DNA from: Alphaproteobacteria bacterium
GTDB lineage: Bacteria > Pseudomonadota > Alphaproteobacteria > UBA828
Assembly (NCBI GenBank): GCA_965237415.1
Contig: CBDEFM010000002.1
Location: forward strand, 544,001-608,000
Direction: 5' to 3'
Length of the DNA stretch: 64,000 nucleotides
The notes under the pieces were generated by a model. The model was given only the letters and a program-made list of their open reading frames with translations. It searched no databases and had not been told where the DNA came from. The number at the start of each line of letters is the position of its first letter. The stretch's first letter is position 1. Of this stretch, positions 1 to 64,000 are shown piece after piece. A program made the position numbers and the translations under genes.

Positions 1-1
1 G

Positions 2-982
2 GCGGCAGTCATTGGCGATACGATCGCGGCGCTTGGACATCAAGGGCGGGGCCTGCGGATTGTCTTGGTCGACGACCGCTCCGGCGACGACACGGCGGAG
101 GTTGCGCAGCGGGCTGCGTCTGCCTCTCTGATTTTCGAAGTCTGCCGCGGCGCTCCGCTTGCGGATGGATGGACCGGCAAGCTGTGGGCTCTTGAGCAAG
201 GTCGGCGGCGGATCGAGACGCCGCTCACACTGTTGCTCGATGCCGATATCACGCTCCGGCCGGGGATGATCCGTGCGCTACTCGCCAAGAAGGAAGAGAG
301 CGGCGCGGCGCTCGTCTCGGTGATGGCGGCGCTCAGGATGCAGGGAGGATGGGAAAGGCTCCTGCTCCCAGCCTTCATCTTCTTCTTCCGCCTGCTCTAC
401 CCGTTCCATCTGGCGAACAAGCCGGGCCGATGGGTTGCCGCCGCTGCCGGCGGCTGTGTCCTGGTGGAGACCCCGGTGCTCGCCACAATCGGTGGCTTCG
501 GTGCGATCCGGGGGGCGCTCATCGACGATTGCGCGCTGGCGCGGGCGGTCAAGGATGCGGGATTCCGGACCTGGGTCGGCGTGACCGGTGGGGCAGAGAG
601 CCATCGCGCCTATCCGACCCTCGGGGTGGTGTGGCAAATGGTTGCCCGCACCGCCTACACCCAGCTCCGCTATTCGCCGGCGCTGTTGCTCCTATGCACG
701 CTGCTCATGGCGCTTTCGTTCTGGGCGCCGATTGCGGGCCTCGCCGGGCCTCTCGCGGCCCAGGTCGCCGCAGCTGTCGGACTCGTCGCCATGGCGGTCT
801 GCTATCTGCCGACCCTCCTCTATTACCGTCTCTCGCCCGGCTGGACACTCACGATGCCGCTCATCGGTACGCTGTTCCTTGCCATGACCTGGCACTCGGC
901 ACTCCGCGACTGGGGTGGCAAGCGGAGCGAGTGGAAGGGCCGTGTCTACGGGCGGGAATCGGAAGACCGCCGGGCGACGTGA
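2..982 (+). CDS. hpnB: GT2 glycosyltransferase, hopene-associated HpnB type (5' end outside window)
   Basis: Frame is open from the window start (…LRIVLVDDRSGDDT). Has GWTGKLWAL, LLLDADI, AAAAGGCVLV, IRGALIDDCALA and MVARTAYTQLRYS motifs, plus C-terminal TM helices and WKGR. Confidence 0.8.
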   Translation, partial: AAVIGDTIAALGHQGRGLRIVLVDDRSGDDTAEVAQRAASASLIFEVCRGAPLADGWTGKLWALEQGRRRIETPLTLLLDADITLRPGMIRALLAKKEESGAALVSVMAALRMQGGWERLLLPAFIFFFRLLYPFHLANKPGRWVAAAAGGCVLVETPVLATIGGFGAIRGALIDDCALARAVKDAGFRTWVGVTGGAESHRAYPTLGVVWQMVARTAYTQLRYSPALLLLCTLLMALSFWAPIAGLAGPLAAQVAAAVGLVAMAVCYLPTLLYYRLSPGWTLTMPLIGTLFLAMTWHSALRDWGGKRSEWKGRVYGRESEDRRAT

Positions 983-1043
983 GGGGTAGCGAGCGGCTCT
1001 CGCCTTGCTTGACGCGCGCAGGGCGGCGTGTCAGCACGGGCTC

Positions 1044-1385
1044 ATGTCGCAACGAACTGAGCAGCAACCGAGCGCGGGGTGCCGCCTCGTGCGTCTAGCC
1101 GAGACCGACCGGCCCGGAGTCACGATCTTTCACGGTGAGCGAACGCTTGACGCGCTCACCGGCGACACGCTGTTGACCGCGCTTCTCTGCAACGGCGTCG
1201 CGCTTCGCCGAAACGAGTTCGACGGCGACCTGCGGGCGGGATTTTGCAACATGGGCGCGTGTCAGGACTGCTGGGTCGTGCTCGAGGACGGGAGCCGCAC
1301 GCGCGCGTGCACGACAGAGATATGGGACGGCATGCGCGTGCGCGCGCCGGACGACGAGCCGCGCACGCCGGGTACCATCTCGTGA
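1044..1385 (+). CDS. (2Fe-2S)-binding small subunit, HcnA / opine-oxidase ferredoxin-like
   Basis: GDTLLTALL…RAGFCNMGACQDCWV…RACTT Cys pattern. Its stop overlaps the next GTG (GTGA). Confidence 0.8.
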   Translation: MSQRTEQQPSAGCRLVRLAETDRPGVTIFHGERTLDALTGDTLLTALLCNGVALRRNEFDGDLRAGFCNMGACQDCWVVLEDGSRTRACTTEIWDGMRVRAPDDEPRTPGTIS

Positions 1386-2785
1386 GCGGAGACAAACCCA
1401 CGGTGCTGATCGTCGGCGCTGGCCCGGCGGGAACGCGGGCGGCCGAGACGCTCGTCGGCCACGACGTTGCGCCGATTGTGGTCGACGAAGGCGCGCGCAG
1501 CGGCGGCCAGATCTATCGCCGGCCGCCCGCGGGATTCAGACGGCCGGCCGCCGCGCTCTACGGCTTCGAGGCGCGCAAGGCCCAGGCGGTGCACGCGGCC
1601 CTCGACGCCATGCAGGAGCGCATCGACTATCGCCCCAACACCCTGATCTGGAACATCGAGGCGGGCATCGCCCACGCGCTCGGCCCCGCCGGAATCGAGC
1701 GAATCGAGTTCGAGGCGATCATCCTGGCCACCGGCGCGATGGATCGGGTCATCCCGTTTCCGGGCTGGACACTCCCCGGCGTGTTCACCATGGGCGGATC
1801 TCAGGTCGCGTTGAAGGCGCAGGGCTGCGCCATCGGCGACCCAGTCGTCTTCATGGGCACCGGGCCGCTGCTCTATCTCGTTGCCTATCAGTATGCCCAT
1901 GCGGGCGCGCGGGTGGCGGCGGTGCTGGATACGTCCCGTGCAGGCCAGGCGATCCCGGTGCTTCCCGGCCTGCTGTGGGGCGGGCGGACCTTCGCCAAGG
2001 GCATCTGGTACATGACCTGGCTCAGGGCAGCCAGAATACCGGTGCGCGCGGGTATCACGCCGGTCGCTGCCGAGGGAGAGTCGGCCCTTGAGGCCGTGCG
2101 CTATCGAGACCGCCGCGGACACGAGCACCGCATCGCCTGCACCGGCCTGGGTATCGGCTACAGCGTCAAGTCCGAGGTGCAACTTGCCGAGCTCGCCGGC
2201 TGCGAGATGGCGTTCGATTCGCTCGCACAGCAATGGCTGCCGCAGACCAATGACGACGGCCGCGCGCTCAAGGGCTCCGTCTATCTCGCGGGCGACGGGG
2301 CCGGTGTTGCCGGTGCCGACGCGGCAGAGCTGCGCGGCCGTCTCGCGGCTCTCGCCTTGCTCGCCGACAACGGCATCGCGACGGAACAAGCGCTTCAGGC
2401 GAGGCTGCGGGCGAAGCTCCGGCGCATCATGCGCTTCCGCAACGCGCTGGAGCGGGCCCTTCCGGCTCCCTTCCACCTGGCACGGTCGCTCCCCGACGAG
2501 ACCGTCATCTGCCGCTGCGAGGCGATCACCGCCGGCGAAATCCGTCAGGGCCGAGCCCTCGCGCCGACGGAGATGAATCGGGCGAAGGCGTTCACGCGTA
2601 TCGGCATGGGACGCTGCCAGGGCCGCGTGTGCGGCCCCGCCGCTGCCCAGATCCTCGCCGCCGCGCGCGGCTGCGACGTGGCGGAGGTGGGTCGCCTGCG
2701 CGGTCAGGCCCCGGTCAAGCCGCTTTCCATTCGCGCAGGCGCCGAAGCCGCGGTCGAGGACCGCTCAAGGGCGGCCTCGATATGA
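1382..2785 (+). CDS. FAD/NAD(P)-dependent oxidoreductase with C-terminal BFD-like [2Fe-2S] domain (HcnB/OoxA-like)
   Basis: IVGAGPAG, GGQIYR, LATGA…PFPGWTLPGV, YLAGDGAG, ICRCE…RIGMGRCQGRVCG. Confidence 0.85.
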   Translation: MSGDKPTVLIVGAGPAGTRAAETLVGHDVAPIVVDEGARSGGQIYRRPPAGFRRPAAALYGFEARKAQAVHAALDAMQERIDYRPNTLIWNIEAGIAHALGPAGIERIEFEAIILATGAMDRVIPFPGWTLPGVFTMGGSQVALKAQGCAIGDPVVFMGTGPLLYLVAYQYAHAGARVAAVLDTSRAGQAIPVLPGLLWGGRTFAKGIWYMTWLRAARIPVRAGITPVAAEGESALEAVRYRDRRGHEHRIACTGLGIGYSVKSEVQLAELAGCEMAFDSLAQQWLPQTNDDGRALKGSVYLAGDGAGVAGADAAELRGRLAALALLADNGIATEQALQARLRAKLRRIMRFRNALERALPAPFHLARSLPDETVICRCEAITAGEIRQGRALAPTEMNRAKAFTRIGMGRCQGRVCGPAAAQILAAARGCDVAEVGRLRGQAPVKPLSIRAGAEAAVEDRSRAASI

Positions 2786-3915
2786 GCGATCTGCGGGCCG
2801 ATGTGGTCATCGTCGGCGGCGGCCTGGTCGGATGCGCCGCGGCGCTACACCTGCGCGAACGCGGCGCGAGCGTCGCGGTGGTTGAGAAAAACCAGCTCGG
2901 AGCGGCGGCGAGCGGCGTCAATTTCGGCGGAGTCCGGCGCAACGGGCGCAAGCTCGCGGAGCTCGGCATTGCCACCCGCGCGCTCGCGATCTGGAAGCGC
3001 CTGCCTGAGCTGGTCGGCAGCGACTGCGAGTACGAAATTACGGGCAACATCAAGGTCGCGCGCAGCGACGAGGATTTGAACCAGATCGCGGTCCACGCAG
3101 AGGCCCAGGCCAAATACGGGGTCGAGGTTCAGATGCTGGGCCGCAACACACTGTTCGACCGTTACCCGTGGCTCGGCCCGAGCGCCGTGGGCGCTGCTTA
3201 TTGCGCAAGCGACGGGCAGGCCAACCCGCGCCTCGTCGGCCCCGCCTTCGCGCGCGCTGCGCGGGCGGCGGGTGCCACCTTGATCGAGCACGACGGCGCG
3301 CAGCATGTCGAGCGCGACGGCAGCGGATTCGTCGTCGAGACCGAGACCGGCCGCACGCTGCGCGGGGGCACGCTCATCAACAGTTCCGGCGCCTGGGGTG
3401 GCCGGCTTGCAGCAAAGTTCGGCGAGCGAGTCGAGATCTGGCCGATGGAGCCGCAGATGGTCGTCACCGAGCCCGCGCCCTATTTCATGGAGCCCGTGCT
3501 CGCCGTGATGGGCGGCGACGTCTATGCACGCCAGATTCCGCGCGGCAATGTCATCTTCGGCGGGCGCAGCGACACCGCCGACCTCGATGTCGGCTTCGGC
3601 AAGGTCAATGCCGAGGAGAGCCTGACCACGCTGGCGCGAACGGTGGAGATCATTCCCCGCATCGCCGATCTTGCCGTGATCCGCTTCTGGAGCGGGGTGG
3701 AGGGCTGCACCGAGGACCATCTGCCGGTGCTCTGCCCGAGCCGGACAACGCCCGGCCTTGTCCACGCCTTCGGCTTCAGCGGCCACGGCTTTTGCCTGGG
3801 CCCCTCCTCGGGCGCGGTGGCGGCAGAGCTCGCTCTCGACGGCCGCACTGAGACGCCGATCGAGGGCTTCGATATCGGCCGCTTCACCGAAGCGCAGCCG
3901 GCGCCGACGCCGTAA
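2782..3915 (+). CDS. FAD-dependent oxidoreductase, DAO family (HcnC/OoxB/SoxB-like)
   Basis: IVGGGLVG, ASGVNFGGVR, DGQANPR, AFGFSGHGF. ATGA overlap with the upstream gene. Confidence 0.85.
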   Translation: MSDLRADVVIVGGGLVGCAAALHLRERGASVAVVEKNQLGAAASGVNFGGVRRNGRKLAELGIATRALAIWKRLPELVGSDCEYEITGNIKVARSDEDLNQIAVHAEAQAKYGVEVQMLGRNTLFDRYPWLGPSAVGAAYCASDGQANPRLVGPAFARAARAAGATLIEHDGAQHVERDGSGFVVETETGRTLRGGTLINSSGAWGGRLAAKFGERVEIWPMEPQMVVTEPAPYFMEPVLAVMGGDVYARQIPRGNVIFGGRSDTADLDVGFGKVNAEESLTTLARTVEIIPRIADLAVIRFWSGVEGCTEDHLPVLCPSRTTPGLVHAFGFSGHGFCLGPSSGAVAAELALDGRTETPIEGFDIGRFTEAQPAPTP

Positions 3916-3920
3916 CGCTT

Positions 3921-5111
3921 CTACTGCTGGCTCGCCTCCAGGCGATCGCCGAGCGCCGCCATTGCATCGCCGTCGATGTTGGCGAGGGCGAAGCGCAGAT
4001 AGTTCTCTTGCTCCGGGCCGAAGGCGCTGCCAGGCAGGCAGAGCACGTTCTCCTCCAGCACGAGCTTGTGGGCGACATCGACGGCAGATGTGCCGGCGAA
4101 GGGATGGCGCACATAGGCGAAGAAGGCGCCGGCGGAGATCAGCTCGTAGGCCAGGCTCTCGCGCTCGAACATCGCGCGGAAACGGGCGACGCGCTCCAGC
4201 ACGAGGCGCCGCTTCTCGGCACGGAAGTTCGCGAGATTGCGAAGGCCGTAGAGTGCCGCCTCCTGGGCGATGGCGGGCGCGCAGATCGCGACGCAATCGG
4301 CAGCCTTGGCGACCTCGGCGAGCAGTCCGCCGCCCGCGGCCAGCGCACCGACCCGGTAGCCGGTGAGGCTGTAGACCTTGGAGAAGCTGTAGAGGTGGAC
4401 CAGCGTCTCGTCCCAGTCCGGGCGTGCGAACAGGCCGTGTGGCGGCCCATCGCCCGGCAGGAAGTCGCGATAGGTCTCGTCGAGCACCAGTGCCAGCCCG
4501 GCCTCCCGCGCCAGACGATGGAAGCCCTCGATGGTCTCCGGCGAGTAGATGGCGCCGGTGGGGTTGTTTGGTGTCACCAGCACGATGGTACGGGTGCGGG
4601 AAGTGATCCGCGCCGCGGCGTCTGCCGGGTCCGGCACGCCGCCGCGCTCGGGCCGGAAGGGGAGATAGACGGGCGAGATGCCCAGCATCTCCAGCCACAT
4701 CTGGTAGTTGAAGTAGGAGGGCGCGGCCAGGATCGTCTCGTCTCCCGGTCCCGCGAGCGCCATGAGCGCGAGGCAGAAGGCCTGGTTGCAGCCTGCCGTG
4801 ATCGCCACGTGATCGCGCGTTACCCGGCCCCGATAGGCGTCCGAAAGAGCGTCCGCCAGCGCACTACGCAGGTCGTCACGACCGACGATCGGGGTGTAGC
4901 GCGCCATCTCCGGTTGCCGCACCGCGCTCGCGAGATGGGCGGTGAGGGCGTCGGCCGGCGGGTAGGCCGGCACCGCCTGGGCGAGATCGAGCAGCGGCTT
5001 CTCCGGTGGAAAAACCCGTCCTCTCGTCAACGCCGCAATCTCGGCGATGGGCGGCGGGATGACGGCGTGGAGAGCCGGGTTGAGGCGATATGCCCCCGCG
5101 TGGCCCTCCAG
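3921..5111 (-). CDS. PLP-dependent aminotransferase class I/II (start codon uncertain)
   Basis: LVTPNNPTG, LDETYRDF, YSFSKVYSLTGYRVG (PLP lysine). The start given is a CTG; the first TTG is at 5030. Confidence 0.8.
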   Translation of the reverse strand: MEGHAGAYRLNPALHAVIPPPIAEIAALTRGRVFPPEKPLLDLAQAVPAYPPADALTAHLASAVRQPEMARYTPIVGRDDLRSALADALSDAYRGRVTRDHVAITAGCNQAFCLALMALAGPGDETILAAPSYFNYQMWLEMLGISPVYLPFRPERGGVPDPADAAARITSRTRTIVLVTPNNPTGAIYSPETIEGFHRLAREAGLALVLDETYRDFLPGDGPPHGLFARPDWDETLVHLYSFSKVYSLTGYRVGALAAGGGLLAEVAKAADCVAICAPAIAQEAALYGLRNLANFRAEKRRLVLERVARFRAMFERESLAYELISAGAFFAYVRHPFAGTSAVDVAHKLVLEENVLCLPGSAFGPEQENYLRFALANIDGDAMAALGDRLEASQQ

Positions 5112-5136
5112 CGTCTTTCCCGCCGTGCCCTGCCCG

Positions 5137-6498
5137 CTAATAGGCGTATTCCTCGAAGAGCGGTTCGATGCTGCCGCCCCAGCGGCCCTCGTAGGCCTCG
5201 AGCATGTCGTCGGCGGCGGTCCGCCCGCTCTCCGCGATCTGCCGCAGATAGGTGAGGTAGGAGCGCTCGTCGGAGTCGAGATTGCCGGCGACGGCGCGCC
5301 GCATGAGACCGCCGGCAGCGATCTCCACCGCGTCGCGGGCCACCTCCTGCACCGTCCGCCCGCCGACCGTGGCACGGAGCGCCTTCCGCGGCACGGCACC
5401 GAGCAACGCCGCAACATCGGCGGCCGTCCATGAGGCGACCAGCGCCTCGGCCTCGTTCAGCGCCGTCGAATCGTAGAGCAGGCCGACCCAGAGTGCCGGC
5501 AGGGCGCACACCTTGCCCCACGGGCCGCTGTCGGCGCCGCGCATCTCGATGAACGTCTTGAGCCGCACCTCGGGGAACACCGTGGTCAGATGGTCCTCCC
5601 AGTCCTTTAGCGTCGGCCGCTCGCCGGGAAGCTGGGGTAGGGCGCCTCGGAGGAAGTCGCGGAACGATTCGCCCGCCACGTCGATGTAGCCGCCGTCCCG
5701 CGCCACGAAATACATGGGCGCATCGAGCACGTAGTCGGCGTAGCGCTCGAATCCCATTCCGGGCTCGAAGACGAAGGCGAGCAGGCCGCAGCGATCGGGG
5801 TCGGTATCGGTCCAGACATGGCTGCGATAGCTGCGGAAGCCGCTGGGTTTGCCCTCGACGAAGGGCGAGTTGGCGAAGAGCGCGGTGGCCACCGGCTGTA
5901 AGGCCATGGCGACGCGCATCTTGCGGACCATGTCGGTTTCCGAGTCGAAATCCAGATTGACCTGCACGGTGCAGGTGCGGGTCATCATGTCGAGGCCGAG
6001 GCTGCCGCGCGTCGGCATGTAGCGGCGCATGATCGCGTAGCGGCCCTTGGGCATCCAGGGGATCGCCTCGCGCGGTGCATCGGGGCGGAATCCCACGCCG
6101 TAGAACCCGATCCCAAGCTCCTCGGAAATCGTCCGCACCTGATCCAAATGCGCGTGCACCTCGTCGCAGGTGCGGTGCAGGTTATGGAGCGGGGCGCCCG
6201 AGAGCTCGAGCTGGCCGCCCGGCTCCAGCGTCACCGACTGGCCGTCCTTGAGCAGGGCGATGGGGTTGCCGTTCTCCAGGTACGGGTCCCAGCCGTAGCG
6301 CTGAATTCCCTCCAGCAGCGCGCGGATTCCCGACGGCCCCTCGTAGGGGAGCGGCGCACGGTCCGCGAGGCGATGGCCGAATTTCTCGTGCTCCGTGCCG
6401 ATCCGCCACGCCTGGCGCGGCTTGCAGCCGGATTCGAGATAGGCGATCAGGTCGCGGCGGGTGAGCGCCTCGCCCTGCCTGGTGGCGCTATCGTTCAC
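5137..6498 (-). CDS. gshA: Glutamate--cysteine ligase (GCS2, plant/alphaproteobacterial type)
   Basis: WRIGTEHEKF, LEPGGQLELSG, MPKGRYAIM, TCTVQVNLD, FPEVRLKTFIEMRGAD. GTG start after a GGGAGGGA RBS. Confidence 0.93.
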   Translation of the reverse strand: MNDSATRQGEALTRRDLIAYLESGCKPRQAWRIGTEHEKFGHRLADRAPLPYEGPSGIRALLEGIQRYGWDPYLENGNPIALLKDGQSVTLEPGGQLELSGAPLHNLHRTCDEVHAHLDQVRTISEELGIGFYGVGFRPDAPREAIPWMPKGRYAIMRRYMPTRGSLGLDMMTRTCTVQVNLDFDSETDMVRKMRVAMALQPVATALFANSPFVEGKPSGFRSYRSHVWTDTDPDRCGLLAFVFEPGMGFERYADYVLDAPMYFVARDGGYIDVAGESFRDFLRGALPQLPGERPTLKDWEDHLTTVFPEVRLKTFIEMRGADSGPWGKVCALPALWVGLLYDSTALNEAEALVASWTAADVAALLGAVPRKALRATVGGRTVQEVARDAVEIAAGGLMRRAVAGNLDSDERSYLTYLRQIAESGRTAADDMLEAYEGRWGGSIEPLFEEYAY

Positions 6499-6615
6499 GC
6501 TCCCTCCCAGCGGTCGCGTCGAACCAGTGCGGGGTTTCCCCGATTCGAGCGACACTGTCCAGCATATCCCGTCGCTTGCCCGACATGACAGGCCTGCGTC
6601 CCGCGCAGCACGGCC

Positions 6616-7371
6616 TCACCGCCAGTCGCCCGCGAGGGCCTGCCAACAGGCCAATGCTGCCGCTACGGCAGTCTCCGCGCGCAGCGTGCGCGGGCCGAGG
6701 CGGGCGCGCACGGCCGCCGGATGATCGGCGATCGAGCGCCGTTCGGAGGGCGTAAATCCGCCCTCGGGCCCGACCAGGATCGCCCAGGGCGTGCCTGCGC
6801 CACCCGACAGCGCGTCGGCGACCGTCGGATCGGCCTCGGGGTCGCAAACGAGCAGCCGGCGGTCGGGCGGCCAGCCGGCGAGCGCGTCGGCGAGGGAGCA
6901 CGGGGGTGCAATCGACGGCACGTCGAGGCGGCCGCACTGCTCCGCCGCCTCGATCGCATGCGCACGGAGCCGCTCGACGTTGACGCGCGCGGTCTGGCCA
7001 TGCCGGGTGAGCACCGGGCGGATGGCGCCGACCCCAAGCTCGGTCGCCTTCTCGATCACGAAGCGGGTGCGGGTCGTCTTGAGCGGCGCGAACAGGAGGT
7101 GCAAATCGGGCGCCGGCATCTGCTCCGCGGTCCGCGTGGCGATGCGAACGGCTGCGCGGTGGGGCGCGATGGTCTCGATGGCGCCCGCCCACTCCCCATC
7201 TCGCCCGTTGAAGAGGCGAATCCGGTCGCCCGGCGCCTGGCGCATCACGTTGCGGAGGTAATGGGCCTGGCCGGGTGCCAGCGCGATCGCATCGCCCGCA
7301 TCGAGCGCGGTCTCGACGAAGAGCCGGATCGTGCTCCGGCCATCATCACGCTCCCGCTCCCTCCCGTCCAT
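6616..7371 (-). CDS. rsmE: 16S rRNA m3U1498 methyltransferase
   Basis: HYLRNVMR, IEKATELGV, EAAEQCGR, VGPEGGF, LGPRTLRAETA. Confidence 0.93.
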   Translation of the reverse strand: MDGRERERDDGRSTIRLFVETALDAGDAIALAPGQAHYLRNVMRQAPGDRIRLFNGRDGEWAGAIETIAPHRAAVRIATRTAEQMPAPDLHLLFAPLKTTRTRFVIEKATELGVGAIRPVLTRHGQTARVNVERLRAHAIEAAEQCGRLDVPSIAPPCSLADALAGWPPDRRLLVCDPEADPTVADALSGGAGTPWAILVGPEGGFTPSERRSIADHPAAVRARLGPRTLRAETAVAAALACWQALAGDWR

Positions 7372-7421
7372 GGGCGGCTCTCCGCTTGTCACTGCCAGAG
7401 CGCCACGATACACCAGCAGCC

Positions 7422-8357
7422 ATGGTCGAGCGCCTGCACAACGGAGCCTCGGCGCCCTCTGGACGTGGGCCCGGGGGGCCTGGTCCCGTCGAGCGGGCGA
7501 TGCCGCCATTCGCGCGCCCCTTCGTGGCGCTGGCCCGGTTGGATCAGCCGGTCGGCGTGTGGCTCCTGCTCTGGCCGTGTCTCTGGGCCATCGGACTTGC
7601 CTCTGACGGTCTGCCGGATCTGGAGTTGCTGGTGCTCTTCACCGCCGGCGCGTTCGTGATGCGGGCCGCCGGCTGCACCCTCAACGACATCTTCGACCGC
7701 GACTTCGATGCACGCGTGGAGCGCACCCGCCGGCGTCCGCTGCCTTCCGGCGCCATCGGGGTGAAGGGGGCCGTCGCCTTTATGGCGGTGCTGTTGGGCG
7801 CGGGCCTCGCCATTCTGCTGCAGTTCAACCTGTTCGCGATCTTGCTTGGAGTGGGCTCGCTGCTGCTGGTGGTCCTCTACCCCCTGATGAAGCGCATCAC
7901 TTACTGGCCGCAGGCCTTCCTCGGCCTCACCTTCAACTACGGTGCGCTGCTGGGCTGGGCTGCGGTCGAGGGTGGCCTCGGCTGGCCGGCGGGTCTGCTC
8001 TATGTCGCCGGCATCGCCTGGACCTTGGGCTACGACACGATCTACGCCCATCAGGACAAGGAGGACGACCTCCTGATCGGGGTGAAGTCCAGCGCAATCG
8101 CGCTCGGCCAGCGGACGCGGCCGTTCCTGATCGCGTTCTATGTTACCGCTGTGGCGGGCTTCGTCGGGGTCGGAGTCGCCGCGTCCGTGGCTTGGCCCTA
8201 CTACGTGGGCGTGGCGGTGGCCGCGCTGCTGCTCGCCTGGCAGGCGCTCCGCGTGCGCATTGATAACCCCGCCGACTGCCTCGCCAAATTCAAGAACAAC
8301 AGCCTGGTCGGCCTCGCGCTCTTCGCCGGTATCGTCGCCGCGCAGGCGCTCGGCTGA
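7422..8357 (+). CDS. ubiA: 4-hydroxybenzoate polyprenyltransferase
   Basis: LARLDQPVG, MRAAGCTLNDIFDRDFDARVERT, YDTIYAHQDKEDD, multiple TM helices. Confidence 0.95.
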   Translation: MVERLHNGASAPSGRGPGGPGPVERAMPPFARPFVALARLDQPVGVWLLLWPCLWAIGLASDGLPDLELLVLFTAGAFVMRAAGCTLNDIFDRDFDARVERTRRRPLPSGAIGVKGAVAFMAVLLGAGLAILLQFNLFAILLGVGSLLLVVLYPLMKRITYWPQAFLGLTFNYGALLGWAAVEGGLGWPAGLLYVAGIAWTLGYDTIYAHQDKEDDLLIGVKSSAIALGQRTRPFLIAFYVTAVAGFVGVGVAASVAWPYYVGVAVAALLLAWQALRVRIDNPADCLAKFKNNSLVGLALFAGIVAAQALG

Positions 8358-8360
8358 CGG

Positions 8361-9185
8361 TCACGGCGCCGTCGGCGCAAAGTCCCTGTAGGAGAAGGGC
8401 TGCGCCTGCGCCCTGAGCAGCGCCGTGCGTGCGCGCCTGATTGCATCGTCGTCGATCGCCTCCTGGATGAACGCATCCAGCGGCCCTGGCACGCCGAGCA
8501 TGGCCTGAATCGTCTGCAGCGCCTCCGTTTGCGAGCAGGTGCGGAAGCGCCGGCGCTCGGCCCGGATGGCGGCGAGCGCGAGTGGCTCTCCTTCAGGCGC
8601 GATGTGACCGAATCCGCCGACATAACTGCTCACCGTGTCCATGGCCGGCAGCAGGTCGGGCTCCAGCCGGACGTTGTTCAGCTGGCCGAAGAGATAGGTG
8701 TGCCGGCGGAATTCGGTCTCGTGCATGCGCGCGAGCTCGCGATCGTCGAGGTAGGTGACGGCGATGTCGCAGACGGTGTCGGGGGAGCGCTCGATCGTCG
8801 CCGGCACCGCGCCGTAGCTCGAGATATGGGCGGCGTGGACGACGTCGAAATCATGAAGCCTCGCATTGAGGACCGGGAAAACCGCCTGCCCGATGAGGGC
8901 GAACTTTCGCCGCAGACGCTCGGGCGCGGCGTTGGCGCCATAGGCCAATACCGGCGTGCGTTGCCCGAGCGGGGCCGGGGCGGCGATCCCGCGTCTCCGC
9001 AACAGGGTTCCGGCCGGCACCGCTCGTCCGTCGACTTCGATCTCAGCCTCCTCCAGCGACTCGCCGAGGGAGAGCAGGGGCAGCGCCTCGCCATCCACGA
9101 AGAGGAAGGAATAGCTCGGCCGCGGGAAGGGATAACCTTTCGCGGTCTCGACCGTCTCGGCGCGGGGCAGGGTCACGGACAGCAA
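8361..9185 (-). CDS. Hypothetical protein with gamma-glutamylcyclotransferase-like motif
   Basis: PVLAYGANA resembles the GGCT YGSN motif, and LARMHETE resembles the LD.xEG catalytic helix. 274-aa ORF with typical codon usage. Confidence 0.5.
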   Translation of the reverse strand: MLSVTLPRAETVETAKGYPFPRPSYSFLFVDGEALPLLSLGESLEEAEIEVDGRAVPAGTLLRRRGIAAPAPLGQRTPVLAYGANAAPERLRRKFALIGQAVFPVLNARLHDFDVVHAAHISSYGAVPATIERSPDTVCDIAVTYLDDRELARMHETEFRRHTYLFGQLNNVRLEPDLLPAMDTVSSYVGGFGHIAPEGEPLALAAIRAERRRFRTCSQTEALQTIQAMLGVPGPLDAFIQEAIDDDAIRRARTALLRAQAQPFSYRDFAPTAP

Positions 9186-9286
9186 GGCTCCGGCTGCATC
9201 CCTACGTGCGCCATCGCCGCCCGCCCGTGCGGGCTTGACGGGGGCCGGCGTGTGCCCATGAATGCCCGCAACCCGCCGAGGTGCCC

Positions 9287-10795
9287 ATGGCCTATCGATC
9301 GCTGCGCGACTTCATCGCCCGCCTGGAAAGCACGGGCCGCCTGAACCGGGTCTCGGCGCCGGTCTCGCCCTATCTGGAGATGACCGAGATCCAGACCCGC
9401 CTCATCGCCGAGCAGGGGCCGGCGGTGCTCTTCGAGAACGTCGTGGGCGACGAGGGCACGCGCTACGACATGCCGGTTCTGGTCAACCTCTTCGGCACCG
9501 TAGAGCGGGTTGCCTGGGGCATGAACCGGGAGCCCGGCCAGCTTCGCGAGGTCGGCGAGACGCTGGCCTTCCTGCGCCAGCCCGAGCCGCCGAGCGGCTG
9601 GCGCGAAGCGATCGAGATGCTGCCGCTTCTCAACACGGTTCGCGCGATGAAGCCCCGCACCATCGGCGCCGGGCCGGTGCAGGAGGTGGTGCTCATGGGC
9701 GATGACATCGATCTCGGCCGGCTCCCGATCCAGACCTGCTGGCCGGGCGAGCCGGCACCGCTCATCACCTGGCCTCTCGTCGTCACCAAGGGCCCGAGCC
9801 GCTCGCGCATCGACAACTACAACCTCGGCATCTACCGGATGCAGGTGGTGGGGCGGGACAAGACGCTGATGCGCTGGCTGGCGCATCGCGGCGGCGCCCA
9901 GCAGCATCGGCGCTGGGCGGAGGAAAAGCAGGAGCCCCTGCCGGCCGCGGCGGTGATTGGCGCCGATCCAGGCACTATACTTGCGGCGGTGACGCCGGTG
10001 CCGGATACGCTCTCGGAATACCAGTTCTCGGGCCTCCTGCGCGGCCAGAAGGTCGAGCTCGTGCGGGCCAAGACGGTGCCGCTCGAGGTTCCGGCCGAAG
10101 CCGAGATCGTCATCGAAGGCCACGTCAGCCTCGACGACTATCGGGACGAAGGCCCCTTCGGCGATCATACAGGCTACTACAACGCGGTCGAGCCGTTCCC
10201 CGTGTTCACGGTCTCCGCCATCACCATGCGGCGCGATCCGATCTATCTCTCGACCTATACCGGGCGCCCGCCCGACGAGCCGAGCATCCTCGGCGAGGCG
10301 CTCAATGAAGTCTTCATCCCGCTCCTCGTCCAGCAGTTCCCGGAGATCGTCGACTTCTGGCTGCCGCCGGAAGGCTGCAGCTACCGGATCGCGGTGGTCT
10401 CCATCAAGAAATCGTACGCGGGCCACGCCAAGCGCGTGATGATGGCCGTCTGGTCCTATCTGCGTCAGTTCATGTATACGAAATGGGTGATCGTGGTGGA
10501 CGACGACATCGACGCGCGCGACTGGAAGGACGTGATGTGGGCGGTCTCCACGCGCATGGACCCGGCGCGCGACATCACGATCGTCGAGAACACGCCGATC
10601 GACTATCTCGATTTCGCGAGCCCTGAGCCGGGGCTCGGCGCCAAGATCGGCCTCGATGCGACCACGAAGATCGGGCCCGAGACCAGCCGCAGTTGGGGGC
10701 GTCGCATCCGTATGGCGGACGACATCGTGGAGCGGGTGACGGGCAAGTGGGACTCCTACGGCCTGCCCGGCTCCGGCAAACCGATCTGGCGGTGA
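9287..10795 (+). CDS. ubiD: UbiD family prFMN-dependent decarboxylase
   Basis: [52 protein letters not shown]. Confidence 0.95.
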
Positions 10796-10820
10796 GCCGC
10801 ACACACGCGAGGAATTCGAC

Positions 10821-11771
10821 ATGACAGGCAAGACTGCATTCGTCACCGGCGCATCGGGCTTCATCGGGGTCAATCTGGTGAAGCAGCTTGGCGAGGCCGG
10901 TTGGTCGGTGATCGCGATGCACCGCGAGACCTCGGACCTGACGTATCTGCGGCAGTTCCCGGCGACCCGGGTGGTGGGCGACATCGGGGATCGGGAGTTT
11001 CTTGAAGGCGCGATCCCGGAAGGCGTCGATGCCGTCTTCCACGTCGCCGGCAACGTGAGCTTCGATTCGGCCCGCGACGAAGCCCAGACCCACGCCAACG
11101 TGGCGGGCACCCGCGCCGTGGTCGAGGTGGCCAAGGCCAAGAACGTCGGGCGCTTCATCCACACCTCCACGGGCGCGGTGTTCGGCCTCCATGACGGTGT
11201 GCCGATCGACGAAACCGCGCCATCCAACGCCGACGAGATCGGGGTCAATTACTGCAGCACCAAGAAGGCGGCCGAGGACATCGTGCTGGAGGCAGCGGCT
11301 GGTGGCCTCGATGCGGTGTGCGTCAACCCCGGCAGCGTAGTCGGTCCCTACGACCGGGTGATCTGGGGCCCCTTCGTCCAGGCCATCGCGAGCGGCGCGA
11401 TGAGGACGGTCGGCACGGGCGGTGGCGCCTTCTGCCATATCGACGAGACCGCGAAGGCGCACATCAGCGCCTACGAGCGGGGCAGGCGAGGGGAGCGCTA
11501 CATTCTCGCCGGCGCCAACGAGAAATTCGCCACTGCCGCCCGCATCGTGGCCGAAATCGTCGGAGTCGAACCGCCGGAGCCGACGAGCGAACGCAACCCC
11601 GACGTGAGCGACGAGATTCACTTCGTCACCAACCGGACTCAGATCATGCTGTGCGACAAGGCAGTGCGAGAGCTCGGCTTCAAGCCGGTGCCGCTCCGCA
11701 CCATGTTGGAAGATTTGTGCGCCTGGATGCGGGCGGGGGGGCTGCTGCCCGCCTCCGCACCCGCCTCTTGA
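10821..11771 (+). CDS. NAD-dependent epimerase/dehydratase (extended SDR, DFR/HpnA-like)
   Basis: VTGASGFIG, HTST, YCSTK (YxxxK), VNPGSVVGP, GRRGERYIL. Confidence 0.85.
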   Translation: MTGKTAFVTGASGFIGVNLVKQLGEAGWSVIAMHRETSDLTYLRQFPATRVVGDIGDREFLEGAIPEGVDAVFHVAGNVSFDSARDEAQTHANVAGTRAVVEVAKAKNVGRFIHTSTGAVFGLHDGVPIDETAPSNADEIGVNYCSTKKAAEDIVLEAAAGGLDAVCVNPGSVVGPYDRVIWGPFVQAIASGAMRTVGTGGGAFCHIDETAKAHISAYERGRRGERYILAGANEKFATAARIVAEIVGVEPPEPTSERNPDVSDEIHFVTNRTQIMLCDKAVRELGFKPVPLRTMLEDLCAWMRAGGLLPASAPAS

Positions 11772-11777
11772 ATCGTT

Positions 11778-11909
11778 CTACGGAACGATTCCGCCTGCCG
11801 AGAGGCCGGCGAGGACGCCGATAATGAGGACGACGAGGCCGAGCCCCGCCACATAAGGGATTCGTGCCCGTGTCAGCTCCTCGAGCGAGGGGCCGTGTTC
11901 GTCGCTCAT
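11778..11909 (-). CDS. 43-aa single-pass membrane microprotein (absent from the ORF track)
   Basis: AAGGAG RBS, then ATG encoding MSDEHGPSLEELTRARIPYVAGLGLVVLIIGVLAGLSAGGIVP*, with one hydrophobic helix. Confidence 0.65.
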   Translation of the reverse strand: MSDEHGPSLEELTRARIPYVAGLGLVVLIIGVLAGLSAGGIVP

Positions 11910-11998
11910 CGACGTCTCCTTCTCTTCTCAGACTCGGCGCGGCGCCGTTCGCGGGCGGAACATGCCTCAACCGGCGCCGCGATGCCAGCCCTACTGAG

Positions 11999-12796
11999 CT
12001 ACTCGGCGGCTTGGTGCCGTATCGTCGGCGCGGGCTCCAGCGGCTGCAGCGCATAGCCGCGCTCGGTGAGCGTCGCGCCGATGGTCGTGGCGAGATCGAC
12101 CGCGTTCGGCCCGTCCCCATGGAGGCAGATGCTGCGGGCCGAGATCGGCACACGCGCGCCGTTGATGCTGAGGGTGTTGCCAGTATCCAGGAAGAGGCCG
12201 AGTTTGTGCCGGGTCTCGTCGAGGTCCGCACCCTCGTTGGAGCGCTTCAACGCGAGGGTTCCATCATCCTCGTAGGGAAGATCGAAATAGAGCTCGGGCA
12301 CCACATCGATGCCCATCTCCGCCGCGATCTTCGTCACTGCGTGACGCTCGACCGGTGCCGGGTAATAAATCATCGGCGCCGGACAGAGATCGATCACCGC
12401 GCGGGCGAAGGCCTCCCCCAGCGCTTCGTCGTCGTTCAGCATGCGATAGAGGGCGCCGTGCGGCTTGACGTGATGGAGTGCCATGCCGTTGGCCTCTAGC
12501 GCCGCCCTGAGCGCGCCGGTCTGGTAGACCACATAGGCGTAGAGCTCGTCCGGCGTGATCGCCATGACCCGGCGCCCGAAACCCATGAGGTCCGGCAGAC
12601 CCGGATGGGAGCCCACGGCGACGCCGTTCTCCTTGGCGAGCGCGATGGTCTTCATCATGGTCATGGGGTCGCCGGCATGGAAGCCGCAGGCGACGTTCGC
12701 CGTGGTGACGTGGGGCATGAGCGCCTCGTCCGCCCCCATGACCCAGTTGCCGAAGCTCTCGCCGCAATCGATGTTGATGTCGAAGGTTCCGGCCAT
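11999..12796 (-). CDS. pxpA: LamB/YcsF family, 5-oxoprolinase subunit A
   Basis: DINIDCGESFG, ANVACGFHAGDP, HPGLPDLMGFGRR, HVKPHGALY, SICLHGD. Confidence 0.88.
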   Translation of the reverse strand: MAGTFDINIDCGESFGNWVMGADEALMPHVTTANVACGFHAGDPMTMMKTIALAKENGVAVGSHPGLPDLMGFGRRVMAITPDELYAYVVYQTGALRAALEANGMALHHVKPHGALYRMLNDDEALGEAFARAVIDLCPAPMIYYPAPVERHAVTKIAAEMGIDVVPELYFDLPYEDDGTLALKRSNEGADLDETRHKLGLFLDTGNTLSINGARVPISARSICLHGDGPNAVDLATTIGATLTERGYALQPLEPAPTIRHQAAE

Positions 12797-13020
12797 GCCG
12801 CGATCTCCTCGTCTGCACAATCCCACACCATCATGCCCCGGTATGCCGGCCGCGGGAAGCCCGAAGCGGCGAACCCCGGCCGTCACGATAGCGACCACGA
12901 TAGTGATCGGTCACGCGTCCGACGGTGGTGTGCGAACGGCGCCCTATGGCGTTGCCAGGGGTACGCGACAGTTAGCAGGACAACGGTTAAGGGAGGACGT
13001 GAAATTGTGGGTCGCGGCTG

Positions 13021-13079
13021 TTATTTGATATCATTTCTTATATAAACCGTACAACACATTGATATAAAGAAATTTTTAC
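13021..13079. promoter_or_regulatory. AT-rich upstream/operator region between the NHL gene and pxpA
   Basis: Strongly AT-rich stretch in a GC-rich genome, with TTGATATCAT (palindromic TGATATCA) and TTGATATAAA copies. Confidence 0.4.
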
Positions 13080-13960
13080 TCCCCCCTAAGGCTGTACAGC
13101 ACGATCCGGTTGTTGCTGGTATCCGAGACCCAAAGCCGCTGCCCTTGGATTTCCGCCCCCTCCGGGTGATCGAGCGCGCCGGACCCGCCCTCGGCCCGCC
13201 TCCCTCCCAAGACACCCCGGATGCGGTAATCCCGGTCGAGAATGACGACACGGTCGTTGTATTCGTCGGCGAGATAGATCCACCCCCGTGTGTCGATCGT
13301 GAAGTATTTCGGCTCATTGAACCCGTAAGCGGGGCCGCCGACGGTGCGAACGAAGCCGAGGTCGGCATCGAGGATCTGCAGCCGGTCGTTGCCGGGGTCG
13401 GCGACCACGACGCGGCCGTCGGGCGCCGCCTCGACATCGTGGGGCCGGGAATACCGATTGTCGTCGCTGCCGCCCCCGCCGACTTCGCCGACGACCGCGC
13501 CGTCGCGGATTGTCGTCACGGTGTGACGCGAGGCGCTGGTGACGTAGATCGTGCCGTCGGCGGCGACATCGACGCCCTCCGGTTTGCGCAAGGGATCGCC
13601 AATTGCGCCGACGAACACGCCCGAGGCGCCGTCCACCTCGTAAATTGCGATGCGATGGTTATGGGTGTCGGCGACCAGCAGGCGCCCCTGCCGGTCGAAG
13701 GCCACGTCGTGCGGGCCCGACAGCTGGCCCGCGGCGAATGTGCCGAGGGTGGCCAGTGTGGTTGGATCGAGCACTTTGATACGGTCGTTGCCGACATCGG
13801 CGACATAGAGGAAGGCGCCGTCGGCCGACAGCACTAGATCGTGCGGCTGCGAGAAGTCCCGATCGGATTCCGCGACGATGGTGCCGCTGACCTCTGCCGC
13901 CGCTGCGCTGGCGAGCAGGCAGATCGCGCCCGCCAGCACTCCTCCCAGAAGTGACCTCAT
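13076..13960 (-). CDS. Secreted NHL-repeat beta-propeller protein
   Basis: Signal peptide and about six repeats of the PHDV…DG…VAD..NDR type. Confidence 0.85.
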   Translation of the reverse strand: MRSLLGGVLAGAICLLASAAAAEVSGTIVAESDRDFSQPHDLVLSADGAFLYVADVGNDRIKVLDPTTLATLGTFAAGQLSGPHDVAFDRQGRLLVADTHNHRIAIYEVDGASGVFVGAIGDPLRKPEGVDVAADGTIYVTSASRHTVTTIRDGAVVGEVGGGGSDDNRYSRPHDVEAAPDGRVVVADPGNDRLQILDADLGFVRTVGGPAYGFNEPKYFTIDTRGWIYLADEYNDRVVILDRDYRIRGVLGGRRAEGGSGALDHPEGAEIQGQRLWVSDTSNNRIVLYSLRGE

Positions 13961-14136
13961 GCCTGCTCCCCCACACATTCACCGGTGACCCAGAATAGCC
14001 GATTGCGCGATCAGCGCGGACTCGCCTCCACGTATTGTGACCGATTCCCATCGGACCGTCCGCATGATCGAGGCTGGCAGCCAAACGCGGTTCTTGCTAC
14101 AAGGGCGCCGCTCCCCCCCGGATATCGGTTTGCGGC

Positions 14137-14754
14137 ATGAGCGAGCCCACGCGCACGGCCCGCGTCGAGCGGGTTACCAAAGAGACGAATATTTCCGTTT
14201 CCGTCGATCTCGACGGCCGCGGTTGCTCGCAGATTGCGACTGGAATCGGCTTTCTCGATCACATGCTGGAGCAGCTCTCGCGGCACAGCCTGATCGATAT
14301 CGACTGCACGGCCGAGGGCGACATCGACGTGACGCTGCATCACACGGTCGAAGACACCGGCATTACAATCGGCGAGGCCGTGAGTCAGGCCCTCGGCGAG
14401 CGGCGCGGCATCCGCCGCTATGGCAGCGCCGTGATTCCCATGGACGAGGCGTGCGCGCGCGTCTCCCTCGACGCGAGCAACCGGCCCTATCTGATCTGGC
14501 GGGTCCAGTTCGAGAAACCGCGCCTCGACGGTATGGACACCGAGCACTTCAAGGAGTGGTTCCAGGCGTTCGCGCAGGCGGCGGGGCTCACGCTCCATGT
14601 CGAGGTCATGTACGGCGAGAACAGCCATCACATGATCGAGGCCTGCTACAAGGGCCTCGCGCGGGCGTTGCGCCAGGCGATCGAGCCCGATCCACGCATG
14701 GCCGGCGAGGTTCCCTCCACCAAGGGCGTGCTCGGCGGCAGCCTGGAGGCCTGA
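14137..14754 (+). CDS. hisB: Imidazoleglycerol-phosphate dehydratase
   Basis: [42 protein letters not shown]. Confidence 0.96.
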
Positions 14755-14758
14755 CCCG

Positions 14759-15229
14759 GTGCGCTTCTACACGGTACACCTCCCGGGCAGCGATGTAGGC
14801 GCGGAGGACGGCACACTGGGTCGCGCCATCCTCGTGCGCGAGGGGTTCAATTGGCTCGCGTTCTTCTTTGCGCCGTTCTGGGCGCTGGCGGAAGGACTGT
14901 GGCTTGCGGCTGTGCCGCTGATCGCCGCGCTGGCGGCGATCGTCGCCGTGCCCCAGGTGTTGGAGCTCGGGCCGCTCCTGCCGGTGGTACTCGGCCTCGG
15001 CTACGGCGTGCTCGCCGGCATGTCGGCGAACGACTTGCGCCGGGCCGGCCTCGCCGCCCGCGGCTATCGCCTGGTGGAGGTGGTCGCGGCGCCAAGCCGC
15101 GCGCAGGCCCTCATCCGCTACGCCGAAGCCATGACACCGGCATCGAGGCCGCAGCCAGCGCCGTCGACCGCCACGGCTCGGGCACCCGGCACACTCGGTC
15201 TGGACCCCAGTCCCGGCTTCTGGAGCTGA
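14759..15229 (+). CDS. DUF2628-like membrane protein
   Basis: MRFYTVH…VREGFNWLAFFFAPFW, in its usual position between hisB and hisH. Confidence 0.75.
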   Translation: MRFYTVHLPGSDVGAEDGTLGRAILVREGFNWLAFFFAPFWALAEGLWLAAVPLIAALAAIVAVPQVLELGPLLPVVLGLGYGVLAGMSANDLRRAGLAARGYRLVEVVAAPSRAQALIRYAEAMTPASRPQPAPSTATARAPGTLGLDPSPGFWS

Positions 15230-15235
15230 CGCGCC

Positions 15236-15880
15236 GTGACCACCGCGATAATCGATTATGGCTCGGGCAATCTGCGCTCTGCCGCCAAGGCCTTCGAGCG
15301 CGCCGCGGCCGACACCTCGCCGGCGACGCCGGTGCTGGTGACCGACGATCCCGACCGGGTGCGGGACGCGGAGCGAATCGTGCTGCCCGGCGTCGGCGCG
15401 TTCGCCGACTGCAAGGCCGGCCTGGCTGCCCGAGACGGCATGATCGAGGCGCTGGAGGATGCTGTGCTGCGCCGGGGTGTGCCCTTCCTCGGGATCTGCG
15501 TCGGCATGCAGCTCATGGCGCGTGTGGGGCACGAGCATGGCGAGCACGAGGGGCTCGGCTGGATCGACGGCGAGGTCGCGCCGCTCGAGCCCGGTGACGA
15601 GACGCTCAAGGTTCCCCACATGGGGTGGAACGACCTCGCCCTCGCGGGCGAGCCGCATCCGATCCTGAAGGGTCTGCCCGGCGACGCCCATGCCTATTTC
15701 GTCCACAGCTACGGGCTCACGTGCCGCCGGGACGACGAGGTCTTCGCGACCGTCGATTACGGCGGCACCGTCACCGCTGTTGCAGGCCGAGACAACATGG
15801 TCGGCACGCAGTTTCACCCAGAGAAGAGCCAGGAGGTCGGCTTGACCGTGATCGGTAATTTCCTTCGGTGGCAGCCATGA
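15236..15880 (+). CDS. hisH: Imidazole glycerol phosphate synthase, glutaminase subunit
   Basis: [38 protein letters not shown]. Confidence 0.96.
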
Positions 15881-16440
15881 GTCAGCTCGCAACCATAGGC
15901 CCCCGGATCGAGGTCGGTGTCGTCGAGCGGCTGCGGAAGCGCGAGCTTGCCGAGCTTTGCGATGCCGCCGCCGCTGCGATCAACGACGGTGCCGGATTCG
16001 GCTGGGTGCGTCCGCCTGAGCCTGCCGCCTTCGAGCGCTACTGGCGGGGCGTGACCGTGGTGCCCGAGCGGCTGCTCTTCGTCGGCCGCATGGATGGAGT
16101 GGTGGCGGGATCGGTCCAGCTCGTGTCGGCGCCGCCGCAGAAGGAGGCGTGGCGCCTCTCCTGCCTCATCGACACGCACTTTGTGGCGCCGTGGGCGCGC
16201 GGGCACGGCCTCGCCCGGAGACTGCTGGAGGCGGCCGAGGCGGAAGCGCTGGCGCGCGGCTTCAAGGTGATGAATCTGAGCGTGCGCGAGACCCAGGACG
16301 CCGCCATCGCGCTTTACGAGTCTCTCGGATTCGAGCACTGGGGCACGCATCCCAAGTACGCGTTCGTGGACGGCCAGTCGATCGCCGGCCACTATTACTG
16401 CAAGGACCTGACGGACCGGCCGCCGGACGCGGCGCCGTGA
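15877..16440 (+). CDS. GNAT family N-acetyltransferase
   Basis: [16 protein letters not shown] acetyl-CoA motif and [10 protein letters not shown]. Confidence 0.88.
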
Positions 16441-17162
16441 TCCTCTTTCCCGCGATCGATCTCAAGGACGGCGCCTGTGTGCGCCTCGTGCAAGGAGACA
16501 TGGCGCGGGCGACGGTCTTCTCCGACGACCCTCCGGCGCAGGCACGGGCATTCGCGGCGTCGGGCTTCGCCTGGCTCCACATTGTCGATCTCGACGGCGC
16601 CTTTGCCGGCAAGCCGGTCAACGCCGACGCGGTGGGCGCAATTCTCGACGCGGTCGATCTCCCGGTTCAGCTCGGTGGGGGCATTCGGGACATGGCCACG
16701 ATCGAGGCCTGGCTCGGGCGGGGCGTGCACCGGGTAATCCTCGGCACGGTGGCGGTTCGCAATCCCGATCTCGTGCGTACCGCGTGCCGCGTCTTCCCCG
16801 GCCGGATCGCCGTCGGCATCGACGCGCGCGACGGGCGGGTCGCGGTGGAAGGCTGGGCCGAGACGGTCGACATCGACGCGTTGGATCTGGCGCGTCGATT
16901 CGAGGATGCAGGCGCCGCGGCAATAATCCACACCGACATTGCCCGTGACGGTGCGCTGGAGGGCGTCGCCGCCGCCGCGACAGGCGCGCTCGCGCGGGCG
17001 CTCGCCACGCCGGTCATCGCGTCGGGCGGCGTCGCCTCCCACGACGATCTCGAAGCGCTCAAGGCGTATGAGGCGGACGGCGTCTGCGGCGTGATCTGCG
17101 GCCGCGCCCTCTACGACGGCCGCATCGACCCGGCGCAGGCGCTGGCGCTGCTCGCCGCCTGA
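16437..17162 (+). CDS. hisA: ProFAR isomerase
   Basis: [44 protein letters not shown]. Confidence 0.96.
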
Positions 17163-17180
17163 ACGCGCAGGACCCGCGTC

Positions 17181-17939
17181 GTGCTGAAGATGCGCGTCAT
17201 CCCGTGCCTCGACGTCCACGCCGGGCGGGTGGTCAAGGGCGTGAACTTCGTCGACCTGGTGGACGCGGGCGACCCGGTGGAGCAGGCCCGGGTCTACGAC
17301 GAGCAAGGGGCGGACGAGCTCTGCTTCCTCGACATCACCGCCTCCCACGAGCAGCGCGACACCATCTACGACGTCGTCGCCGGCACCGCCGAAGTCTGTT
17401 TCATGCCGCTTACCGTGGGTGGCGGGGTGCGAACCATTGAGGATGTCCGCGCGCTCCTGCTGGCTGGTGCCGACAAGGTCTCGATCAACACCGCAGCCGT
17501 GGCAAACCCCGCGTTCGTCGCCGAGGCGGCGGAAAAATTCGGGACCCAGTGCATCGTCGTCGCCATCGATGCCAAGCGGGTTGCGGCCGGCGGCTTCGAG
17601 ATATTCACCCACGGCGGGCGCACGCCCACCGGGATCGATGCCATCGCATGGGCCCGGCGCATGGCAGACGCAGGCGCCGGCGAGATTCTCCTGACCTCGA
17701 TGGATCGGGACGGAACCCGCGTCGGATTCGACCTGGAGCTGACGCGCGCCGCCGCGGACGCGGTCACGATCCCGGTTGTCGCCTCCGGCGGAGTCGGCAC
17801 GCTGGATCACCTGGTCGAGGGCATCCGCGATGGCCACGCTACGGCGGTGCTGGCGGCCTCGATCTTCCATTTCGGCACGCATTCCATCTGCGAGGCGAAG
17901 GCGCATATGCGCGCCGCCGGCATCCCAGTGCGGCCATGA
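17181..17939 (+). CDS. hisF: Imidazole glycerol phosphate synthase, cyclase subunit
   Basis: [43 protein letters not shown]. Confidence 0.96.
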
Positions 17940-17991
17940 CGGCGCGTGTAAATTTTGGTACCCAAGCTCACTGAGGGGAGCGGGCGGCAAT

Positions 17992-18339
17992 ATGAAGCGC
18001 GACCAGGCCGGCAACATCATCGACGAGCTGTTCGGCGTCATCGAGAAACGCAAGGGCGGCGACCCGGAGACCTCCTACGTCGCACGCACCTTTTCGCGCG
18101 GCCGCGAGCATGTCGCGAAGAAGGTGGGCGAGGAGGGCGTCGAGGTGGCACTCGCGGGAGCCCTCGGCGACAAGAAGGCGGTCGTCTCCGAGAGCGCCGA
18201 CCTGCTGTTTCACCTTCTGATTTTGTGGTCGGACACGGGCGTTGCACCGGCGGAGGTACTCGACGAACTCTCGAAAAGGCGCGGCGTCTCCGGACTCGCG
18301 CGTGAAGCCCGCAAGCGCAAGGCCGGGGACAAGCGATGA
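17992..18339 (+). CDS. hisE: Phosphoribosyl-ATP diphosphatase
   Basis: DPETSYVA, AKKVGEEGVEV, ESADLLFHL. Confidence 0.93.
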   Translation: MKRDQAGNIIDELFGVIEKRKGGDPETSYVARTFSRGREHVAKKVGEEGVEVALAGALGDKKAVVSESADLLFHLLILWSDTGVAPAEVLDELSKRRGVSGLAREARKRKAGDKR

Positions 18340-18698
18340 GCTACGACGATAGCAATATCTTCGCCAAGATCCTGCGTGGCGAGATTCCAAACGACACCGT
18401 CTACGAGGACGACGCGGTGCTCGCTTTTCGCGACATCGCGCCACAGGCTCCGGTGCATGTGCTGGTGATTCCGAAAAGCCCCTATGTCTCGCTCGACGAC
18501 TTCGCCCGCAATGCTTCGGCGGAGGAGATCGGGCGCTTCTTCAAGACGGTGGGGGAGATCGCCCGCTCGCTCGAGCTCGATCAGGAGGGCTTCCGCACAA
18601 TCGCCAACACCGGCGTCAACGGCGGCCAGGAAGTGCCTCACTTCCACGTCCACCTCTGCGGCGGACGCCGCCTGGGGCGCATGATCCCGCAGGCTTGA
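18336..18698 (+). CDS. hinT: Histidine triad (HIT) nucleotide-binding protein
   Basis: NIFAKILRGEIP, DIAPQAPVHVLVIPK, GQEVPHFHVH. Confidence 0.92.
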   Translation: MSYDDSNIFAKILRGEIPNDTVYEDDAVLAFRDIAPQAPVHVLVIPKSPYVSLDDFARNASAEEIGRFFKTVGEIARSLELDQEGFRTIANTGVNGGQEVPHFHVHLCGGRRLGRMIPQA

Positions 18699-18733
18699 CC
18701 ACCCCCGAGGGCTGCCACACCCGCGGCAGTCAG

Positions 18734-20254
18734 CTATCCGTAAGGCCCGATACGGCGGTAGGAGAGCGCCTCCGCGATATGCCGTCGCGCGACGCTCTCC
18801 GCCCCGGCCAGGTCGGCGATGGTGCGCGCGACCTTGAGCACGCGGTGATGGCCGCGCGCAGACAGCCTCAGCCGGTCGGTCGCTTCGGCGAGCAGCGCCT
18901 GTCCGCCCTCATCCGGCGTCGCGATTCGGGTCAACGTCTCGCCATCGGCCTCGGCATTGGTGCGCACGTCGGGCGCCGCACCCATCGCCTTGAAGCGCGC
19001 CCGCTGGAGCGCGCGGGCGGCCGCCACCCGTGCCGCGACCTCGGCCGAGCCCTCCGCAGGCGGCGGCAACGTCAGATCGGCGGCGGAAAGCTCCGGCACA
19101 TCCACGTGCAGGTCGATCCTGTCGTAGAGCGGGCCGGAGATGCGTACCTGGTAGTCCCGCGCGCAGTGGGGCGCGCGTGAGCAGGCCCGCGCAGGGTCCG
19201 ACAGGTAGCCGCAGCGGCACGGGTTCATCGCCGCGATAAGCTGAAAGCGCGCGGGATAGCGCACGTGGGCGTTGGCGCGGGCGACTGCCACGGCGCCGCT
19301 CTCAATGGGCTGACGGAGCGCGTCGAGCACGGGGCGGGGAAACTCGGGCAGCTCGTCCAGGAACAGAACCCCGAGATGAGCGAGTGAGACCTCGCCCGGG
19401 CGGGCGCGGACACCGCCACCGACCATCGCCGCCATCGAGGCCGAATGGTGTGGGTCGCGGAACGGCCGGTCGCGGGTCAGCCCGTTGTGCCCGAGGTGGC
19501 CCGCGACCGAAGCAATCATGCTGACGCTCAGCGCCTCCTCAGGAGCCAGCGGCGGCAGGATGCCGGGCAGGCGCGACGCCAGCATCGACTTGCCCGTGCC
19601 CGGCGGGCCGATCATCAGCAAGTTGTGGCTGCCTGCAGCAGCGAGTTCGAGGGCGCGCTTGGCCGACTCCTGCCCCTTGATGTCGCGGAGGTCGGGATAG
19701 TGCGGGGGTGCTGCAAGCGTTGCCGCCACTGGCGGCGCCTGAAGCTGCGTACCCTTGAAATGATTGATGAGCGCAAGCAGGTCGGTGGGTGCCACGACCT
19801 CGCCGCCGCCGGCCCAGGCGGCCTCTGAACCGTTGGCCGCCGGGCAGATCAGGCCACGCTCCCGCGCGTTGGCACCGATGGCGGCCGGTAGTACGCCCCT
19901 CACCGGTATCAGCGCGCCGTCGAGGCCAAGCTCGCCGAGCGCGACATAGGTCGCGAGATCGTCCGTCGCCAGCACGTCCATCGCCACCAGGAGTCCGAGC
20001 GCGATGGGGAGGTCGAAGTGGCTACCCTCCTTCTGCATGTCGGCGGGCGCCAAATTCACGATGATTCGTTTCGCGGGCAGGGCCAGTCCAAGACCGGCGA
20101 GTGCACCGCGCACCCGCTCGCGGCTCTCGGCCACCGCCTTGTCGGGAAGGCCTACGACCAAGAACGCCGGCAGGCCCGCGCCGATGTGCACCTGCACATC
20201 GACCGGAAACGCCTCGATACCCTGGAAGGCGACGGTCTCGATATGGGCAACCAT
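18734..20254 (-). CDS. comM: YifB/ComM family Mg-chelatase-like AAA+ ATPase
   Basis: VGLPDKAVAESRERV, NLAPAD, GPPGTGKS, LFLDELPEF, AAMNPCRCG. Confidence 0.92.
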   Translation of the reverse strand: MVAHIETVAFQGIEAFPVDVQVHIGAGLPAFLVVGLPDKAVAESRERVRGALAGLGLALPAKRIIVNLAPADMQKEGSHFDLPIALGLLVAMDVLATDDLATYVALGELGLDGALIPVRGVLPAAIGANARERGLICPAANGSEAAWAGGGEVVAPTDLLALINHFKGTQLQAPPVAATLAAPPHYPDLRDIKGQESAKRALELAAAGSHNLLMIGPPGTGKSMLASRLPGILPPLAPEEALSVSMIASVAGHLGHNGLTRDRPFRDPHHSASMAAMVGGGVRARPGEVSLAHLGVLFLDELPEFPRPVLDALRQPIESGAVAVARANAHVRYPARFQLIAAMNPCRCGYLSDPARACSRAPHCARDYQVRISGPLYDRIDLHVDVPELSAADLTLPPPAEGSAEVAARVAAARALQRARFKAMGAAPDVRTNAEADGETLTRIATPDEGGQALLAEATDRLRLSARGHHRVLKVARTIADLAGAESVARRHIAEALSYRRIGPYG

Positions 20255-20410
20255 GCGGCGACTCCGGCCGGTCCGACGGGCGCCCACCATCGACCGGGCG
20301 CATGCATTCACGTCGTGTCATATCGTATTCGGTATGATTGCGCAGCCCGTCAGAGTGGCGACTGCGGGTCGAGGCTGGCCCACAGGTGGGGTGAGCGCTA
20401 TTCTCGCGCC

Positions 20411-21112
20411 ATGCCTGGAAGCGTCGAACACTGGGGAGAGAGCACCGATCTCGCGGTGCTGGACCGCCTGGTGCAGGTTGGCGGGCGCTCGCTCATCGAT
20501 GTCGGCTGCGGTGGCGGCGCCCTTGCGCGCGCGCTCGCCGAACGCGGCGCTACTGTGCTCGGGGTCGAGCCGGACCCGGTCCAGGCCGCGCGCAATCGCG
20601 AGGCCTCGGAGACTCCCGGTGTGAGCTTCGCCGAGGGGCGAGCGGAGTCGCTCCCGGTCGGCGACGGCGCGGCCGATGGGGCGATCTTCGGCCGCTCCCT
20701 CCACCACGTGCCGCGGGCCGCCATGCGACCCGCGCTCAAGGAAGCGCGGCGGGTGCTCCGCTCCGGCGGTTTCCTGTACGTGCTGGAGCCGGTGATGGAG
20801 GGAGCGTTCTCGGCCGTCATGAAGCCATTTCACGACGAGACAGAGGTGCGCCGTCAGGCGCGCGAAGCGCTGACCGACTCGGCGCCGCTCTTCGCCCGCG
20901 CGAGGGAGATTCACTACGAGGTCGAAAGGCGGTTCGAGAGTCACGAGGCTTTCGTCGATCTCTTCTCCGGCCTCACCTATAACACCTACGGTGCCGATGC
21001 GGTGCGGAGCGAGACCGTGAAGCGACTCTTCGAAGCCGGACGCACGGACTCGGGCGACTACGCCTTCGCGCAGCCCATGCGGGTCGATCTGTTCTACACT
21101 GACCGCGAATGA
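20411..21112 (+). CDS. Class I SAM-dependent methyltransferase
   Basis: LIDVGCGGG, GRAESLP, SLHHV, ARRVLRSGG. Confidence 0.85.
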   Translation: MPGSVEHWGESTDLAVLDRLVQVGGRSLIDVGCGGGALARALAERGATVLGVEPDPVQAARNREASETPGVSFAEGRAESLPVGDGAADGAIFGRSLHHVPRAAMRPALKEARRVLRSGGFLYVLEPVMEGAFSAVMKPFHDETEVRRQAREALTDSAPLFARAREIHYEVERRFESHEAFVDLFSGLTYNTYGADAVRSETVKRLFEAGRTDSGDYAFAQPMRVDLFYTDRE

Positions 21113-22569
21113 GCGACGCCGACGCTCTCGCCCTCTTTTCCGTCGCCGAAATTTATGCGGCCGATGCGGCGGCGGCGGAAGCCGGTATTCCCGGACTGAC
21201 GCTGATGGAGAACGCCGGCCGCGCGGTCGCGCAGGCGATCGTGCGGCGCTGGGCGCCTCGGCCCGTCGCGGTACTCTGCGGCCCCGGCAACAACGGCGGG
21301 GATGGCTTCGTCGTAGCAAGATTGCTGGCGGAGGCCGGCTGGCCCGTGCGGCTCGGGTTGCTCGGCACCCGCGAGCGCTTGAAGGGCGATTCCGCGGCCA
21401 TGGCCGATCGGTGGAAGCAGCCGGTCGAGCCGCTCTCGTCGACGCTGCTCGACGGCGAGCCGCTGGTCGTCGACGCGTTGTTCGGCGCAGGCCTTGCCCG
21501 GCCGCTAGAGGGTGTGGCACTGGAACTCGTCGAAACCAGCGCCGCTCGCGACTTGCCCTGCGTTGCGGTCGATATTCCGAGCGGCATCCATGGCGACACC
21601 GGCGAAGCCCTCGGCGGTGCCTTCAGGGCGGCGGTGACCGTGACCTTCGGCCGGCGCAAGTACGGCCACCTGCTGTTGCCGGGGCGCGAGCGTGCCGGGG
21701 ACGTGGTGGTCGCCGACATCGGCATTCCGGCGGCGGCGATCGATTCGCTGGCTCTTCGGGTGCACGAGAACGCGCCAATGCTCTGGCGGGCGCTGCTGCC
21801 CGGCCCGGCCCCCGCCGATCACAAGTACAGCCGCGGCCATGCGCTGGTCGTCGGCGGCGACGGCGCGCATTCGGGCGCGGCGCGGTTAGCAGCCCGTGCG
21901 GCGCTCCGGGTTGGCGGCGGGCTGGTCACGGTTCACGCACCCGAAGACGCGCTTCCCGTCTATGCCTCCCAGCTCACCGCCGTCATGGTTGCATCCGCGG
22001 CCGATCTGGATGCGGCGCTCGCGGACGAGCGACGCAACGCGCTGCTGATAGGCCCCGGCTGCGGCGTGAGCCCGACGACTCGCGTGCAGGCGCTTCAGGC
22101 ACTCCGCGCTGGTAAACGATGTGTCCTCGATGCCGACGCGCTCACCGCTTTCCGCAACGAACCGCGCACGCTGTTTGATGCACTCACACCCGATTCGGTG
22201 TTGACCCCGCACGAAGGTGAGTACCGGCGCCTGTTCGCCCACGAAGGCGACAAGCTCTCCCGCGCCCTTGCGGCCGCCGCCGAGTGCGGGGCCGTGGTGG
22301 TGCTGAAGGGTGCTGACAGCGTGATCGCGGCCCCCGACGGCCGAGCGGCGATCAACGCCAATGCGCCGCCGTCACTGGCAACGGCGGGCTCAGGCGACGT
22401 TCTGGCCGGCTTCATTCTCGGCCTGCTGGCGCAGGGAATGCCGGCGTTCGAGGCGGCGGCGGCGGGAGTCTGGCTGCACGGCGCGGCGGCCGCGGCCTTC
22501 GGTCCCGGGCTGATCGCGGAGGACCTTACGGAGACCTTGCCCTCCGTTCTCCGCACCTTGGCAGGGTAA
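21109..22569 (+). CDS. nnr: Bifunctional NAD(P)HX epimerase/dehydratase (YjeF)
   Basis: LMENAG, GPGNNGGDG, DALFGAGL, HKYSRG, LTPHEGE, LATAGSGDVL. Confidence 0.93.
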   Translation: MSDADALALFSVAEIYAADAAAAEAGIPGLTLMENAGRAVAQAIVRRWAPRPVAVLCGPGNNGGDGFVVARLLAEAGWPVRLGLLGTRERLKGDSAAMADRWKQPVEPLSSTLLDGEPLVVDALFGAGLARPLEGVALELVETSAARDLPCVAVDIPSGIHGDTGEALGGAFRAAVTVTFGRRKYGHLLLPGRERAGDVVVADIGIPAAAIDSLALRVHENAPMLWRALLPGPAPADHKYSRGHALVVGGDGAHSGAARLAARAALRVGGGLVTVHAPEDALPVYASQLTAVMVASAADLDAALADERRNALLIGPGCGVSPTTRVQALQALRAGKRCVLDADALTAFRNEPRTLFDALTPDSVLTPHEGEYRRLFAHEGDKLSRALAAAAECGAVVVLKGADSVIAAPDGRAAINANAPPSLATAGSGDVLAGFILGLLAQGMPAFEAAAAGVWLHGAAAAAFGPGLIAEDLTETLPSVLRTLAG

Positions 22570-22765
22570 AGGCATCCATCGGCGACAACGGGTCGTGCCG
22601 GAGGCGTGCTGCGCCAAGCGGTCACCGGAACTCAACCGCAATAGGAGTTAAGGGATTAAGCGATACAAGCAACGTGTTCGCTCCATATCGGAACGTCCCG
22701 ATTGACAGTGCATTCGAAGATGGTCAAGCATCGCAAAACTGTGAATCGAGGACAGGGATTGGACA

Positions 22766-24193
22766 ATGCGGCGAGACTCCAGAACTACGCGTGGAATGAT
22801 GCCGGGCCTCTCGCGCCTAGGCTTTGCGCCCTTCGGCTTCGCCGCTCGGTCCCGCTGGAGGACCGTTGCTCTGGTCCTCGTGTTCACCGTCTCCCTGGTG
22901 TTTGTCGTGCCGCAGGCATACGCAGCGGTCACCGCAGAGACGCAGTTCATCCTCAACAGCTTCTCGTTCCTCATCTGGGGCGCGCTGGTTATGTGGATGT
23001 GCGCCGGCTTCACCATGCTGGAGGCCGGTTCTGTCCGCACCAAGAACGCCTCGGTCATCTGCCTGAAGAACATCGGCCTCTATTCCATCGCCGGGCTCAC
23101 CTACTATCTGGTCGGCTACAACCTGATGTACGTCGATGTCGGGAGCTGGGTCGGTTCGTTCGCGCTGCCGTACTCGACGACCGCTGACGAGATCGCGCTG
23201 CTTGGTGGCGATGAAGGCGCCGTCGAGGCCGTCGTGGCGGGCGGCTACTCCACGATGTCCGACTGGTTCTTCCAGATGGTGTTCGTGGCGACGACCGCCT
23301 CGATCGTCTCGGGCACCCTGGCCGAGCGCGTGAAGCTCTGGTCGTTCTTCATCTACATCACCTTGTTGACCGCCTTCATCTATCCGGTGATCGGCTCCTG
23401 GACATGGGGCGGCGGCTGGCTCAACGCGATGGGCTTCCAGGATTTCGCCGGCTCCACGATCGTGCATTCGACCGGGGGCTGGGCGGCTCTGGCCGGCGCT
23501 CTCGTCGTCGGCGCGCGGAAGGGCAAGTTCCGCGCAGACGGCAGCGTCAAGACGACGGCGCCCTCCAACGTGCCGGCGGTAACTCTCGGCATATTCATCC
23601 TCTGGCTCGGCTGGTTTGGGTTCAACGGCGGTTCTCAGCTTGCGTTGAGCGGCGCAGCCGATGCCGTGGCGCTCAGCAACATCCTGGCCAACACCAACTT
23701 GGCGGCTGCCGCCGGCGTGCTCGCGGCGATCATCCTGTCGCGGCCGATCATGGGCCGTGTCGACCTGATCACCAGCCTGAACGGCGCCATCGCCGGCCTG
23801 GTGGCGATCACGGCGGGCCCCGACATCGTCGATCACTACTTCGCCGTCATCATCGGCGCGATCGGCGGTGCCATCGTCGTCCTCGGCGTGAAGTTTCTCG
23901 AGATGGTCAAGGTGGACGATGTGGTCGGTGCGGTTCCGGCCCACCTCTTTGCCGGGGTGTGGGGAACCCTGGCCGTTTGCATCGCGGCCGGCGGCGACCC
24001 CGGCGTACAGATCATCGGCATCCTCGCCATCGGTGCCTTCGTGTTCGGCACCTCGTTCCTGGCGTGGTTCATCATCGACAAGACGCTCGGGGCGCGGATC
24101 CCGGCAGTGCACGAGGAGCTTGGCCAGGATGCGGCGGAACTAGGAATTGAGTCCTACCCCGAATTCGTGCTAATGCCCGAAATAGACGACTAA
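22766..24193 (+). CDS. amtB: Ammonium transporter
   Basis: FFQMVF, ASIVSG, DFAGSTIVH, WFGFNGGS, DDVVGAVPAH; twin His intact. Start uncertain (22766 or 22796). Confidence 0.93.
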   Translation: MRRDSRTTRGMMPGLSRLGFAPFGFAARSRWRTVALVLVFTVSLVFVVPQAYAAVTAETQFILNSFSFLIWGALVMWMCAGFTMLEAGSVRTKNASVICLKNIGLYSIAGLTYYLVGYNLMYVDVGSWVGSFALPYSTTADEIALLGGDEGAVEAVVAGGYSTMSDWFFQMVFVATTASIVSGTLAERVKLWSFFIYITLLTAFIYPVIGSWTWGGGWLNAMGFQDFAGSTIVHSTGGWAALAGALVVGARKGKFRADGSVKTTAPSNVPAVTLGIFILWLGWFGFNGGSQLALSGAADAVALSNILANTNLAAAAGVLAAIILSRPIMGRVDLITSLNGAIAGLVAITAGPDIVDHYFAVIIGAIGGAIVVLGVKFLEMVKVDDVVGAVPAHLFAGVWGTLAVCIAAGGDPGVQIIGILAIGAFVFGTSFLAWFIIDKTLGARIPAVHEELGQDAAELGIESYPEFVLMPEIDD

Positions 24194-24320
24194 CCACACA
24201 TCATCAGCGGTTATCTGTGCGCTGCATCCGTCGAGCGGCTGAAGGCGCATCAAGAGGGGAGTCTCGTTCCTCGAACACGCTGTATGATCTGGCGCGGCGC
24301 GGAGACAGGAGGCCACGGCA

Positions 24321-24659
24321 ATGGAGTTGACGATCGAACGCGACGATAGCGCCCTGACCGCCAGGGTGAATGGGCGTATCGACAGCACCAATGCCCGCGA
24401 TTTCGAGGAGGCGATCCGAACCAAGATCGAAGACGGCGACCGAGCCGTGATCATGGACTTCGAGAATCTCTCCTATATCAGCAGTGCGGGCCTCCGCGCC
24501 GTGCTGATAACCGCCAAGACCTTGTGGAAGCGGGATGCCAAGTTCGCGCTCTGCTCGCTCTCCGGGCCGGTCAAGGAAGTGTTCGAGATCAGCGGCTTCG
24601 ACAAGATCATCCCGATCCATGATTCCCGGGAAGGGGCGCTGAGCTCACTCGACGGCTAA
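24321..24659 (+). CDS. STAS-domain anti-sigma factor antagonist
   Basis: GRIDS, YISSAGLR phospho-Ser motif, EVFEISGF. AGGAGG RBS. Confidence 0.9.
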   Translation: MELTIERDDSALTARVNGRIDSTNARDFEEAIRTKIEDGDRAVIMDFENLSYISSAGLRAVLITAKTLWKRDAKFALCSLSGPVKEVFEISGFDKIIPIHDSREGALSSLDG

Positions 24660-25295
24660 CGCCGTCCGCAGGCGGGCCATCAGCCCGTCTGCCGTCACGA
24701 TACCAGAGGGAGAGAGGGCGACGCCGCCGGCAAGCAGCATGCGCGCCGTCCACGTATTGCACGTGTTGAAGAGGTGGAACTCACCCAAGGCGTTGTAGAA
24801 GCGGCTGTCGGGGTAGAGGCCGCGGGAGATGGCTCTGGCGTGGGCGCCTCCGGGGCGTTCGAACCCGGCCGCAAGCGCCTCGACCAGATTGAGAAAGCCC
24901 CCCTCGGTGAGCGCCACCGACACGACCTCCAGGCCCGTGCCGCGATCCTCTGGCGCGGCCGCGAGGCCTGCCATGTGCATGACCGCCGGTGTCGGGGTGA
25001 GAGCGGCGGCGAGCGTCATTCCGAGCGTCTTTTCCTTCGCCGGATAGTAGACGCGGTCACCCCAACCGAATTCGAGAAACGCAGCGTCGGGAAAGTCCGC
25101 GGTCTCCGGCAGCAGGCCGGTGGCGGCGAGGGCAGGGGCGGGCACGACGATTGCCGTGTGCCAGCCGTTACTGGCCACCTGAATGAGTCGGGAGCGTGGT
25201 TCGCCATCGCCTGAGGGTGGGGGCGGCGCGGTCTCGCAGGTGGCGAGCCAGGCGGCGCAAAGCACAAGCGCCGGCCCGAGCAGCCAGCGCCTCAC
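24645..25295 (-). CDS. DUF2459-like lipoprotein
   Basis: Lipobox LATC, SNGWHTAIVVP, LEFGWGD, FNTCNTWTA. Confidence 0.75.
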   Translation of the reverse strand: MRRWLLGPALVLCAAWLATCETAPPPPSGDGEPRSRLIQVASNGWHTAIVVPAPALAATGLLPETADFPDAAFLEFGWGDRVYYPAKEKTLGMTLAAALTPTPAVMHMAGLAAAPEDRGTGLEVVSVALTEGGFLNLVEALAAGFERPGGAHARAISRGLYPDSRFYNALGEFHLFNTCNTWTARMLLAGGVALSPSGIVTADGLMARLRTALAVE

Positions 25296-25332
25296 AGCGA
25301 CCCTCCCGCACCGGCTCCCAACGGGGCCGTTG

Positions 25333-26376
25333 CTACAGCAACTCCTCTGCGAGGAAACGGATTTCCTCCCGCCCGGCGCCGGCAAGCAAGAGCGCCGTTA
25401 CCGACCCCTCTGCCGCCGCAATCTTCCACGCCGCCAGCCGCTCCCTGATATGCGCCTTCGGCCCTACCAGGGCGATGCCGTCGGCGAATTCGTCGGGGAC
25501 GGCCATCACCGCGCCCTGCTTGTCGCCGGAGAGATACAGGTCCTGGATGGTCTCGGCGGCCTCGCCGAAGCCCAACCTGTGCGCATAGTCGTTGTAGAAG
25601 TTTCGGCCCCGCGCGCCCATGCCGCCGACATAGAGCGCGAGCGATTGTTTCACCGTGAGCAGCGCACGCGCGTGATCTTCGTCGATCTTCACATCGACGA
25701 AGGGGGCGATGGCGAAGCCCTCGCGCGTCTCGCCGTGGCCGCCCCGGCGGAAGCCCTCGACGAGCGGAGCGCGATAGACGTGAGCGCGCTCGGGCATCAT
25801 GAAGAGCGGGAACAGGCCGTCGGTGATCTCGCCGGCCAGCCTGAGCCCCGCAGGGGAGACCGAGCCGGTATAGATCGGCAGCGGGTGGCGGGCGTGGATG
25901 ATGCTCTTCAGCGGCTTGCCGAGCCCGGTGGCGTCCGGCCCGCGATAGGGGAGGGAGTAGTGCATGCCCTCATGGACGACCGGCTCCTCGCGCGCCACGA
26001 TTCGGCGCACGATCGATACATATTCGCGCAGCCGCTCATGGGGTTTGCCGTAGGCGACTCCATGCCAGCCTTCGATCACCTGCGGTCCCGACGGACCGAC
26101 GCCGAGAACGAAACGGCCGCCGGAGAGCGCCTGGAGCGTCATCGCCGTCATCGCGGCGCAGGCCGGTGTGCGCGCAGGCATCTGCATGAGCGCGGTGCCG
26201 ACCGTCATCCGCTCGGTCTGGGCGAGGATCCAGGCGGCCGGCGTCACCGCGTCCGAACCATAGGCCTCGGAGGTCCAGATCGATCGGTAGCCGAGCGCCT
26301 CAGCCTCTTGGATCAGGTCGATGTCGATGGCGAAGTCCCGGCCCGAATAGCCGAGCACGAGCCCGAGTTGCAGCAC
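25333..26376 (-). CDS. LLM-class (luciferase-like) oxidoreductase, F420-dependent subfamily-like
   Basis: WTSEAYGSDA, MQMPARTP, GPSGPQVIEGWHG, ALYVGGMGARGRNFYN. Confidence 0.85.
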   Translation of the reverse strand: MLQLGLVLGYSGRDFAIDIDLIQEAEALGYRSIWTSEAYGSDAVTPAAWILAQTERMTVGTALMQMPARTPACAAMTAMTLQALSGGRFVLGVGPSGPQVIEGWHGVAYGKPHERLREYVSIVRRIVAREEPVVHEGMHYSLPYRGPDATGLGKPLKSIIHARHPLPIYTGSVSPAGLRLAGEITDGLFPLFMMPERAHVYRAPLVEGFRRGGHGETREGFAIAPFVDVKIDEDHARALLTVKQSLALYVGGMGARGRNFYNDYAHRLGFGEAAETIQDLYLSGDKQGAVMAVPDEFADGIALVGPKAHIRERLAAWKIAAAEGSVTALLLAGAGREEIRFLAEELL

Positions 26377-26467
26377 TGATCTTCTCCTGTGGCGACCGGC
26401 GCGTCGATAAATTGGGAGATAGGCCAGTTCTGCTACAATGACCAGGGATCAAAGTAGGGAGGAGAGA

Positions 26468-27616
26468 ATGGGTACCATGTGGAACAGCGACCCGCGCGGT
26501 TGGCGCCTGTCGCGGCGCGGCTTCATGAAGGGGGCGACAGCCCTTGGCGGCACTGCAGCGCTATCAAGCACCTTTGCCGGCCGAAACGCGGGGGCGCAGG
26601 AGCAGACGCTCACCTATCTGAGCTGGCCGGGGCACGCCGACCCGTTCGTCGTCGAACCCTTCGAGAAGGAGCACGGCGTCAAGATCGAAAGCAAGGAATA
26701 TGTCGGCGGCGAGCAGATGCTTGCACTCGTCAACCAATCGCCGCCCGGCACCTACGACGTGATTCTCTCGGACCGCGAATACATCGTGCAGCTGCGCGAT
26801 GCGGGCTTCATCGACAAGATGGATCCAGCCGACTATCCCTTCGACGACTTCTGGCCCGAGTTCCACAACCTCGATGGCCACTGGCTGGACGGCGACCTCT
26901 ACTCGGTGATGGTGGACTTCGGCTATCTCGGGCTGGTCCACAACACCGACCACCTCAGCGAGGCGGACTGCAGCAGCTACGGCGTGATGTGGGAGGAACG
27001 GGTGACCGGAAAGGTCGGCCATTTCGACTGGTATCTGCCGACCATGGGCTGCCTCAGCCTCTATGACGGCAACAAGGACCCGTTCAACATCGACGACGCG
27101 GCGTTCAGCAAGCTGCGCGAGACCACTTTCTCGCTCAAGCCGCAGCTCGCGGGCTTCTACAGCATGGCCGACGTGTTCTCGTCGATGACCAACGGCCAGG
27201 CCTGGGTCATGCCCGGCATCGGCGAGTGGATTTCGATCCTCCTGCACAAGGGCGGTTTGCCGGTGACCACCACCATTCCGGACGAGGGCGGCATCCAGTG
27301 GACCGAATCGGTCTCGATCGGCACCGGCTCCGAGAAGCAGGATCTGGCCAAGAAGTTCATTCAGTATCTGACCAGCCCCGAAGGGCAGTGGCGTGTGGCC
27401 ACCAAGCCGTCCTACAACGGCTCGATCCCCAACAAGAAGGGCTGGGACGCGCTCAACGCGAACGACCCGGAATCGGCCGAACTGATGCGGCACCGGTTCG
27501 ACAAGCGGAACGTCATGGACGAGTACAAGGACGGCAAGATCCAACTGCGTCAGACCCCGATCCAGCAGTCGATCGACGACTGGACCGAGGTCTGGAACGA
27601 GTACAAGAACATCTAG
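26468..27616 (+). CDS. ABC substrate-binding protein (PotD/PotF family) with Tat signal
   Basis: SRRGFMK twin-arginine motif, LSWPGH, IPDEGGIQW, AKKFIQYLTSPE. GGGAGG RBS. Confidence 0.88.
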   Translation: MGTMWNSDPRGWRLSRRGFMKGATALGGTAALSSTFAGRNAGAQEQTLTYLSWPGHADPFVVEPFEKEHGVKIESKEYVGGEQMLALVNQSPPGTYDVILSDREYIVQLRDAGFIDKMDPADYPFDDFWPEFHNLDGHWLDGDLYSVMVDFGYLGLVHNTDHLSEADCSSYGVMWEERVTGKVGHFDWYLPTMGCLSLYDGNKDPFNIDDAAFSKLRETTFSLKPQLAGFYSMADVFSSMTNGQAWVMPGIGEWISILLHKGGLPVTTTIPDEGGIQWTESVSIGTGSEKQDLAKKFIQYLTSPEGQWRVATKPSYNGSIPNKKGWDALNANDPESAELMRHRFDKRNVMDEYKDGKIQLRQTPIQQSIDDWTEVWNEYKNI

Positions 27617-27623
27617 CGCAAGG

Positions 27624-27649
27624 CGGGGGCCGTGCTCGGGCGGCCCCCG
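27624..27649 (+). terminator. GC-rich hairpin after the SBP gene (mRNA stabiliser or attenuator)
   Basis: CGGGGGCCG / CGGCCCCCG 9-bp stem, no U-tract. Confidence 0.45.
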
Positions 27650-27679
27650 ACCCTCCGTTCGCCCGAACCTGCCTCATCC

Positions 27680-28573
27680 ATGGCCGCCGCTGCCGATGAA
27701 GGGGTGACGGCCGCCGCCCGCCGCGGCGCCCGCCCCGACGCCTACGCGCTTTTCTGGGGCCTGCCGCTCGCCCTCTGGCAGGGCGCGTTCCTCCTGGCGC
27801 CGCTCGCCTTCCTCGTCGTGATGACCTTCTGGTCGGTGAAGAACTTCCGGCTCGATCCCGGTTTCGACACCGTCAACTGGGTCAACATGTGGAGCAAGGG
27901 CTATGTCGTTGACACGTATCTGCGCACCCTCGGCTACGGCGCGCTTGCGGCCGCGGTGTGCAGCGTAGTGGCCTTTCCCGCGGCCTACGCGCTCGCCTTC
28001 AAGGTGTCGCCCGCGACCCGCCGCCTCGGGGTCTTCCTGCTCATCACGCCGTTCTTCACAAGCTATATCGTGCGCATCTATTCCTGGCAGCCGGTGCTCT
28101 CGGAGAGCGGCATCCTGAATACCATTTTCGCTCACCTCGGCTTCGGCCCGGTGGCGATGCTGAACACGCTGTTCGGCACCCTCATCGGCTATCTGACGCT
28201 CTGCCTGCCTCTGGTGATCCTGCTTCAGCTCTTCAGCCTCGCGAATGTCGACCGCAGCCTGATCGAAGCGGCCCACAATCTCGGCTGCGGGCGGATCAGG
28301 ACCATATTTCTGGTGATCATCCCCTCGGCGAAGGTTGGCCTAATCCTGGCGGCGACTTTTACCTTCATTCTGTGCTTCGGCGATTTCGTGAGTCCCGTGA
28401 GCCTCGGCGGAAGCAAGCCGCCGACACTCAGTATTCTGATCGTGGACACGGTGAAGCAGGGCAATCACTGGCCGCGCGCGGCGGTGGTCGCGGTCACCAT
28501 GGTGGTCACGCTGATCGTGGTCGCCTTCACCGCGCTCTATTTCGCCTACGGCCAGGGGCGGGCGCGCCGGTGA
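27680..28573 (+). CDS. ABC permease (PotB-like)
   Basis: PFFTSYIVR, SLIEAAHNLG (EAA loop), TM helices. Confidence 0.88.
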   Translation: MAAAADEGVTAAARRGARPDAYALFWGLPLALWQGAFLLAPLAFLVVMTFWSVKNFRLDPGFDTVNWVNMWSKGYVVDTYLRTLGYGALAAAVCSVVAFPAAYALAFKVSPATRRLGVFLLITPFFTSYIVRIYSWQPVLSESGILNTIFAHLGFGPVAMLNTLFGTLIGYLTLCLPLVILLQLFSLANVDRSLIEAAHNLGCGRIRTIFLVIIPSAKVGLILAATFTFILCFGDFVSPVSLGGSKPPTLSILIVDTVKQGNHWPRAAVVAVTMVVTLIVVAFTALYFAYGQGRARR

Positions 28574-29379
28574 GCCTCGACCGCCTCATCCGCGGCAGCC
28601 TTCTCGGCTATGTGGGCATCGCGCTCGGTTTCGTTTTCGTGCCTATCGTGATCAGCTTCATCTTCTCCTTCAACGAGGGCCGCTTCCCCATCCTGCCGAT
28701 CGAGAACTTCTCGACGGTCTGGTACGAAGCGATCTGGAACGAGGCGCCGGTGCCGCGCGCCTTTCGCTTCAGCATCATCGTCGGCCTCTCGGTCGCGGCC
28801 ATCTCCACCTTCATCGGCTTCGCGACCGCGTATACCGATTTCCGCTACCGCTTCCTCGGCAAGAACGTCTACCTCGCCCTGGCCCTGTTGCCGCCCACGA
28901 TCCCGGTGCTGATCCTGGGGCTCGTCATGCTGATGTTCTTGGGCCGAGTGAGTCTGGTCGGTGAGCTCCATTCGGTGATCTTCGCCCACGTCGTTTACTG
29001 CACACCCTTCGCCATGGCGTTGATCCGGCTCCGCCTCTCGCAGATGGACCCGGACCTGGAGTGCGCCGCGTGGAATCTCGGCGCCGATAACTGGCGGGGG
29101 ATGCTCTACGTCATCCTGCCCTTCACCATGCCTTCGATCTTTGCGGCGCTTTTCCTCACCGCGGCGGTGTCGTTCGATGAGTTCATGATCGCCTTCTTCG
29201 TCGGCGGCGTGAACGAGACGCTGCCCGTGCGCGTGCTCAACATGATGCAGGGGCAGGTGAGCCCCCGGATCAACGCCGTCGGCAGCGTCGTCTTCGCGGT
29301 ATCCATCACGCTCGTTATTCTGGCGCAGGTCTTTCTGCTGACCCGCCGCGGCACCGGCCGCCTCACGGTACCGGTGTAG
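28570..29379 (+). CDS. ABC permease (PotC-like)
   Basis: FSFN, LECAAWNLGA, SFDEF, TLPV, PRINA. Confidence 0.88.
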   Translation: MSLDRLIRGSLLGYVGIALGFVFVPIVISFIFSFNEGRFPILPIENFSTVWYEAIWNEAPVPRAFRFSIIVGLSVAAISTFIGFATAYTDFRYRFLGKNVYLALALLPPTIPVLILGLVMLMFLGRVSLVGELHSVIFAHVVYCTPFAMALIRLRLSQMDPDLECAAWNLGADNWRGMLYVILPFTMPSIFAALFLTAAVSFDEFMIAFFVGGVNETLPVRVLNMMQGQVSPRINAVGSVVFAVSITLVILAQVFLLTRRGTGRLTVPV

Positions 29380-29391
29380 GAGCAACGCGCG

Positions 29392-30477
29392 ATGGCTGAA
29401 CCCCTGCTGGTTCTCGACGGGCTGAGCAAGCGCTTCGGCGAGCAGGAGGCCGTGCGCGGGATCGACCTGGAGATCGCCGAGGGCGAGTTCATCGCGCTCA
29501 TGGGGCCGTCCGGCTGCGGCAAGACCACTACGTTGCGCATGATCGCGGGCCTCGAAGAGCCTACCAGCGGCGAGGTACGGCTGGCGGGCGAGCGCGTCAA
29601 CGAACGCAAGCCCTGGGAGCGCGACACGCCCATGGTGTGGCAGAGCCTCGCGCTCTTTCCCCATTTAAGCGTGCGCGGGAACGTCGAATTCGGCCTCAAG
29701 ATGCGCGGCTTGCGAGCCAAGGAACGGCGCGCAAGGGCGCTCAAATGGCTGGAGCAAGTGGGCATCGCTGACTTCGCGAACCGCAACATCGCGCAGTTAT
29801 CGGGCGGCGAGCGTCAGCGTGTGGCGCTCGCCCGCGCACTGGTGACCGAGCCGCGAATTCTCTTGTTGGACGAGCCGCTGAGCGCGCTCGACGCCCACCT
29901 CAGGGTCCGCATGCAGGCCGAGATCGCCCAGCTTCAGCGCCGGCTCGGCATCACCTTCGTCTACGTGACCCACAACCAATCCGAGGCCTTCGCCATGGCG
30001 AGCCGTGTCGTCATCATGGATCACGGCCTAATTCAGCAGATCGGCGCTCCGCGCGAAGTCTACCGCGTACCTGCTAACCGCTTCGTCGCGGAGTTCGTGG
30101 GCACCAACAACATCATCGAGGGGAGCGTGCGCGCTGTCGAGGGCGCGCGTATCGGTGTTGAGACGGCGCATGGCAGAATCGAGGCTGCGATGCCGACGGG
30201 GCGTGCGCCGGCCGTGGGCGATTCGCTCAATCTCGTCGTGAGCGGCGACCGGGTCGCCTTGCCTGCGCAGACAGACGTGCACAGCAACGCCGTCACCGGC
30301 ACCCTGATCAGCGAGGAGTTCATCGGCTCGGTGGTGACGCTGCACCTCGATATCGGCGGCGGCGCGGTATTTCGCGTCCAGAAGCAGGCGCACGAACTCG
30401 ACACCATCGACATTACGCCGGGGCAAACGTTTCACGCGTCGTGGCGGGCGGAAGACACTTATGTGCTGCCGACGTAA
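29392..30477 (+). CDS. ABC ATP-binding subunit (PotA-like, TOBE domain)
   Basis: GPSGCGKTT, LSGGERQRVALARAL, LLLDEP, VTHNQ. Confidence 0.93.
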   Translation: MAEPLLVLDGLSKRFGEQEAVRGIDLEIAEGEFIALMGPSGCGKTTTLRMIAGLEEPTSGEVRLAGERVNERKPWERDTPMVWQSLALFPHLSVRGNVEFGLKMRGLRAKERRARALKWLEQVGIADFANRNIAQLSGGERQRVALARALVTEPRILLLDEPLSALDAHLRVRMQAEIAQLQRRLGITFVYVTHNQSEAFAMASRVVIMDHGLIQQIGAPREVYRVPANRFVAEFVGTNNIIEGSVRAVEGARIGVETAHGRIEAAMPTGRAPAVGDSLNLVVSGDRVALPAQTDVHSNAVTGTLISEEFIGSVVTLHLDIGGGAVFRVQKQAHELDTIDITPGQTFHASWRAEDTYVLPT

Positions 30478-30512
30478 CCGAGTTGCGGCGGACGTAGGGG
30501 AGGGGTGAGAGC

Positions 30513-32039
30513 ATGTCGATACTGATCGAGGGTGCCACCATCGTCTCGATGGACCCGGACCACGGGAGCGAGCCGTTTCAGGGCAACATCCTGATCGAGG
30601 GGGATCGCATTGCCGCCATCGGCGAGACTAGCACCGACGTCGAGGCCGAACGCGTCATCTCCGGGCAGGGAAAGCTGGTGATCCCGGGCCTCATCAACGG
30701 CCACATCCACACGCCGGAGGCTTTCGCCAAGGGACGCTACGACAACATGCCGTTGGAGCTGTGGATGACGCTCGCCTATGGCATCCTCGGCGCTGCCGAG
30801 CTCACCCCGCGCATGATCTATCTGCGCTCCGCGCTCTGCGCCATGGACGCGATCAAGACCGGCGTCACGTTCTTCTCCGACGACATCCTGGAATTCCCGC
30901 TCCAGTCCATGGAGACCCTCGGCGCGGTCTTCCAGGCCTACGAAGATGTCGGGCTCCGCGCCTCGATCTCCGGCCACGTGATCGACCGCAAGCTGCCTGA
31001 CACGATCGTCTATCTGAACGACCATCTGCCGGGCGATCTGAAGAGCGAGATCGACGAGATGGTGCCGCCGACCGCGGACGAGTTCACCGCCTTCTGCGAG
31101 GAGGCGCTTTCCCTCTATCACAACCGCGCCGGCAGGCTCCGCTTCATGCCGGCGCCCTCCGGCCCCCAGCGCTGCACCGTGCCCCTGATGCGCGCGGCCG
31201 ACGAGTTCGCCCAGGCGAATGGATTGCCCTTCCACACCCACATCCTCGAATCGAAGGTGCAGGCGGTCACCGGCCGCGAGCTCTACGGCAAGACGCTGAT
31301 CCGCTACATGCACGATCTCGGCCTGCTCACCCGCAACACAACCATCGCCCACGGTATCTGGCTCACCGACGATGACATCGCGCTGATGGGCGAGGCGCGC
31401 TGCTCGGTGGTGCATAACGCGCTCTCCAACCTCAAGCTGGGCTCGGGCATCTGCCCGGTGCGCCGCTTGTTGGATTCCGGTGTCAATCTGGCGCTCGGCT
31501 CGGACGGGATTTCCACCAGCGACACGCCGCGCATGTTCAGCGTGATGCAGTGCGCGGGCCTGATGCACAACATCTCCTCACCGGACAACTCGTATTGGCT
31601 CGACGCCCACGAGGTGCTCCATGCGGCGACCCTCGGCGGCGCCTACAGCGTGCTCATGGAGGACGAGATCGGCTCGCTGGAGCCCGGCAAGCGCGCGGAC
31701 ATGGCGATCCTCGACATGCGCACGGCCAACTTCACGCCGCTCAACGACGTGCGCAACCACCTCGTCTATTGCGAGAACGGCTCTTCGGTCGAGACGGTGA
31801 TCGTCAACGGCGAGATCATGGTGGAGGACGGCACGCTCACACGGGTCGACGAGGTCGCGCTGATGGACGAGCTGCGCGACATGATGCCCACGATCAAGGC
31901 CGATCAGGAACGGCTCGAGGCGAAGAACAAGGCGTTCATCCCGCCGCTCGCCGAGGTCTGGCGCCGCTGCGCCCAGACCGATATCGGCATCAACCGCTGG
32001 GGCAGCGACAATCAGCCGCGCTGGCCGACCAACCGCTAG
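30513..32039 (+). CDS. Metal-dependent amidohydrolase (SsnA/AtzA/MTA-deaminase-like)
   Basis: PGLINGHIH, HTHILE, AHGIW, SNLKLGSG, LGSDG, GSLEPGKRAD. Confidence 0.88.
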   Translation: MSILIEGATIVSMDPDHGSEPFQGNILIEGDRIAAIGETSTDVEAERVISGQGKLVIPGLINGHIHTPEAFAKGRYDNMPLELWMTLAYGILGAAELTPRMIYLRSALCAMDAIKTGVTFFSDDILEFPLQSMETLGAVFQAYEDVGLRASISGHVIDRKLPDTIVYLNDHLPGDLKSEIDEMVPPTADEFTAFCEEALSLYHNRAGRLRFMPAPSGPQRCTVPLMRAADEFAQANGLPFHTHILESKVQAVTGRELYGKTLIRYMHDLGLLTRNTTIAHGIWLTDDDIALMGEARCSVVHNALSNLKLGSGICPVRRLLDSGVNLALGSDGISTSDTPRMFSVMQCAGLMHNISSPDNSYWLDAHEVLHAATLGGAYSVLMEDEIGSLEPGKRADMAILDMRTANFTPLNDVRNHLVYCENGSSVETVIVNGEIMVEDGTLTRVDEVALMDELRDMMPTIKADQERLEAKNKAFIPPLAEVWRRCAQTDIGINRWGSDNQPRWPTNR

Positions 32040-32071
32040 AGCGGCCGGCCAAGCGGGAAGAGGAGGCCGCC

Positions 32072-32872
32072 ATGACCCGCCCCGTGCGCATCGCGGAGAT
32101 CAACTGGACCGAGTACGACCGGCGGGTGCGGGAAGAGCAGCCCGTGGTGATCCTCCCGGTCGGCTCATTGGAGCAGCACGGGCCGCATCTGCCCATGAAC
32201 TGCGATGCCGTGATCCCCACCGCGCTCGCCGAGCGGGTCGCGGCACGCACGGGCGATCTGGTCGCGCCCACCTTCTGTTACGGCTACAAGTCGCAGCCCA
32301 AGTCGGGCGGCGGCAACCACTTCCCCGGCACCACCAGCCTCGACGGCGAGACCCTGATCCGCATGACACGCGACATCGTTTGCGAGTTCGCCCGCCACGG
32401 CGTGCGCCGCATGACGGTGGTCGACGGCCACTACGAGAACAACATGTTCCTGGTGGAAGGCATCGACCTCGCGCTGCGTGAGCTAAGGCGGGATGGCGTC
32501 CACGACATGCGCATCGCCAAGATTCCTTACTGGGAATATGTCACCGAGGAGACGATGCAGGCCGCCTGGCCCGATGGCTTCCCCGGATGGCCGCTCGAAC
32601 ATGCGGGGCTGATGGAAACCTCGGTCATGCTTCACCTGCATCCCGCGCTTGTGGACATGACGCAGGCGCCCGATCATCCGCCGGCCGACTTCCCGCTCTA
32701 CGACATCTACCCGACGGACACCTCCCGGGTGCCCTGGACCGGCGCGCTCTCGCCCTCCGTCGCCGCGACGGCGGAGAAAGGCGAGCGATTCGTCGCCGAC
32801 TACGTGGACGGCATGACCGACGCAATCATCGATATTTTCGGGTCGAGGCGGCGCGACATCGCGGCCGAATAG
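32072..32872 (+). CDS. crnA: Creatininase (creatinine amidohydrolase)
   Basis: PVGSLEQHGPHLP..D, YGYKSQPKSGGGNHFPGTTSLD, DGHYEN, EHAGLMETS, matching bona fide creatininases. Confidence 0.88.
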   Translation: MTRPVRIAEINWTEYDRRVREEQPVVILPVGSLEQHGPHLPMNCDAVIPTALAERVAARTGDLVAPTFCYGYKSQPKSGGGNHFPGTTSLDGETLIRMTRDIVCEFARHGVRRMTVVDGHYENNMFLVEGIDLALRELRRDGVHDMRIAKIPYWEYVTEETMQAAWPDGFPGWPLEHAGLMETSVMLHLHPALVDMTQAPDHPPADFPLYDIYPTDTSRVPWTGALSPSVAATAEKGERFVADYVDGMTDAIIDIFGSRRRDIAAE

Positions 32873-32889
32873 GGGAGGGGACGTCAGCC

Positions 32890-33849
32890 ATGAGCGAGGG
32901 TTTCTACGAGCCGGTGAGCGGCATGGACATGCCGCGCTTCAGCGCGATGCCGACCTTCATGCGGCTGCCCCATGTCACGGATTTCTCGGCCGTGGACATC
33001 GCGCTGGTCGGCGTGCCCTGGGATAACGGCACCACCAACCGCGCCGGCGCCCGCCACGGCCCGCGCGAGATCCGCAACATGTCGAGCCTGATGCGGCGCA
33101 CCCATCACACGCTCGGCATCTGCCCCTACGAGCTTTGCCGGGTCGCCGACTGCGGCGATGCGAGCGTCAACCCGATCGATCTGAACGACACGATCGGTCG
33201 CGTCGAGCGCTTCTTCACCGCGCTGCACGAGGCCGGCGCGGTGCCGCTCTCGGCCGGCGGCGACCACCTCATCACGCTCCCGGTCATGCGAGCCATCGCC
33301 AGGGACCGACCCCTCGGCCTGATCCATTTCGATGCTCACTCAGACACGTGGGACAGCTATTTCGGCGGCTTCAAGATCACGCATGGCACGCTCTTCCGCC
33401 GCGCCGTTGAGGAGGGGCTGCTCGACCCGAAGCGGACCATCCAGATCGGCATACGCGGTTCGGTCTACGACCTCCACGACATGGACTTCGCGCACGACTC
33501 GGGGATGCGCGTCATCACCATCGAGGAGTATTTCGATCTCGGCTGGGAGAAGGTGGTGGCCGAGGCCCGCGCCGTCGTCGGCGACGGCCCGACCTACATC
33601 AGCTTCGACGTGGACGGGCTCGATCCGGTCTATGCGCCGGGCACCGGCACGCCCGAGATCGGTGGCTTTTCGACCTACGAGGCGCAGCGCATGTTGCGCG
33701 GTGCGCGCGGCCTGAATCTGGTTGGCGGCGACGTGGTTGAGGTCGCACCTCCCTTCGACCCCAGCGGCAACACGGCGCTGGTGGGGGCCACCATGATGTT
33801 CGAAATCCTGTGCGTGCTGGCTGAGGCGGTGGCCGCCGCCAAACGCTGA
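32890..33849 (+). CDS. Ureohydrolase (agmatinase / guanidinoacid amidinohydrolase family)
   Basis: RAGARHGP, GGDH, DAHSD, HGT, SFDVDGLDP..APGTGTPE, DVVEVAP. Confidence 0.9.
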   Translation: MSEGFYEPVSGMDMPRFSAMPTFMRLPHVTDFSAVDIALVGVPWDNGTTNRAGARHGPREIRNMSSLMRRTHHTLGICPYELCRVADCGDASVNPIDLNDTIGRVERFFTALHEAGAVPLSAGGDHLITLPVMRAIARDRPLGLIHFDAHSDTWDSYFGGFKITHGTLFRRAVEEGLLDPKRTIQIGIRGSVYDLHDMDFAHDSGMRVITIEEYFDLGWEKVVAEARAVVGDGPTYISFDVDGLDPVYAPGTGTPEIGGFSTYEAQRMLRGARGLNLVGGDVVEVAPPFDPSGNTALVGATMMFEILCVLAEAVAAAKR

Positions 33850-33863
33850 CAAGGGAGGGGACG

Positions 33864-34334
33864 ATGAACGACGAAACCTACATGCGGCGGGCGATCGCGC
33901 TCTGCGAAGTGAAGATGGCGGCCGGCGAAGGCGGCTACTGCGCGACGATCATCGTGCGCGACGGCGAGATGATCGGCGAGGGCTGGAACAATGTTGCCGA
34001 GAACCACGACGCCACCGGCCATTGCGAAATCAACGCCATCCGCGACGCCGGCAAGCGTACGGGAAACTGGGACCTCTCCGGCTCGGTGCTCTACACGACG
34101 TGGGAGCCCTGCGTCATGTGCGCCGCGGCGATCTGGTGGGCGCGGATCGATCGGGTGTTCTACGGCAATCTCCTCTCCCAAGCAGCCGAACTCGGTATCG
34201 ACATCAGCGAGCTGGAGACCGAGGTCGCGACTTCGAGCGAGCAGCGCAGCCGCCCCTACCGGCGACTGCTGGGCGATGAAACCTTCGCCATGTTCAAGGC
34301 ATGGTGGGACAGCGGGGACCGCACCACGATCTAA
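33864..34334 (+). CDS. Zn-dependent nucleobase/nucleoside deaminase (CDA fold, guanine-deaminase-like)
   Basis: DATGHCEINAIR and EPCVMC motifs. Confidence 0.85.
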   Translation: MNDETYMRRAIALCEVKMAAGEGGYCATIIVRDGEMIGEGWNNVAENHDATGHCEINAIRDAGKRTGNWDLSGSVLYTTWEPCVMCAAAIWWARIDRVFYGNLLSQAAELGIDISELETEVATSSEQRSRPYRRLLGDETFAMFKAWWDSGDRTTI

Positions 34335-34340
34335 TGGCGC

Positions 34341-34369
34341 TTGCACCGCTGAAGCGAGCGCGCCATATA
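34341..34369 (+). promoter_or_regulatory. Sigma70-type promoter for the small extended-SD transcript
   Basis: TTGCAC-N17-CATATA, close to the alphaproteobacterial consensus. Confidence 0.55.
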
Positions 34370-34403
34370 CGAAATGTCGTCAACAACGAAAGGAGGTGAT
34401 CCA

Positions 34404-34478
34404 ATGTGTGACAGTCGTAAACCGCGATCGGCGGTCACCGTGATCTGGGTCTCCCCCTGCGATGGGGCCCACGGCTGA
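34404..34478 (+). CDS. 24-aa small ORF preceded by a 16-nt extended Shine-Dalgarno (rreB/rreR-like small mRNA)
   Basis: GAAAGGAGGTGATCCA (34388-34403) abuts the ATG. Encodes MCDSRKPRSAVTVIWVSPCDGAHG*. Confidence 0.65.
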   Translation: MCDSRKPRSAVTVIWVSPCDGAHG

Positions 34479-34514
34479 CGGTGACGACGCGATCTGCGGA
34501 TCGCGGATTGACAG

Positions 34515-34545
34515 GGAAGGGCCGCCCGATGCGGGCGGCCCTTCC
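34515..34545 (+). terminator. Perfect 13-bp hairpin closing the small transcript
   Basis: GGAAGGGCCGCCC-GATGC-GGGCGGCCCTTCC. Confidence 0.7.
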
Positions 34546-34589
34546 AACGTTACGGGTGCGCGCGCGGGGCGCTAGCCCTGGCGGCTCGC

Positions 34590-35129
34590 ATGATCGAGGG
34601 TGTGCCGGAGGTCGCCGCGACGGGCGTGATTCCCGCAGGATTCTGGCGGCGCGTGGCGGCGTGGGTCATCGACGGCATCCTCGTGATGGTGAGCTTCTTC
34701 ATCGTTGGGATTTACCTCTGGCCCGATCTGGTGGAGACCACGACGCTCGTCTCCCAGGTCGATGGTGCGCGGTTGGAAACCGTGCGCTACGCACCGACCA
34801 TGCTAGGCACTGCGGTTCTCGGCATCGCCTTCTGGGCCTACGTGGCGCTCCAGGAATGCGGGCCGGCCCAGGCGACCCTCGGCAAGCGGATGCTGCGGCT
34901 GCAGGTCACGGGGCTTGACGGCGCGCGCGCCTCGCTACTCACGGCAAGCTTCCGCAGCTGGCCGCGCTGGCTGCCGGGGATTCTCGGGGTCATCGGCATT
35001 CTCGATGCCATCGGAGGCCTTGCCGCCCTTGCCGCTTGTATCGCTGTCGCCTTCACCCGACGCAAACAGGGGCTGCACGACATGATGGCACGGTGCCTGG
35101 TGGTGCGCCGGCCGCCGCCTGTCCTATGA
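34590..35129 (+). CDS. RDD family membrane protein
   Basis: AGFWRRVAAWVID, QATLGKR, RKQGLHD. Confidence 0.88.
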   Translation: MIEGVPEVAATGVIPAGFWRRVAAWVIDGILVMVSFFIVGIYLWPDLVETTTLVSQVDGARLETVRYAPTMLGTAVLGIAFWAYVALQECGPAQATLGKRMLRLQVTGLDGARASLLTASFRSWPRWLPGILGVIGILDAIGGLAALAACIAVAFTRRKQGLHDMMARCLVVRRPPPVL

Positions 35130-35222
35130 GGAGCGCGCGGAGGGTACTCGCACCGGCTGGGCTTTTGCGCCATGATCGCGCGCCGGCGGGGCGGGGAGCC
35201 GGCTGGGGCAGGGGGCGAAGAG

Positions 35223-36152
35223 ATGGCCGCTGAGCGCGCGAACGAGCGGGTCTGCTACTTCAACGGAGAGATCGTGCCGGAAAGCCGGGCCGTGGTCTCC
35301 TTCCGCGACAGGAGCTTTCGTTACGGCGATGGGGCCTTTGACACGACCCGCACCTTCGGGCACCGCATCTTCAAGCTCGAAGAGCATATCGTGCGCTTCT
35401 ACAAGACGCTTCGCTATCTGCGGATCGACCCCGGAATGGCGCCGTCGGAGATGAAGCGCCACACGGAGGAGGTCCTCGCCCGCAATCTCCACCTGCTCGG
35501 GCCGGACGAGGATTATTGGGTCTTCCAGCGCATCTCCCGCGGCCTGGAGCCGGCGGGCGGCGATGTCCACGGCGCGACCGACCCGGTGCTCATCATCGAT
35601 TGCACACCGCTTCCGATTCCCCAACGCGCCCACTACTTCCGCGACGGGATTCCGCTGATGGTTCCATCGACCCGCCGTGCGGCACCGGATTCGCTCTCCC
35701 CCAGGGCGAAGACCCACAACTATCTCAATCTGTTCGTAGGCAACGACGAGGTCCGCCGCCGCGACCCCAATGCCTGGGCGCTGTTCCTCGACCACAACGG
35801 CAATCTCTGCGAGGGCGTCGGCTCCAATATCTTCCTCATCACTGACGGCGTGCTCTACACGCCGCAGGACCGCTACGTGCTCAACGGCATCAGCCGCGAG
35901 ACCGCGCTGGAGCTTGCGGCGGAAGCGGACATCGAGGTGGTGAAGTGCGATCTCGACCTCTTCGATGCCCACGGCGCCGACGAAGCCTTCATCACCTCCA
36001 CGAGCTTCTGCGTCTGCCCGGTCGCGACCATCAACGATGTGTCCTTCGGTGAGCGGGGGATCCCCGGTCCGGTGACGGAGCGGCTGATGACGCTCTACTG
36101 CGAGTTGATCGGCTTCGATTTCGTGGCCCAATACCTCAAGCACCTGCACTAG
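35223..36152 (+). CDS. PLP-dependent aminotransferase class IV (BCAT/D-AAT/ADCL family)
   Basis: YGDGAFDTTR, AKTHNY (PLP lysine), EGVGSNIF, LNGISR, ADEAFITST. Confidence 0.9.
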   Translation: MAAERANERVCYFNGEIVPESRAVVSFRDRSFRYGDGAFDTTRTFGHRIFKLEEHIVRFYKTLRYLRIDPGMAPSEMKRHTEEVLARNLHLLGPDEDYWVFQRISRGLEPAGGDVHGATDPVLIIDCTPLPIPQRAHYFRDGIPLMVPSTRRAAPDSLSPRAKTHNYLNLFVGNDEVRRRDPNAWALFLDHNGNLCEGVGSNIFLITDGVLYTPQDRYVLNGISRETALELAAEADIEVVKCDLDLFDAHGADEAFITSTSFCVCPVATINDVSFGERGIPGPVTERLMTLYCELIGFDFVAQYLKHLH

Positions 36153-36164
36153 GAGACCGCCCTC

Positions 36165-37133
36165 ATGCTTGAGATCGTCAAGCCGGGCCTCGAGACCAGT
36201 ATCCAGGATTTCCCCGGCCGCATCGGTTACTGGAACCAAGGGTTCCCGCCCTCCGGCCCGTTGGACATGTGGTCCTTCCGCCTCGCCAATCTGGTGGTCG
36301 GCAACGACGAGGGCGCGCCGGGGCTGGAGGCCCAGTTCATGGGGCCGACCATCCGCTTCGAGCGCAGCGGCGTGATCGCGATGACCGGGGCCAACATGCG
36401 CCCGATCCTCGACGGTCAGCCGCTGCCGATGTGGGAGAGTGTCGCGGTGGACGCAGGGCAAACGCTCGTGATGGGACCGGCCGTCGCCGGCGCTCGCGGT
36501 TACCTGGCGGTGGCCGGTGGCATCGATGCGCCGGAGTGGCTCGGCTCGGCGTCGACCTTCCACAAGGCCGGCGTCGGTGGGTTGGACGGCCACGCGGTGC
36601 AGGCGGGGCAGGTGCTCCCGGTGAAGGAGGCCGCAGGCACGCCGGGCCGGCGGGTCGCGGAGCGCGCGCGGCCGACATTTCCGGGAGGAAAGACCTGGGA
36701 AGTCGAGGCGGTGCGGGGGCCCAACGACGACTGGATCGACGACGCCGGTCACGAGCGCTTCACCGAGACGGCGTGGCTGCTCGAGGCGCGGAGCGACCGC
36801 ACCGGCTATCGGCTCAGGGGGCCGGACTGGACCTTCACCGAGAAGGCCACCGACAAGCTGCCGGAGCACGGCGACTTCCCGTCCAACATCATCGACCAGG
36901 GCTATCCGCTGGGCGCGGTCAACCTGGGAGGCCAGACCCCCATCATCCTGATGAACGACGGTCCCAGTATGGGCGGCTTCATCTGCCCCTACACGGTGCC
37001 GTCCGCCGCCTTCTGGAAGCTCGGTCAGATGAAGCCTAACGAGTCCATCAAGTTCCGCGAGGTTTCGGTGGGGGAGGCGCAGGAGTTGCGTTTTACCCTC
37101 GACGAGGCCTGCACGCGGGGCAGCATCGAATAA
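36165..37133 (+). CDS. Biotin-dependent carboxyltransferase family / PxpC (KipA/AHS2)-like
   Basis: PGLETSIQDFPGR, GFPPSGPLD, ANLVVGN, SDRTGYRL, DGPSMGG. Confidence 0.85.
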   Translation: MLEIVKPGLETSIQDFPGRIGYWNQGFPPSGPLDMWSFRLANLVVGNDEGAPGLEAQFMGPTIRFERSGVIAMTGANMRPILDGQPLPMWESVAVDAGQTLVMGPAVAGARGYLAVAGGIDAPEWLGSASTFHKAGVGGLDGHAVQAGQVLPVKEAAGTPGRRVAERARPTFPGGKTWEVEAVRGPNDDWIDDAGHERFTETAWLLEARSDRTGYRLRGPDWTFTEKATDKLPEHGDFPSNIIDQGYPLGAVNLGGQTPIILMNDGPSMGGFICPYTVPSAAFWKLGQMKPNESIKFREVSVGEAQELRFTLDEACTRGSIE

Positions 37134-37146
37134 GGGAGGCCAGTTC

Positions 37147-37362
37147 ATGGCGGAGGAGGTTCTGACCCAGGCGCCGGGCAACGTGTGGAAGGTCCTGGTG
37201 AAAGAGGGCGATTCGGTCAAGGCGGGCGATACGCTGTTCATCCTCGAAGTGATGAAGACCGAGGTGCCTCACGACGCCGAGAGCAACGGCGTGATCAAGA
37301 CGCTCCATATCAAGGAGGAAGACGCCGTCGACGTGGGCCAGCTCGCGGTGGAGATCGAGTAG
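37147..37362 (+). CDS. Stand-alone biotin carboxyl carrier protein
   Basis: PGNVWKVLVKEGD…ILEVMKTE biotinylation motif. GGGAGG RBS. Confidence 0.88.
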   Translation: MAEEVLTQAPGNVWKVLVKEGDSVKAGDTLFILEVMKTEVPHDAESNGVIKTLHIKEEDAVDVGQLAVEIE

Positions 37363-37399
37363 ACCGCGCACGGCAGGCGCCGGCCGCAGGGAGCGGGCA

Positions 37400-38650
37400 A
37401 TGCGCGTCCTGGTGCTCGGCGCCGGGGTCGTCGGCACCGCGGCCGCCTACTTCCTGAACGAGGCCGGCCACGACGTCACCGCGGTGGAGCGGCAGGCCGG
37501 TGCCGGCCTGGAGACCAGCTTCGCCAACGGGGGGATCGTAGGGGCATACAGCTCCCGGCCCTGGGCGCACCCCGAAGTGCCCCGCATGTTGATCAAGTGG
37601 TTCGGGCGCGAGGATGCGCCCTACCTGTTCCGTCTTCGCCCCGACCTCGCCCAGTGGCGCTGGGCCGTGAACTTTCTGCGCCATTGCACGCGGGCGCATT
37701 TCGAGCGCTCCCAGCAGGTCTCACTCAGGCTTTCGACGTACAGCTACGACTGTCTCAAGGCGCTGCGCGAGAAGGAGGGGCTCGCCTACGACCAGCGCGC
37801 CAAGGGGGTTCTGCACCTCTACCGCGATTCCGCGTCGCTGGATGCGTCCTACAAGTACGAGACGCGGATGGCGGACGTCCGCTTCCATCCCGAGCGCCTC
37901 GACCGGGACGAAATGCTCGACGCCGAGCCTGCGCTGCAGCAGACGGCGGATCAGTTCGCGGGCGCGATCTTCTTCGCGAACGACGAATCGGGCGATGCGC
38001 ACAAGTTCACGGCGGCCCTAGCTGCGACCGCGGCCGCGAACGGCGTGACCTTCCGCTATGGCGAGACGGTGCGGCGGCTGACCGGCGATCGCCGGCGCGT
38101 GACCGGCGCGGAGACCGACAAGGGCGCCATCGAGGCCGATGCGGTGGTGATGAGCCTCGCGAGCTACAGCCCGCCATTTCTCAAGCGTCTCGGTTTGCGG
38201 GCGCCGATCTATCCGCTCAAGGGCTATTCGGTGACCATTCCCACCGCGGGCTACAACGGCGCGCCGACCCGCGCCATTCACGACGGCCACCGGCGCATCG
38301 TGATGAGCCGGCTCGGCGATCGGCTCCGCTGCGCCGGCACCGCCGAACTCGACGGCCACAACGCGACCATCCGCGCCGATCGTGCCACCGCGACGCTGGA
38401 CGCGGCGATGGCGGTCTTCCCGAGTTGCGGCGACCGAGCCAAGGCCGAGCGCTGGATAGGCTTCAGGCCGATGACGCCCGATTGCCTGCCGATCATCGGC
38501 AAGACCCGGATCCCCGGTCTCTACATGGACACCGGCCACGGCAGCACCGGCTGGACCTACTCGTCCGGCTCCGGGCGCCTCATCGCCGACATCGTCTCGG
38601 GCCGCGAGCCCGAGATCGACATGACAGGCCTCTCTCCGGACCGCTTCTAG
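37400..38650 (+). CDS. dadA: D-amino acid dehydrogenase
   Basis: VLGAGVVG, ETSFANGG, DESGDA, YPLKGYS, RPMTPD, TGHG..GWT. Confidence 0.88.
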   Translation: MRVLVLGAGVVGTAAAYFLNEAGHDVTAVERQAGAGLETSFANGGIVGAYSSRPWAHPEVPRMLIKWFGREDAPYLFRLRPDLAQWRWAVNFLRHCTRAHFERSQQVSLRLSTYSYDCLKALREKEGLAYDQRAKGVLHLYRDSASLDASYKYETRMADVRFHPERLDRDEMLDAEPALQQTADQFAGAIFFANDESGDAHKFTAALAATAAANGVTFRYGETVRRLTGDRRRVTGAETDKGAIEADAVVMSLASYSPPFLKRLGLRAPIYPLKGYSVTIPTAGYNGAPTRAIHDGHRRIVMSRLGDRLRCAGTAELDGHNATIRADRATATLDAAMAVFPSCGDRAKAERWIGFRPMTPDCLPIIGKTRIPGLYMDTGHGSTGWTYSSGSGRLIADIVSGREPEIDMTGLSPDRF

Positions 38651-38692
38651 CGGCTTCGCGTCCGGTGCGCTGGCCGTGCCGGCCGGCGCGGG

Positions 38693-41600
38693 TCAGGCCC
38701 CGCCGTTGCCGAGCAGGCGATCGAAGTGGCTCGCGGTGCGGGCCGTCGTCTCGCGCATCGCCTCCTTGAGGGAATCGATGCCGCTCACGTCGCAGGCGCG
38801 CTCGATCACGGCGAGCAGTGCCGGTGGCGCCGTCGCCTCGACGAAGCGCTCCTCCACCGTCAGGCTCAGGATGCCGTGCAGGTTGTTCCACAGCGTGGCC
38901 GCGTCGGCGAGCTCCCGCGCCGTCTCCGCTTCGATTAATCCGTGGCTGGCGGCAGCCTCGAAGACGGAAATCGAATCACCAGCGAGAATGTCCTCGGTCT
39001 CCGCAGCATGCAGCAGTTGCAGGTACTGCGCGATGTACTCGACGTCGATCAAACCGCCGCGCTTCTGCTCGATCGCCCAGATCTCCTCGCCGGGGTCATC
39101 GTCACGCCGATCCTCACGCAAACCGACGAGTTGGGCGGCGAGGTCGTCGCGCTCACGCTGTTGCCTGAGGATGGCGCGGCGCGCCTCCTCGAAGCGCTGG
39201 CCCAGATCGCCCTCCGCCCAGACCACTCGCGCGCGGGTGAGCGCCTGATGCTGCCAGGCCGGGACGCCTGCGCTAAAATGCTCGATGAAGGACTCGAGCG
39301 AGGTGACGATCGGCCCGGCATTGCCCGAAGGACGCGGGCGCATGTCCACGTCGTAGAGCGTGCCCTCCGCCGTCGCCGCCCGGATCGCGGCGATGAAGCG
39401 CCGGCTGAGCTGCCCGTAGTAGCGGTCAGGCCTGAGTGCCTTGCGTCCGTCGGATTCCTGAGCGTTGGGCGGGTGATCGTAGACGAGGACGAGGTCGAGC
39501 GGCGCGGTCACCGTCATCTGTCGGCTGCCGAGGCGGCCGAGCGCGACCACGGCAAAGCGGCCGCCGGGGATATGGCCGTGCGTGGCGGCGAAGGCCTCGG
39601 CGACAACCGGCAGTGCGGCGCCGAGGCAGGCATCGGCGATATCGGAGAGCGTGATCGCGGCCTCGACCGGGAAGAGAAGCCCGCGCAGCATGTGCACGCC
39701 GATGTGGAAAATCTTGTCGTTGGCCCAGCGCCTCTCGGCATCGAGGAAGTCCTGCAGGTCCCGTGCGTGAAGCGCCACGTCGGCGAGTTCGGCCTTCATT
39801 TCCACCGTGCCGAACTCTCGCTGGTAGAACACGCGTACGAGCCCTCGGCGCGCCATGGTCGCGAGCTCGGGCCCCAGTTCGTCGGCGTCCGGCACGTCCA
39901 GGTCGGAGAACTCGCGGCTGAGCACGCTGTCGAGCAGCATCGGCCGGTGTTCCAGCCAATTCGCGAGACGGGGCGCCGAACCCATGATCTCCGTAATCAG
40001 GTCGAACAGCTCGGGGTGCGCCGCGAACATGGAAAAGAGGTGGGAGCCTGCCGGTAGGCGGGCGAGAAAGCCGTCGAAGAGTGCGAGCGCCGAATCGGGG
40101 TCCGGCCAGGCGGCGAAGACGTCCAGGATCGTCGGCAGCAACTCGGCCAGTCGATCGCGGGCCTCCTCGCCGCGCACGGCGCGGTAGCGACCCTCGTGCC
40201 AGGCCCGCAGCGTCTCGAACGCTCGCTCCGGGTGCGCATAGCCCATGGCCGCGAGGGTCTCCAGCGTGGCATCGCCGTCGCCCCCGGCGCTGATATCGAG
40301 GGTGCCTTCCGTCGCAAGCGCTGGCTCGTCCTCGAAGAGGGACGTGTAGTGGCGCTCCACCGTCCGCAGATGGCCGAGCAACACGTCGGAGAATGCATCA
40401 ACCGCGTCGAAGCCGAGGAAGGTGGCGACCTGTGCCACGCCCTCGTCATCGTCCGGCATGCTGTGAGTCTGGCGGTCGTCCGCCATTTGCAACCGGTGCT
40501 CGACGGTGCGGTGGAAGGTGTAGGCCTCCATCAGCTCGTCCACCGCCTGCCGGCGCACATGGCCGGCGGCGACGAGACCGTCGAAGGCCTCCCGCGTACC
40601 GCGCACCCGGAGCGTCGGGTCGCGCCCGCCCCAGATGAGCTGCTGGGTTTGCGCGAGGAATTCGATCTCGCGGATGCCACCGCGCCCGAGCTTGATGTTG
40701 TGCCCGGCGACGGCGACCTGACCGCCGCCGCGATGGGCGTCGATCTGGCGCTTAATCGCGCGGATGTTCTGGATGGCGGCAAAGTCGAGATGGCGTCGCC
40801 AGATGAAGGGTTGCAGCCGGTCCAGGAAGCCCGCTCCGGCCTCGATGTCGCCGGCCACGGGCTTCGCCTTGATCATGGCGGCGCGTTCCCAGTTCTCGCC
40901 GGTGGTCGCGTAATAAGCCTCGGCGGCGCGGACCGAGAGGGCGGCCGCGGTCGAGCCGGGGTCGGGGCGCAGCCGCAGGTCGGTGCGGAACACGTAACCG
41001 TCTGCCGTCCGCTCGTCCATAATCGTGACCAGGTTGCGGGCGAGCCGGGCGAAGATCTGCTGCAGCCCGTCGCCGCTCGGGTCGGCGGCGATCTCCTCGT
41101 CAAAGAGGACGATGATGTCGACGTCGCTGGAATAGTTGAGCTCGCCGGCGCCGAGCTTGCCCATGCCGAGGATGATGAGGCCGGAGCCCTGTTCCGGAGC
41201 CTCCGGGTCGGGCAGGGCGAGCTTGCCCCGATCGTGCAGGGCGCGTAGCAGGTGGGCACAGACGGCGCTCAGCGTCACGCAAGCGATATCCGAGAGCGCG
41301 CCGGTCACGCGCTCCAACGGCCATACAGAAGCGATGTCGGCCATGCCGATGGCGAGGCTCGCGCGGCGCTTCGCGACGCGGAGGCGCTTCATGACCTGCT
41401 GCCGCGTTTCGTCGCCTAAGACACTGGTATCCACCGCCATCTCGCGGGCGGCGCCGTAGGCGGCCTCGGGCCCCTGCTCGATCAGCAGGCGGGCAAACCC
41501 CTGGTCGGCAGTCAGGCAATGACTGAGGTAGCGGCTGTTACCGAACAGCGCGCTCAACAGCGCGTTGGTGGATGCATCGCTCTCACACGCCTCGGCAAAG

Positions 41601-41728
41601 GCGATGAGGCCGTCGTCTTCGCTCCGGGCCGCATTCTCGCGCCAGCGCTCCCAGCAAAGCGCGAGTGCCGCCTCGCCAGCGGGTAGGGGAGGCCGTGCCG
41701 CCTCCCTCCATTCCGGCGCTAGGTTCAT
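38693..41728 (-). CDS. glnE: Glutamine synthetase adenylyltransferase/adenylyl-removing enzyme; C-terminal catalytic motif degenerate
   Basis: MGKLGAGELNYSSDVD, FRTDLRLRP, WERAAMIKA, NIKLGRGGIREIEF. The second domain reads LGRLGSRQMTVTAPLDL. Confidence 0.92.
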   Translation of the reverse strand: MNLAPEWREAARPPLPAGEAALALCWERWRENAARSEDDGLIAFAEACESDASTNALLSALFGNSRYLSHCLTADQGFARLLIEQGPEAAYGAAREMAVDTSVLGDETRQQVMKRLRVAKRRASLAIGMADIASVWPLERVTGALSDIACVTLSAVCAHLLRALHDRGKLALPDPEAPEQGSGLIILGMGKLGAGELNYSSDVDIIVLFDEEIAADPSGDGLQQIFARLARNLVTIMDERTADGYVFRTDLRLRPDPGSTAAALSVRAAEAYYATTGENWERAAMIKAKPVAGDIEAGAGFLDRLQPFIWRRHLDFAAIQNIRAIKRQIDAHRGGGQVAVAGHNIKLGRGGIREIEFLAQTQQLIWGGRDPTLRVRGTREAFDGLVAAGHVRRQAVDELMEAYTFHRTVEHRLQMADDRQTHSMPDDDEGVAQVATFLGFDAVDAFSDVLLGHLRTVERHYTSLFEDEPALATEGTLDISAGGDGDATLETLAAMGYAHPERAFETLRAWHEGRYRAVRGEEARDRLAELLPTILDVFAAWPDPDSALALFDGFLARLPAGSHLFSMFAAHPELFDLITEIMGSAPRLANWLEHRPMLLDSVLSREFSDLDVPDADELGPELATMARRGLVRVFYQREFGTVEMKAELADVALHARDLQDFLDAERRWANDKIFHIGVHMLRGLLFPVEAAITLSDIADACLGAALPVVAEAFAATHGHIPGGRFAVVALGRLGSRQMTVTAPLDLVLVYDHPPNAQESDGRKALRPDRYYGQLSRRFIAAIRAATAEGTLYDVDMRPRPSGNAGPIVTSLESFIEHFSAGVPAWQHQALTRARVVWAEGDLGQRFEEARRAILRQQRERDDLAAQLVGLREDRRDDDPGEEIWAIEQKRGGLIDVEYIAQYLQLLHAAETEDILAGDSISVFEAAASHGLIEAETARELADAATLWNNLHGILSLTVEERFVEATAPPALLAVIERACDVSGIDSLKEAMRETTARTASHFDRLLGNGGA

Positions 41729-41832
41729 GAGCGATGCCGGTCCATCATGCGCGATGGCCCTCGCGCGCACGTCGGCCGGCACAGCCAGCAAAGCGCCGGA
41801 TGATGGGGGCAGGTGATCGGGAGGAACTCGTC

Positions 41833-42663
41833 ATGCCTAAGGTCAACGCCAACGGAATCAATATCTACTACGAGCTGATGGGCAAAGGCGACCCGCTGGC
41901 GCTGATCGGCGGCTCTCTCTTCGGGCGCCAGAACTTCGCGATGGTGTGGGAGGGACTCGCCGAATCGTTCCAGCTCATCAGCTACGACCAGCGGGGCTAC
42001 GGGCAGACCGACCGCCCCTTGATGCGCTACGACCTCGATATTTGGGCGGACGACCTGGCGGCGTTGCTCGATGCTCTCGAGATCGAACGGGCCCATGTGA
42101 TGGGGACCTCCGCCGGCGGCATGATCGCGCTGAAGTTCGCGGCGAAGTATCCCGATCGCTGCATCGGCGTGGTGAGCGACTGCGCGTTCGCGAAATGCGA
42201 CACCATGCGCCGGATCATGTTCCGCACTTGGCGCCATATGGCGCTGACCTGGGGCTGCGGCCCGGAATTCGCCGATCACGTGGTGACCCAGGCCGTGGGT
42301 GCCGACTTTCTCGACGGCCCCAATGGCCAGCCGTTGATCGAGATGGTTCGCACCATCGTCGGGCTCAACGCGGTCGAGACCGTAGTCCAGGCCTGCATCG
42401 CCATGGAGGAGATGGACCTGCGTGAGGATTGCAAGAAGATCAAGAACCCGACGCTGGTGATCACCGCCGCCAAGGACATGCTGACTCCCATGCTGACAGG
42501 GCCGGACGGCGCCGGCGCCCAATGGGTCGTGGACAACGTGCCGGGCTGCGAGGCGATCGTCTACGAGGATATCGGCCACGCCGACCTCGTCGAATGCCCG
42601 GAGAAGACCATCGCGTCCGCCACCGCCTTCCTCCACCGTGCGAAAGAGAAGGTGCTGGGGTAG
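41833..42663 (+). CDS. Alpha/beta hydrolase (enol-lactonase-like)
   Basis: YDQRGYGQT, GTSAGG nucleophile elbow, D in AAKDML, H in IGHAD. Confidence 0.87.
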   Translation: MPKVNANGINIYYELMGKGDPLALIGGSLFGRQNFAMVWEGLAESFQLISYDQRGYGQTDRPLMRYDLDIWADDLAALLDALEIERAHVMGTSAGGMIALKFAAKYPDRCIGVVSDCAFAKCDTMRRIMFRTWRHMALTWGCGPEFADHVVTQAVGADFLDGPNGQPLIEMVRTIVGLNAVETVVQACIAMEEMDLREDCKKIKNPTLVITAAKDMLTPMLTGPDGAGAQWVVDNVPGCEAIVYEDIGHADLVECPEKTIASATAFLHRAKEKVLG

Positions 42664-42773
42664 GCGTGGTAGCTGGCACGGTGGTGAGACCGGTTGCGGC
42701 CTACGCCGACGCCTTTCCCGGACTTGATACGGCGCGCCACGATGTGCATGTATCGGCTGGAGAGGGGATTGTC

Positions 42774-42971
42774 ATGCAGAAGAAGCCGAACACATCGGGG
42801 CCAGGAGGCCCGAAGTCCGATTATCCCAGCAAAGCCGCTTCTGTGCTCTCGAACAAGCGAGGCACATCAACTAAGCCCGAGACGGTCTCTGTTTCGCCGA
42901 TTTCCCAGAGTGTGATCACACAGACTTCGGTGAAGCGGCGAGAGGCCATGAAGGCGTTGGCAAATCGGTAA
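42774..42971 (+). CDS. Putative Doc antitoxin (65 aa)
   Basis: GGAGAGGGG RBS. The C-terminus KRREAMKALANR resembles the helix of Phd-type antitoxins, and the gene overlaps doc. Confidence 0.65.
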   Translation: MQKKPNTSGPGGPKSDYPSKAASVLSNKRGTSTKPETVSVSPISQSVITQTSVKRREAMKALANR

Positions 42972-43350
42972 GAGGCATTACCGTGTCACGTGGGCCGATG
43001 CGGTTCGCGGCCACGAGGAAGCGCTCAAGGATGGCGGTAGACCCGGACTCCTGAACGAACACGGCGTCCTATCCGCGCTTGCCCGCCCTTACGACGGTTA
43101 CCATCGAAGAATTTATGAAAAGGCAGCCGCCCTTCTTCACGGCGTTGTTTGCAATCACGGCTTCACTGATGCGAACAAGCGTACGGCCTTGTACCTGGTC
43201 GAGTTACTGGTACAACGCAGCGGATATGAATTCGTCGAAACGGACGCGGAAGTTGTCGAGATCATTCTCACTGTTGCCAGGGGCGAAATGGGATACGCAC
43301 AACTCGCCGGGTGGTTCAGTGAGCGCATCGTTCGGATCGACCCATCATAG
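42964..43350 (+). CDS. doc: Death-on-curing (Doc/Fic) toxin without a canonical start codon (absent from the ORF track)
   Basis: Translates as (I)GKRHYRVTWADAVRGHEEAL…LSALARP…EKAAALLHGVVCNHGFTDANKRTA…LAGWF. In-frame TGA at 42949; only ATC (42964) is available as a start. Confidence 0.8.
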   Translation: MGKRHYRVTWADAVRGHEEALKDGGRPGLLNEHGVLSALARPYDGYHRRIYEKAAALLHGVVCNHGFTDANKRTALYLVELLVQRSGYEFVETDAEVVEIILTVARGEMGYAQLAGWFSERIVRIDPS

Positions 43351-43528
43351 CTTGCAGATTGCGAGCTTTGGGCAACTGCGTTGACGCAGTGCATGGGCCA
43401 CCGGATCGTTCCGAGTAGGACGCTTGGCATCGGGCCTCAAGAACCGTGGTAGCCGGCGCGGTGGCTGGCGTGCGCGGGCTGTGGTAGACAGCGGCCGATG
43501 ACATCTCCGGCCGGCTGAGGGAGCGACG

Positions 43529-44824
43529 ATGGCGACGAACGGCTCCGGTGAGGGACGGCGCGAGAGCGTCGGCGTGCAGGTCGGCACGGTCACGATCGGC
43601 GGCAGCGCGCCGGTCGTCGTCCAGTCGATGACCAATACCGATACCGAGGACACCCGCGCCACGGCGGAGCAGGTCAAGGCGCTAGCCGACGCGGGCTCGG
43701 AGATCGTGCGCATCACGGTCAATACGCCGGAAGCCGCCGCCGCGGTGCCGGCGATTCGTGAGCGGCTGGAGGCGGCCGGCTGCCACGTGCCGCTCGTCGG
43801 CGACTTTCACTACAACGGCCACCGGCTTCTCACCGAATTCCCGGCCTGCGCCGAGGCGCTCTCCAAGTACCGGATCAATCCGGGCAATGTCGGCTTCCGA
43901 GAGAAGCGTGACCGGCAGTTCCAGACCATGATCGAGGTCGCGCTCAAGTACGACCGGCCGGTGCGCATCGGCGTCAACTGGGGCAGCCTCGACCAGGACC
44001 TGCTCGCCCAACTCATGGACGAGAATGCGGCCCGGCCCGAACCCAAGGACGCCGCAGGGGTGATGCGCGAGGCGCTTGTCGAATCGGGGCTGCGCAGCGC
44101 TGCCCTCGCCGAGGACATCGGGCTCGCGCGGGACAAGATCGTGATATCGGCCAAGGTCTCGCAAGTGCAGGACCTGATCGCCGTCTACGGCGAGCTCGGA
44201 GCGCGCAGCGACTATGCGCTGCATCTCGGGCTCACCGAAGCGGGCATGGGCTCCAAGGGCATCGTGGCGTCGACCGCCGCGCTCTCGGTGCTGCTCCAGC
44301 AGGGCATCGGCGACACCATCCGCATCTCGCTTACGCCCAAGCCCGGCGGCGATCGCACCCAGGAGGTCATCGTCGCGCAAGAGATCCTTCAGACCATGGG
44401 GTTCCGCTCGTTCGTGCCTCTGGTGGCGGCGTGCCCCGGCTGCGGGCGCACGACAAGCACGGTGTTCCAGGAGCTCGCCGAGAGCATCCAGGACTACGTG
44501 AGACGGCAGATGCCGATCTGGCGCGAGACCTACGACGGGGTCGAGGCCATGCAGCTTGCCGTCATGGGCTGCATCGTCAATGGCCCCGGCGAAAGCAAAC
44601 ACGCCGATATCGGCATCAGCCTGCCGGGGACGGGCGAGATGCCCGCAGCGCCGGTCTTCATCGACGGCAAGAAGGCGGTGACGCTGCGCGGCGCAAGAAT
44701 CGCCGAGGAATTTCAGGCGATCGTCGCCGACTACGTGGCAAGCCGCTATCCGCGACGAGCCGGAGCGGGTGACACGGACGGGGCGGGGAACGCCGCCCGG
44801 CCCGCGCGACACCCCGGCGGCTAG
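43529..44824 (+). CDS. ispG: HMBPP synthase
   Basis: [51 protein letters not shown]. Confidence 0.96.
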
Positions 44825-44861
44825 CGCGCCCGCAGCCGCTTACACCGGCTCTTTCCGAAGT

Positions 44862-45130
44862 TAGCCCGCATTTCTCACCATGCTCACGGCCTGCGTCGCG
44901 GCCAGGTGTTCGATCCGCCAGGAGCGGGCCGAAAAGCGTAATGGTGTCTACGGTTGAGGCCCGCGACGCCGCAGGCGGACATCTGGGCGCGACCCGAAGG
45001 GCGGCGCTCTCCGGCCGACAGTGTGCGTCACGGCGCTTGCCCGATGCCCCACATCGCGCTGCGCGCCGTTCCTACTCTGTCGGCCGGACAGCGCCGCGCA
45101 GACCATGATCATGGTGAGAAATGCGGGCTA
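44862..45130. mobile_element. MITE / palindromic repeat element, 269 bp
   Basis: Perfect 21-bp terminal inverted repeats TAGCCCGCATTTCTCACCATG (44862-44882) / CATGGTGAGAAATGCGGGCTA (45110-45130), extending imperfectly inward. TA at both ends, internal hairpins, no transposase. Confidence 0.8.
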
Positions 45131-46257
45131 GCGTGGACGCTGCGGCCCTCCGGCCCGCTCGGCGCGGCGGCATCGCACCTGAGAGAGTCGCGCGCAATTG
45201 CCGCGCCGTCGCTTGGTGGTTGCTAGGCCTTGCGGGTCTCGTGCTGGCGATGGTCGTGCTCGGGGGGATCACGCGTCTCAACCACGCCGGTCTTTCGATG
45301 GTGGATTGGCGTCCCTTGGTGGGCGTCCTGCCGCCATTCGGCGAGGAGGCGTGGCAGGCGCTGTTCGCCGACTACAAGCGCTTCCCCGAATATCAGGAAC
45401 TCAATCCGGGCATGATCCTCGCCGGGTTCAAGGAAATTTTCTGGCTGGAATACGCGCATCGTCTGCTCGGGCGCGTCGTCGGTATTGCCTTCGCGCTGCC
45501 CTTCATCTGGTTCCTGATCCGGCGCGCGTTCGACCGACCCCTTGCTCTGAAAGTGCTCGCCATCGGTATCCTCGGCGGGCTTCAAGGGCTGCTTGGCTGG
45601 TACATGGTGAAGAGCGGGCTGGTGGACCGCCCCGATGTGAGCCCGTATAGGCTCGCCGCCCATCTCGGCCTCGCGGTGGCGATCTATGGCTGCCTGATAT
45701 GGGTCGCGCTCGGCCTCTTGACGGGAGGTTCGATCGAACGCGTTCGTCGGGAAGGTCGATGGCGCGGCGCGATTTGGGGGGTGACCGGACTGGTGTTCCT
45801 CACGATCCTTTCCGGCTCGTTCGTCGCCGGCAACGACGCGGGCCTCGCCTACAACACCTTCCCGCTCATGGCCGATGCCATCGTGCCGCCTGATATCTTC
45901 CTGATCGAGCCCCTGTGGCGGAACTTCTTCGAGAACGTGCCGCTGGTGCAGCTCGACCACCGGCTGCTGGCGATGCTGACCGCACTGGTCGTGATCCTGA
46001 TCTGGGCCGCTGCGCTACGCTGGTTAGGGCCGATGCCGGCGCGGGTTGCGCTTCACGCGGCGGCAGCGGCGGTGCTCGTTCAGTTCGCTCTCGGCATCGC
46101 CACCTTACTCACCTTCGTGCCAGTGCCGCTGGGCGCTGCCCATCTGGCCGGCGCGATGGCGGTGTTCACGGCGATCCTGGCCGCGCTTCGCCTGCTGTAT
46201 CCGCCCCCGGGTCCGCTTGCTTCGCCTGCTCCTGCGCCGCCTTGCGGCCCTTCATGA
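45121..46257 (+). CDS. ctaA: Heme A synthase (COX15 type)
   Basis: LGGITRL..AGLSMVDW, WLEYAHRLLGR, QGLLGWYMVKSGL, YRLAAHL, YNTFPLM. Start is the ATG at 45121 (inside the MITE) or the GTG at 45133. Confidence 0.92.
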   Translation: MRASVDAAALRPARRGGIAPERVARNCRAVAWWLLGLAGLVLAMVVLGGITRLNHAGLSMVDWRPLVGVLPPFGEEAWQALFADYKRFPEYQELNPGMILAGFKEIFWLEYAHRLLGRVVGIAFALPFIWFLIRRAFDRPLALKVLAIGILGGLQGLLGWYMVKSGLVDRPDVSPYRLAAHLGLAVAIYGCLIWVALGLLTGGSIERVRREGRWRGAIWGVTGLVFLTILSGSFVAGNDAGLAYNTFPLMADAIVPPDIFLIEPLWRNFFENVPLVQLDHRLLAMLTALVVILIWAAALRWLGPMPARVALHAAAAAVLVQFALGIATLLTFVPVPLGAAHLAGAMAVFTAILAALRLLYPPPGPLASPAPAPPCGPS

Positions 46258-46939
46258 AGCGCTTGATGAGGCGGGGCATGAAACCGATCAGGCCGAGGAC
46301 CGCGAGGCCGAGCAGAGCGTTCTGAGCCAGGTCGCCGTCCCCGGTCGCGAGCGAACGCCCGGCATGGCCGAGATAGGCGTAGGCCGCGGCGCCCGGCGCC
46401 ATGAAGATGACCGATGCGGCAACGTAGGACACCAGGCGGATGCGCGTGAGCCCCAGCGCGTAGTTCAGCGCGTTGAAGGGGATGAAGGGAATCAGCCGGG
46501 TCATGGCGACGAAGCGCCACCCCTCGTCCTCGACTCCCTCGATCACCCGCTGCACCCGCGCCGGCGTACGCGCGGAGATCCAGCCGGCCAGCACGTAGCG
46601 CGCTATGAGGAAGGCGATGGTCGCGCCCACTGTCGCTCCGATCAGCGCGATGAGCGTGCCGATATAGGGACCGAAGAGTGCACCGGCCGCGAGCGTGAAC
46701 AGCAGGCCCGGCAGGAAGAGCACCGTGGCGAGCACGTAGGCGCAGAAGAAGACGATCGGCGCCCACGGGCCGAACTGGGTGATCCAGGCCTCGAGCGCCG
46801 TCGAATCGATGCTCTCCCGATAGAGCACGGCGACGACGATGCCGGCCAGGACCACGGCCAGCAGCAGGAAGCGCGGCAGCGCCTTGCGCACGCGCTGAAG
46901 GCGAGGGGTGTCAGGGGTCGTACTCACGGTCGACGTCAT
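46166..46939 (-). CDS. TVP38/TMEM64 (DedA/SNARE-associated) membrane protein
   Basis: LPGLLFTLAAGALFG, RLIPFIPFNALNYALGLT. Confidence 0.88.
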   Translation of the reverse strand: MTSTVSTTPDTPRLQRVRKALPRFLLLAVVLAGIVVAVLYRESIDSTALEAWITQFGPWAPIVFFCAYVLATVLFLPGLLFTLAAGALFGPYIGTLIALIGATVGATIAFLIARYVLAGWISARTPARVQRVIEGVEDEGWRFVAMTRLIPFIPFNALNYALGLTRIRLVSYVAASVIFMAPGAAAYAYLGHAGRSLATGDGDLAQNALLGLAVLGLIGFMPRLIKRFMKGRKAAQEQAKQADPGADTAGEARPGSP

Positions 46940-48171
46940 GCGCGGGCTCCTTCTGCGGCTGGTGCCGCAGCACCATCGAGGCCGAACAGGGGACGGAGGC
47001 GCGCGCCAAGCGCTGCGCCGGGGAGGGCGGCAAGCAGCCAGAGCCAGCCGTGCACGCTGCCGGATGCGATGCCGCCAAAAAGAGCGCCGATATTGCAGCC
47101 GAAGGCCAATCTTGCACCGTAGCCGAGCAGGAGGCCTCCAACTATGGCGCTCGCCACCTGACCGGCGGTAAGCCGGCGCCGGGGCGCGAAGCGTCCGGCG
47201 AGCGCGGCACCCAGTAACGCGCCCAGGATGAGGCCGACGTTCATCACCGACACCGTGTCGTGCGTGACCCCGGCGGCGAGCTTCCGCGCCGGGCCCGGCC
47301 ATTGCCAGAAGGTCCAGTCGGCGATGCCGAAGCCGAGCGCATCGGCCAGCGAGGCGCCCCAGAGCGCGAAGCCCCAGGTGACGCTCCACGGATGACCGGC
47401 GATCAGCAGCGTCGCGAGGTTGAGGAGGGCGAGCGCCAGCGCTCCCCAGGCGAGAGGCCAGCCACCGTGCAGCAACCGCTCTCTCCAACCGCCGCCTGCG
47501 CCCCAGGCAAGCGGCTCGTGGGCACCGTGGCGCCGCCGCTCCAGTGCGAGCGCGCCCAGCACGAGCAAGCCGATGGCGGCAAGCTGCACCGCGAGGCCGG
47601 CCGGCCAGCCCAGCGTGTTTGGGATCGAAAGCGGGGCGATGCGCGGCTGATCGAGCCACCAGGGCAGGTGTGCCGTGCCGATCACTGAGCCCGCGATGAA
47701 GGCCGCGAGAGTGATGGCCATGCGGAGGCTGCCGGCCCCGGCGCCGCTGAGCGTGCCGGAGGCGCAGCCGCCGCCGAGCTGCATGCCGATGCCGAACAGG
47801 AACGCGCCGAGCGCAACCGACACGCCAACGGGGGCAAGCGCGCCGCTAAGCCCCTGGCCGAACGCGCTGCCACCGGCGAGTAGCGGCACAAACGCGACGC
47901 TTGCTGCAGCGATCATCAAGAGTTGTGCCCGGACGCCGGCACCGCGGCGATCCACGAGGAAGCGCCGGGTGGATGAGGCAAAGCCGAAGAGCGCGTGGTG
48001 GAGAGCCAATCCGGCGAGCCCGCCGACGACGAGCAAAGCTGCCAGCCGGCCGTCTACCGTGATCGCGAGCCCCACCACGCCCGACGCGATCAGCAGTCCG
48101 GCCGCCGCCGCGACCGCCACCTGCGGGCGCGCTGTCGGCATCGGTACGGCCGTTGGCATGGCAGTGCTCAT
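46936..48171 (-). CDS. YeeE/YedE family sulfur-compound transporter
   Basis: FGFASS, FGIGMQLGGGCASGTL, GYGARLAFGCNIG. Confidence 0.88.
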   Translation of the reverse strand: MSTAMPTAVPMPTARPQVAVAAAAGLLIASGVVGLAITVDGRLAALLVVGGLAGLALHHALFGFASSTRRFLVDRRGAGVRAQLLMIAAASVAFVPLLAGGSAFGQGLSGALAPVGVSVALGAFLFGIGMQLGGGCASGTLSGAGAGSLRMAITLAAFIAGSVIGTAHLPWWLDQPRIAPLSIPNTLGWPAGLAVQLAAIGLLVLGALALERRRHGAHEPLAWGAGGGWRERLLHGGWPLAWGALALALLNLATLLIAGHPWSVTWGFALWGASLADALGFGIADWTFWQWPGPARKLAAGVTHDTVSVMNVGLILGALLGAALAGRFAPRRRLTAGQVASAIVGGLLLGYGARLAFGCNIGALFGGIASGSVHGWLWLLAALPGAALGARLRPLFGLDGAAAPAAEGARA

Positions 48172-48230
48172 AGGAGGGACTATTGGGCGCTCATCGGGCG
48201 GGCGCCAATAACATTTACTTGAGGGTGCTA

Positions 48231-49097
48231 TTACCAAACGAATGTGGCGAGCGCGGCGCTGGGCCGGGCTCGCGCGGCCCAGCATGCCTCATCGAGTGCC
48301 TGCGCATTCGGCGCCACGCCGGGGGCGAGGTCGAGCGCATCGGCGAGCAGGCCGCCCGTAATCAGGAGCGAATTCAAGCCGGCGGCGTTTGCGCCGGCGA
48401 TATCGGTGCCAAGGCCGTCGCCGACCGCGAGCACGCGCGAGGGCTCAAGGCCCAGCTTGATCAGCGCGAGGTCATAGACGTCCGGGTGGGGCTTGCCGTA
48501 GTAGCGCACGCGGCCCCCGATCGCCTCGTAACGCGCGGCGAGCGCGCCGGCGCAGGGTTCCTGGACGCCGAGCCGGATCACCAACAGGTCCGGATTAACG
48601 CAGATCATGGGCAGGCCGTGCCCGGCTGCCGCCTGCAGGATCGGCTCATGGTTCTCGACGGTGTTCCGGCCATCGTCGAGTCCGATGCCGAGCAAAAAAT
48701 TCGCCTCCGCAATGTCGGCAGCGGCGTAGCCGAGCCCGTCGAGCACGTCGTCGGATCCGGGCGGCCCGAGCAGGTGGTAGCGTGTCCCGAGCCCATCGAA
48801 CGGAGGGCGAGCACGGTCGGCGAGCGCCTGTCGCGCCGCGTCGCCGGAGGCGACCACGGCGTCGTAAAGCGTCGCATCCACCCCCTTGCCATTGAGTACC
48901 GCTTCGACCTGGAAGGCGAGGCGCGGCGCGTTGGAGAGGAACACCACGCGCTTGCCGGCCTCGCGCAGCCGGCGCACGCACGCGATTGCCTCAGGGTACG
49001 CCGGGCCTCCCTGATGCATGACACCCCAGACATCGAGGATGTAGCCGTCATAGTCCGCCGCGAGTGCGGCCAAGCCGGGAACCATGGGAATCGTCAT
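48231..49097 (-). CDS. HAD-IIA family hydrolase (TIGR01459-like)
   Basis: LDVWGVMH, LSNAPR, CVNPDL, GKPHP, VGDGLGTDIAGA. Confidence 0.88.
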   Translation of the reverse strand: MTIPMVPGLAALAADYDGYILDVWGVMHQGGPAYPEAIACVRRLREAGKRVVFLSNAPRLAFQVEAVLNGKGVDATLYDAVVASGDAARQALADRARPPFDGLGTRYHLLGPPGSDDVLDGLGYAAADIAEANFLLGIGLDDGRNTVENHEPILQAAAGHGLPMICVNPDLLVIRLGVQEPCAGALAARYEAIGGRVRYYGKPHPDVYDLALIKLGLEPSRVLAVGDGLGTDIAGANAAGLNSLLITGGLLADALDLAPGVAPNAQALDEACWAARARPSAALATFVW

Positions 49098-49359
49098 GGG
49101 CGCCCTTGTCCCATCCGGTGTGTGGATTTGCAAAGCGCGTGGGCCAGACGGCGATGGTCGAGACGTTCTTCCCGATCCCGCGGAGCACCGCGAACCGGCG
49201 CTCATCGTTCATTGCCCGCTATTTCACACGCGGCGGGGCGGCGCCTGAGGAATACGGCAGGCGCATAGTTGGCCTGCGGTCGAGGCAGGTTTCCTTGGAC
49301 AGGGAACCTCTCTAGAGTGTCATGCGCGCGAGGCCAATGACAGGAATGGGAGGGTCGTT

Positions 49360-50664
49360 ATGAGAGTCCGTCACCTGTTGATCGGAGCGGCGGCGGCGGC
49401 GGTGGCCGTCTGGTCGCTTACCACGGCAGCGCCTGCTGCCGACCCCATCAAGGTTGGCTATATCGGCTCGTTCGATACCGATACCGGCAAGAGCACGATC
49501 CGGGGCACCGAGATCGCCGTCGAGGAGCTCAACGCCGCCGGCGGCGTACTTGGCGGGCGCATGATCGAGCTGGTCATGGCCGACACGCGCGAGGATGTGC
49601 AGGAGGGCATCCGGGCCTACGAATATCTCAATGAAGTCGAGAACGTGGACTTCATCATTTCGGGCTGCATCGACGACGTGTCGCTGGGCTGGCTCGAGCG
49701 TATGGCGGAATTCCGGACGCCGACCCTCGACACCTGGACCTCTTACGTCGGCATCATCGACAAGGTCGTCGAGGAATACGACAAGTACAAGATGTACTTC
49801 ATGAATGTGTCCAACGACTACGCACTGGCCATACTCTATGTCGACTTCGGCAAGGACGTGCTCTCCAAGCAGATGGGCTGGAATACGGTGTACGTGCTGC
49901 AGGAGGATACTGCGTTCGGCGGCGGCGTCTACGAGCTGATCGAGCAGGTTCTCGCGCCGGAGGCCGGCATCGAGATCGTCGGTCACACCGTCTACGACAC
50001 CAACACAGTCGACTTCGGCCCAATCTACAACAAGGCGGCGGCGGCGGAACCCGACTTCATCTACCTGATCGCCGCGGTGCGCAGCCAGGTGCCCGCCTCG
50101 CAGTACGTGAAGCTCGAAGTGCCGGTGCCGATGACCGGGATTAACGTCTCGGCCTTCGCCCTTGAGTTCTGGGACGACACCGGCGGCCTTGGCGGCGGCA
50201 TCTCGACGCTGAGCCCGGTGCCTTCGATCGGCTCCGACATCGACCCTCGCACGGCGGAATTCCTCGAACGCTATACCGCCAAGTACGGCGATTCGCGGCC
50301 GGTCTTCCCGCACTTCAACGGCTTCAACGCCTACTACGGGATGCTCAATGCCTTCGCCGCGGCCGAGCGCGCCGGCGGTTTCGCACCGCTCGACGACTGG
50401 GTCCGGGAGATGGAGAACGAGGACATCGTCGTCGAGAAGGACGGCGAGATCTGGCTCCGCTACGCCTACTGGAAGCCGGGCGAAATCGAGCCCCGGACCC
50501 AGCGGGAGTACACCCACAACATCAAGTTCGACATCGATCCGCCCTATGACGAAGGGGCGCCGTCGATGGTGGTCATCCAGTGGTACTCGGATGGCACGAC
50601 CAAGGTGGTATACCCGCCGAAATACGCCAACGGCGAGTTCGAGGTGCCGGACTGGCTGAAATAG
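49360..50664 (+). CDS. Liv-type ABC substrate-binding protein
   Basis: Signal peptide, IKVGYIG, AVEELNAAGGVLGG, EDTAFG. Confidence 0.87.
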   Translation: MRVRHLLIGAAAAAVAVWSLTTAAPAADPIKVGYIGSFDTDTGKSTIRGTEIAVEELNAAGGVLGGRMIELVMADTREDVQEGIRAYEYLNEVENVDFIISGCIDDVSLGWLERMAEFRTPTLDTWTSYVGIIDKVVEEYDKYKMYFMNVSNDYALAILYVDFGKDVLSKQMGWNTVYVLQEDTAFGGGVYELIEQVLAPEAGIEIVGHTVYDTNTVDFGPIYNKAAAAEPDFIYLIAAVRSQVPASQYVKLEVPVPMTGINVSAFALEFWDDTGGLGGGISTLSPVPSIGSDIDPRTAEFLERYTAKYGDSRPVFPHFNGFNAYYGMLNAFAAAERAGGFAPLDDWVREMENEDIVVEKDGEIWLRYAYWKPGEIEPRTQREYTHNIKFDIDPPYDEGAPSMVVIQWYSDGTTKVVYPPKYANGEFEVPDWLK

Positions 50665-50676
50665 GCAAGGTCTTTA

Positions 50677-50706
50677 TCGGGCGCGGTCCCTCGGGTCCGC
50701 GCCCGA
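50677..50706 (+). terminator. Hairpin after the Liv SBP gene
   Basis: TCGGGCGCGG / CCGCGCCCGA 10-bp stem. Confidence 0.45.
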
Positions 50707-50801
50707 CATCCCTTGTTCCAAGCCGGCTGGGCAGCCCGTGATCGCAGCGCTCCGGCCTTTGCACGAACGCTGATGCGACGGCGGGTAGGCGAGCCGGCCT
50801 G

Positions 50802-51656
50802 ATGGCGCTTCAGATCCTGATCCAGGGGTTTGTGCTCAGCGGCCTCTACGCACTGATCGCCGTCGGCTTCACCATGATCTTCAGCGTGGGCCGGGTGCTG
50901 AACTTGGCCTACGGCGTCTACATCATGCTCGGCGGCTATATCTACTACGCGGCCCTCCAGGAGGCGGGACTGCCCGTCTTCGCGAGCTTCATCCTGGCGA
51001 TGCTCGCGGGCGTGATCTTCGGCCTGCTCACCTACCTGATCCTCGTGCGCCGGCTGGAGAACAACCCGATCGCGGTCGAAATATCGACGCTGATCCTCGC
51101 CGTCGTCATGCAGGCATTGATCGTGGTGATCTTCGGCGCCTCGCCCAAGACCATGTGGCCGGTGATCCGCGGCGTTCTCCGCTTCGAGGGCATCTCGGTC
51201 ACCATGAATATCCTGCTCGCCACGGGCGTGAGCTGGGTGGTGCTCGCCGGCCTCATGCTCTTCATTCGACGAACCCACATCGGTCGCGCCATCCGCGCGG
51301 TTTCCATGGACCGTAAGGGCGCGGTGATCTCGGGCATCGAACCCAGCGTCATCAGCCTGGTGACCTGGGCGCTGTCCGGCGCCTTCGGCGCGATCGCCGG
51401 AGTCTTCTTCGCCACCTTCACCCAGCTCGACTCGAACATGTGGGTGTTCCCCCTCATCATCTCGGTCGCCGTGGTGATCGTCGGCGGCATCGGCAGCATC
51501 GTCGGCAGCCTGATCGCGGCCCATATCATCGGCTTCGTGGAGACCATCACGACCACGATCATCGCGGCCGAGTTGCGCGGCGTCTCCACCATGCTGCTCA
51601 TCATCCTGGTGCTGGTGGTGCGGCCCAAGGGCCTCTTCGGCAAGGCGGAGCTCTGA
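50802..51656 (+). CDS. Branched-chain amino acid ABC permease (LivH-like)
   Basis: YALIAVGFTMIF, GRAIRAVS, VGGIGS, RPKGLFG. Confidence 0.9.
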   Translation: MALQILIQGFVLSGLYALIAVGFTMIFSVGRVLNLAYGVYIMLGGYIYYAALQEAGLPVFASFILAMLAGVIFGLLTYLILVRRLENNPIAVEISTLILAVVMQALIVVIFGASPKTMWPVIRGVLRFEGISVTMNILLATGVSWVVLAGLMLFIRRTHIGRAIRAVSMDRKGAVISGIEPSVISLVTWALSGAFGAIAGVFFATFTQLDSNMWVFPLIISVAVVIVGGIGSIVGSLIAAHIIGFVETITTTIIAAELRGVSTMLLIILVLVVRPKGLFGKAEL

Positions 51657-51659
51657 GCC

Positions 51660-52613
51660 GTGAGCATCGACCGCGAGACCCTGCGTTATCTCGGCTGGTG
51701 GCTCGCCTTCGGCGTGCTCATGTGCCTGCTGCCGCTGGTGGTCGGCACCGGCACGCTGCGCATCCTGATCTTCGCCCATTTCCTGGCGATGTTCGCCATG
51801 AGCTGGGACTTCCTCTCAGGGAGGACCGGCTACATCAGCTTCGGCCACCCCTTCCTGATCGGCATCGCCGGCTACACCACGGCGATCCTGAGCTTCCGCT
51901 ACGGGGTGCCCCTCTATTTCAGCATTCCGGCGGCGGTGGCCGCGACCATGGTGGGCGGCACGCTGTTCTTCCTGCCGGCGCTGCGCACGCGGGGCACCTA
52001 TTTCGCGCTGGTGACGCTGGCCTTCATGGAAATCCTCTACGAGATGACCAAAGTGGTAGCGCCCAAGGTCACGGGCGGCACGCGGGGCATCTCGGGCCTC
52101 GAGAGCATCGTCACCGGCGCCGTGAACAACTACTACCTCAGCTTCGGCATCATGTTCGCGGTCGGGGTCGTCCTCTGGCTCCTCATCCGCACGCGCCTCG
52201 GCATCGCGCTGAGCGCCATCAGGATGAACGAGGAGGCGGTCCGCAGTACCGGGCATAGCACCACCAAGCTCAAGCTCTTCGCCTTCACCGTGAGCGCGGC
52301 GGTCGCCGGCATCGGCGGCGCCTTCTACGTCCACTATCTCGGCTCGATCGCGCCGCGCGGCATATTCGAGATCAACTTCCTCTTCACCATCCTGGTGGCT
52401 GCGCTTCTCGGCGGGGCGGAGACCATCATCGGCCCGATCATGGGCGCCTACTTCCTCACCGTCCTGCTGGAATTCCTGCGGCCGGTGATGCCCGGCATGG
52501 AGCGCTATCTCCTCTACGGCGCGATCGCGCTGGTGCTCTACGTTGTCCGGCCCGAGGGCATCTACAGCCTGATCGTCGACGCCGGCCGCAAGGTGCAGGA
52601 GTGGCGGCGATGA
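51660..52613 (+). CDS. Branched-chain amino acid ABC permease (LivM-like)
   Basis: [31 protein letters not shown]…GPI.G. Confidence 0.9.
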
Positions 52614-53347
52614 CGGCGGGCCCGCTGCTGGAGGTGCGCGACCTTCACATGACCTTCGGCGGAATTCGCGCCGTGCAGGGGATCTCCTTCCAGGTGGGGG
52701 AGGGCGAGACCCTCGGCCTGATCGGCCCCAACGGCGCAGGCAAGACCACCGTCTTCAACGTGATCATGGCGGAGCTCAAACCCACCAGCGGCGAGATCTG
52801 GTTCGAGGGCCAGAACATCACGCGCGTGCCCACCCACAAGCGGGTCAAGCGCGGCATCGCGCGCACCTATCAGGTGCCCCAGCCCTTCGGCGAGATGTCG
52901 GTCGGCGCCAATATCCGCGTCGGCATGGCGCCCGACGATATCTGGAAGCTCATCGCCGAGGGGGCAGACCCCGTAGCCGAGGCGGAGATAGGCCGCAGCG
53001 TCGGTTTCTCCGACGAGCAGATCGACGCGTTGCCGAGCGAGCTCGCCATGGGCGACTTGCGCCGGCTTGAGATGGCGCGGAACGTCGCCGTCTCTCCCAA
53101 GCTCCTGCTCCTCGACGAGGTCTTCGCCGGCCTCACGCTCAGGGAGATCGCTCAGATCTCCGAACTGCTGGTCGAGAAGAAGCGTAAAGACGGGCTCACG
53201 TACATCATCGTGAGCCACGACCTGCGCGCGCTCGCACCGCTGGTGGACCGGGTCATCGTGATGTCCTTCGGTGCCGCCATCGCCGAGGGCACCTTCGACG
53301 AAGTGGTGCGCGATGCGGCCGTCCGCGATGCCTACCTCGGGCAATAG
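52610..53347 (+). CDS. ABC ATP-binding protein (LivG-like)
   Basis: [26 protein letters not shown]. Confidence 0.9.
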
Positions 53348-53368
53348 GCGAGGGCAGGGGAGACGGCC

Positions 53369-54073
53369 ATGGCGATCCTGAGCATCAGCGACCTCGATGT
53401 CTTCTACGGCCGTGCACAGGCGCTCCACGGCATCTCGCTCGACGTGGACGTGGGCCGGATCGTGGCCGTCATCGGCCCCAACGGTGCCGGCAAGTCAACG
53501 CTCCTCGACTCAATCATCGGCCTCACCCGGCGGCGCGGACAAATCCAATTCGAAGGCCGCGACATCGGCCGCATGGCACCTGCGCGGATCGTCCGGCTCG
53601 GCATCGGCTATGCACCCGAACGCGGCAACCTCTTCCCCTTCATGGGCGTGAAGGAGAACCTGCTTGTTGGCGCCTACTGCAAGCGCGACGCGATCGAGGA
53701 GAACCTGAGGACCGTCTTCGACCTCTTCCCGCGCCTGGAAGAGCGGCAGAACCAGGAGACCGCGACCCAGTCGGGGGGTGAGCGCCAGATGGCCTCGCTC
53801 GGCCGGGCGCTGATGTCGAGCCCCAAGCTCCTGATGGTGGACGAGCCGACTCTGGGTCTCGCGCCGCGTGTGTGCCTGGAGATCGCCGCCGTGCTCAGGG
53901 ACCTCAACGAGCGCCTCGGGCTTACCATCGTGATCACCGAGCAGAACGCGAACTTCGCCATAAGCCTCGCGCAGGAGGTCTATCTCCTGGAGACCGGCCG
54001 CATCGGCGAAAAGAGGACGCCGGAGGAGCTTCGCGAGTCGGCCGACATAGCGAGCGCTTATTTCGGCGACTGA
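53369..54073 (+). CDS. ABC ATP-binding protein (LivF-like)
   Basis: [35 protein letters not shown]. Confidence 0.9.
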
Positions 54074-54079
54074 GTTCGC

Positions 54080-55915
54080 CTAACGACGGCCGAACAGGCG
54101 CTCGATATCGGCGAGCTTCAGTTCGACGTAGGTCGGCCGGCCGTGATTGCATTGGCCGGCATGGGGCGTCTCCTCCATTTGGCGGAGCAATGCGTTCATC
54201 TCGTCGGCGTTGAGCCTGCGGCCGGCCCGGACGCTGCCATGGCAGGCGAGGGTGCTGCACACGTCCGCAAGCCGCTGGCGCAGCGTCGAGGAATCGTCCC
54301 ATTCGGCCAGCTCGTCGGCGAGGTCGCGCACCAGGCCCTGCGTGTCGCCGTTGCCGATGAGCGCCGGCACCTCGCGCACCACCACGGCGCCCGCGCCGAA
54401 GCGCTCCAGCACCAGGCCGAGATCGGCCAGCTCACCGGCCCGTGACTCCAGCCTGCCGACCGCCGCCTCGTCCAGCTCGACTACTTCCGGGATCAGCAGC
54501 ATCTGGCGCTGGATGCCGGACTCGGCGAGCGCCGCCTTCATCCGCTCGTAGACGATGCGCTCGTGGGCGGCATGCTGATCGACGATGACGATGCCGTCTT
54601 CGGTCTGAGCCACGACGTAGGTGCCGTGTACCTGCCCGCGGGCGACTCCCAAGGGATAGGTCGCAGGCGGTCGTTCCTCGGTCTCCACCGCCGGTGCCCA
54701 AGCCGCGGCATCCGGTGGCGAACTCTCGATCTGGGCCGAGGGCGAATCCAGCGGCGCCTGAAAGCGGGCGTGGGCTTCGGCCAGCAGCGGCGCCCGGGAT
54801 GGCGGCGGGGTGCCGTAGCCCCGATCGGCAGCGCCACCGCGACCGCCGCCGCCCGCTCCTGAGTGCGGTCTGAGCGCGGCAAGGGCGTCGTCGGCAACCG
54901 TCGTCGCCGCGTGATGCCCGGCGGCGGCGAGCGCGCGCTTGAGTGCGCTGACGATGAGGCCGCGCACCAGGGCCGCATTGCGAAAGCGCACCTCGGCCTT
55001 CGTCGGGTGAACGTTCACGTCCACCATGTCGGGCGCGAGGTCGACGAAGAGTGCCGCCATGGGATGGCGGCCGCGATGGAGGAAGTCGGCGTAGGCCGCG
55101 CGCACGGCGCCGTGCAGCAGGCGGTCGCGTACCGGCCGGCCGTTGACGAAGAGGTATTGATGCTGCGCGCTCGCGCGGTTGAGGGTGGGGAGCGCCGCAT
55201 AACCGGTGAGCCGCAGGCCCTCGCGCTCAGCGTCGATAGGGAGCGCGTTGTTCGCGAAGTCGCGGCCCATGACCAGCGCGAGCCGGGCGAGCCGTCCAAC
55301 CGGTGCGTCCTCGTGCGGTCCGTCGCGCAGCACGGTTCGGCCGTCGTCGACCAGGGTGAAGCCGATGGCCGGATGGCACATGGCAAGGCGGTTGACGGTG
55401 TCCGCGGCATGGCCCGATTCGGTTCGTGGCGCCTTGAGGAACTTGAGCCGTGCCGGCGTGGCATAGAAGAGGTCCGCCACAGCGACGGTGGTCCCCTGCG
55501 GGCGGGCGGCGGGAGTACACGCGGCGGGGGCGCCGCCAGCGGCTTCGATCGACCAAGCGTTGTCGGACCCGGCCCGGCGGCTGGTGAGAGTCAGCCGGCT
55601 GACGGCGGCAATGGAGGGAAGCGCCTCGCCGCGGAAGCCGAGGGTCTTGATCGACCAAAGATCGCCGTCCTCGGTGAGTTTGGAGGTGGCGTGGCGGGCC
55701 AGCGCAAGCGGCAGCTCGTCGCGGTCCATGCCGCGGCCGTCGTCGGCGACCCGAATGAGGCGGCGGCCGCTCTCCTCCAGCGTAATCTCGATGGAGCGCG
55801 CGCCTGCATCGATGGCGTTCTCGACCAGCTCCTTGACCACCGATGCCGGCCGCTCGATTACCTCTCCCGCCGCGATTCGATTGACCACGCCCTCCGGCAG
55901 GAGACGAATTCTCAT
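54080..55915 (-). CDS. mutL: DNA mismatch repair endonuclease
   Basis: [55 protein letters not shown]. Confidence 0.96.
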
Positions 55916-56181
55916 GGCTCGACCTCCAGGTAGCGGCGCACCAGCCCCTTGCCCCGCTCCGCCGCCGGCTGATCGTAGGGGTCCACGCCCAGCAGATGCG
56001 CGGCCATCACGGTCTTTAGCATGAAGTGCATCATCAGCACACCGACGGCGCGGGCATAGGCTGCCGCGACGCTGAGCCGGCGCACCGGGCGGCGAGCATC
56101 TGTCAGCGTGGCGGCCGTGGCGCGCGCAATACCGCCGGGTCCGACAGCCTCGGCGAAGCAAGCGTCTGCGTCCTGCTTCAC
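55912..56181 (-). pseudogene. pgi: Glucose-6-phosphate isomerase remnant (in-frame internal deletion)
   Basis: The C-terminal ATAATL…RPVR…[11 protein letters not shown]…[19 protein letters not shown] matches the PGI C-terminus (DQPAVE.GK). A short N-terminal piece ([15 protein letters not shown]) is fused directly to it; ~89 aa in total. Confidence 0.72.
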
Positions 56182-56239
56182 GGCCGGTAGTGTATTGACG
56201 GATAGGGGGTCGGTCAGGGCGCGGCCTCGCCGCGTCAAC

Positions 56240-56845
56240 TCAGAAAACCCCCTCGAGAAGCGCCTTCTCCCGCCGTTTGATCGTCGGCGTCTCGCCCGCC
56301 GTTACGGGTTTGCCTGCCTCAGCGTTCTCACGCAGCCGCTCGGCCTCGGCCGCCGCGTCGACCACTTCGCCCGGCAGTTGCTCTTCCTGCCAGAACAGGA
56401 GCGAGTCGATGAAGCTCTCGTCCTCCGAGGCGTAGCCCGAAAACTCGCGATCCACGATATGGCGAATATTCGGGTCCACGTCGGCCGCACCGGCCCGCTC
56501 GACGAATGCAGCTTCGCCCTGTGTCGCTGCCGCCGTCGAGTCATCGATGGCAAGGGCGCCGGCCTCGTTGAACAGGGCGACCCTCGCCTGTTCACGGACC
56601 GATTCCTCATTGGGACGTGCCTCACCCGGCCGGGGCGGGCGCAACGTGAAGTCCGGCGGTAGCGTAAGCGGCGCGTTTCGCACGACCGCGAACTCGTCCG
56701 GCGCGCTCTTGCCGAGGCCGAGGGCATCGCCGATACCCCCCTCACATGCGGAAAGAGTCGCTGCCAGCGCCAGTGCGCCGAGGCCCAGCGCCAAGCCGCG
56801 ACCGACGCTTGGGCAGAAAACCGACCGATGTGCCCCCTGCTTCAT
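56240..56845 (-). CDS. DUF3035-like lipoprotein
   Basis: Lipobox LSAC, KSAPDEFAVVRNAPLTLPPDFTLRPPRPG; usual neighbour of lspA. Confidence 0.85.
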   Translation of the reverse strand: MKQGAHRSVFCPSVGRGLALGLGALALAATLSACEGGIGDALGLGKSAPDEFAVVRNAPLTLPPDFTLRPPRPGEARPNEESVREQARVALFNEAGALAIDDSTAAATQGEAAFVERAGAADVDPNIRHIVDREFSGYASEDESFIDSLLFWQEEQLPGEVVDAAAEAERLRENAEAGKPVTAGETPTIKRREKALLEGVF

Positions 56846-57321
56846 GATTCTTTTCTAGGCTCTTTACGCGGCTTCATCAAGAAGCTGTGCGCCAACAGCA
56901 TGACCACGCCCACGCTGATTGCCGCATCGGCGATGTTGAACGCGGGCCAATGGTAGCCGCCGCCATGGAAATCGAGGAAGTCGATGACCCAGCCGAAGCG
57001 CACGCGGTCGATCACGTTACCGATCGCTCCGCCGATGACGAGACCAAGGGCGCATGCCGGCCAGCGCAGCCGGGTCCGGCTCAACCAGACGCCAAGGCCG
57101 GCCGAAATCGCGAGCGCGAGGCCGACGATCAACCACATGCCGGCACCCTCGCTCTGAAACAGCCCGAAGCTGATGCCCTTGTTCTGGACCGGGACAAGAT
57201 TGAAGAACGAGGTCACCTCGATGCGTCGTAGCGGATCCCAGAGCGCATCGCGCACGGCCCACTTGCTGATCTGGTCCGCAGCGATGATGGCCGCCGCGAC
57301 GGGCAATCCGAGGCGGAGCAC
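56842..57321 (-). CDS. lspA: Lipoprotein signal peptidase
   Basis: DQISK, NKGISFG, GGAIGNVIDR, VIDF, FNIADAAI. Confidence 0.95.
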   Translation of the reverse strand: MLRLGLPVAAAIIAADQISKWAVRDALWDPLRRIEVTSFFNLVPVQNKGISFGLFQSEGAGMWLIVGLALAISAGLGVWLSRTRLRWPACALGLVIGGAIGNVIDRVRFGWVIDFLDFHGGGYHWPAFNIADAAISVGVVMLLAHSFLMKPRKEPRKES

Positions 57322-57351
57322 GGCCGCCGTTCCTGAGCCCAGCCTTCCGGG

Positions 57352-60222
57352 CTAGGCGGCCGCCTGACGGGCAGCGTCGACGGCGCTCACGCAGCGTTCG
57401 CAGAGGTCGGGGTGGCGCTCGTCACTGCCGACCTCGGGCAGGAGCCGCCAGCAGCGCGCGCACTTTTGATCCCTGGCGGGGACGAACAGTACGCCGACCT
57501 CTGGTACCTCGGGCAGGGTCACAAGGCTGTCGTCGCCGGGGGCCTCGCTCCACGGCGCGACAACTGCGTCGGAGGTGATAAAGAGCGTCGCGCAGTCGTC
57601 GTCCTCGTGGGCGAGGGCGTCGCGGTAGCGCTCATGGACGAATATGGTGGGCGCTGCCTCCAGCGACGAGCCGATATCCTTCGCGGCACGGGCCTGCTCC
57701 AGCGCCTTGGTGACGACGCGGCGCACCGCGCGCATGCGCTCGATCCGTTCGGCCAGCGCATCATCCTGCCACGCCGCCGGCAGCGTGGGGAACACGCGCA
57801 GATGCACGCTCTCGTCGTCGGGATAGCGCGTGAGCCAGGCCTCCTCGGCGGTGAAGCAGATGAAGGGCGCGAGCCAGGCGGTCAGACAATCGAACAGCGA
57901 ATCGAGCACGGTGCGGACGGCGCGCCGGCGCATCGAATCGTCCGGGTCGCAATAAAGCGAATCCTTGCGGATGTCGAAATAGAAGGCCGAGAGATCGACC
58001 GCGCAAAAGTGGTGCAGCGCCACGAACATCTCGTGGAACGCGAACGCCTCGCACCAGCGCCGGACATCGCGGTCGAGGCCGTGGAGTCGGTGCAGCACCC
58101 AGCGTTCCAGCGCAGGCATCGCATCTGCCGGCAGTCGCTCGCGCGCGTCGAAATCGGCCAGGTTCCCCAGCAGGTAGCGGAGCGTATTGCGCAACCGGCG
58201 GTAGGAATCGACCTGGTGACGCAGAATTTCGTCGCTGATCCTGAGATCTTCGGCGTAGTCCGTGCTGACCACCCAGAGCCGGAGGATGTCGGCGCCGTAG
58301 CGCTCGTTCACCTGCTCCGGGGCGATGACGTTGCCAAGCGACTTCGACATCTTGCGCCCCTCGCCATCGACAACGAAGCCGTGGGTGAGCACGGCGTCGT
58401 AAGGCGCGCGGCCGCGTGTGCCGCAGGATTCGAGGAGCGAGCTGTGGAACCAGCCCCGGTGCTGGTCCGACCCTTCGAGATAGAGGGACGCCGGCCACAT
58501 CAGCTCCGGCCGCTTCTCGAGCACGAAGCTGTGGGTCGTGCCGCTCTCGAACCAGACGTCGAGAATGTCGGTGACCTTGTCGTATGCATCCGGGTCGTGC
58601 TCCGGTGCGAGAAAGCGCGCCTTGTCGCTGGTGAACCAGGCGTCCGCCCCTTCGGCCTCGACGGCGGCGGCGATGCGCTCGACCACGTTGGGGTCGCGCA
58701 GCGGGGTGCCGTCCTCGCGCGAGACGAAGACCGCGATCGGCACGCCCCAGACGCGTTGGCGCGAAAGCACCCAGTCCGGCCGGGTCTCGATCATCGAGCG
58801 AATGCGTGCGCGGCCGCTCGGCGGCACCCAGCGCACCTGATCGATGGCATCGAGCGCAGTGGCGCGGAGGCCGGTCGTCTCCATGCTGATGAACCACTGG
58901 AGCGTGTTGCGGAAGATCAGCGGCGCCTTGGAACGCCAGGAGTGAGGATAGGAGTGGACCAGCTTGCCGCGGGCGAGCAGGCGGTCGGCGTCGGCCAGCG
59001 CGTCGGCGATCTCGCCGTTCACCTTGTAGACGTGCTTGCCGGCAAAGCCCGGCACGTGATCGTAGAAGCAGCCGTCGTCGTCCACCGTCGCTGGAGTCTC
59101 GATGGGCCTCCGTTCGCCGCCCTTTGCGGCCAGGCCGGCGTTGTAGCGCGTGACCGCCTCGAAGTCCTCGGCGCCATGGCCCGGTGCGATATGGACGAAG
59201 CCGGTGCCTTGCTCGGTAGTCACGTGATCCGCCGGGATGAGCGGCACGGGAAAGTCGTAGCCGCGACCTCGCAGGGGGTGGGCGCAGACGGTTCCGGCGA
59301 AGGCGGTGCCGGGGAGTCCTGAAGCGATCACCCGGTGGCCGGTCACGCCGGTCTCCGCGCAGAGGGTAGGCGCGAGTTCTTCGGCAGCGGCGATCCGCGT
59401 GCCGGGGGTCACCGCGGCGCCCTCCGCGACCTCTGTCACTTCGAGCACCAGATAGCGCACCGCCTCGCCGTAGGCGATGCAGCGGTTGCCGGGGATGGTC
59501 CAGGGCGTCGTCGTCCAGATGACGATGGCGGCGCCGCGGACGGCCTCAAGCGGGCTCTCGATCACCGGGAAGGCGACGGTGATCACCACGGACGTGTGGT
59601 CGTGGTACTCGATTTCGGCCTCGGCAAGCGCCGTTTTCTCCACCGGTGACCACATCACCGGCCGGGCCCCGCGGTAGAGGCTGCCGTCGACGAGAAAACG
59701 GCCGAGTTCGCGCACGATCTGCCCCTCGGCCTCGAAGCTCATGGTGGTATAGGGATCGTCCCAGTCGCCGATCACCCCGAGCCGCTTGAACTCGTCGCGC
59801 TGCACGTCGATCCAGTGTTCGGCGAAGGCCCGGCAATCGGCGCGGAAGCGGCTGACCGGGACGGAATCCTTGTCGCGGCCTTCCTTGCGGTAAGCCTGCT
59901 CGACCTGCCACTCGATCGGCAGCCCGTGGCAATCCCAGCCCGGCACGTAGACCGAATCCTTGCCTAGCATCTGCTGGGAGCGCACGACCACGTCCTTGAG
60001 AATCTTGTTCAGCGCCGTGCCGAGGTGGAGATGACCGTTGGCGTAGGGCGGGCCGTCGTGAAGGACGAACTTGGGCCGGCCGGCAGAGGTCTCCCTCAGG
60101 CGCCGGTAGAGACCGTTCTCCTCCCAGCGTGCGGCCATCGCCGGCTCGCGTTCCGGCAGCCGCGCCTTCATGGGGAAGGCGGTGCGCGGCATGAGGACGG
60201 TATCGCGGTAATCGGCGGTCAT
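57352..60222 (-). CDS. ileS: Isoleucyl-tRNA synthetase
   Basis: LHDGPPYANG, GWDCHGLPIE, WTTTPWT, EGSDQHRGWF, KMSKS, C-terminal CARC…CERC. Confidence 0.97.
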   Translation of the reverse strand: MTADYRDTVLMPRTAFPMKARLPEREPAMAARWEENGLYRRLRETSAGRPKFVLHDGPPYANGHLHLGTALNKILKDVVVRSQQMLGKDSVYVPGWDCHGLPIEWQVEQAYRKEGRDKDSVPVSRFRADCRAFAEHWIDVQRDEFKRLGVIGDWDDPYTTMSFEAEGQIVRELGRFLVDGSLYRGARPVMWSPVEKTALAEAEIEYHDHTSVVITVAFPVIESPLEAVRGAAIVIWTTTPWTIPGNRCIAYGEAVRYLVLEVTEVAEGAAVTPGTRIAAAEELAPTLCAETGVTGHRVIASGLPGTAFAGTVCAHPLRGRGYDFPVPLIPADHVTTEQGTGFVHIAPGHGAEDFEAVTRYNAGLAAKGGERRPIETPATVDDDGCFYDHVPGFAGKHVYKVNGEIADALADADRLLARGKLVHSYPHSWRSKAPLIFRNTLQWFISMETTGLRATALDAIDQVRWVPPSGRARIRSMIETRPDWVLSRQRVWGVPIAVFVSREDGTPLRDPNVVERIAAAVEAEGADAWFTSDKARFLAPEHDPDAYDKVTDILDVWFESGTTHSFVLEKRPELMWPASLYLEGSDQHRGWFHSSLLESCGTRGRAPYDAVLTHGFVVDGEGRKMSKSLGNVIAPEQVNERYGADILRLWVVSTDYAEDLRISDEILRHQVDSYRRLRNTLRYLLGNLADFDARERLPADAMPALERWVLHRLHGLDRDVRRWCEAFAFHEMFVALHHFCAVDLSAFYFDIRKDSLYCDPDDSMRRRAVRTVLDSLFDCLTAWLAPFICFTAEEAWLTRYPDDESVHLRVFPTLPAAWQDDALAERIERMRAVRRVVTKALEQARAAKDIGSSLEAAPTIFVHERYRDALAHEDDDCATLFITSDAVVAPWSEAPGDDSLVTLPEVPEVGVLFVPARDQKCARCWRLLPEVGSDERHPDLCERCVSAVDAARQAAA

Positions 60223-61214
60223 GAGCGCACCTGGCGGCGGGGCAGGACGTCGGACTCTTCGGCGTCCGGCGCCGGCATGTTGGCGAGGATGGCACGGGCG
60301 GTGTCGCAGTCCGTGGCGATCTGCGCCTTCAGGGCCTCGATACCGTCGAAGCGGCGCTCGGGCCGTACCCTGTCTGCGAAGGCGGCGCGCAGCCGCCTGC
60401 CATAAAGATCGCCGGCATAGTCGAAGATATGCACTTCGAGCAGGTCCTCCGTCTTGTCGAACGTCGGCCGGCGGCCGAGATTGGCCACCGCCGGATACCA
60501 GCGTCCATCGTCGCTGTCGCCGACGGGCTGGGCCCACAGCGCATAGACGCCACGCGCCGGATGGAGAATCCCGGCGGTGCGCAGATTGGCCGTCGGGAAG
60601 CCGATGGTTCGGCCACGGCGATCGCCCGTGACCACGTGGCCATCGATTTCCCAATAGCGGCCTAGCACCGCAGGGAGCGCTGCAACGTCGCCGGCCGCCA
60701 GCAGCCGGCGTGCCCGGCTCGCCGAATGGACTTCCGTGCCCGTGCCAGCCGCTTCGATACTGGTCACGCCGACCCCGAGCGATGCGCCGATCTCCGAAAG
60801 CAGGGCGACGGTGCCGGCGCGCCCTCGACCGAAAGCGAAGTCGTGACCGACCACGACGTGGCGGGCGCCAATCCCCGCCGCTACCACGTCCGCGACGAAA
60901 GATGCCGGCTCGCGGGCGGCGAAGGTGCGATCGAACCGTGCGATATAGAGAATCTCGATACCGAGGCCGGCAAGATGACGTGCCTTGACCCGGAAAGGCG
61001 TGAGCCGGAAGGGCTCATCGGGAGCCGCAAGCACTTGGCGCGGGTGCGGCTCGAAGGTGAGCACGGCGAGCGGTGCCCCGAGGGCGCGGGCGATCCGCCG
61101 GCCTTTCTCCACGACAGCGCGGTGGCCTAAATGGACGCCGTCGAAATTGCCGATGGCAACCACCGCGCCGCGCGCGTCTGCGGGCGTTGAATGCCAATGC
61201 CGAACGATGCGCAT
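60219..61214 (-). CDS. ribF: Riboflavin kinase / FAD synthetase
   Basis: GNFDGVHLGH, TFEPHP, GHDFAFG, GRTIGFPTAN, LEVHIFD. Confidence 0.95.
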   Translation of the reverse strand: MRIVRHWHSTPADARGAVVAIGNFDGVHLGHRAVVEKGRRIARALGAPLAVLTFEPHPRQVLAAPDEPFRLTPFRVKARHLAGLGIEILYIARFDRTFAAREPASFVADVVAAGIGARHVVVGHDFAFGRGRAGTVALLSEIGASLGVGVTSIEAAGTGTEVHSASRARRLLAAGDVAALPAVLGRYWEIDGHVVTGDRRGRTIGFPTANLRTAGILHPARGVYALWAQPVGDSDDGRWYPAVANLGRRPTFDKTEDLLEVHIFDYAGDLYGRRLRAAFADRVRPERRFDGIEALKAQIATDCDTARAILANMPAPDAEESDVLPRRQVRS

Positions 61215-61388
61215 AGGCGCGATTTCTCCGAAGCCGAGCGCGCGGGAGAATAGGCTTTCGACCCTGCCTTGGCCAGCGCCGCGCGGGCCCGTCAGCCTGG
61301 TTTTCAGAGCGCGAAGAAAGGCCTTGAGAGCGAAGTATGCTCACTCACGGTCGCCATGCTCATCAACTCGTGGGTCGGAGCTTGCGGC

Positions 61389-62039
61389 TCACCACATGCG
61401 CAAGCCGACCAGGAGGACATGTTGGGTGACCTCGCCGTAATCGTTGAGGCCGCCGGTTTTCAGGTATCGGTATCCGACGTGCCACCCCTGGAAGTGAACA
61501 CCCAGTCCAATTTGATACGCGAATTCCGTGTCTGTGTCGTCGCCACTACCCTGGAGCGCATTTTTCGCTCTATCCACAATTCGGTGGCTCGTCTTGGCGA
61601 ACAGCATTCCGGCGCCGCCACCGAGATAGACGCCCCACGCGCTATCGGCCCCGATGTCGACCCAGGAGTTGAGCATCACCCCATAGGTGCGGACATCGCC
61701 GGAGACCGAGGCGGTCAGTCCCTGCGCCTGCTGCTCGCTTCCCGATGCCGTGTCTATGTCGAAGAAGACCTCGGCCTCGGCGCGAACCATCTCGGTGAGG
61801 CCCATTCCCACGACACCGCCTACGCGAAAACTGGTGTCGTCATAGCTGGGAGAGGCGATGTCGCCGCAGCCGTCGTCACTGCAGCCCAGGAACTCCGAAG
61901 CCTTCCCCGGCAAGTCAAAATCGTACAAGCCGACGTCGAAGCCGAAATAAAGGCCGCCCTGTTCGGCGTGGCTCGCGGTGGTCATCATTGCCGGGACCGC
62001 GAACGCGATTCCGGCCAAGGCTGACAGAAGCGCTCTCAT
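61389..62039 (-). CDS. Outer-membrane beta-barrel protein (opacity/Msp4/OmpA-like)
   Basis: Signal peptide, GLYFG, RAEAE, MLNSWVD, YLGGGAG, FAYQIGLG, GYRY, C-terminal aromatic residue (GLRMW). Confidence 0.8.
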   Translation of the reverse strand: MRALLSALAGIAFAVPAMMTTASHAEQGGLYFGFDVGLYDFDLPGKASEFLGCSDDGCGDIASPSYDDTSFRVGGVVGMGLTEMVRAEAEVFFDIDTASGSEQQAQGLTASVSGDVRTYGVMLNSWVDIGADSAWGVYLGGGAGMLFAKTSHRIVDRAKNALQGSGDDTDTEFAYQIGLGVHFQGWHVGYRYLKTGGLNDYGEVTQHVLLVGLRMW

Positions 62040-62170
62040 CCCGATTCCCCCCGTGCAGCGGGCCAAGCGACTCCGACTCGGCGGAAGACAGCGCCCTGAC
62101 GTTCCACGTGCAGGGCGCGCGCGTCAATATCGGCGTCTGCCGAGATTTCGGTGGGGGAGGGGAAAGAGGG

Positions 62171-62197
62171 GGAGGGGGCGCCCGCTGCGCCCCCTCC
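62171..62197 (-). terminator. Hairpin terminator after the sugar-binding protein gene
   Basis: GGAGGGGGCGC / GCGCCCCCTCC 11-bp stem, followed on the minus strand by a pyrimidine tract. Confidence 0.6.
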
Positions 62198-62208
62198 GAT
62201 AGTCCGGC

Positions 62209-63624
62209 TCAGTCGCCCGGATAGGCCGCCGGCTTCGAGGCCCACTGCATATAGGCCTCGCGCTGCGCGTCGACGCCCACCTTCTCGGTGAGCTCGTCCC
62301 AGGCATCGGCAACGCCGTCGAGCTCCGACTGCGGGTCGGCTCCGCCCATTACCGCCTGAAGCCCGATCGCCAACGCATCCTCGTAGGCGAAGGTGTTGAT
62401 GACCGAGAGATCGAGCAGGCCTGAGACCGCGCCAGCTTGCAACGCATCGAGATACTCCTTCGCATCCGGCCAGAGCGACTGGTACTCCGGAGACGAGAAG
62501 TGCGACTTGCGGAAGGGATCGCGCAGCGTGTAGGGCAGCTGCACCCGCTGGCCGCTGATGTCGATGCTGTTGATCCACTGGATGTAGAGGTAGGCCGCGT
62601 CCTTGTTGTTGCTGTCGGACGAGACTGCCATCGAGAATCCGGCGGCGAGCTGGGGATGGCCGCCCGGCGGCAGCGCATAGCCCACGTTGCCCGAGACCAC
62701 CGACGGCGGCACCCACTGCATGGCGATGTCATCGGTGCCATAGCCCGCCGACCAGCGGCCGACCGGCGGCCACCACTGAGTCATGGCGATCTGGCCGGCG
62801 TTGAAGGCGGCCAGCGACTCGATCGCGCCCCACTGCTCGATGCCTGGCGGCATGGTGGTGTTGTCCTTCACCATGCCGGCGAGCGCCTTGACGCAGCCGG
62901 GGCCGTTAACCGTTGCCTTCATGGACTCGGAATCGAAGAACTTGCAGCCCTCGTTCCGTGCCCGCTCCTGATAGAAGTAGTGCAGGAGGCCGCGCACCCG
63001 CATGAAGCCGGCTCCGTAAACCTCCGGCGCTTTCGCGTCGGTGATCGCCTTGCTGACCTCGTAGAACTCGTCCCACGTGGTCGGCACCGAGAGGCCCATC
63101 TCCTCGAAAATGTCCTTGCGGTAATAGAGAATCAGCACGTCGCCATCATCCGGGAAGCCGTAGATGGTGTCGCCGACCCTCATCTGGTTCTCGCGGTAGA
63201 CGTCGCCGATATCCTCGAGCTCCTCGCGATAGCCGTACTTGTCGACGTATTCGTCGAGCGGCTCGACGGCGCCGGCGCGCACCATGTCGCCCATCCAGGC
63301 AGGCACCACGCTCAGCACGTCATAGGCGCCGGTTCCCGCCCGATGCTCCTGAAGCATCTTGGGAAACATCTCGTTGACCTGGGATTCGATCACGTTGACC
63401 TTGATCCCCGTGAGCTCTTCCCACATCGGGCCGGAGAAGTTCTGCGGGCCCAGCGACTGGAGCCCGGCCTCCCAAATCACGTTGATCTCGGTTCCGGCAT
63501 ACTGCTTGGCCTCGCGCACCGCGATTTCTGCGGCGCTCTCGGCCCAGGCGGCGCCCGATCCCACGCCCAGCAGCGCGAGCGCGGCGACCCCGCCGATCAT
63601 TGACCGCATCGTTCCGATTGCCAT
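62209..63624 (-). CDS. Carbohydrate ABC substrate-binding protein (CUT1 family)
   Basis: Signal peptide, WEELTGIKVNV, LYYRKDIF, VPTTWDEF, AAYLYIQW, DPFRKSHF. Confidence 0.85.
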   Translation of the reverse strand: MAIGTMRSMIGGVAALALLGVGSGAAWAESAAEIAVREAKQYAGTEINVIWEAGLQSLGPQNFSGPMWEELTGIKVNVIESQVNEMFPKMLQEHRAGTGAYDVLSVVPAWMGDMVRAGAVEPLDEYVDKYGYREELEDIGDVYRENQMRVGDTIYGFPDDGDVLILYYRKDIFEEMGLSVPTTWDEFYEVSKAITDAKAPEVYGAGFMRVRGLLHYFYQERARNEGCKFFDSESMKATVNGPGCVKALAGMVKDNTTMPPGIEQWGAIESLAAFNAGQIAMTQWWPPVGRWSAGYGTDDIAMQWVPPSVVSGNVGYALPPGGHPQLAAGFSMAVSSDSNNKDAAYLYIQWINSIDISGQRVQLPYTLRDPFRKSHFSSPEYQSLWPDAKEYLDALQAGAVSGLLDLSVINTFAYEDALAIGLQAVMGGADPQSELDGVADAWDELTEKVGVDAQREAYMQWASKPAAYPGD

Positions 63625-63672
63625 GGATGGTCTCCCCTCGTTCGGCGCGACGGCGCCGCGCACTCCTCCAAA

Positions 63673-64000
63673 CTATCGCCCGCCGGCGGCGCCCATGCGC
63701 GGGCCACGGCACGCCTTTCGCAGCGCGGCGATGCCCTCCGCGACACCGCGCTGCACCAGCCAAGCGTCTCCAGAATAGCATAGGAAGTCGACGCCGATGT
63801 CATGCAGCGCCATACCGGTCGCGGTGTCTTCGAAAATGCGGCCGAGCGACTTGCCGTATTGCGTGCAGGCTGCGCCCACGCGCTGCATCGCCGCCTGGAA
63901 CCTCGGATGATCGAACTTCGCCGGAATCCCCATGGCGACCGAAAGGTCGAAGTGGCCGATCCATATGCCGTCCACGCCGTCGAGAGCGGCGATCGCCTCA
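63673..64000 (-). CDS. HpcH/HpaI aldolase family (5' end outside window)
   Basis: IAALDGVDGIWIGHFDLSVAMGIP…FDHP signature. Confidence 0.8.
   Translation of the reverse strand, partial: EAIAALDGVDGIWIGHFDLSVAMGIPAKFDHPRFQAAMQRVGAACTQYGKSLGRIFEDTATGMALHDIGVDFLCYSGDAWLVQRGVAEGIAALRKACRGPRMGAAGGR

Follow-up and report, generated by a model that had tools for sequence, protein, structure and literature searches.

A mini-gene in the window (the whole 64,000-nt stretch of DNA analyzed here) carries a Shine–Dalgarno (SD) sequence complementary to the 3' tail of the 16S rRNA of its own genome, and this mini-gene is real, conserved, and a homolog within an already described alphaproteobacterial RNA family rather than a new family. 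The best explanation, which we consider probable, is that positions 34376 to ~34548 encode a small RNA of ~170 nt that belongs to the "rre" small-mRNA family, which equals the CC2171 family in Rfam, and that this RNA acts by docking on 30S subunits with weak translation. The genome under study consists of two contigs, 4.75 Mb in total with 66.7% GC, and has a single assembled 16S gene, which ends in ...GCGGCTGGATCACCTCCTTTCTAAGG; the complement of this end to GAAAGGAGGTGATCCA is exactly 16 nt and is broken on both sides. A sequence-only reading of the locus had proposed an extended anti-16S SD directly abutting the ATG at 34404 and a frame of 24 codons (MCDSRKPRSAVTVIWVSPCDGAHG) opened by this ATG, and the genome's own 16S gene bears out the first as the open reading frame does the second. 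The features of the element and its two neighboring genes are collected in table 1.

Table 1. Features of the element and its neighboring genes, with positions in the window
Feature	Position	Strand	Basis
Upstream neighboring gene, cytidine/deoxycytidylate-type deaminase, outside the RNA	33864..34334	+	Pfam PF00383, E 2e-23
−35-like hexamer TTGCAC	34341..34346	+	Sequence; CTTGC kept in 18/18 genus copies; no call in E. coli-type scan
−10-like hexamer CATATA, 17 nt past the −35-like hexamer	34364..34369	+	Sequence; GCGCCATATAC invariant in 18 genus copies
Short 5' leader GUCGUCAACAAC	34376..34387	+	Position relative to the −10-like hexamer
Full-length match to Rfam RF01867 (CC2171 sRNA), under cut-off	34381..34542	+	62.5 bits, E 1.1e-12, model 1–159 of 159
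Extended SD GAAAGGAGGTGATCCA	34388..34403	+	Exact 16-nt complement of the genome's own 16S 3' tail
Short open reading frame (sORF) of 24 codons, ATG to TGA (34476–34478)	34404..34478	+	Sequence, translation MCDSRKPRSAVTVIWVSPCDGAHG
Hairpin within the sORF, CCGCG/CGCGG-type (alignment columns 49–63)	34421..34435	+	RNAalifold consensus, 18 genus copies
Branched hairpin, 3' half of the sORF and stop codon (alignment columns 65–110)	34437..34482	+	RNAalifold
Hairpin CGCGAUC-UGCG-GAUCGCG	34488..34505	+	RNAalifold; 7 pairs kept in 17–18 of 18 copies
Terminal GC-rich hairpin, 13 bp, then AACGUU	34515..34545	+	Sequence and RNAalifold; arms 34515–34527/34533–34545
Downstream neighboring gene, RDD-family membrane protein	34590..35129	+	Pfam PF06271, E 9e-20

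Conservation in the genus and genomic context

A BLASTN search with a 301-nt query identified the element in 18 of 20 congeners, with one copy per genome. The 18 aligned genus copies are 176–177 nt long, share a mean column identity of 94%, and all retain the SD, the frame, and the hairpins, so that the arrangement expected to be conserved in relatives is indeed conserved. The sole indel is a T inserted into the SD of one congener (G013), and there is one G-for-A change among the 18 copies, with which a G-U pair would still form. The start codon is GTG in 16 copies and ATG in the other two, those of the genome under study and its closest relative; the GTG start extends the complementarity to 17 nt in 15 copies, the sixteenth GTG copy being the one with the inserted T. 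The neighboring genes show lower conservation in these genomes: identity is 57–80% for the flanking RDD protein in most congeners and about 85% for the deaminase. In G015 and G016, two complete single-contig congeners, no search yielded the element and the 13-nt core is present only in the 16S gene; the element is, therefore, dispensable. The 13-mer hits in these two genomes and in G021 were rejected as elements, as they correspond to the 16S gene or lie in coding-like sequence.

The hexamers of the promoter proposed from the sequence, TTGCAC-N17-CATATA, are present, and all 18 genus copies retain both regions; an E. coli-type promoter scan returned zero sites, a result that is uninformative for an alphaproteobacterial promoter. 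The two boxes would act as the promoter, and the position relative to the −10-like box suggests a transcript start near 34376. An ATG at 34374 is in frame with the sORF and would give 34 codons; it lies at or before the likely transcript start. The sequence (U)CGUCAAC(A) recurs 5' of the SD in distant family members. With respect to the proposed terminator, the perfect 13-bp hairpin is present and its stem is kept in all 18 genus copies, but it is not followed by a U tract and a terminator scan found zero sites, which agrees with the lack of this tract. A U-rich tail does follow the terminal hairpin in most members outside the genus, and it is missing in the genus.

Parts of the stretch occur in 14 RNA records, and contigs of four runs from three studies were aligned to it; such contigs show presence in RNA libraries and carry neither readable transcript ends nor strand. 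In a sponge-labelled metatranscriptome, a 181-nt contig with a mean depth of 82.8 covers 34347–34521 with one difference, compared with a depth of 3.4 for the contig of the deaminase gene. A second study contains a 189-nt RNA contig over 34283–34471, and a third contains RNA contigs of 712 and 924 nt with a depth of ~50 that span the deaminase gene and the element. Three RNA contigs from two studies stop at 34519–34521, of which one continues as a loose end unlike the window, and one RNA contig begins at 34347, upstream of the predicted transcript start. Taken together, the contigs hint at an abundant short RNA species. There is no contig cover downstream of 34552 in three runs, which is not evidence of absence.

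The two neighboring genes differ in how firmly they accompany the element. A tblastn analysis located an RDD gene 3' of the element in 19 of 19 genus loci, and this linkage persists at the loci that have only a fragment of the upstream deaminase gene or none of it (L008, L014, and L018); among the matches listed, none of the other 118 loci has an RDD gene near the element. Because the RDD gene starts only ~18–45 nt past a terminal hairpin that lacks the U-rich tail of most other members, the element could also be a cis-acting leader of the RDD gene in this genus, in which case the hairpin would permit read-through and ribosome docking would set RDD expression. We consider this additional role rather unlikely. 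None of the RNA contigs in the four runs bridges the terminal hairpin, and in one run the depth is ~3 downstream of the hairpin versus ~48 upstream, although contigs are weak evidence in this respect; moreover, gene order can stay fixed within one genus simply by inheritance.

Relation to CC2171 and the rre mRNAs

A member of the family has been published as an sRNA since 2008. At the level of the curated gathering cut-off, Rfam has no match in the whole window, and RF01867 appears only at the E-value level, with 62.5 bits and an E value of 1e-12 over model positions 1–159 of 159. Rfam-based annotation thus does not call the element, because this score is below the gathering score of 75, and the scores of all 17 congener hits are also below it. 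The RF01867 consensus itself reads GAAAGGAGGUGAUCCAGUG, beginning cAAcaAucGAAAGGAGGUGAUCCAGUG, and carries the same extended SD. The model aligns over positions 1–159 to a Caulobacter locus with 120 bits, to Methylobacterium with 90, to an Acetobacteraceae MAG (metagenome-assembled genome) with 69, to Ancylobacter with 65.5, to a Bradyrhizobium rreB-type locus with 42, and to a Rhodobacterales rreR-type locus with 37. The sequence-only reading had recognized a small mRNA resembling rreB and rreR, and the comparison that it called for supports this resemblance, given that RF01867 matches the loci of both types; the element is, however, neither analogous nor new, as had been proposed, but a homolog in a described family. 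The same reading had assigned rreR to Rhizobiaceae, whereas Hahn et al. (2016; PMC5711450) describe rreR in Rhodobacterales.

The rre small mRNAs were published in 2016 (Hahn et al., PMC5711450). The rreB mRNA is 165 nt long, and 17 nt of it are complementary to the 16S 3' end; this region is composed of 3 nt, AGGAGG, 7 nt, and the initial base of the start codon, the G of GTG (PMC5711450), and this layout is identical to that of the element in the window. Further likenesses to rreB from Bradyrhizobium japonicum USDA 110 and other Bradyrhizobiaceae include a predicted stand-alone RNA of ~165–175 nt with a putative promoter of its own, a leader GAAAGGAGGUGAUCCA(G) that pairs with the entire 16S 3' tail, and a start codon that abuts or overlaps the complementarity and opens a tiny sORF followed by hairpins and a terminal stem-loop (PMC5711450). 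The two differ in that the frame has 24 codons here versus 14 in rreB, with dissimilar peptides (MCDS... here, MSxxKRCHLAGIAR in rreB), in that an ATG follows 16 nt of complementarity here whereas rreB has GTG and 17 nt, and in the genomic context and the missing U tract after the hairpin here. The properties of rreB were tested experimentally (PMC5711450), whereas the element described here is known from sequence and RNA contigs.

CC2171 of Caulobacter crescentus (RF01867) shares the extended SD, followed by GUG in the consensus, and the same order of hairpins and terminal stem. It differs in that the long-range helix of the family (UCAUUGUC/GACAAUGG) has degenerated in this genus and contains mispairs in this copy, and in that Rfam classes the family as non-coding sRNA. 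Northern blotting revealed CC2171 in Methylorubrum extorquens as well (bioRxiv 10.1101/2022.01.24.477521). Similarly, rreR of the Rhodobacter/Roseobacter clade is a small transcript with an extended SD, an abutting start codon, and a small frame (Hahn et al. 2016), but this frame has 18 codons, starts with GTG, and encodes an unrelated peptide, MSRVILERGVGT..., and the transcript has a canonical U-rich tail. The "rre" gene of Azospirillum has 16 nt of complementarity and then ATG, as here (Hahn et al. 2016), but in three retrieved loci this ATG opens a frame of 59–60 codons with a signal-peptide-like N-terminus; the genus model matched one Azospirillum locus (L076) in part only, at positions 9–109.

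Hahn et al. (2016) make no mention of Rfam or the Caulobacter sRNA, and the 2022 M. extorquens preprint makes none of Shine–Dalgarno, 16S, or rreB. In the literature on rreB, rreR, CC2171, and RF01867 we found no paper that joins the two names. The Rfam CC2171 RNAs and the rre mRNAs nevertheless form one homologous family for which two literatures use separate names, and knowing this could guide experiments. Close relatives of the element from this lineage may already be included in the extended alignments of that study (Hahn et al., Fig. S1).

A 19-nt pattern consisting of the SD plus RTG occurs in at least 120 species records, nearly all of them from Alphaproteobacteria among the matches listed. 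Grouped by their frames, the listed matches include 72 of a 21–27-codon "MSHC...W" type, which comprises this genus and also spans Methylobacterium, Bosea, Ancylobacter, Caulobacteraceae, and Acetobacteraceae, 21 of the RreR type (18 codons), 17 of an ATG-start "MSSE" type, 13 of the RreB type (14 codons), and 13 others. A search alignment of 111 matches with 548 columns, which included antisense terminator hits, was too ragged and was left out of the counts. In a class-wide sample of 151 genomes (G000 and 150 others), drawn at one per genus and almost one per family, RF01867 was found with an E value of 1e-3 or better in 22 genomes including G000, only five of which pass the cut-off; annotation therefore misses most members, as their scores are below the Rfam cut-off. 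Among the matches listed, the elements closest to that in the window are 92% (L047) and 78% (L026) identical. Where most of the gene could be aligned, the 16S of the lineage is 84–87% identical to that of Pelagibacterium, Ancylobacter, Roseiarcus, Falsiroseomonas (partial), Bradyrhizobium, and Lichenicola genomes. The copy adds a deep-branching, uncultured alphaproteobacterial lineage to the rre/CC2171 family.

RNA structure and evolution of the short frame

The predicted fold of the element is more stable than that of shuffled sequence (z = −4.1). For the genus, RNAalifold predicts that the SD itself contains a small GGA/UCC hairpin and that three internal hairpins and the terminal stem follow; the consensus has 44 pairs, three of which have changes on both sides, so that covariation is thin. 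In the branched hairpin, pairs 77–96 and 82–95 are changed on both sides.

Two long-range helices were considered. GTCGTCA at 34376–34382 is complementary to TGACGAC at 34482–34488, and the sequence-only reading had drawn these segments as a stem enclosing the SD and the ORF. This holds within the genus, where 90.5% of cells pair and one compensatory pair is present (a U-A to G-C exchange in two copies), but there is no family-wide support: in an alignment-free comparison of the 15 nt before the SD with the region after the sORF at 135 loci among the matches listed, a comparison of low power, the best helix averaged 6.88 versus 6.75 for permuted sequences, and helices of at least 7 bp were found in 53% of both. 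The second helix is that of the family. Outside the genus, UCAUUGUC pairs with GACAAUGG just 5' of the terminal hairpin, and in a MAFFT alignment of 43 members, made without regard to structure, 93% of cells are paired in this register, compared with 31–60% in slid registers; two pairs are changed on both sides, and the variants UCAUUGCC/GGCAAUGG and UCAUAGUU/GACUAUGG occur. This is the closing helix of the Rfam RF01867 model. Within the genus only 5–6 bp with G-U are left in some copies and the helix mispairs in the copy of the window (cmscan), and the GUCGUCA/UGACGAC stem stands in its place. When 73 copies including the genus were analyzed for the helix of codons 2–5, the value was 7.10 versus 6.74 for permuted sequences, and 62% versus 53% had at least 7 bp; the gain is small because the 5' strand hardly varies, and the support for this predicted helix is its register together with a few compensatory variants.

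These pairings bear on the question whether the sORF is a gene for a peptide. The variable columns in codons 2–24 are distributed over codon positions 1, 2, and 3 as 10/14/10 within the genus, and for the 15 genomes with a full deaminase gene the numbers are 8/12/9 among the 23 codons of the sORF versus 31/33/103 among the 156 of the deaminase. An excess of change at the third codon position was not found in any sORF class of the family. Outside the genus, among the matches listed, TCT is found at codon 2 in 52 of 52 copies, CAT at codon 3 in 49, and TGT at codon 4 in 40, so that these three codons end in U and are free of synonymous variation in high-GC genomes. They appear to be fixed in this form because codons 2–5 take part family-wide in a long-range helix, in which UCAUUGUC pairs with GACAAUGG before the terminal hairpin, and codons 2–4 are also predicted to be paired in the RNA of the window. 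Judged by its pattern of substitution, the sORF evolves as RNA rather than as a peptide gene, an observation on the rre/CC2171 frame that could guide experiments.

The suggestion that the element encodes a micropeptide consequently gained no support. According to this explanation, the 24-residue peptide with its two Cys and a conserved Trp would be the functional product and the long SD would only tune its synthesis. Its frame is open over 24 codons in 18 of 18 genus copies, and frame lengths are tight within each class among the matches listed (21–27 codons in the MSHC type, 14 in RreB, and 18 in RreR). In addition, weak translation of rreB fusions was detected, and this species uses ATG, which raises translation according to Hahn et al. 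(2016; PMC5711450). Since RNA structure overlaps the whole sORF, selection at the level of the peptide could be masked. We nonetheless regard a peptide gene as unlikely given the codon-position counts, the invariant Ser codon and the U-ending codons described above, and the finding that the 5' strand of a conserved helix is made up of the His-Cys codons. Moreover, the peptides of the different classes are unrelated to one another, and the synthetic peptides RreB and RreR lacked structure (Hahn et al. 2016; PMC5711450).

Pairing with the 16S rRNA tail and possible function

The duplex between the SD and the 16S tail has a predicted energy of −29.7 kcal/mol in the ATG form and −32.4 kcal/mol in the GTG form, compared with −9.2 kcal/mol for AGGAGG alone. 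The predicted cost of opening the SD is 3.7 kcal/mol, and most SD bases are predicted to be unpaired in the RNA of the window. To our knowledge, the rre/CC2171 family holds the most extreme natural Shine–Dalgarno known. In the mechanism that we propose, a short single-stranded leader would present 16 nt (17 in most congeners) to the whole free 16S 3' tail, and the RNA would dock very tightly on 30S subunits. With the start codon directly against the long duplex and the next codons base-paired, initiation complexes would form and translation of the 24 codons would be weak, and ribosome engagement, not the peptide, would set the fate and turnover of the RNA. It is the homology with rreB (PMC5711450) from which we infer 30S binding, weak translation, and an RNA stability governed by the start codon. 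In this species, the ATG reduces the pairing to 16 nt and, going by the fusions of Hahn et al., should raise translation.

Docking of this kind could also serve a different end, in that the RNA would sequester 30S subunits or 16S tails in bulk and thereby lower global translation. The very strong predicted duplex would suit such a ribosome sponge, as would the finding that rreB occurs chiefly in the ribosome fraction and sediments together with 30S (Hahn et al. 2016; PMC5711450) and the depth of the element contig relative to its neighbors in one metatranscriptome. This is very unlikely, however, as overproduced ribosome-binding rreB left growth unchanged and ribosomes far outnumber rreB RNA (Hahn et al., PMC5711450), the element has a single copy per genome, and two complete congeners do without it. 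Ribosome sequestration, which had been suggested as one of two functions, thus found no backing, and Hahn et al. (PMC5711450) argue against its simple form.

The 16-nt match stands alone in the genome. We counted the matches of every k-mer of a 26-nt anti-16S template on both strands of the 4.75 Mb and found, in answer to the count that the sequence-only reading had recommended, that, apart from the rRNA gene, a match of at least 15 nt occurs at GAAAGGAGGTGATCCA only. The only other 14-mer match genome-wide, at C2:152657, was rejected as a second SD; it sits in a long DnaE-like reading frame (EEVIQY) and is attributed to chance. Nothing but the 16-nt identity itself would suggest a chance match or an antisense fragment of the rRNA gene, and this origin is extremely unlikely, because the match covers exactly 16 nt, is interrupted at either end, and has flanks that show no alignment to 16S, composition predicts ~1e-3 chance copies of the 16-mer (an arithmetic estimate), conservation extends over all 176 nt of the unit in 18 of 20 congeners, and the unit is homologous to a curated RNA family.

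The reading that we prefer, a family member that docks on the 30S subunit and is weakly translated, can be extended tentatively and with less than even expectation of being right. The "sORF" of the rre/CC2171 RNAs might be a decoy initiation site in a structured 30S-docking RNA and not a peptide gene, in which an invariant block of ~27 nt (the extended SD, the start codon, and UCUCAUUGUC) together with the long-range helix would hold the 30S subunit in standby or stalled initiation, so that the RNA would read out free-ribosome capacity. If this were true, the literatures on the CC2171 sRNA and on the rreB/rreR small mRNAs would describe one RNA, and the design would extend into Burkholderiales. 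In this uncultured lineage, the design would have been rewired, with an ATG start, a new closing stem between the 5' leader and the region after the stop codon, no U tract, and a permanent linkage to the RDD gene, and here the RNA may act as a ribosome-sensing leader.

Sequence conservation within the family

Across the several orders represented in the alignment of 43 family members from outside the window's genus, approximately 27 consecutive nucleotides (GAAAGGAGGUGAUCCAGUGUCUCAUUG; alignment columns 16–46) are invariant or nearly so. This block extends well past the 17-nt complement of the 16S rRNA tail and includes the GUGUCUC motif, which is unpaired in the Rfam structure. Comparison of the hairpins of family members revealed that the terminal stem is also conserved across orders at the level of primary sequence (AAUGGAAGGGC...GCCCUUCUUUCU); its 5' arm is Shine-Dalgarno (SD)-like, and its 3' arm together with the tail resembles the 16S tail CCUCCUUUCU. 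In the window and in the 19 loci of its own genus, the terminal hairpin lacks the U-rich tail that is found in most other family members, and in all 19 of these loci a gene for an RDD-family membrane protein lies 18–45 nt past the hairpin. Elsewhere in the window's genome there is only one other 14-nt anti-16S match (AGGAGGTGATCCAG), which is located within a DnaE-like coding frame (EEVIQY); this coding motif was found again in the family relative L144.

Loci discussed in this section of the analysis
Locus	Lineage	Feature	Position
Window	Window's genus	Terminal hairpin region	34515-34590
G000:C2	Window's genome, outside the window	14-nt anti-16S match	152657
L044 (=L155)	Burkholderiales	rre-like design	1631-1649
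L051	Burkholderiales	rre-like design	4514-4532
L154, L156	Burkholderiales	rre-like design	
L056, L076, L136	Azospirillum	16-nt SD and ATG	
L078	Streptomyces	19-mer	
L042, L126	Phycisphaerales	19-mer	
L065	Bdellovibrionota	19-mer	
L108	Methylomirabilis	19-mer	

A betaproteobacterial class of similar design

The Burkholderiales loci make up a class with the same design as the alphaproteobacterial family: GAAAGGAGGTGATCCAGTG is followed by a frame of 22–26 codons (pattern M[RS].[DH]QG...GS.R), a long-range pairing (CAAGGCA...UGCCUU), and a canonical terminator with a U tail. Of the 201 genomes sampled from this order, 5 contain the 19-mer that combines the extended SD with the start codon, and 2 of these have frames of 78–80 codons after it. 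L044 and L051 scored 28 and 23 bits, respectively, in the search with the genus model. The report of Hahn et al. (PMC5711450), in the part consulted, is confined to alphaproteobacteria.

Pattern matches and ordinary genes

Outside Proteobacteria, the 19-mer loci among the matches listed are isolated cases with downstream frames of 12–192 codons, and they may be chance occurrences or long SDs of ordinary genes. At the Azospirillum loci, the frame from the ATG comprises 59–60 codons rather than a tiny ORF, and its N-terminus is signal-peptide-like (MSHGASPVVAALFGLA...). Judging from these frames, what is labelled rre in Azospirillum may include an ordinary gene for a small secreted protein.
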